Origin: an uncultured Isosphaeraceae bacterium
GTDB taxonomy: Bacteria; Planctomycetota; Planctomycetia; Isosphaerales; Isosphaeraceae
NCBI GenBank assembly: GCA_964624465.1
Contig: CAZUZD010000181.1
Span: 1 to 12,342 of the forward strand
Length of the DNA stretch: 12,342 nt
Reading direction: 5' to 3'
Shown here: piece after piece, positions 1-12,342 of the stretch
How the letters are laid out: every line of letters begins with the position of its first letter
Position numbering within the stretch: position 1 is the stretch's first letter
Made by a program: the position numbers and the translations under genes
The notes under the pieces: generated by a model
Databases searched by the model: none
What the model saw: only the letters and a program-made list of their open reading frames with translations
What the model was told of the DNA's origin: nothing

Positions 1-393
1 CCAGTTCAGGGCGTTGCCGGCACGCATGCCGGTCGCGGTGCCAACCACATCGTCAGCACTACCGGTGTAGCGGGTATCGCTTTCCTTCTTCATCCGCCAT
101 AGGCGCAGCGACTCCTCGCCATCGTCATAGCGGAAGGTCTCGTGCAGCGTGCCGGTATTGCCGTCCCACGCACCGACCATGTCGACCTCGAAGCGGCGCA
201 GCACCCGGCCCTTGCGGTCCTGGACGATGCCCCAGGCGGTGACCTTGCCGTCGAAATATTCCTCCATACGCAGTTCCGGCTTGGCGCCCGCGTAGATGTT
301 CGGTTCGATGCTCATGCAGCCTCCCAGGGCGAACAGCGTAAACAGCAGTGCCGAGACTTGCCCGCTACGGGCTAGAACGAAAACACGGGACAT
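1..393 (-). CDS. Partial DUF3833-like lipoprotein. The first 131 codons are present; the 3' end lies beyond the window start.
   Basis: Reverse-strand translation from the ATG (revcomp of 391-393) gives MSRVFVLARSGQVSALLFTLFALGGCMSIEPNIYAGAKPELRMEEYFDGKVTAWGIVQDRKGRVLRRFEVDMVGAWDGNTGTLHETFRYDDGEESLRLWRMKKESDTRYTGSADDVVGTATGMRAGNALNW. This has a signal peptide with an LGGC lipobox. The EEYFDGK..AWG.VQDR.G.V.RRF.VD..G.W.G..G.L.E.F.YDDGE pattern is as I recall it for the DUF3833 family. A perfect GGAGG (plus strand cctcc, 400-404) sits 6 nt upstream of the ATG. There is no in-frame stop before the window edge. GC and codon usage (cgt, gaa, tat, cta) differ from the rest of the window. Confidence 0.55.
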   Translation of the reverse strand, partial: MSRVFVLARSGQVSALLFTLFALGGCMSIEPNIYAGAKPELRMEEYFDGKVTAWGIVQDRKGRVLRRFEVDMVGAWDGNTGTLHETFRYDDGEESLRLWRMKKESDTRYTGSADDVVGTATGMRAGNALNW

Positions 394-576
394 GACGAGC
401 CTCCTGCAAGGAGCTGTTCCCTCCGCGTTGGCTCGGTGGTGTCGGGGCTCAGCCAGATGGCGATGAACGCGTTACCGAAGGCGGGGTCCGGGATGGTGCC
501 CAGGTAGCCCTCGGTGCCAAAAAAGTGGGAGACGCCGTCTTGATCGACTTGCAGCAGCAGAACATCCCCCGGCTCG

Positions 577-1131
577 ATGTCGGGCCAGATCGCACGGATC
601 TGGCGGAGCCAGCCGGTCTTCCAGCGCCGGAAGTTCTTCAAGGGCCGGCCGATCCGGGGCGCCGACATCAAGGACCTCTCCTGGCTCGACCCCACCGGCG
701 GCGAGATGACCGACGAGGCCTGGAACGCCGGCTACGTGAAGTGCCTGGGGATGCAGCTCGCCGGCGACCTGATCGGCGACGTCGACGAGCGTGGGCAGCC
801 GATCGTGGGCGAGACGGTGCTCATCCTCATGAACGCCCACTGGGAGCCGCTGCCCTTCGCCCTGCCAGCCCCCGCCGCCGGCCACCACTGGGAGCATCTG
901 GTCGACACCTCCGACCCGACCGCCACGGCCACCTTCCTGGGCGAGTCGGCCAGCTACCCGCTCAAGGACCGCAGCGTGGTCGTGCTCCGCCAGCGCCGGA
1001 AGGACGAGCCGGCCGGCCTGGTGCTCTCGGGCCAGCAGACCGAGCAGATCCTCGAAGGCCGGCTCCAGCCCGCCGGCCCCAGCGGCGGCGTGCCGGCCAC
1101 CTCCACCCTGGCCAACACCCGCGGCACCTGA
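577..1131 (+). pseudogene. glgX: 5'-truncated glycogen debranching enzyme (GlgX/TreX-type) remnant: C-terminal ~185 codons only
   Basis: Translation IARIWRSQPVFQRRKFFKGRPIRGADIKDLSWLDPTGGEMTDEAWNAGYVKCLGMQLAGD..GQPIVGETVLILMNAHWEPLPFALPA..WEHLVDTSDP matches the conserved GlgX C-terminal region (HPVFRRRRFF-GRPI-G...W..P.G.EMT.EDW...F..L....DD.F.L.FNAH.E...F.LP). The frame is closed by a TGA at 541-543. None of the three upstream plus frames contains GlgX-like sequence. A full GlgX is ~700 aa, so the N-terminal catalytic domains are absent. Confidence 0.55.
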
Positions 1132-1292
1132 GCCCGGCCCCCGATCCGGCCGCGTCCCGACCCCCCGGTTCCCCCCCACCATCGCCCTCGCCCGCGCCGC
1201 TCCACACCGGCCGGGCGGGGGCGATTGCGTGTCCGGGTCCGGTTCCGGCGGCACGAACCCGCCGGTCGGCCGGGCGGGGCGTCCCGAGACGC

Positions 1293-1301
1293 TGTTTCCC
1301 G
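1293..1301 (+). promoter_or_regulatory. Copy 1 of shared upstream motif TGTTTCCCG, 117 nt upstream of the QueC-like operon start
   Basis: The exact octamer GTTTCCCG occurs only 3 times on the plus strand of the window (here, 8725-8732 and 9611-9618), all in upstream intergenic regions of plus-strand genes. Given the base composition, fewer than 0.1 occurrences are expected by chance. Confidence 0.3.
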
Positions 1302-1312
1302 ATCGACAGCCG

Positions 1313-1342
1313 TTGGGTATCGTGGTCCCTGAATGTTATGGT
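1313..1342 (+). promoter_or_regulatory. Possible sigma70-like promoter (TTGGGT, 18 nt spacer, TATGGT) in a locally AT-richer stretch
   Basis: TTGGGT at 1313-1318 and TATGGT at 1337-1342, with the ATG at 1419 (~70 nt leader). The match to consensus is weak; Planctomycete promoters are poorly defined. Confidence 0.15.
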
Positions 1343-1347
1343 GTGCT

Positions 1348-1361
1348 CGATCGATCGATCG
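1348..1361. promoter_or_regulatory. Perfect 14-nt palindrome CGATCGATCGATCG, i.e. (GATC)3, just downstream of the putative -10: candidate operator
   Basis: The sequence is self-complementary as read. It lies in the leader of the QueC-like operon, 47 nt downstream of the TGTTTCCCG motif. Confidence 0.25.
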
Positions 1362-1418
1362 GGTGCGGTCCCGACCCGCCGGTCGGGCCGCTCCCCGGAC
1401 CGGCTCGCGTGATCCGCG

Positions 1419-2708
1419 ATGCAGATTCACCCCCCCGAATTCACCGTCGCCAACGACCGCTGGACCGCGTCGGCCGTGATCGAGAGCGCCTCGGGCCAGC
1501 GCCAGACGCTCTGGTATCGCGGGGCCTGCTCGGCGGCGGTGGCCGTCAGCCGGCAGTCGGACCCGTTCGTCGTCGCCTCGGTGTTCCTGGCGATGCGCCG
1601 TGGGGAACCGCTCCGGATCGCCGGGCCGGTGTCCCCCTCGCTGCTGGGGAACCTGGAGGAGTTCATCGCCGCCTGGTCGATGCTCAAACCCGCGTCGTAC
1701 CGGCGGATCGCGATCGAGGCGGACACGCTCCGGGAACCGCCGGCGGCTCGCACCGGCAGCGCCGTGATGGGGTTCTCGGCGGGGGTTGACGCCTGCTTCA
1801 CCGCCTGGCGGCACACCCAGGACCGCGCCGGCTTCCAGCGGCTCCCCCTGGCGGCCGGGGTGCTGGTCCACGGCTTCGACATTCCGCTGGATCAGCCCGA
1901 CATGTTCCAGGGGGCCGCCGCGCGGGCCCGGGCGCTGCTGGAGAGCGTGGGCCTGGAGTGCCTCACGGTCGCGACGAACCTGCGACAGTTCACCGGCGAG
2001 TGGTCCGACACGCATGCCGCCGCGCTGGCCTCGTGCCTGCACCTGCTCCAGCCCGGGTTCGCCACCGGGGTCATCAGCGGCTCGTACCCGTACGAGGATC
2101 GGGTGTTCGTGCATGGCTCGTGCCCGCTGACCGACCGGCTGCTGGGCAGTCGCCGGTTCCCGATCGTGCACGACGCCGCCCAGGCCGGCCGGCAGGCGAA
2201 GATCCGGGACCTGGGGCACTGGCCCGAGGTCCGGCAGCACCTGCGCGTCTGCTGGCAAGGCGCGCAGAAGGATCGCAACTGCGGCCGCTGTCACAAGTGC
2301 GTCAACGCCATCCTCAACTTCCGGATCGCCGGCCATGGCGCCCTGCCGGCGTTCCAGCCCGAGGCCACTCCCGCCCAGATCGCCCGCGTGCCGCACCATA
2401 CCGACACCGTGATCGGGATCTCGCGGCGGACGCTCGCCGACGCCCGCCGTGCCGGCTACCACGACCCCGGCCTCGCGGCCCTGCGACGCGCCGTCAGGCG
2501 AAGGTGGCTCCAGCCCGCCTGGTGGCGGTACCGGCTCGGCGGCTGGCGCGATCGGCTGCGCGGTCGCCTGGTTCCGGCCCTGAAGCGGCACTGGCGGCGC
2601 ACCAGCTTGCCCCTGCCACCGGCTCGCATTTTGCCGCTGACAGTCGACAATGGAGGCCCCGATCCCGGTGCTCGTCATGGGAGGGGCGAGCCCGGTTCGC
2701 GACGATGA
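1419..2708 (+). CDS. QueC-like PP-loop ATPase/amidoligase paralogue A (429 aa) with an ~115-aa N-terminal extension and a basic Trp/Arg-rich C-terminal tail
   Basis: GC3 is above 90% and amino-acid composition is normal. The PP-loop-like segment VMGFSAGVDACFTAW resembles QueC VVFSGGQDSTTCL. The C-terminal zinc motif VCWQGAQKDRNCGRCHKCVNAIL (C-x9-C-x2-C-x2-C) is nearly the same as the QueC motif CYNG...GCGHCAACNLR (C-x8-C-x2-C-x2-C). The protein is ~68% identical to the CDS at 3772..4962, and its N-terminus aligns with that paralogue from Met1. There is no obvious SD. Confidence 0.8.
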   Translation: MQIHPPEFTVANDRWTASAVIESASGQRQTLWYRGACSAAVAVSRQSDPFVVASVFLAMRRGEPLRIAGPVSPSLLGNLEEFIAAWSMLKPASYRRIAIEADTLREPPAARTGSAVMGFSAGVDACFTAWRHTQDRAGFQRLPLAAGVLVHGFDIPLDQPDMFQGAAARARALLESVGLECLTVATNLRQFTGEWSDTHAAALASCLHLLQPGFATGVISGSYPYEDRVFVHGSCPLTDRLLGSRRFPIVHDAAQAGRQAKIRDLGHWPEVRQHLRVCWQGAQKDRNCGRCHKCVNAILNFRIAGHGALPAFQPEATPAQIARVPHHTDTVIGISRRTLADARRAGYHDPGLAALRRAVRRRWLQPAWWRYRLGGWRDRLRGRLVPALKRHWRRTSLPLPPARILPLTVDNGGPDPGARHGRGEPGSRR

Positions 2709-2744
2709 TCCCGCGGCATCCAGGAACTTCAGGCCGGAGCCGGC

Positions 2745-3746
2745 ATGCGGAATCCGTATCTGCTCTTCCTGGGTGACGCCCGGGACGCGCTGGCCGCCAA
2801 GACGGCGCAAGGGCTGGCCGACTGGCGACCCGGGTGGTGCGTGGGCCAGCTCCGGCTGCCGGGCTGCCAGGCGGACGTGGGCCTCCCGGACCTGACGATC
2901 GCGGCGGCGGCCGCGGCCGGGGCCCGGACCCTGGTGATCGGCCTGGCCAGCTCGGGCGGGGCGCTGCTGCCCCACTGGGTGCCCACCTTGCTCCGGGCGC
3001 TCGACGCGGGGCTGGACCTCGCCAACGGCCTGCACGATCGGCTGAGCGACCATCCCGAGATCGCCGCCGCGGCCGGGCGGCTGGGGCGGACGCTCCACGA
3101 CGTGCGCCACTGCGGCCAGACCTTCGCCACCGGCACGGGCCGGAGGCGATCCGGGCGCCGGGTGCTGACGGTGGGGACCGATTGCTCGGTCGGCAAGATG
3201 TACACCGCCCTGGCGATCGAGCGGGAGCTGCGGCGCCTGGGTCGCAGCGCCGACTTCCGCGCCACCGGTCAGACGGGCATCCTGATCGCCGGCCAGGGCA
3301 TCGCCATCGACGCCGTGGTGGCCGACTTCATCGCCGGGGCCGCCGAGGCGCTCGCGCCCGATCACGAGCCGGAACACTGGGACGTGATCGAGGGCCAGGG
3401 CTCGCTGTTCCACCCCGCGTTCGCGGGCGTCACGCTCGGCCTGCTCCACGGCTCGCAGCCCGACGCCCTCGTGCTCTGCCACGAGCCGACCCGTCAACAC
3501 CTGCGGGGCCTGCCCCAGGCGCCGGTGCCCGACCTGGAGGCGTGCGTCGAGCCCTACCTGCAAGCCGCCCGGCTCACCAGCCCCGCGTGCCGGCTGGCCG
3601 GCGTGAGCCTGAACACCCGAGGGCTCGACCCCGAGGCCGCCCGTCGACTGATCGCCGAGGTCGAGGACCGGCTGTCCGTGGTCGGTACCGACCCGCTGCG
3701 GTTCGGCGTGAGTCGGCTCGTCGAGCGACTCCTCGGCGATCGGTGA
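2745..3746 (+). CDS. DUF1611-like two-domain protein (Rossmann-like N-domain plus a BioD/CobQ-like P-loop C-domain with GTDCSVGKM); DgcN-like
   Basis: The ORF is 333 aa with GGAG 5 nt upstream of the ATG and a 36-nt gap after the upstream gene. The motifs LFLGDARDALAAKTAQGLADWRP, VGTDCSVGKMYTAL, ATGQTGIL.AGQGIAIDAVVADF and EGQGSLFHPAFAGVTLGLLHGSQPDALVLCHEP match my memory of DUF1611 (PF07755/PF17396). The family assignment is from memory, not from a search. Confidence 0.6.
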   Translation: MRNPYLLFLGDARDALAAKTAQGLADWRPGWCVGQLRLPGCQADVGLPDLTIAAAAAAGARTLVIGLASSGGALLPHWVPTLLRALDAGLDLANGLHDRLSDHPEIAAAAGRLGRTLHDVRHCGQTFATGTGRRRSGRRVLTVGTDCSVGKMYTALAIERELRRLGRSADFRATGQTGILIAGQGIAIDAVVADFIAGAAEALAPDHEPEHWDVIEGQGSLFHPAFAGVTLGLLHGSQPDALVLCHEPTRQHLRGLPQAPVPDLEACVEPYLQAARLTSPACRLAGVSLNTRGLDPEAARRLIAEVEDRLSVVGTDPLRFGVSRLVERLLGDR

Positions 3747-3771
3747 CCCGCCCCCGCGCGCAGGATGATCC

Positions 3772-4962
3772 ATGAAGGTTCACGCTCCCGAGTTCACCGT
3801 CTCCGAAGGCCACGGGGTCGCGTCCGCCGTCCTCGAGACGGACGATGGCCGCCGCCGGTCGCTCTGGTACCGGGTGCCCGAGTCGGCGGCCGGGTCCGTG
3901 AGCCGACAGGCCGATCCGTTCGCCATCGGCGCGGTGTTCCTGGCCATGATTCGCGGCGAGCGGCTGCGGATCGCCGGCCCGGTCTCTCCCTCGCTGCTGG
4001 GGAACCTGGAGGAGTTCATCGCCGCCTGGTCGATGCTCCGGCCGGCCGACTACCGTCGCATCGCCATCGAGGCGGACACCCTCCAGGAGCCGCCGGCGTC
4101 CCGGAAGGCCGGCGCCGTGCTCAGCTTCTCGAGCGGCGTGGATGCCTGCCTCTCGGCCTGGCGGCACACCCAGGACCTGGCCGGCTACCAGCGCCTGCCG
4201 CTGGCCGCCGGCGTGCTGATCCATGGCTTCGACATCCCGCTCGATCAGCCCGCGACCTTCGGGCGGGCGGCCGTGGGCGCGCGGGCCCTGCTGGCGAGCG
4301 TCGGCCTGGAGTACCGGACGATCGCCACCAACTTCCGCGACCTGCCCGGCGAATGGTCCGACACCCATGGCGCCGGGCTGGCCTCGTGCCTGCACCTGCT
4401 GCAGCCGGAGTTCGCCCTCGGGGTGATCGGCAGCAGCTACACCTACGCCGAGGGCGTGGTCCTGTACGGCTCGTGCCCGCTGACCGATCCGCTGCTGGGC
4501 AGCCGCGGGTTCCCGATCGTGCACGACGCCACCCCGATGAGCCGGCAGGAGAAGATCCAGGCGCTGGGGGCCTGGCCCGAGGCGCGCCAGCACCTGCGCG
4601 TCTGCTGGCAGGGGCCGCACCTGGACCGCAACTGCGGCCGCTGCTTCAAGTGCCTGAACGTGATCCTCAAGGCCCGGGTCGCCGGCCTGGGCCGGCTGGC
4701 GGCGTTCCCGGTCGAGGCGACGCCCGCGCGGATCGCCACGATCCAGCTCCGCGCCGACCTGACCCTCGCCAGCGCCGGCCGCACCCTGGCCGACGCCCGC
4801 CGGGCCGGCTACCACGACGCCGGGATCGCCGCCCTGCGGTTCAACGTCTGGACCACCCGCCTCCGCCCCTTCTGGTGGCGGTCGCGCCTGCGCACCTGGC
4901 GCGAGCGCCGGCGCGACCGGCAGGCCCGGGCTGCCGGCCACCCGGCCGGATCCGCCGACTGA
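3772..4962 (+). CDS. QueC-like PP-loop ATPase/amidoligase paralogue B (396 aa)
   Basis: GGA SD 6 nt upstream, with a 25-nt gap after the DUF1611-like gene. The PP-loop-like segment is VLSFSSGVDACLSAW and the zinc motif is VCWQGPHLDRNCGRCFKCLNVIL. The conserved tail is RRAGYHDAGIAALR...RLRPFWWRSRLRTWRERRRDR. Architecture and ~68% identity match 1419..2708. Confidence 0.8.
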   Translation: MKVHAPEFTVSEGHGVASAVLETDDGRRRSLWYRVPESAAGSVSRQADPFAIGAVFLAMIRGERLRIAGPVSPSLLGNLEEFIAAWSMLRPADYRRIAIEADTLQEPPASRKAGAVLSFSSGVDACLSAWRHTQDLAGYQRLPLAAGVLIHGFDIPLDQPATFGRAAVGARALLASVGLEYRTIATNFRDLPGEWSDTHGAGLASCLHLLQPEFALGVIGSSYTYAEGVVLYGSCPLTDPLLGSRGFPIVHDATPMSRQEKIQALGAWPEARQHLRVCWQGPHLDRNCGRCFKCLNVILKARVAGLGRLAAFPVEATPARIATIQLRADLTLASAGRTLADARRAGYHDAGIAALRFNVWTTRLRPFWWRSRLRTWRERRRDRQARAAGHPAGSAD

Positions 4963-5029
4963 CACGGCGTCGGGTCGGCGCGCCGGGCCCACGCTCGTCG
5001 TCCGGGCCGCGTTGCCCGGATTCTCGGAC

Positions 5030-5064
5030 GGCCGACCGCCGCCGGGTGCTGGCGGTGGTCGGCC
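5030..5064. terminator. 14-bp GC-rich hairpin (one G-U pair, 7-nt loop) between convergent genes: candidate bidirectional terminator
   Basis: GGCCGACCGCCGCC (5030-5043) pairs with GGCGGTGGTCGGCC (5051-5064), leaving loop GGGTGCT. It lies 68 nt after the stop at 4962 and 42 nt from the GH2 stop at 5106-5108. A relatively U-containing tract (GTCTGGTGTGGTGG) follows on the plus strand. Confidence 0.35.
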
Positions 5065-5105
5065 GTCTGGTGTGGTGGCGAACCCTGCGGGGCGGACCGG
5101 GCGGG

Positions 5106-8100
5106 TCAGTCGCCCTTGAGCACGGTCAGGCCCAGGTCGATGCCCTGGCCGCCGCCGGTCTGGCGGCAGCGGACGGCGATCTGGTTCGGGCCCGGCTTGA
5201 AGGCGGCGCGGGCGCGGCCGTCGAGCACGACGTCCTCGTAGGCGGTGATGTAGCCGGGGCCGACGTACACCCGCTTGCCGTTGACGTAGAGGTCGACGTC
5301 CTCGTCGTGGAACAGCCGGAGCATCAGCAGGTCATTGTCGCCCAGCTCGGGCACGTCGATGGTCGTGCGGAGCCAGATCGTCGGCGTGTTCCAGGGGGTG
5401 TGCACGGCCACGGCGGGCGTGCCCTCGGTGCCGAAGCCGGCCGGGCCGCGCTTCCAGGCGGAGTCGTCGAAGCCAGGCTCGATCCAGGCGCCGACCTCGG
5501 GCTCGTCGGTGGTGTAGGCCCAGGTCGTCGCCTGGTCGCGGCCGGCCTCGCCGGAGGGGAGCACGCCCACGCGCCGCGAGGCCATCGTCTCGACGGCCGG
5601 GCTGAGGCCGGCGTCGACGCCCAGGTCGGCGGGCAGGTCGGCCTCGGTCTCCAGGAACAGGGTCGGTTCGATCGGGTAGGCCCCGGTCTCGGCGCCATAG
5701 ACCGCCAGGCCGCCGTGCGGGCCGCTGTCGTCGCTGGTGCCCAGGCGGAGGATCAGGGGGCTGCCGGCGGCCAGGTCGGCGATCGCGGTGTCGGGCAGGG
5801 GGTGGGCGGCGTCGATCAGGTAGCCGAAGCTGCCGTGCTCCTGGCCCTTCAGGTGCGAGAGCACGCCGCGGGCGTCGGCCGGGTCATCGGCCAGGGCCAC
5901 GCCGGCGACCCGACGGCCGTTGAGGGTGATCAGCACGCCCGAGGGGTGCTTGCGGACGTCCGTTTGAGGGTAGTCCTGCGCGTTGCGCCGCAGGGCCCAG
6001 TCCACCTTCTCGCGGCCCGCCTTGGCGGCCAGCTCGGCGCGGATCCGGAACGCCTTCGGCTTCGCCTTCACCACCGCCTCGGGCACCTTGAGCTTGTAGA
6101 CGAACGAGCCGTTGCCGCGGCCGTGCGCCTTGCCGTCGGGGAGGCTGAAGCCGTCCGACCAGCGGGCGCTCGAGAACTCGCCGGGGGCGAATCGCAGGGC
6201 GACCGTGTGGTCGTCGATCCGCTCGATCCTGGGCGCCGGCGCCTCGGGCCGCACCACGACGTTGACGAAGTTCGCCGCCAGCCGCTTGCCGGTCCTGTCC
6301 TCCAGCACCAGGGCGACGGCGCCGACGAACGGCTCGCCCAGCTTGAAGGCGACCCGCTTCTGCGGCGTGACGCTGTAGGGGGCCCACTGCACCTCCCGGG
6401 TGCGCGGCTCGATGCCGATCTTCTCGCCCTCGCCGTTGACGCCCGTGACCCACCACTTCAGCACCGGGGCCTCGGTCAGGGTCGAGTAGTGGCTCACGAA
6501 CAGTTCCACGGGGATCAGCTCGCCGACCTTGGCCTCGATCGCCGGCGGGCCGTCGTAGCCGATGAAGTCGGCCCCTTGCAGGTCGGCCGGGGTCATGCCG
6601 GGGACGAAAGCGTCGTAGCCGAAGGTCTTGGGCGTGCGGTCGTAGTTGGCGAAGCCATTGTGTTCCCACTCGATGTCGGTCAGCTCGGTGTAGATGTAGC
6701 CCTGGATCTTGGGCTGCTTGCGGAGCAGGGTGGTCAGGTCGCGGAAGCCCCACGAGATGTCGCGGTCGCCGCTACCGGCCGAGACCGAGCCGTACTCGCT
6801 GTTGATCAAGGGGGCCGAGTTCATCGTCTCGCCCGGGCAGTAGTTGAACGCGCTGCCGGGGGTGCTGCCGGCGACGACGCCGTCGATGTGCCGCTTCGCC
6901 TCGTCGTGGTTGTCGATGTAGAAGTGCCACGAGTTCAGGTCGGTGCCCGCGACGTGGTCGTAGTTGCAGGGGCTGTTGTCCTCGATCAGCCGGGTCGGGT
7001 CGATCTGCCGCATCAGGGCGACCATGTCCTTGACCCACTGCTGCGTGCCCTTGTTCGCCTTGTACTCCTCGGGCGTGCCCAGGCCCCAGGTCTCGTTGAA
7101 GGCGACCCACGAGAAGATCGACGGGTGGTTGCGGTCGCGCGGCAGGATCTCGCGCATGGTCGCTTCCCAGGCCGCCCGGGCTCGCTCGTTCTGGCGCCAG
7201 GTGTTGGGCATGTCCTCCATGATCAGCATGCCGAGCTTGTCGGCCCAGTAGAGCCGGCGGGGCTCCTCGGGCTTGATGTGGATCCGCAGGAAGTTCGTGC
7301 CCATCGTGCGGGCCAGCTCGATGTCCTGCTTGAGGAACTCGTCGCTGGGCGCGGTGTACAGGCCCTCGGGGTTGAACGACTGGTCCAGGGCCCCGCGCAG
7401 GTAGATCGGCTTGCCGTTGAGCAGGACCCGCTCGAACGGCTCGTCGCCGACCTTGCCGCGGGCGATCGTGCGGAGGCCGAGGTAGGTCCGGATCGAGTCG
7501 ACGGCGCCCGAGGGGCTCTTGAGCTCCAGGGTCACGTCGTAGAGGTGCGGCGACTCGGGCGACCAGAGCTTCGCGTTCTGGACCGGGAACATGAAGGTGT
7601 GCACGGTCGGCGCGGCGTTGTCCTCGCCGGTGGCGAACGTGGCCGAGCGGGCGCCGATCTCGGGGGCCTCGCCGGTCAGGCTCACGGTGTACTCCCCCTT
7701 CTCGGCGGGGCGCACCAGCAGGTTCACCTTCACGACGGCCGGTTCGAGCGACAGCGTCGCGGAGCCGAACGCCTCGATGCGCGCCTTCGGGCGTGATTCG
7801 AGCCAGACCGTCTGCCAGATGCCCGAGCTGGGCGTGTACCAGCCCACCTGCTTGCCCGTCGGCAGGCTGGGGTCGGTCGGGTCGAAGGCGCGGACGACGA
7901 CCGTGTTGTCTTCCCCGCGCTTGAGGGCGTCGGTGGCGTCGACCTCGAACGGGCTGTACCCCCCCTCGTGCTCGGCGACCTTGGTGCCGTTGATCCAGAC
8001 ATCGGCCCGCCAGTCGACGGCGCCGAAGCGGAGCCAGACGCGGTCGTCGGCCGGGAACGCGTCGGGCACGCGGACCGTGCGGCGGTACCAGCCGATCTGG

Positions 8101-8447
8101 GGCGTGACGCCCTTGGCCGCGTCGGCCGGGGTCCTGAGCCCGGCCAGGGCGCTCTCCCAGGGGAACGGCACGGCGATCGTCTGGTCGAAGCCGGCGGCGT
8201 CGGGGGCGAACCACTCGGCCTTGAGGCCCTCGTCGCCGGCGTCGAACCGGAACTGCCAGGGGCCGTTGAGGTTCGCCCAGTGCGGCCGCACGGCCGTCGG
8301 GTCGGGATGCTCGGGCCGGGGGATCGCCGCGGCCGGGGCTGTCGCCTGCGCCCCGGACGCCGGGGGCGCCCACGGGCTCAGGATCGCCAGGGCCAGGGCC
8401 AGGGCCAGCACCGGCCGGCTGGCGGCGCGGGGGAGGCGGGGAATCAT
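5106..8447 (-). CDS. Secreted glycoside hydrolase family 2 enzyme (beta-glucuronidase/beta-galactosidase/beta-mannosidase-like), 1113 aa with extra C-terminal beta-sandwich domains
   Basis: The GH2 hallmarks are present: VWINGTKVAEHEGGYSPFEVD (compare GUS HQGGYTPFEAD), the acid/base motif SWVAFNE (compare WSIANEP) and the nucleophile motif INSEYG (compare IITEYG). The likely true start is the ATG at 8447-8445, giving MIPRLPRAASRPVLALALALAILSPWAPPASGAQA, a signal peptide with an A-x-A cleavage site. A GGAG lies 8 nt upstream. The track's upstream extension to 8663 is R/P/G-rich and would bury the signal peptide. Confidence 0.85.
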   Translation of the reverse strand: MIPRLPRAASRPVLALALALAILSPWAPPASGAQATAPAAAIPRPEHPDPTAVRPHWANLNGPWQFRFDAGDEGLKAEWFAPDAAGFDQTIAVPFPWESALAGLRTPADAAKGVTPQIGWYRRTVRVPDAFPADDRVWLRFGAVDWRADVWINGTKVAEHEGGYSPFEVDATDALKRGEDNTVVVRAFDPTDPSLPTGKQVGWYTPSSGIWQTVWLESRPKARIEAFGSATLSLEPAVVKVNLLVRPAEKGEYTVSLTGEAPEIGARSATFATGEDNAAPTVHTFMFPVQNAKLWSPESPHLYDVTLELKSPSGAVDSIRTYLGLRTIARGKVGDEPFERVLLNGKPIYLRGALDQSFNPEGLYTAPSDEFLKQDIELARTMGTNFLRIHIKPEEPRRLYWADKLGMLIMEDMPNTWRQNERARAAWEATMREILPRDRNHPSIFSWVAFNETWGLGTPEEYKANKGTQQWVKDMVALMRQIDPTRLIEDNSPCNYDHVAGTDLNSWHFYIDNHDEAKRHIDGVVAGSTPGSAFNYCPGETMNSAPLINSEYGSVSAGSGDRDISWGFRDLTTLLRKQPKIQGYIYTELTDIEWEHNGFANYDRTPKTFGYDAFVPGMTPADLQGADFIGYDGPPAIEAKVGELIPVELFVSHYSTLTEAPVLKWWVTGVNGEGEKIGIEPRTREVQWAPYSVTPQKRVAFKLGEPFVGAVALVLEDRTGKRLAANFVNVVVRPEAPAPRIERIDDHTVALRFAPGEFSSARWSDGFSLPDGKAHGRGNGSFVYKLKVPEAVVKAKPKAFRIRAELAAKAGREKVDWALRRNAQDYPQTDVRKHPSGVLITLNGRRVAGVALADDPADARGVLSHLKGQEHGSFGYLIDAAHPLPDTAIADLAAGSPLILRLGTSDDSGPHGGLAVYGAETGAYPIEPTLFLETEADLPADLGVDAGLSPAVETMASRRVGVLPSGEAGRDQATTWAYTTDEPEVGAWIEPGFDDSAWKRGPAGFGTEGTPAVAVHTPWNTPTIWLRTTIDVPELGDNDLLMLRLFHDEDVDLYVNGKRVYVGPGYITAYEDVVLDGRARAAFKPGPNQIAVRCRQTGGGQGIDLGLTVLKGD

Positions 8448-8717
8448 GACGGGCGCTCCGTGCTGGGGAGAGGGGAGTGCGCGGGCCGCGCGGGCCCGAC
8501 GGCCCATCCGGGCGGTCGCGCCGGGTGCCGACGGCCGCCGTGAGCCGGGCGCCCTCCGGTGGCGGGGACGCATCGCCCCGAGCCTATCAGACCCTCCCGG
8601 GGGCCGCGAGGGCCGGCCCGGGTGATGCCCGGCCGCCACGACCGGCCGGCGGTGGCACGCCATCTGCCGGCCAACCGCTCACACTCACGCCCCGGCGCGA
8701 GTCAAGCCTTTCGCAGT

Positions 8718-8732
8718 TTGCCCGGTTTCCCG
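8718..8732 (+). promoter_or_regulatory. Copy 2 of shared upstream motif (TTGCCCGGTTTCCCG), 67 nt upstream of the ATG at 8800
   Basis: It is 14/15 identical to 9604-9618 and contains the GTTTCCCG core. It lies in the 352-nt divergent intergenic region. Confidence 0.3.
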
Positions 8733-8799
8733 CGTCGACGCCCTCCCGGGCCGTTGCCGGGGTCCGGGCCCGTCGGAACCACCCAGGAGTCTGCCGCTG

Positions 8800-9495
8800 A
8801 TGAAGACCAGGATGCCCCGCCGCCCCCGTTCCCTGCAGCTCGAGACCCTCGAAGGCAAGGCGCTGCTCGCCGCGGCCGCCACCCGCCTGGTCCTGCCGCC
8901 GGCGCTGATCGGCCCGGTCCAGGTGCGGGCCGCCGTCGCCTCGACGCCGGCCCCGACCGCCGGCCGGGTCTCGGCCCAGCAGGTGGCTGACAACGGCACC
9001 ACCCAGATCACCCACGAGCGGTTCAAGGTGCGCGGCGGCCAGACCAGCTACGACCTGAACCTCAAGGAGGGCGGCTACAAGTTCGACCAGTCGTACGACC
9101 TGACCGTCCGCCGCGTCCGGGGCCAGGTCCAGACCGGGACCCTGACGGCCGCCGAAGCGGCCGGGCTGTTCTACGCGCGCTTCGACGAGCTGTCCACCAA
9201 CGCCATCGCCAACGGCGGCAACACCAACCACGGCGGCCTGACCGGCGGCGACTTCGAGGACATCGAGGTCCGCAAGCAGAACTACAGCATCCGCAACGGC
9301 AAGACGACCTACAACCTCACGTTCCGCTCCGGCGGCTACGAGTTCCAGCAGTCGTACACCCTGAAGGTCCGCCGCGACGGCAACTCGCCCATCACCGGCA
9401 CCCTCTCGGCCGCCGATGCCGTGGGCCTGTTCGTCCAGCGGTTCGACACGCTGGCCACCCAGTACGTCAGCACCCACGGCGCTGGCAACATCTGA
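8800..9495 (+). CDS. Small secreted protein (231 aa) with a Planctomycete-type N-terminus (RRPRSLQLETLEGKALLAAA) and two tandem ~87-aa domain repeats; function unknown
   Basis: AGGAG 10 nt upstream. The N-terminal R-rich segment followed by L.LE.LE...LL is the motif seen on many Planctomycete secreted proteins. Internal repeat 1: TSYDLNLKEGGYKFDQSYDLTVRRVRGQVQTGTLTAAEAAGLFYARFDELST. Internal repeat 2: TTYNLTFRSGGYEFQQSYTLKVRRDGNSPITGTLSAADAVGLFVQRFDTLAT. They are ~60% identical. Confidence 0.75.
   Translation: MKTRMPRRPRSLQLETLEGKALLAAAATRLVLPPALIGPVQVRAAVASTPAPTAGRVSAQQVADNGTTQITHERFKVRGGQTSYDLNLKEGGYKFDQSYDLTVRRVRGQVQTGTLTAAEAAGLFYARFDELSTNAIANGGNTNHGGLTGGDFEDIEVRKQNYSIRNGKTTYNLTFRSGGYEFQQSYTLKVRRDGNSPITGTLSAADAVGLFVQRFDTLATQYVSTHGAGNI
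9043..9459 (+). repeat. Intragenic tandem duplication: two ~156-nt repeat cores (9043-9198 and 9304-9459) with a period of 261 nt (87 codons)
   Basis: Protein-level alignment: T[ST]Y[DN]L..GGY[KE]F[DQ]QSY.L.VRR......TGTL[TS]AA[ED]A.GLF..RFD.L[SA]T. The nucleotide copies are also clearly similar. Confidence 0.6.
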
Positions 9496-9522
9496 TCGGA
9501 AACGGAGCGGCGCCCTTGGCCC

Positions 9523-9540
9523 CCGCCCGGCGGCGGGCGG
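9523..9540 (+). terminator. Short GC hairpin (7-bp stem CCGCCCG/CGGGCGG, 4-nt loop) 28 nt after the stop of 8800..9495; weak terminator candidate without a U-tract
   Basis: Pairing read directly from the sequence. There is no downstream T-run, and GC-rich hairpins are common by chance in this composition. Confidence 0.15.
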
Positions 9541-9603
9541 TGTCCCCACCCGGACCCCGCCCGCCGCTCCGGTGGCCGCGGCATGCTTTCCATGTTCCCC
9601 AGA

Positions 9604-9618
9604 TTGCCCTGTTTCCCG
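9604..9618 (+). promoter_or_regulatory. Copy 3 of shared upstream motif (TTGCCCTGTTTCCCG), 177 nt upstream of the flotillin start, in an AT-richer leader
   Basis: It is 14/15 identical to 8718-8732. The TGTTTCCCG core is also at 1293-1301. It is followed by TTGGAT and AAATAT-like elements. Confidence 0.3.
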
Positions 9619-9795
9619 GATTGGATTCTTCCAAATATCCTGAGATGGGAGTCGAATGGCTCTCGATGGTTGCCAGGCTGTCCCCTGTGCGGCCGGTGGG
9701 CCCGCTGGGTCCCGGCCGGGGAGAGCGATCGAGGGACCCGCCCCGTGCGCGGGTCCGGCACCATCGCAGGAGGCCCCCCAATCCGGGGTCAGAAC

Positions 9796-12096
9796 ATGGT
9801 GAGCTTGCTGGGGATCGGCCTGGGCACTGTCCTGCCGATCGCGGCGCTGTTCCCGGGCGACTGGGCCGTCTTCGGCCTGGCCGGGCTGGGGGTCGCCGCC
9901 GTGCTGGCGGTGGTCTTCAGTGGACTGCGTTACATCCCGAACAACCGGGTGGGCATCGTCGAGAAGCTCTGGTCGTCGAGCGGCTCGGTGCCCGAGGGGC
10001 AGATCATGGCGCTGGCGGGGGAGGCGGGCTTCCAGGCCGGCCTGCTCCGCGGCGGCATCCACTTCGGCCAGTGGCTCTGGCAGTACCGGATCCACAAGGT
10101 CAGCCTGGTCACCGTCTCGCAGGGGAAGATCGGCTACGTCTATGCCCGCGACGGCGTGCCCCTGGCGCCCAGCCAGACGCTGGGCCGGATCACCGAGTGC
10201 AAGAACTTCCAGGACGCCGCGGCCTTCCTGATGGGCCCGGCCGAGGATGAGACGGGCGTGATCCGCGGTCAGCGCGGCCGGCAGCGGGCCATCCTGCGCG
10301 AGGGCGTCTACGCCATCAACCTGGCGCTCTTCGTGGTCATCACCGAGCAGTCCGTCTACCGGCTCGAGAATCAGGGGCGCCGCGAGGTCGAGACCCTGCT
10401 CGGCTGGCAGAAGGAGCTGGCCGACCTGAACGCCTTCAACCCGGTCGTCGTGGGCGCCCCGATCGAGGCCCCCGACCCGCTGCGGCCCGGGCACCTGATG
10501 CACACCGACAGCATCGGCATCGTCACCGTGCACGACGGCCCCAGCCTCGGCCCCGGGCAGATCATCGCGCCCGAGGTCGGCACCGAGCGCAACGACAAGC
10601 ACTTCCACAACAACTTCCAGGACTCCGAGGCGTTCCTGGCCGGCGGCGGCCACCGCGGCCGGCAGTACGCGACCCTGACCGACGGCACCTACTTCATCAA
10701 CCGCTGGTTCGCCACGGTCGAGATGATCCCCAAGACCGTCGTTCCGATCGGCTACGTCGGCGTGGTGGTCAGCTACTACGGCCGCGCCGGCCTGGACGTC
10801 TCGGGTACCGGCTTCCGCCACGGCGAGCGGGTGCAGGACGGCGAGCGCGGCGTCTTGACCCGGCCGCTGGGACCCGGCAAGTACCCGTTCAACACGTATG
10901 CCGGCAACATCGTGCTCGTGCCCACGACCAACTTCGTGCTGCACTGGGTCACCGGCCGCTCCGAGAGCCACCGCTACGACGAGAGCCTGCGCTCCATCGA
11001 GATGGTGACCAAGGACGCCTACGAGCCGACCCTGCCGCTGTCCGTGGTCGTGCACATCGACTACGAGAAGGCGCCCAGCGTCATCCAGCGGTTCGGCGAC
11101 GTCTCCAAGCTGATCACCCAGACCCTGGACCCGATGCTCTCGGCCTACTTCCGCGACGTGGCCCACAAGCGGACGATGCTCGAGCTGCTGCACCAGCGCG
11201 ACGAGATCCAGGCCGAGTCGCGCGAGGCGCTGGCCCGGCGGTTCGGGCAGTTCGACATCGAGTGCGTCGACGTCCTGATCGGCAAGCCCGACACGGCCGA
11301 GGCCGGCGGCAAGATCGAGCTGCTGCTCGAACAGCTCCGGCAGCGGCAGTTCTCGGTCGAGCAGCTGGAGACCTACGAGCGCCAGCGCGCCTCGGCCGAG
11401 AAGCTCCAGGAGCTGAACGAGGCCCAGGCCCTGGCGACCATGCAGACGCAGCTGACCAACTCGCGGGTGCAGGTCAAGATCGTCGAGAACCAGGGCGAGG
11501 CCGACCTGGCCAAGGTGCAGAAGGCCGCCGAGGCCGACCTGGCGCGGGCCCGCAAGCAGGCCGAGCAGATGGTCGTCATGGCCGACGCCGAGCTGTCCCG
11601 CTCGCGCAAGGCCGCCGAGCAGACCCTCGTCACCGCCCAGGCCGAGGCCGAGCAGCGCCGGCTCGCCGGCAAGGGTGAGGCCGCCAAGCTCGCCCAGATC
11701 GGCCTGTCGGAGGCGTCGGTCCTGCTCCGCAAGATCCAGTCGTTCTCCGACCCGAGGCTCTACGCCCTCACGCAGGTCGCCGCCCAGCTCGCCCACAGCC
11801 AGCAGCCGCTGGTCCCCCAGCGCGTCTTCATGGCCGGTGGCTCGGCCGGCGGCGGCAACGGCGACGGCAAGTCTGGCGCGGGCGGGGTCGACGCCGCCGG
11901 CGGCCTGTTCGGTATGCTCCTGAGCCTGATGGTCGCTGAGAAGTCCGGCTTCAGCCCCGCCGAGGCCGACCCCGAGCTGACCCGCCTGGCCTCCTACGCT
12001 GACGAGCTGGCCCGCGACCAGCCGATCACCGAGCCGGCCCCGGTCCCGGCCGTGATCCCGACCCCCACCGTCGCGCCGGCCAGCAACGGCAAGTGA
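9796..12096 (+). CDS. Flotillin-like SPFH/band-7 membrane protein (766 aa): two N-terminal TM helices, an SPFH domain, a long Ala/Glu/Gln-rich coiled coil and a Gly-rich C-terminus (YqiK/FloT-type)
   Basis: Starting at ATG 9796 gives MVSLLGIGLGTVLPIAALFPGDWAVFGLAGLGVAAVLAVVFSGL (hydrophobic). This is followed by YIPNNRVGIVEK..., then the heptad-like segment AEADLARARKQAEQMVVMADAELSRSRKAAEQTLVTAQAEAEQRRLAGKGEAAKLAQ, then the tail GGSAGGGNGDGKSGAGGVDAAGGLFGMLLSL, which resembles the E. coli YqiK C-terminus. An AGGAGG lies 22 nt upstream. The track's earlier start at 9583 would add a Cys/Trp/Arg-rich non-membrane extension ahead of the TM helix and would cover the upstream motif. Confidence 0.8.
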   Translation: MVSLLGIGLGTVLPIAALFPGDWAVFGLAGLGVAAVLAVVFSGLRYIPNNRVGIVEKLWSSSGSVPEGQIMALAGEAGFQAGLLRGGIHFGQWLWQYRIHKVSLVTVSQGKIGYVYARDGVPLAPSQTLGRITECKNFQDAAAFLMGPAEDETGVIRGQRGRQRAILREGVYAINLALFVVITEQSVYRLENQGRREVETLLGWQKELADLNAFNPVVVGAPIEAPDPLRPGHLMHTDSIGIVTVHDGPSLGPGQIIAPEVGTERNDKHFHNNFQDSEAFLAGGGHRGRQYATLTDGTYFINRWFATVEMIPKTVVPIGYVGVVVSYYGRAGLDVSGTGFRHGERVQDGERGVLTRPLGPGKYPFNTYAGNIVLVPTTNFVLHWVTGRSESHRYDESLRSIEMVTKDAYEPTLPLSVVVHIDYEKAPSVIQRFGDVSKLITQTLDPMLSAYFRDVAHKRTMLELLHQRDEIQAESREALARRFGQFDIECVDVLIGKPDTAEAGGKIELLLEQLRQRQFSVEQLETYERQRASAEKLQELNEAQALATMQTQLTNSRVQVKIVENQGEADLAKVQKAAEADLARARKQAEQMVVMADAELSRSRKAAEQTLVTAQAEAEQRRLAGKGEAAKLAQIGLSEASVLLRKIQSFSDPRLYALTQVAAQLAHSQQPLVPQRVFMAGGSAGGGNGDGKSGAGGVDAAGGLFGMLLSLMVAEKSGFSPAEADPELTRLASYADELARDQPITEPAPVPAVIPTPTVAPASNGK

Positions 12097-12138
12097 CCAC
12101 TGCCAGCCCCTCGGGGCGGGATCCAAGTTCCACACAAC

Positions 12139-12171
12139 CGGCCCGTCGCGTCCCCCCGGCGCGACGGGCCG
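12139..12171 (+). terminator. 12-14 bp perfect GC hairpin followed by GUUGUUG, 43 nt after the flotillin stop: likely intrinsic terminator
   Basis: CGGCCCGTCGCG (12139-12150) pairs perfectly with CGCGACGGGCCG (12160-12171). The loop is TCCCCCCGG, followed by cggcgttgttgcc. Confidence 0.4.
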
Positions 12172-12342
12172 CGGCGTTGTTGCCGGTGAGCCCGATCTCC
12201 CGACTCCGGCCCACGGCAGCTCCGTCCGAGGCCGCTGGATCCGGGCTCCGCACACGGAACCCGGGCACCCGGGCGGTTCCCGTCCCGTAGGTCGGATGAG
12301 CGGAGCGAAAACCCCCGGGCGGGGGCCCGGGCCGGCTCGGGG

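Follow-up and report, generated by a model that had tools for sequence, protein, structure and literature searches.

Illegitimate recombination, whether facilitated by homology or mediated by microhomology, has been described in naturally transformable bacteria. Among widely used metagenome assemblers, the smallest k is about 21. Inter-species translocations are a MetaQUAST misassembly class targeted by metaMIC, DeepMAsED, and GUNC. In metagenome assemblies of the CAMI benchmark, they are reported to be the commonest type of misassembly (metaMIC preprint, doi 10.1101/2021.06.22.449514). The stretch of DNA analyzed here, referred to as the window, is a whole NCBI contig of 12,342 bp in which sequences from two phyla are joined 615 nt from the contig end. 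Comparison with other assemblies indicates that the contig is very probably an inter-species chimeric assembly join of two unrelated genomes at a short shared k-mer. The broader statement, which also takes in chimeric molecules formed before assembly, is safer still. An initial annotation had offered a chimeric join as the second of two readings, and this is the one we favor: the left part is near-identical to an intact gammaproteobacterial operon, the right part is planctomycete, and the switch between them falls inside a 21-mer that fits both.

The junction is genuine in the sequence, and DNA and protein comparisons from both sides placed it at 595 to 615. The initial annotation had put it at 544 to 580, but positions 544 to 594 still belong to the foreign segment. 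It had correctly recognized that the TGA at 541 to 543 opens the plus-strand frame that contains the GlgX C terminus; this TGA is itself inside the foreign segment. Both of the genes that meet at the breakpoint, Chalcone_3 and glgX, are without their 5' parts. The features are as follows.

1 to 615, no strand: foreign segment of gammaproteobacterial origin, GC 63.7%, extending to the left end of the contig
1 to 393, minus: first 131 of the 185 codons of a DUF3833 lipoprotein gene (PF12915), ATG at 393 to 391, running off the contig end
372 to 614, minus: C-terminal 80 codons and stop (TAG at 374 to 372) of a Chalcone_3 (chalcone isomerase-like) gene
372 to 695, minus: mechanical 107-aa ORF from the ORF list that crosses the breakpoint, with 27 codons antisense to glgX followed by the Chalcone_3 C terminus
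577 to 1131, plus: 184-aa ORF of the public record (P0001, NCBI), its first 7 codons (577 to 597) antisense to Chalcone_3
595 to 615, no strand: breakpoint 21-mer CGGATCTGGCGGAGCCAGCCG, fitting both parents by exact string and alignment
598 to 1131, plus: GlgX C-terminal fragment (PF21331, Isoamylase_C), residues 574 to 723 of a 723-aa GlgX, stop at 1129 to 1131
616 to 12342, no strand: planctomycete (Isosphaeraceae-like) part, assigned from glgX relatives, synteny, and Pfam/NCBIfam matches; it contains the glgX 3' end, two paralogous genes around dgcN, a GH2 glycosidase gene, and a gene for an SPFH protein
1419 to 2708 and 3772 to 4962, plus: paralogous genes of 429 and 396 aa flanking 2745 to 3746
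2745 to 3746, plus: dgcN, NCBIfam equivalog N-acetyltransferase DgcN, 516.7 bits against a cutoff of 480
5106 to 8663, minus: GH2 glycosidase gene, opposite a 1343-aa plus-strand ORF at 3765 to 7796
8587 to 12255, minus: 1222-aa ORF with GC1 of 0.93, GC3 of 0.69, and no Pfam hit
8800 to 9495 and 9583 to 12096, plus: ORFs opposite the 1222-aa ORF, the latter with an SPFH/Band_7 domain

The DUF3833 lipoprotein gene that had been reported to the left of the junction was recovered as described. Its product carries an LGGC lipobox in addition to a signal peptide and, cut as it is by the contig end, is an above-threshold member of PF12915 (144.1 bits against a Pfam gathering threshold of 25, with profile positions 2 to 112 of 163 matched). 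The DUF3833 search retrieved a 97%-identical cluster with contigs L002 to L006, one member of which, from a MAG, is named 'DUF3833 domain-containing protein [Gammaproteobacteria bacterium].' Two cluster members, P0117 and P0119, are fully identical to the 131 amino acids, and one of these two is encoded on L010. DUF3833 had been described as a mainly proteobacterial family. The named relatives agree with this in being mostly Gammaproteobacteria, together with one alphaproteobacterium (Inquilinus) and one Desulfofustis.

The second gene of the left flank, Chalcone_3, lacks residues 1 to 124 and keeps residues 125 to 204. Residues 125 to 204 of the 204-aa Chalcone_3 protein of contig L010 aligned to window positions 614 to 375 at 98.75% identity (tblastn). 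The match to PF16036 covered profile positions 97 to 164 of 165 and scored 24.1 bits, below the gathering threshold of 27, because just the C-terminal 80 residues are present. This minus-strand piece can be regarded as a fragment of a PF16036 member. The minus-strand ORF ending at 372 had been described as truncated, which is right in substance, and as having no start codon, which is not: the frame is open to 695 and contains an in-frame GTG (695) and ATG (668). Both of these codons are past the breakpoint and antisense to glgX.

Positions 1 to 615 matched seven independent metagenome contigs without gaps. DNA identity was 99.7% with L010 (2 mismatches, at 202 and 424), 98.4% with L002 to L006, and 97.4% with the JGI contig L013, which has an intact 204-aa Chalcone_3 gene. 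In all seven contigs the identity to the window ended sharply at 615 and the left flank continued into the remainder of Chalcone_3. For example, when L010 was kept in ungapped register with the window, there were 2 mismatches in 615 nt, and from 616 onward mismatches were near-random. The gene order in L002 to L006 is response regulator, HisKA, Chalcone_3 (204 aa), DUF3833 (185 aa), SDR, amine oxidase, DUF1365, CFA synthase, and DUF2878, an operon context that reads as proteobacterial.

In the donor population this cluster is conserved from the two-component system through Chalcone_3, DUF3833, SDR, amine oxidase, DUF1365, and cyclopropane-fatty-acid synthase to DUF2878, and eight or more assemblies made independently, in Logan, JGI, and ENA, contain it (L002 to L006, L010, L011, and L013). 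It occupies positions 821 to 8727 of L002. The Chalcone_3 gene has a 22-nt overlap with the DUF3833 gene. A co-occurring ENA contig that carries donor sequence has a MEGAHIT-style name (k141_).

The right flank has a different taxonomic origin, with Isosphaeraceae and Planctomycetales glgX genes opposed to the gammaproteobacterial DUF3833 cluster on the left. Residues 574 to 713 of the full-length, 723-aa GlgX of L008, an Isosphaeraceae MAG, aligned to window positions 598 to 1017 at 62% identity, and the identity of the fragment to Isosphaeraceae-type MAG GlgX proteins over these residues was 62 to 66%. The upstream continuation of the right-flank glgX was seen only in homologues (L007 to L009) that share this 62 to 66% amino acid identity. 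DNA similarity to three planctomycete glgX genes begins at 595 to 596, and protein homology begins at 598. The glgX relatives come from MAGs of Isosphaeraceae and Planctomycetales; two of them were found by scanning a genome collection with the degenerate motif pattern IWRSQPV[FL]QRRKFFKG. Farther downstream, window positions 5105 to 8337 are syntenic with the region downstream of glgX in L007.

The fragment, as the C-terminal part of a GlgX, scored 57 bits against the GlgX equivalog model TIGR02100 (positions 567 to 687 of 688), under the curated cutoff of 640.9. The initial annotation had described glgX as cut to its C-terminal third, but about one-fifth is kept, from residue 574 to the end. 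It had also stated that the N-terminal part is missing, and this was borne out: residues 1 to 573 of the full-length relative had no match elsewhere in the whole window (tblastn), although the loss comes to about 573 residues rather than about 500. The CBM48 and GH13 catalytic domains are absent across the whole contig. None of the collections searched yielded the native glgX of the planctomycete parent itself. When residues 1 to 602 of the L008 GlgX were used as the query, the best 120 of 8,000 hits, planctomycete homologues that include Tautonia and Isosphaeraceae, were all full length (708 to 756 aa). The public protein P0001, which is 100% identical to the window ORF, was recorded from NCBI only, with 12342 as its longest contig. 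It is the product of a chimeric ORF, since its start codon (ATG at 577) and six further codons come from the foreign DNA.

L001, a 1,486-bp Logan contig (SRR13608702) retrieved via the DgcN gene, was the sole other assembly with the right side; exact protein look-ups with the 184-aa, 429-aa, and 396-aa ORFs gave no further contig. It is 100% identical to window positions 2532 to 4017, and independent support for right-side continuity covers that interval only. The source run of L010 is SRR13608714. The close run numbers suggest one study, and both parents therefore probably co-occurred in the sampled material.

The remainder of the planctomycete part has several features of its own. The 429-aa and 396-aa paralogues on either side of dgcN share 68% identity over 370 aa and lie 2353 nt apart in register. 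Neither had a Pfam or NCBIfam family match, the searches giving only a weak DUF6395 hit (E = 0.008). Both contain FSxGVDAC and CGRCxKC motifs, which we take to resemble the PP-loop and zinc-binding motifs of QueC-like ATPases. The two paralogues form an uncharacterized family next to DgcN. Two long ORFs are probably shadow ORFs: the 1222-aa one on the minus strand and the 1343-aa one on the plus strand, which would shadow the GH2 gene. The intergenic region after glgX (1132 to 1418) is 75 to 79% GC, with a C-rich run at 1160 to 1180, and a palindromic tract, TCGATCGATCGATCG, is found at about 1347 to 1361, immediately 5' of the gene that starts at 1419.

The switch from one parent to the other takes place within an exact shared sequence of assembler k-mer length. 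The window tracks the gammaproteobacterial sequence to the end of the 21-mer at 595 to 615 and the glgX sequence from its start. The 21-mer was found exactly, on the antisense strand, inside the intact Chalcone_3 genes of L002 to L006, L010, and L013. On the planctomycete side it was found exactly inside the glgX of the Planctomycetales MAG L009 and, at 20 of 21 bases (a 20-mer), in the full-length glgX of L008, both of these being relatives and not the actual planctomycete parent. In L008 and L009 it is continuous with upstream glgX sequence; the L009 glgX locus is cut at residue 432, yet it is unbroken across the 21-mer. The glgX of L007 mismatches it at 3 of 21 positions. In glgX the 21-mer encodes the conserved RIWRSQP motif.

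An independent-base model with the GC contents seen here predicts that a 5-Mb genome and an 8-Mb genome share about 200 21-mers by chance, but about 0.0006 31-mers. Genomes of this kind therefore offer many opportunities for short-k links. A scan of JGI metagenome contigs for the 21-mer returned one intact donor contig, one chance match, and no junction. The chance match, at 284 to 304 of L012 (JGI Ga0247826_10214145, GC 67.6%), is exact, and this contig is otherwise dissimilar to both parents. The 21-mer thus turns up by chance in metagenomic DNA of high GC content.

Composition breaks at the same place. As the initial annotation had noted, there is a step to the left of the junction: GC is 63.7% in 1 to 615, compared with 72.3 ± 3.1% in 615-nt windows of the rest, and GC3 is 79% in the two left genes, compared with 90 to 97% in the right-side genes. 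GC alone was rejected as proof, the right side having 65 to 67% GC patches of its own, and a Markov model and DNA identity were used. A formal test found a difference. Third-order Markov log-likelihood ratios were computed with a host model built from the remainder of the window, the tested segment omitted, and a donor model built from L002 minus its homologous part. The value for 1 to 615 was -18.0, compared with 23.3 ± 10.5 for 223 right-side windows (z = -3.9), and was below the right-side minimum of -11.5.

A lower-GC patch (about 67%) at approximately 9066 to 10180, in the planctomycete part, gave the most donor-like of the right-side Markov scores, down to that minimum, and still scored above the left segment. 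No homology of this patch to the gammaproteobacterial contigs was seen.

An inter-species assembly join would account for these observations as follows. Positions 1 to 615 would be a piece of a gammaproteobacterial Chalcone_3-DUF3833 operon, and the sequence from 595 to the end would come from an Isosphaeraceae-like planctomycete, the two overlapping in a 21-mer (595 to 615) common to both by chance. An assembler working with a short k (about 21) might walk from the planctomycete glgX via the 21-mer into antisense Chalcone_3. Such a walk would be expected to leave two genes that diverge from one point without their 5' ends, to change the composition abruptly, and to finish the contig with a short piece of foreign DNA. 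The comparisons established where both flanks originate, where exactly the breakpoint lies, that undisrupted parental genes contain the shared 21-mer, and that both genes are intact elsewhere; we infer that the joining took place in silico rather than in a cell. The truncated glgX is almost certainly an artifact rather than biology.

The other reading in the initial annotation, that glgX was disrupted by horizontally acquired DNA whose edge is the junction, found no positive support. In its explicit form it would require that recombination at the 21-nt identity had very recently brought gammaproteobacterial DNA into the planctomycete chromosome, deleting or displacing the 5' four-fifths of glgX. 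If true, this would be a cross-phylum, microhomology-guided disruption of glgX in an Isosphaeraceae-like soil planctomycete, caught before compositional adaptation, but we consider it improbable. Recombination at a 21-nt identity would leave the identical sequence signature, and the junction does fall in a stretch common to both parents, as microhomology recombination would also yield. Donor-like DNA is present in a run numbered near the right-side run, and the contig stops before the other boundary, leaving room for a second crossover. However, the transfer would have crossed phyla so recently that the DNA is still 99.7% identical to that of a free-living population and its composition is unadapted. 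An identity of 21 nt is also at or under the commonly cited minimum for RecA-dependent exchange.

The surroundings of the junction also argue against integration. No integrase or other mobility gene, no tRNA, and no direct or inverted repeat pair flanking 595 to 615 was found in the window, nor was the missing 5' part of glgX; the genes in 1 to 615 are Chalcone_3 and DUF3833 only, and the far edge of the segment would be beyond the contig end. The junction was present in none of the independent contigs, compared with an intact donor arrangement in seven. In the protein database it was found only in P0001, which comes from this contig, and the 49-mer that extends rightward from the breakpoint (596 to 644) was absent from the JGI metagenome contigs. 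Furthermore, misjoins usually lie at contig ends, and that is where the 615-nt foreign tail is.

It is even less probable that the join predates assembly, either as a template-switched chimeric molecule or read from library amplification or as a chimeric long read, and was then assembled faithfully. Template switching, like a short-k assembly, favors short shared stretches, which counts in favor of this possibility. So does the nearby run SRR13608742, a long-read soil metagenome (PMC12574318) that, from the run numbers alone, would appear to belong to the same study as SRR13608702 and SRR13608714. However, a single chimeric molecule seldom sets the consensus of a contig, and an exact match of 20 to 21 nt better suits a minimal assembler k-mer.

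The idea that the 184-aa ORF is a genuine stand-alone gene for an isoamylase C-terminal domain, kept in the relatives P0002 to P0004, can be set aside: the three closest matches are indeed 204 to 233 aa, on long contigs, and have PF21331 only, but the start and first 7 codons of the window ORF are in the gammaproteobacterial segment and the homology starts mid-protein, at residue 574.

For P0002, L007 ruled out a conserved stand-alone Isoamylase_C gene, since two frameshifts there interrupt a full-length gene. Upstream of P0002, the L007 DNA encodes GlgX residues 1 to 113 and 97 to 504 in other frames, adjoining the short ORF, and P0002 is therefore a gene-calling fragment of a full-length gene. 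L007 (ENA contig_9758, 571 kb) is the closest relative; its glgX at 8468 to 10702 consists of three frame segments separated by the two frameshifts and has been called as separate CBM_48 and Isoamylase_C proteins plus a spurious 409-aa antisense ORF. The split in the L007 glgX reflects either indel errors of long-read assembly or a pseudogene.

The biological significance of the chimeric join is very small, and its practical value is in quality control. A public MAG contig bears a 615-nt foreign tail, which warrants a quality-control flag, and the 184-aa "protein" P0001 in public collections consists of antisense Chalcone_3 codons fused to a GlgX C terminus. Conclusions drawn from this contig that glgX has been lost, or that DUF3833 or Chalcone_3 is present in Planctomycetota, would be wrong. 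As this case also shows, read data are not indispensable for diagnosing a chimeric join when the intact parental arrangements are available elsewhere and the switch falls inside a shared k-mer.

Relative to known systems, the right-flank fragment resembles the GlgX debranching enzyme (TIGR02100; GH13 with an N-terminal CBM48) in that residues 574 to 713 align at 62 to 66% to Isosphaeraceae-type MAG GlgX and the downstream GH2 gene is syntenic with that of a relative. It differs in that the window holds the C-terminal fifth only, without the CBM48 and catalytic domains. With homology-facilitated or microhomology-mediated illegitimate recombination, the locus shares a junction in a short donor-recipient identity and genes truncated on both sides. 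Unlike in such events, neither a second junction nor a longer stretch of anchoring homology was seen here, no independent sample contains the junction, and the donor DNA is undiverged from a co-occurring free-living population. The closest likeness is to inter-species translocation misassembly. Such misassemblies are usually demonstrated by coverage, read breakpoints, and mate pairs, whereas here the diagnosis comes from sequence comparison. In other respects the locus corresponds to this class: its flanks come from different phyla and continue natively in other assemblies, the right flank in homologues only, and its breakpoint is in a short exact shared k-mer, at a step in composition, near the end of the contig.

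Follow-up and report, generated by a model that had tools for sequence, protein, structure and literature searches.

Promoters read by sigma-70 carry a -35 hexamer TTGACA and, about 17 nt further on, a -10 hexamer TATAAT, and the binding sites of class II activators (CRP/FNR type) overlap the -35 region. ECF sigma factors recognize a -35 box with an AAC core (GGAAC/TGAAAC) and a CGT(C/T/A) -10 box 16-17 nt on, and their sigma and anti-sigma genes lie beside the autoregulated promoter. In B. subtilis, the ECF factor sigma-W reads TGAAAC-N16-CGTA, and the flotillin operon yuaFGI belongs to its regulon. For SigB/SigF-type (group 3) sigma factors, the published consensus sequences are GTTTAA-N15(+/-2)-GGGTAT for B. 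subtilis SigB (PMC9847131) and GTTT-N14-19-GGGTA for M. smegmatis SigF (PMC4694148). The Planctomycetes have been described, along with some other phyla, as especially rich in ECF factors (PMC7826278). We came across no planctomycete promoter or regulon motif derived by experiment in the literature that we searched.

We analyzed a 12,342-nt stretch (the window) that makes up one entire contig in the metagenome-assembled genome of an uncultured Isosphaeraceae planctomycete. GC3 frames and Pfam delineate a probable plus-strand operon (1419..4962), which encodes a 429-aa protein (1419-2708), a DgcN/DUF1611 protein (2745-3746; NCBIfam DgcN match, 516.7 bits) and a 396-aa paralogue (3772-4962; repeat family D1, 68% identity). 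The label "QueC-like", used for this operon in the earlier note, found no profile support. A large GH2 gene follows on the minus strand (5106-8447, start at 8447), and then come plus-strand genes for a 231-aa protein (8800..9495) with two internal repeats (family D7) and a planctomycete-type N-terminus, and for an SPFH/Band 7 protein (flotillin, YqiK-like; 9796..12096). Pfam scans of eight products returned DUF3833, Chalcone_3, an Isoamylase_C fragment, two paralogues without family, DgcN, GH2, the 231-aa protein without family and SPFH; no sigma, anti-sigma or regulator gene was found among them. In the relatives L002, L159 and L160, a GH2 or Uma2 gene adjoins the flotillin gene on its upstream side, where a 231-aa gene was not seen. 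In L158 the order is GH2, 231-aa gene and flotillin remnant, without the repeats described below.

A scan of the whole window detected the octamer GTTTCCCG in three exact copies on the plus strand (1294-1301, 8725-8732 and 9611-9618) and in none on the minus strand. All copies are non-coding and each lies upstream of a plus-strand gene, in the same orientation relative to that gene. They precede the start codons by 117 nt (ATG 1419), 67 nt (ATG 8800) and 177 nt (ATG 9796), confirming the positions and the range of 67-177 nt that had been reported. Site 1 is the 9-mer TGTTTCCCG (1293..1301), ahead of the DgcN operon. Site 2, the 15-mer TTGCCCGGTTTCCCG (8718..8732), falls in the divergent intergenic region between the GH2 and 231-aa genes, and site 3, the 15-mer TTGCCCTGTTTCCCG (9604..9618), in front of the flotillin gene. 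The two 15-mers agree at 14 of 15 positions, as previously claimed, and at 17 of 19 when the upstream CAG is included; the likeness stops after these 19 nt, and site 1 carries only half of the block. A TTGG[GA]T box, said to follow the motif at sites 1 and 3, is indeed present at both, but its position is inconsistent (11 nt past the octamer at site 1 versus 2 nt at site 3).

A dispersed repeat of the REP/MITE type was considered for the block and rejected, because the similarity ends after 19 nt and no inverted repeat is associated with it; a mobile-element gene accompanying the block was not found either. A degenerate fourth copy with two mismatches, TTGCCCGGATTCTCG (5012..5026, plus strand), lies between convergent genes, where it abuts a 22-bp hairpin (5024-5070, z = -7.4), and is probably due to chance.

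The expected number of chance copies is larger than the value of less than 0.1 given in the earlier note: 0.21 per strand in a Markov-1 model or 0.34 for both strands in shuffles, and the octamer occurs at 0.41 per 12.3 kb in 238 kb of related DNA. Since 865 other 8-mers also have at least three plus-strand copies in the window, many of them more over-represented than the octamer, a count over the whole window does not by itself reach significance once multiple testing is taken into account. The restriction to intergenic DNA holds as an observation, but it is mostly a consequence of codon usage: with GC3 of about 0.97 in the genes of the window (genome 72% GC), TTT is rare, and 6 of the 10 plus-strand TTT in 12.3 kb fall in what was initially masked as intergenic DNA, 9.5% of the window.

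As the fair test we regard the sharing among the three upstream regions, not the whole-window count. An 8-mer with at least three A/T common to all three regions arose in 183 of 40,000 dinucleotide shuffles (0.46%), and one that also had the 6/7 extension in 9 of 40,000 (0.02%). The sharing of the octamer is unusual and exceeds what chance would usually give, with the proviso that all statistics are post hoc, the feature having been chosen by eye among windows of unknown number. Broader comparisons were less striking: some 8-mer was common to the three regions in 53% of shuffles, two GC-only 8-mers are also shared by the three real regions, and regions 2 and 3, aligned locally without regard to composition, gave P ~0.09. 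We consider it unlikely, with a real chance of being right nevertheless, that the octamer is a coincidence of composition, in which A/T-containing words are confined to non-coding DNA, and there mostly to promoters, and one of them recurs by accident in three unrelated upstream regions, with no common factor or co-regulation. The figures for TTT, for the other recurring 8-mers and for the broader comparisons fit such a coincidence, as do the post hoc discovery in a large scan and the behaviour of the motif in relatives (missing from orthologous regions, at background frequency elsewhere). It sits poorly with the low frequency of A/T-containing triple sharing in shuffles, with the common orientation of all copies, and with TAnnnT hexamers at near-equal distance from two of them.

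We tentatively favour, at not quite even confidence, a reading of GTTTCCCG as the upstream element, in the -35 zone, of bipartite promoters of the sigma-70 family. As in sigma-70 promoters, the octamer is intergenic, is oriented toward the downstream gene and is followed at two sites by TAnnnT 16-17 nt on. Intergenic DNA (1,389 nt) contains only five TA dinucleotides and three plus-strand TAnnnT hexamers. Two of these three are found at the distance in question: TATCGT (1318..1323, overlapping GGGTAT at 1315-1320) 16 nt after the octamer of site 1, and TATCCT (9636) 17 nt after that of site 3. The candidate promoters would thus read 9-mer, 16 nt, TATCGT for the DgcN operon, and 9-mer, 17 nt, TATCCT for the flotillin gene, or 14 nt to AAATAT. 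The latter is an A/T box (9633-9638) within AAATATCCT (9633..9641) that overlaps TATCCT and is the proposed -10. We infer that these sites are promoters, and that at sites 1 and 3 the octamer would be contacted either by the holoenzyme of RNA polymerase or by an activator whose position overlaps the -35 region; one factor may read all copies. With a predicted start about 7 nt past the -10 box, leaders of about 90 nt (site 1) and about 150 nt (site 3) would result. Site 2 would be a third copy, weaker or differently built, and if it served as a -35 element the leader would measure about 35-40 nt.

Not all details fit a standard sigma-70 promoter. Depending on the register, the putative -35 is TTTCCC (or TGTTTC/GTTTCC); TTTCCC agrees with TTGACA in three of the six letters and does not have the G of TTG, which is the best conserved part of that hexamer, and the identical flanks (G...G) at the three sites exceed what a generic -35 would need. 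Measured from TTTCCC, the spacing is 17 nt to TATCGT at site 1, and at site 3 it is 18 nt to TATCCT or 15 nt to the conserved AAATAT, the latter 2 nt off the site 1 value; sigma-70-type promoters have TAnnnT 15-19 nt after the -35 element. At site 2, no TA dinucleotide lies between the octamer and ATG 8800, and hence there is no -10-like box. The DgcN operon also has an alternative, more sigma-70-like candidate promoter 19 nt downstream of site 1 (1313..1342, plus strand), made up of TTGGGT, 18 nt and TATGGT (1337, the third TAnnnT) preceded by TG; its -35 box has the TTGNNN form that is usual in relatives. Its use would put the octamer at about -50.

Orthologous promoters of the flotillin gene were compared in relatives with 66-79% protein identity, in which nAAT(A/C)T and CGAA(T/G)G elements are conserved. 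The A/T box is kept in all eight orthologous promoters in an anchored comparison, with AAT invariant in six aligned taxa. An early-leader element (CGAATGGC, 9653..9660), conserved 10-14 nt past the A/T box, was likewise seen in eight promoters, with CGAA.G invariant in six taxa. By the register of the conserved A/T box, site 3 spans about -41 to -30, which is the -35 zone of a probable flotillin promoter. The octamer itself fared differently when its footprint was sought in the orthologous upstream regions, a check that the earlier note had proposed. Of the seven orthologous flotillin promoters, a near-copy is present in one, a loose resemblance in two and nothing similar in four. The near-copy (GTTTTCCT, in L162) is in the same place as site 3 and is followed by an identical 12-mer, GGATTCTTCCAA, from the spacer GATTGGATTCTTCCAA (9619..9634). 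At the site 3 position, L002 and L159 have GTCTCTCC and TGTCGCC.

For the other sites, less material was available. L158 is the only relative with the 231-aa gene, and motif and block are absent upstream of that gene; the DgcN operon has no close orthologue, the next homologue being at most 47% identical. In the DNA of relatives, the octamer occurs at background frequency, with copies apparently mostly coding. A collection scan yielded unrelated single hits among the at least 120 matches listed. The putative promoters of the relatives follow a rule of TTGCCN/TTGACN (TTGCCA, TTGCCC, TTGCCT, TTGACG), 17-18 nt and TAnnnT, so that TTTCCC would be a one-off variant of the local -35. A factor common to the sites is suggested by the identical 8-9-mer, in which T stands in place of the G in the TTG of the relatives' -35 boxes.

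Taken as a shared -35-zone promoter element, the octamer is plausible, and the earlier suggestion that it marks transcription-control DNA gains from the spacing to TAnnnT and from the conserved flotillin A/T box. The coupling of the three units proposed at the same time was not supported, given the absence of the motif upstream of the 231-aa gene of L158, the single near-copy among seven flotillin orthologues and the background frequency in relatives; co-regulation of the three units is unproven.

The earlier note had attributed the motif to an ECF sigma factor. This assignment is not borne out, and we give it hardly any weight. The reverse complement CGGGAAAC does resemble an ECF -35 box, the host belongs to a phylum described as ECF-rich (PMC7826278), and like sigma-W promoters the sites offer a short conserved word in the -35 zone before flotillin and envelope-related genes. 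A precedent for flotillin under ECF control exists in the sigma-W-dependent yuaFGI operon. But the GAAAC-like word (GGGAAAC) runs against the direction of all three genes, with no consistent CGT box following it on its own strand, and the coding strand has no AAC motif and no GGAAC/GAAAC-like -35. On the coding strand, sites 1 and 2 have a CGT that begins 19 nt past the octamer (21 nt past TTTCC) instead of 16-17 nt, and CGT is missing at site 3. Neither a sigma nor an anti-sigma gene is among the eight Pfam-scanned products, unlike the sigma/anti-sigma pair expected nearby.

Stress promoters of the SigB/SigF type, with GTTT as -35 and a GGGTA-like -10, would place the three units in a general-stress regulon. 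GTTT opens all three octamer copies; site 1 (GTTT-N17-GGGTAT) fits the consensus (PMC4694148, PMC9847131), and site 2 (GTTT-N19-GGGCC) resembles weak sites of PMC4694148. At site 3 the sequence is GTTT-N18-AAATAT, where the run of G is missing; GGG is likewise absent from the orthologues of this site. With 17-19 nt, the spacers fall in the upper part of the published 14-19 nt (usually 15-16), and the resemblance was looked for after the fact, with many known consensus sequences to choose from. We hold this assignment to be very unlikely.

The longer block shared by sites 2 and 3 could be the binding site of a transcription factor, an improbable explanation in our view. The 17/19 block CAGnTTGCCCnGTTTCCCG would then act as an operator or activator site in front of the 231-aa and flotillin genes, with a half-site at the DgcN operon and co-regulation independent of the sigma factor. 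A block pair of like A/T content in regions 2 and 3 was obtained in 14 of 1,000 shuffles. Within the block, at sites 2 and 3 only, there is a direct repeat with 8-bp period, TTGCCC-N2-TTTCCC, which is part of a run of TTNCC units 8-9 nt apart (9587, 9595, 9604 and 9612; 8709, 8718 and 8726). Like a class II activator site, the 15-19-mer at the flotillin promoter spans about -49 to -31, the usual activator zone, and a bound factor could account for site 2 without a -10 box as well as for one motif upstream of three transcription units, two of them within 15-mers. CRP/FNR sites differ in having dyad symmetry, which neither octamer nor block shows, and a direct-repeat period of 8-9 bp, in place of about one helical turn, is unusual for known regulators. 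Moreover, site 1 has just half of the block, no regulator is among the eight Pfam-scanned products, and most orthologues show no conservation: L158 lacks the block and L162 keeps its GTTTTCC part only. Comparison of the window with known RNA families gave no match, and a text search for the octamer word gave primer-like hits only.

The pair of 15-mers, 886 nt apart, could also be left over from a local duplication, as a copied piece of promoter or the scar of an insertion, and not be selected sites. They stand on either side of the 231-aa gene, and the gene neighbourhoods of L002, L159 and L160 fit this reading. Against this, the gene order retained in L158 without the repeats indicates that the arrangement is old, no mobile-element gene or inverted repeat goes with the pair, and site 1 is left unexplained. 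We rate a duplication as highly unlikely.

Returning to a promoter or activator function, we think it doubtful that an Isosphaeraceae-specific regulator, either a GTTTCC-preferring alternative sigma factor or an activator binding the block, co-ordinates flotillin, the secreted repeat protein and the DgcN operon. If it did, planctomycetes would have an envelope or stress regulon that has not been described before.

The GH2 gene, which diverges from the 231-aa gene, has a putative promoter of its own with the extended -10 TGATAGGCT (8581..8589, minus strand), and site 2 is thus not the GH2 core promoter. A 16-nt block at this promoter (8574-8589) is identical in L158, and L002 has TAGTCT at the place equivalent to the GH2 -10.

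The octamer GTTTCCCG was found at 1294, 8725 and 9611, on the plus strand only and nowhere else in the window, before the DgcN operon (site 1), the gene for a 231-aa protein (site 2) and the flotillin gene (site 3), respectively. It lies 117, 67 and 177 nt before the respective start codons. The earlier note, which proposed a shared transcription-factor or ECF-type site linking the three units, had these coordinates right. It was also correct on the 14/15 identity of sites 2 and 3 (TTGCCC[G/T]GTTTCCCG) and on TGTTTCCCG being common to sites 1 and 3; with the preceding CAG included, the identity of sites 2 and 3 becomes 17/19. A fourth, weaker copy, TTGCCCGGATTCTCG at 5012-5026, lies between convergent genes and abuts a perfect 22-bp hairpin; we regard it as chance. 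Our best reading, a tentative one, assigns the octamer to the -35 zone of promoters at site 1, site 3 and perhaps site 2.

The gene map was based on third-position G+C together with Pfam and NCBIfam profiles. The window, an entire contig of 12,342 nt from a metagenome-assembled genome, has 72% G+C; frames and strands follow from the third codon positions, whose G+C rises to 0.95-1.00 within genes. Searches for exact copies of its proteins gave, besides the contig itself, only Logan contigs of 1-1.5 kb from run SRR13608702. Profiles identify a DUF3833 gene truncated by the left end (1-393, minus strand), a C-terminal fragment of a chalcone-isomerase-like gene (372-695, minus) and an isoamylase/GlgX-like C-terminal fragment (577-1131, plus). 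The probable DgcN operon, on the plus strand, consists of the gene for a 429-aa protein without family (1419-2708), DgcN/DUF1611 (2745-3746, by profile) and the gene for a 396-aa paralogue of the first protein (3772-4962; internal repeat family, 68% identity). A family 2 glycoside hydrolase (GH2) gene, recognized by profile, occupies 5106-8447 on the minus strand; its start was chosen from homologues, which begin at methionine 8447; the longest reading frame starts at 8663 and would be 72 codons too long. On the plus strand are the 231-aa protein with two internal repeats (8800-9495) and, by profile, the SPFH/Band 7 flotillin-like protein (9796-12096), with best homologues in Singulisphaera and Isosphaeraceae genomes (73-79% identity), from which the source was assigned to an uncultured planctomycete of the Isosphaeraceae.

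The "QueC-like" label previously given to the 429-aa protein has no profile support: neither this protein nor its 396-aa paralogue had a QueC or other match in Pfam, NCBIfam or PDB. Beyond the paralogue in the contig, homologues of the pair do not exceed 47% identity, and they are spread across cyanobacteria, Verrucomicrobiota and Acidobacteriota. The paralogues flank DgcN with ~76% identity at the DNA level, and the similarity (1394-2708 versus 3747-4962) extends to 25 nt before each start codon.

Whole-window counts of the octamer are not convincing evidence. Fewer than 0.1 occurrences had been claimed to be expected; the computed value is 0.21 per strand and 0.34 on both strands. In 238 kb of related DNA, the octamer has 0.41 copies per 12.3 kb, a background frequency, and the copies appear mostly coding. 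In addition, three or more copies are found for 865 other 8-mers, many of them far more over-represented. TTT is rare in genes because a run of three T must place a T in the third codon position; of the 10 plus-strand TTT in the window, six lie within the 9.5% first masked as intergenic. The "only intergenic" placement of the octamer is thus largely forced by codon usage. In genomes with such extreme third-position G+C, rare A/T words (TTT, TA) almost alone mark promoters, so that intergenic-only occurrence is not evidence for a regulon. Half of the plus-strand TTT triplets fall within 9587-9632 and 8709-8731, where TTNCC-like units recur every 8-9 nt (TTTCC, TTCCCC, TTGCCC, TTTCCC and TTGGA at site 3; TTTCG, TTGCCC and TTTCCC at site 2).

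Shuffling of the three upstream regions themselves was chosen as the appropriate null. About half of the shuffles produced some 8-mer common to all three, and the real regions likewise have two GC-only 8-mers in common. A common 8-mer with at least three A/T arose in 183 of 40,000 shuffles, and one with an additional 6/7 extension in one pair in 9 of 40,000. On these figures, which are post hoc, recurrence by pure chance is unlikely. A coincidence shaped by composition, to which the background frequency and the codon usage point, is a serious rival, though we consider it less likely than not. A collection of genome contigs gave at least 120 single matches to TTGCCCNGTTTCCCG across all phyla, approximately the chance level for 14 specified bases. 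Among the matches listed, none is from the source genome and six are planctomycete: two are coding (L012 and L052), two are unclassified, and two lie upstream of genes, inside a 5' leader (L010) or before a start codon (L011).

The intergenic DNA of the window (1,389 nt) contains only five TA dinucleotides and, on the plus strand, three TAnnnT hexamers: TATCGT (1318), TATGGT (1337) and TATCCT (9636). TATCGT follows the site 1 octamer by 16 nt and TATCCT follows the site 3 octamer by 17 nt. We estimate the chance of two of the three being so placed, for any plausible -35/-10 spacing window, at ~5 in 10,000. GTTTC-N17-20-TAnnnT gave four scattered matches and no enrichment in 227 kb of relatives, and a consensus promoter scan of the window, with thresholds unsuited to such G+C content, found nothing. 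An alternative promoter at site 1 would be TTGGGT-18-TATGGT, which also has a TG upstream and is placed 19 nt further downstream; were it the one in use, the octamer would be at about -50. A tandem tetranucleotide, (GATC)x3.5, ctcGATCGATCGATCGg, is present at 1347-1362, in what would be the leader of the DgcN operon; a similar sequence, GATCGATCGATC, follows a GTTTC word in the Isosphaeraceae contig L052.

Site 2 has no recognisable -10 box, as there is no TA between the octamer and the ATG at 8800. On the minus strand, TAGGCT (8586-8581), one of two TAnnnT hexamers there, is preceded by TG and lies in a 16-nt block (8574-8589, TGATAGGCT on the minus strand) that is identical in the related contig L158 and similar in L002, with TAGTCT at the equivalent place. 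TAGGCT is probably the extended -10 of the GH2 promoter, judging from this sequence conservation. Site 2 would then not be the GH2 core promoter, which lies ~130 nt away.

The flotillin loci of ten relatives were compared with the window. An A/T box, nAAT(A/C)T, is common to the window and seven of these relatives, with 66-79% protein identity (L162, L161, L002, L159, L160, L005 and L130). In six of these seven, CGAA(T/G)G follows 10-14 nt after the box; L162 has CGAACA there. The versions in the window are AAATAT (9633-9638) and CGAATGGC (9653-9660). The conservation of both elements is good evidence for a predicted flotillin promoter, and would put site 3 in the -35 zone. An upstream reading frame starting at the ATG of CGAATG was rejected, as lengths and sequences are not kept across relatives.

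The octamer itself is not kept upstream of the orthologues of flotillin or the 231-aa protein. At its position L162 has GTTTTCCT, with a spacer 12-mer, GGATTCTTCCAA, identical to that of the window, while L002 has GTCTCTCC, L159 TGTCGCC and L161 the sigma-70-like TTGGCC; nothing similar was found in L160, L005 and L130. The site 2 motif is absent from L158, the only relative compared with a 231-aa gene (66% identity, likewise with a divergent GH2 neighbour). For site 1, the identity limit of the 429-aa homologues left no close orthologue for footprinting.

Putative promoters of the relatives (intergenic TAnnnT) often have TTGCCN or TTGACN 17-18 nt upstream, which suggests a GC-rich version of TTGACA as the local -35. 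The TTTCCC of the octamer is one step from TTGCCC, but the change alters the usually conserved G. The flanks G...G common to all three copies may point to a more specific element than a generic -35. A -35 box at TTGCCC was rejected, as the hexamers 17-18 nt downstream (CCCTCC, TCTTCC) are not -10-like. An ECF-type site has the wrong geometry and strand, and none of the genes identified on the contig encodes a sigma factor; a minus-strand ECF reading has the wrong orientation and no -10 box. Sigma-54 was dismissed, since the TTGC of sites 2 and 3 is not preceded by a GG at -24, and a structured RNA found no credible Rfam match. Site 1 fully matches the SigB/SigF consensus (GTTT-N17-GGGTAT); the match is marginal at site 2 (GGGCC at N19) and absent at site 3 (AAATAT). 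A transcription-factor site over the 17/19 block of sites 2 and 3 is rather unlikely but would account for site 2; the block has neither symmetry nor conservation. A literature search for a planctomycete promoter consensus found none beyond comparison with sigma-70, and one with the octamer returned only primer sequences.

A dedicated regulon, with one factor at all copies coupling the three units, is quite unlikely. If a dedicated factor does read the octamer, it would be a first handle on promoter or regulon logic in Isosphaeraceae, and would tie flotillin to a secreted protein and the uncharacterised DgcN operon. The present practical value is modest, namely three predicted promoters with predicted start sites near 1329-1331 (or ~1349 for the alternative promoter) at site 1, ~8760 at site 2 and 9645-9648 at site 3.

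Several structural features were also observed. The left end (1-695) has a lower G+C (0.64), and its DUF3833 and chalcone-isomerase-like genes abut the GlgX/isoamylase fragment; the junction at ~600-690 suggests either chimeric assembly or a rearrangement. The hairpin in the gap where the 396-aa and GH2 genes converge (5024-5070; perfect 22 bp, G+C-rich, -47 kcal/mol, z = -7.4) probably serves both genes as a terminator, one that lacks a T run; another strong hairpin is present downstream of the 231-aa gene, at ~9529-9568. In L158, a decayed flotillin remnant recognized by eye (5060-5560; ...ETLLGWQ...NPVV...DSIGIV...) follows the 231-aa orthologue, with the promoter and N-terminal part gone, which suggests GH2, 231-aa gene, flotillin as the ancestral order and a loss of flotillin in the L158 lineage. 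In L003, the flotillin upstream region (9530-9870) contains, again by eye, long inverted repeats with GAGGAG/CTCCTC-rich arms of ~75 nt around a 150-nt core; they resemble an insertion of MITE type, by which the flotillin promoter would have been displaced.

What the first reader, a model, noticed from the sequence alone, without database searches (positions are those of the whole stretch)
1419..4962. Three-gene operon: two enlarged QueC-like PP-loop amidoligase paralogues flanking a DUF1611-like (Rossmann plus BioD-like P-loop) gene
Seen in the sequence. Two ~400-430 aa paralogues (~68% identical) each combine a PP-loop-like S[SA]GVDA segment with a QueC-type C-terminal zinc knuckle (CWQG..NCGRC.KC) and share an N-terminal ~115-aa domain of unknown fold. 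Between them, separated by gaps of 36 and 25 nt and each preceded by an SD, lies a 333-aa protein with GTDCSVGKM and other motifs I associate with DUF1611/DgcN.

Established knowledge. QueC enzymes are ATP-dependent carboxylate-to-amide/nitrile ligases that act on 7-deazapurines. Enlarged QueC-like proteins occur in the Qat (QatC) and type IV CBASS (Cap9) defence systems, where they are reported to attach a deazaguanine moiety to protein N-termini. BioD-like P-loop enzymes are ATP-dependent C-N ligases.

Inference. None of the usual partners is present in the window: no TatD, QatA ATPase, TGT-like, OGG-like or CD-NTase gene, and no queD/queE/folE. The QueC-like-pair plus DUF1611 arrangement does not match any described context that I know. 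It could be a novel small-molecule or macromolecule modification module, and the paralogues may act as a heterodimer. This is the most system-like locus in the window.
Basis: partly seen in the sequence, partly recalled or inferred. Interest (0 to 1): 0.8.

Follow-up and report, generated by a model that had tools for sequence, protein, structure and literature searches.

The report
QueC-fold ligase paralogues flanking dgcN
Two diverged copies of a large, unstudied family of ATP-using enzymes (shaped like QueC, and normally found in polysaccharide-building gene clusters) sit on either side of an ordinary D-glutamate acetyltransferase gene in a planctomycete; the family is a good lead, but nothing shows that this three-gene arrangement is a conserved system.

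Summary
Three co-oriented genes lie at 1419-2708 (A), 2745-3746 and 3772-4962 (B), with 36- and 25-nt gaps, and A and B are 68% identical.

- **Middle gene:** an orthodox DgcN. It scores above the NCBIfam equivalog cut-off and matches both DUF1611 domains.
- **The family:** large (about 3,200 50%-identity clusters at E≤1e-30), unnamed, and tied to glycan synthesis. Members lie next to or are fused with polysaccharide pyruvyl transferases, O-methyltransferases and Wzt. Tandem copies are common.
- **The DgcN link:** none of about 158 related loci carries dgcN.
- **Origin:** relative to one Isosphaeraceae relative, the triad is an insertion between glgX and a GH2 gene. A closer relative keeps a B orthologue beside GH2.
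- **Divergence:** A and B are unusually diverged, with PP-loops SAGVDA and SSGVDA.

Verdict: a new variant of a known enzyme kind. Coupling to DgcN is unproven, and a deazapurine or defence role is unlikely.

The parts
1419..2708 (+). Gene A, 429 aa. A diverged member of an unnamed QueC-fold PP-loop/zinc-knuckle family, with an N-terminal alpha/beta domain (about residues 1-105), a PP-loop domain, a Cys knuckle, a helical C-terminal region and an Arg-rich tail.
   Evidence: ORF. 68% identical to B. It is hit P0002 in the family search. All 28 invariant family columns are retained.
1773..1796 (+). PP-loop segment of A: FSAGVDAC (residues 119-126). This is a deviant form of the family's FSGGVDS[CS].
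   Evidence: Motif census: 111 of 115 relatives have SGGxD[SA]; A has SAGVDA.
2250..2300 (+). Cys knuckle of A: CWQGAQKDRNCGRCHKC (residues 278-294), of the form C(x)9CxxCxxC.
   Evidence: It aligns to the E. coli QueC zinc motif TCYNGFKGD-GCGHCAAC in hhalign.
2745..3746 (+). dgcN, 333 aa: DUF1611_N Rossmann-like domain plus DUF1611_C P-loop domain. Named D-glutamate N-acetyltransferase DgcN by the NCBIfam equivalog.
   Evidence: It is 60-68% identical to thousands of DgcN proteins. GGAG lies 6 nt upstream of the ATG.
3772..4962 (+). Gene B, 396 aa: paralogue of A from the same family. This is the protein that was modelled.
4126..4149 (+). PP-loop segment of B: FSSGVDAC (residues 119-126).
4603..4653 (+). 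Cys knuckle of B: CWQGPHLDRNCGRCFKC (residues 278-294).
5027..5067 (.). GC-rich hairpin (17-nt arms, 94% complementary, 7-nt loop) between the convergent stop codons of B and the GH2 gene. A possible bidirectional terminator; there is no T-tract.
   Evidence: Inverted repeat I15. The consensus terminator scan found nothing.
577..1131 (+). Left boundary of the insertion: the C-terminal 184 codons of a glgX/isoamylase gene. The rest of the gene is missing and there are stop codons upstream.
   Evidence: Weak Isoamylase_C Pfam hit. Stops upstream. 66% identical to the C-terminus of the full 745-aa glgX of L169.
5106..8663 (-). Right boundary of the insertion: a GH2 glycoside hydrolase convergent with B. 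The product on record is 1113 aa, so the true start is probably near 8447.
   Evidence: In L169 this gene is directly convergent with glgX and nothing lies between them.

Best explanation
A and B are diverged, duplicated members of a large and so far unnamed family of about 400-aa cytoplasmic enzymes. Each has an N-terminal alpha/beta domain, a QueC-like PP-loop ATP-pyrophosphatase domain with a four-cysteine (probably zinc) knuckle, and a helical C-terminal region.

By analogy with every characterised PP-loop enzyme, they most likely adenylate an oxygen of their substrate, most plausibly a carboxylate as in QueC, and then let a nitrogen nucleophile displace AMP to give an amide. This step is inferred, not shown.

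The family's normal job is glycan modification. Members sit beside or are fused to polysaccharide pyruvyl transferases, sugar O-methyltransferases and Wzt/Wzm exporters. The favoured family-level substrate is therefore a sugar-borne carboxylate, such as the pyruvate-ketal carboxyl.

The middle gene is an ordinary dgcN, the acetyl-CoA-dependent N-acetyltransferase for D-glutamate. The three genes are probably co-transcribed. They form a lineage-specific insertion between glgX and a GH2 gene in an Isosphaeraceae planctomycete. The locus is not a QueC, QatC or Cap9 deazapurine system. Whether A/B act on the DgcN product is open.
For: - **Zinc knuckle:** it aligns to E. coli QueC, with an aromatic residue after the first Cys, as for the essential Y189 of QueC (PMC13329287 read).
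- **Family PP-loop:** canonical SGGxD[SA] in 111 of 115 relatives.
- **Family size:** 3,203 representative clusters at E≤1e-30. All named relatives are called 'hypothetical' and none has a Pfam domain.
- **Context:** PS_pyruv_trans occurs in 40 of 84 genome loci and is adjacent in 21. Neighbour clusters within 5 kb: GT2 in 36 loci, an AsnB-like protein in 29, pyruvyl transferase in 31, Wzt in 16, Wzm in 12.
- **Conserved operon:** Wzm-Wzt-AsnB-like-family-pyruvyl transferase-GTs in three Planctomycetota loci.
- **Fusions:** to PS_pyruv_trans (P0245, P0262), to an O-methyltransferase (P0258, P0308, P0117) and to a Wzt-type ABC ATPase (P0305).
- **A sandwich elsewhere:** family - pyruvyl transferase - family in Anabaena, L054.
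- **DgcN identity:**. Its canonical context with dgcA is seen in L085.
- **Insertion:** L169 has GH2 directly convergent with a full glgX. L168 has a B orthologue (82%) beside GH2.
- **Both copies maintained:** all invariant residues are kept, and the A/B duplication predates the split from the L168 organism (82% to B against 62% to A).
Against: - No biochemical data exist for any family member, so the chemistry rests on fold analogy and gene context.
- A and B lack the canonical PP-loop (SAGVDA, SSGVDA). They deviate at 13 of 84 columns that are at least 90% conserved in relatives, including three that are 100% conserved there: H68A, W89L and G253A. Their activity or substrate may therefore differ from the rest of the family.
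- None of the family's usual glycan partners is in this 12-kb window.
- Tight spacing with dgcN (25-36 nt, with SDs) argues for co-expression, so functional coupling cannot be dismissed.
- dN/dS between A and B is 0.48, which is not strongly constrained. However, GC3 above 90% depresses dS.
Confidence: 0.6

Rival explanations
1. The triad is a real three-enzyme pathway. DgcN makes N-acetyl-D-glutamate (or another N-acetyl-D-acidic amino acid). A and B then each activate one of its carboxylates, alone or as a heteromer, to amidate it or to ligate it to an amine acceptor such as an amino sugar or cell-wall component.
For: - The genes are co-oriented with 36- and 25-nt gaps and have SDs, and both junctions were assembled independently.
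- DgcN lacks its usual dgcA partner here.
- In L054 a group-transferring enzyme (pyruvyl transferase) that creates a carboxylate occupies the same sandwiched position between two family copies.
- A and B share lineage-specific changes at otherwise conserved positions, as expected after a change of substrate.
Against: - None of about 158 related loci has dgcN within 6-10 kb.
- The DgcN relatives whose contexts were examined lack family genes.
- DgcN is 60-68% identical to thousands of orthodox DgcN proteins and passes the equivalog cut-off, which suggests an unchanged function.
- dgcN also stands without dgcA in another Isosphaeraceae contig, so the absence of dgcA is not special to this locus.
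- Only one lineage shows the arrangement.
Confidence: 0.17
2. A and B are catalytically impaired or decaying duplicates (pseudoenzymes or regulators), because the ATP-binding PP-loop has degenerated.
For: - Their PP-loops are SAGVDA and SSGVDA, against SGGxD[SA] in 111 of 115 relatives.
- They have 13 deviations at conserved columns; the median for relatives is 4.
- dN/dS is 0.48.
- The neighbouring glgX is truncated, so the locus has been rearranged.
Against: - Both are full-length ORFs with all 28 invariant residues and the four-Cys knuckle.
- The first Ser, the third Gly and the Asp of the PP-loop are retained.
- A B orthologue is kept at 82% identity in a related genome, and the duplication is older than that split.
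- The nearest outside relative, P0003, also has SSGVDS.
Confidence: 0.1
3. A and B act like the N-acetyl-sugar amidotransferases (WbpG/PseA/LfnA type). They would activate an acetamido carbonyl rather than a carboxylate and form an acetamidino group on a sugar.
For: The family sits in a polysaccharide-cluster context. The amidotransferases are PP-loop enzymes of similar size with a Cys-rich motif (PMC13329287).
Confidence: 0.05
4. The locus is a QatC/Cap9-like anti-phage module that attaches 7-carboxy-7-deazaguanine to a protein N-terminus.
For: Cap9 is the second-best structural match. The proteins are about 400 aa with extensions, like QatC (PMC13329287).
Against: - No PADLOC model matches any of the three proteins.
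- The QatC motifs and the QueC/Cap9 pocket motifs YxQxHxxE and YPDC are found in 0 of 120 relatives, and VPxRN in 1 of 120.
- No qatA/B/D, CD-NTase, Cap10/TGT or preQ0 genes are in the window.
- The family context is glycan synthesis, not defence islands.
Confidence: 0.03

Closest known systems
QueC (7-cyano-7-deazaguanine synthase, PF06508; PDB 3bl5)
   Different: There is no PF06508 hit. The spacing is C(x)9 rather than C(x)8. The substrate-pocket motifs YxQxHxxE, VPxRN and YPDC are absent. The proteins have an extra N-terminal alpha/beta domain of about 105 aa and a C-terminal helical region of about 90 aa. The gene context is glycan synthesis rather than the queD/queE/folE pathway. In A and B the PP-loop itself is non-canonical.
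Cap9 (type IV CBASS) and QatC (QatABCD): QueC-family protein deazaguanylases
   Different: No PADLOC hit. The QatC-specific motifs and its C(x)19CGxCxxRR knuckle are absent, and so is the QueC pocket that Cap9 retains. No CD-NTase, Cap10 or QatA/B/D partners are present. The family is not found in defence contexts.
N-acetyl-sugar amidotransferases (WbpG / PseA / LfnA; PDB 8wex)
   Same: They are PP-loop enzymes of 300-400 aa encoded in polysaccharide gene clusters, and they have a Cys-rich metal motif.
DgcN-DgcA D-glutamate catabolic pathway (Yu et al. 2023, ISME J 17:537, as cited in PMC12363236)
   Same: The middle gene passes the NCBIfam DgcN equivalog cut-off and has both DUF1611 domains. 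It is 60-68% identical to annotated DgcN proteins.
   Different: The canonical partner dgcA (MR_MLE family), which lies immediately downstream in L085, is absent. Its place is taken by gene B.

Membership tests
Canonical QueC (PF06508) | Match to the Pfam QueC profile at or above the gathering score | tested here: not met
   No PF06508 hit for A or B even at E≤1. There is also no NCBIfam hit.
Canonical QueC (PF06508) | SGGxDS PP-loop | tested here: not met
   A has SAGVDA and B has SSGVDA. The wider family does have SGGxD[SA], in 111 of 115 relatives.
Canonical QueC (PF06508) | C(x)8CxxCxxC zinc motif with an essential aromatic residue after the first Cys | tested here: met
   The motif is present as the variant C(x)9CxxCxxC, with Trp after the first Cys, in A, B and 116 of 120 relatives. 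It aligns to E. coli QueC residues 187-205. Zinc binding itself was not tested.
Canonical QueC (PF06508) | Substrate-pocket motifs YxQxHxxE, VPxRN and YPDC (PMC13329287) | tested here: not met
   Found in 0 of 120, 1 of 120 and 0 of 120 relatives respectively, and absent in A and B.
Canonical QueC (PF06508) | QueC-like three-dimensional fold of the catalytic domain | tested here: met
Canonical QueC (PF06508) | Conversion of CDG to preQ0 | not testable with these tools
   This needs an enzyme assay or complementation of a queC deletion.
QatC (QatABCD defence) | Match to QatC profiles, QatC-specific motifs, and neighbouring qatA, qatB and qatD genes | tested here: not met
   No PADLOC hit. The motifs D(x)4R(x)7WxR and C(x)19CGxCxxRR occur in 0 of 120 relatives and P(x)4TK in 1 of 120. 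No ATPase or TatD gene is in the window.
Cap9 (type IV CBASS) | Minimal QueC core of about 185 aa that retains the QueC pocket, encoded next to a CD-NTase | tested here: not met
DgcN (NCBIfam NF041892; DUF1611) | Score above the curated equivalog cut-off, and both DUF1611 domains | tested here: met
   516.7 bits against a cut-off of 480. PF17396 has E 2.6e-23 and PF07755 has E 2e-76.
DgcN (NCBIfam NF041892; DUF1611) | Operon partner dgcA (an MR_MLE-family N-acetyl-D-glutamate racemase) | tested here: not met
   tblastn with the L085 DgcA finds nothing in the window at E≤1. The canonical pairing is seen in L085. The window is only 12 kb, so dgcA may lie elsewhere in the genome.
DgcN (NCBIfam NF041892; DUF1611) | Acetyl-CoA-dependent N-acetylation of D-glutamate | not testable with these tools
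   This needs an enzyme assay.
N-acetyl-sugar amidotransferase (WbpG/PseA/LfnA) | SGGxDSxY P-loop, CxxC(x)6CxC motif and close fold match | tested here: not met
Unnamed QueC-fold, glycan-cluster family (defined here by alignment A1) | Full-length match to the family profile and retention of the invariant residues | tested here: met
   B scores 494 bits (E 2e-143) over profile positions 4-384. A and B keep all 28 invariant columns.
Unnamed QueC-fold, glycan-cluster family (defined here by alignment A1) | Neighbourhood of polysaccharide genes (pyruvyl transferase, GT2, Wzm/Wzt, AsnB-like) | tested here: not met
   None of these genes is in the window. Only about half of the related loci show the pyruvyl transferase.

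The most novel reading that the evidence does not exclude
A and B have been recruited from glycan modification to a new pathway with DgcN. DgcN N-acetylates a D-acidic amino acid, and the two diverged QueC-fold ligases activate its carboxylate(s) to amidate it or to attach it through an amide bond to an amine acceptor. This would be a route to N-acetyl-D-aminoacyl decorations or to D-Glu-derived amides. At family level, the enzymes would be the first carboxylate-amidating partners of polysaccharide pyruvyl transferases.
Probability: 0.15. Interest if true: 0.7.

Novelty: new variant of a known kind. Interest (0 to 1): 0.45.

Why it matters
The QueC scaffold is currently known from deazapurine biosynthesis, protein deazaguanylation in phage defence, and a few metabolic offshoots. 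This work points to a further large branch: thousands of sequence clusters in cyanobacteria, Chloroflexota, Planctomycetota, Verrucomicrobiota and others. The branch has no Pfam model and no literature that I could find. It is tied by gene adjacency and gene fusion to polysaccharide pyruvyl transferases, O-methyltransferases and Wzt exporters.

If these enzymes amidate sugar-borne carboxylates, they would define an unrecognised glycan modification step. That would be relevant to cyanobacterial EPS and to recognition of capped glycans by ABC-transporter export systems.

The specific A-dgcN-B locus matters less. It is a single-lineage arrangement, and its main value is as a possible example of the family being retargeted.

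Tried and rejected
- **Sequence profiles.** Pfam, NCBIfam and PADLOC scans of A and B gave only a sub-threshold DUF6395 hit at the Cys knuckle. phmmer and hmmsearch against PDB sequences gave only a weak GMP-synthase PP-loop hit at E 0.27.
- **Foldseek.** The full-length model against PDB gave nothing significant. The afdb50 library was unavailable.
- **hhalign.** The family against a single E. coli QueC sequence aligned only the knuckle, at probability 26%.
- **Conservation of the triad.** tblastn for DgcN found nothing in 84 genome loci or 79 metagenome loci. The contexts of the DgcN relatives P0122, P0143 and P0127 held no family genes. The closest family relative, P0003, is on a 2.9-kb contig with no DNA held.
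- **The key relative.** Contig L168 ends inside the B orthologue, so the decisive view of its dgcN/A region was not available.
- **Other negatives.** No riboswitch or other Rfam family in the window. No sigma-70 promoter or canonical terminator. No flanking direct or inverted repeats that suggest a mobile element.
- **Literature.** Searches for DUF6395 and for 'pyruvyl transferase' with 'PP-loop' found nothing. The original DgcN paper (PMC10030869) is not held.
- **Look-up failure.** An exact look-up of B by its translated window sequence failed.

Full report
**1. Observation**

The window has three co-oriented ORFs exactly where stated: A 1419-2708 (429 aa), a 333-aa gene at 2745-3746, and B 3772-4962 (396 aa). 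The intergenic gaps are 36 and 25 nt. GGAG and AGGA lie 6 nt upstream of the second and third start codons; no clear SD precedes A.

A and B are 68% identical over 370 residues without gaps. Their nucleotide similarity begins 25 nt upstream of both ATGs. The long antisense ORFs that overlap the region (for example 954-3773 on the minus strand) are what a 72-75% GC sequence produces by chance. Homology supports only the plus-strand genes.

A Logan assembly of run SRR13608702 is 100% identical to window 2532-4017. Both junctions were therefore assembled independently.

**2. The middle gene**

It matches DUF1611_N (E 2.6e-23) and DUF1611_C (E 2e-76). It scores 516.7 bits against the NCBIfam DgcN equivalog, whose cut-off is 480. 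It is 60-68% identical to thousands of DgcN proteins, mostly alphaproteobacterial, plus one from Isosphaeraceae.

dgcN is described as the key gene of an irreversible racemisation route for D-acidic amino acids (PMC12363236, citing Yu et al. 2023). In the canonical context it is followed immediately by an MR_MLE-family gene, dgcA (L085). No dgcA is in the window. However, another Isosphaeraceae contig also has dgcN without an adjacent dgcA (L086).

**3. The flanking proteins**

Sequence profiles do not place them in QueC. Pfam gives only a sub-threshold DUF6395 hit over the Cys motif, and NCBIfam and PADLOC give nothing. PDB sequence searches give only a weak PP-loop match to GMP synthase.

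A homologue search found several hundred full-length relatives at 35-50% identity. Every one that carries a name is called 'hypothetical', and none has a Pfam domain. They come from cyanobacteria, Chloroflexota, Planctomycetota, Verrucomicrobiota, Desulfobacterota and others. A profile search of 1.84 billion cluster representatives found 3,203 at E≤1e-30 and 6,802 at E≤1e-10.

The family alignment has 28 invariant columns, all kept in A and B. They include F-S-x-G-x-D of a PP-loop and four cysteines.

**4. Not QueC, QatC or Cap9**

I took the signatures from a 2026 survey of PF06508 (PMC13329287) and tested them by regular expression on A, B and 120 relatives.

| Signature | Relatives with the motif |
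|---|---|
| YxQxHxxE (QueC pocket) | 0 of 120 |
| VPxRN (QueC pocket) | 1 of 120 |
| YPDC (QueC pocket) | 0 of 120 |
| QatC D(x)4R(x)7WxR and C(x)19CGxCxxRR | 0 of 120 each |
| QatC P(x)4TK | 1 of 120 |
| WbpG-type CxxC(x)6CxC | 0 of 120 |
| C(x)9CxxCxxC (this family) | 116 of 120 |

These pocket residues face the deazaguanine substrate in QueC and Cap9. Their absence argues against a deazapurine substrate. No preQ0, Qat or CBASS partner is in the window, and no riboswitch is present.

**5. The extra domains**

**6. What the family does, judged from context**

I examined 82 distinct genome loci and 79 metagenome loci.

- A locally built pyruvyl-transferase HMM hits 40 of 84 genome loci. The gene is adjacent in 21 and within 3 kb in 33.
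- Clustering all neighbours within 5 kb gives these recurrent partners: GT2 glycosyltransferases (36 loci), a 610-aa AsnB-like amidotransferase (29), PS_pyruv_trans (23 plus 8), Wzt (16), Wzm (12), APS kinase (7) and GT4 (6). HtpG also recurs (13 loci), which is probably cyanobacterial synteny.
- Three Planctomycetota loci share the operon big protein-Wzm-Wzt-AsnB-like-family-pyruvyl transferase-GT2-GT2-GT4-GT2.
- Fusion proteins give the same partners: family plus PS_pyruv_trans (P0245, P0262), family plus O-methyltransferase (P0258, P0308, P0117), and a Wzt-type ABC ATPase plus family (P0305).

The family therefore belongs to glycan biosynthesis or modification, particularly in ABC-transporter-dependent pathways.

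All PP-loop enzymes adenylate a substrate oxygen and then replace AMP with N or S. The closest folds, QueC and Cap9, act on a carboxylate. The most economical mechanism is ATP-dependent amidation of a sugar-borne carboxylate. The pyruvate ketal made by the linked transferase is the obvious candidate. This step is inference.

**7. Tandem copies**

24 of 158 related loci carry two or more family genes, and one (L108) carries five. P0241 is a fusion of two copies. In the pairs inspected, both copies with a recognisable PP-loop have the canonical form.

In Anabaena locus L054 a pyruvyl transferase is sandwiched between two copies. This mirrors A-dgcN-B. Repeated duplication fits diversification of specificity at least as well as an obligate heterodimer. 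No multimer prediction was available to test the heterodimer idea.

**8. How unusual are A and B?**

Their PP-loops are SAGVDA and SSGVDA, whereas 111 of 115 relatives have SGGxD[SA]. They differ from consensus at 13 of 84 columns that are at least 90% conserved in 44 relatives; the median for relatives is 4 and the maximum 13. The differences include H68A, W89L and G253A, which are otherwise invariant, and 10 of the 13 are shared by A and B.

dN/dS between A and B is 0.48, with dS 0.46.

They are thus a diverged branch whose changes arose before the duplication. This is compatible with a changed substrate, or less likely with loss of activity.

**9. Origin of the locus**

Every named homologue of the GH2 gene at 5106-8663 comes from Isosphaeraceae or is labelled Planctomycetota or soil metagenome.

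- In a relative with a 68%-identical GH2 (L169, on a 1.2-Mb contig), GH2 is directly convergent with a complete 745-aa glgX. No family gene or dgcN lies nearby.
- In the window only the last 184 codons of glgX survive (577-1131). The triad lies between that remnant and GH2.
- In a closer relative (L168, GH2 84% identical), the gene convergent with GH2 is a partial orthologue of B. It is 82% identical to B and 62% to A. The contig ends inside that gene, so dgcN and A cannot be seen.

Three conclusions follow. B is maintained in at least two related genomes. The A/B duplication predates their split. The block is an insertion relative to L169. No transposon-like repeats flank it.

A 17-nt-arm GC hairpin at 5027-5067 may terminate both convergent transcripts.

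**10. Is the triad a system?**

No dgcN homologue was found in any of the 84 plus 79 related loci. No family gene was found next to the three DgcN relatives examined. The arrangement is so far known from one lineage.

Tight spacing suggests co-transcription, so coupling remains possible; I put it at about 0.15-0.2. One appealing but untested version is that DgcN supplies N-acetyl-D-glutamate, whose carboxylates A and B activate.

**11. Verdict**

The QueC-like and DUF1611 assignments are right at the fold and family level. The deazapurine or defence analogy is not supported.

The flanking proteins belong to a large, undescribed, glycan-associated branch of the QueC-fold PP-loop enzymes, and they are an atypical offshoot of it. 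This is a new variant of a known kind. Interest is moderate and lies mainly in the family rather than in this particular three-gene arrangement.

Noticed in passing
window 577-1131 (+), with 1-576: Only the C-terminal 184 codons of a glgX/isoamylase gene are present, and stop codons lie upstream in the same frame. The first 576 nt show no similarity to the rest of glgX, although relatives have a complete 745-aa gene at this position. This is either a truncated pseudogene or a rearrangement or assembly breakpoint near 580.
   Followed up: partly
window 372-695 (-): A 107-aa ORF with a weak, sub-threshold match to the chalcone-isomerase-like family (PF16036, E 4e-5). It overlaps the start of the glgX remnant on the opposite strand.
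   Followed up: no
window 8800-9495 (+): A 231-aa protein with no Pfam match that contains an internal duplication of about 70 aa (…YDLNLKEGGYKFDQSYDLTVRR…TGTLTAAEAAGLF… and …YNLTFRSGGYEFQQSYTLKVRR…TGTLSAADAVGLF…). It is conserved next to GH2 in the related contig L168.
   Followed up: no
window 9583-12096 (+): An 837-aa protein with an SPFH/Band 7 domain (flotillin-like) and a long coiled-coil-like C-terminal part rich in A, E and Q.
   Followed up: no
window 5027-5067: A near-perfect GC-rich hairpin (17-nt arms, 7-nt loop) lies between the convergent stops of gene B and the GH2 gene. It has no T-tract, so the consensus terminator scan missed it.
   Followed up: no
window 5106-8663 (-): The mechanical ORF for the GH2 gene is 1185 aa, but the product on record is 1113 aa. 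The first 70 or so codons (Arg/Pro-rich) are probably not translated.
   Followed up: no
L045, L067, L080 (Planctomycetota loci): These loci share a conserved operon: a protein of about 1,500 aa, then Wzm, Wzt, a 610-aa AsnB-like amidotransferase, the QueC-fold family gene, a pyruvyl transferase, GT2, GT2, GT4 and GT2. The two PP-loop enzymes and the pyruvyl transferase lie between the exporter genes and the glycosyltransferase genes.
   Followed up: partly
P0305; P0245, P0262; P0258, P0308, P0117; P0377; L108: Family members are fused to a Wzt-type ABC ATPase (in the place of the usual Wzt C-terminal glycan-binding domain), to pyruvyl transferases, to O-methyltransferases and to a thioesterase. 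One metagenome contig (L108) carries five tandem copies.
   Followed up: partly
L086 (Isosphaeraceae contig): dgcN stands alone beside murB, with no dgcA adjacent. The dgcN-dgcA linkage seen in Alphaproteobacteria may therefore be generally absent in this planctomycete family.
   Followed up: no
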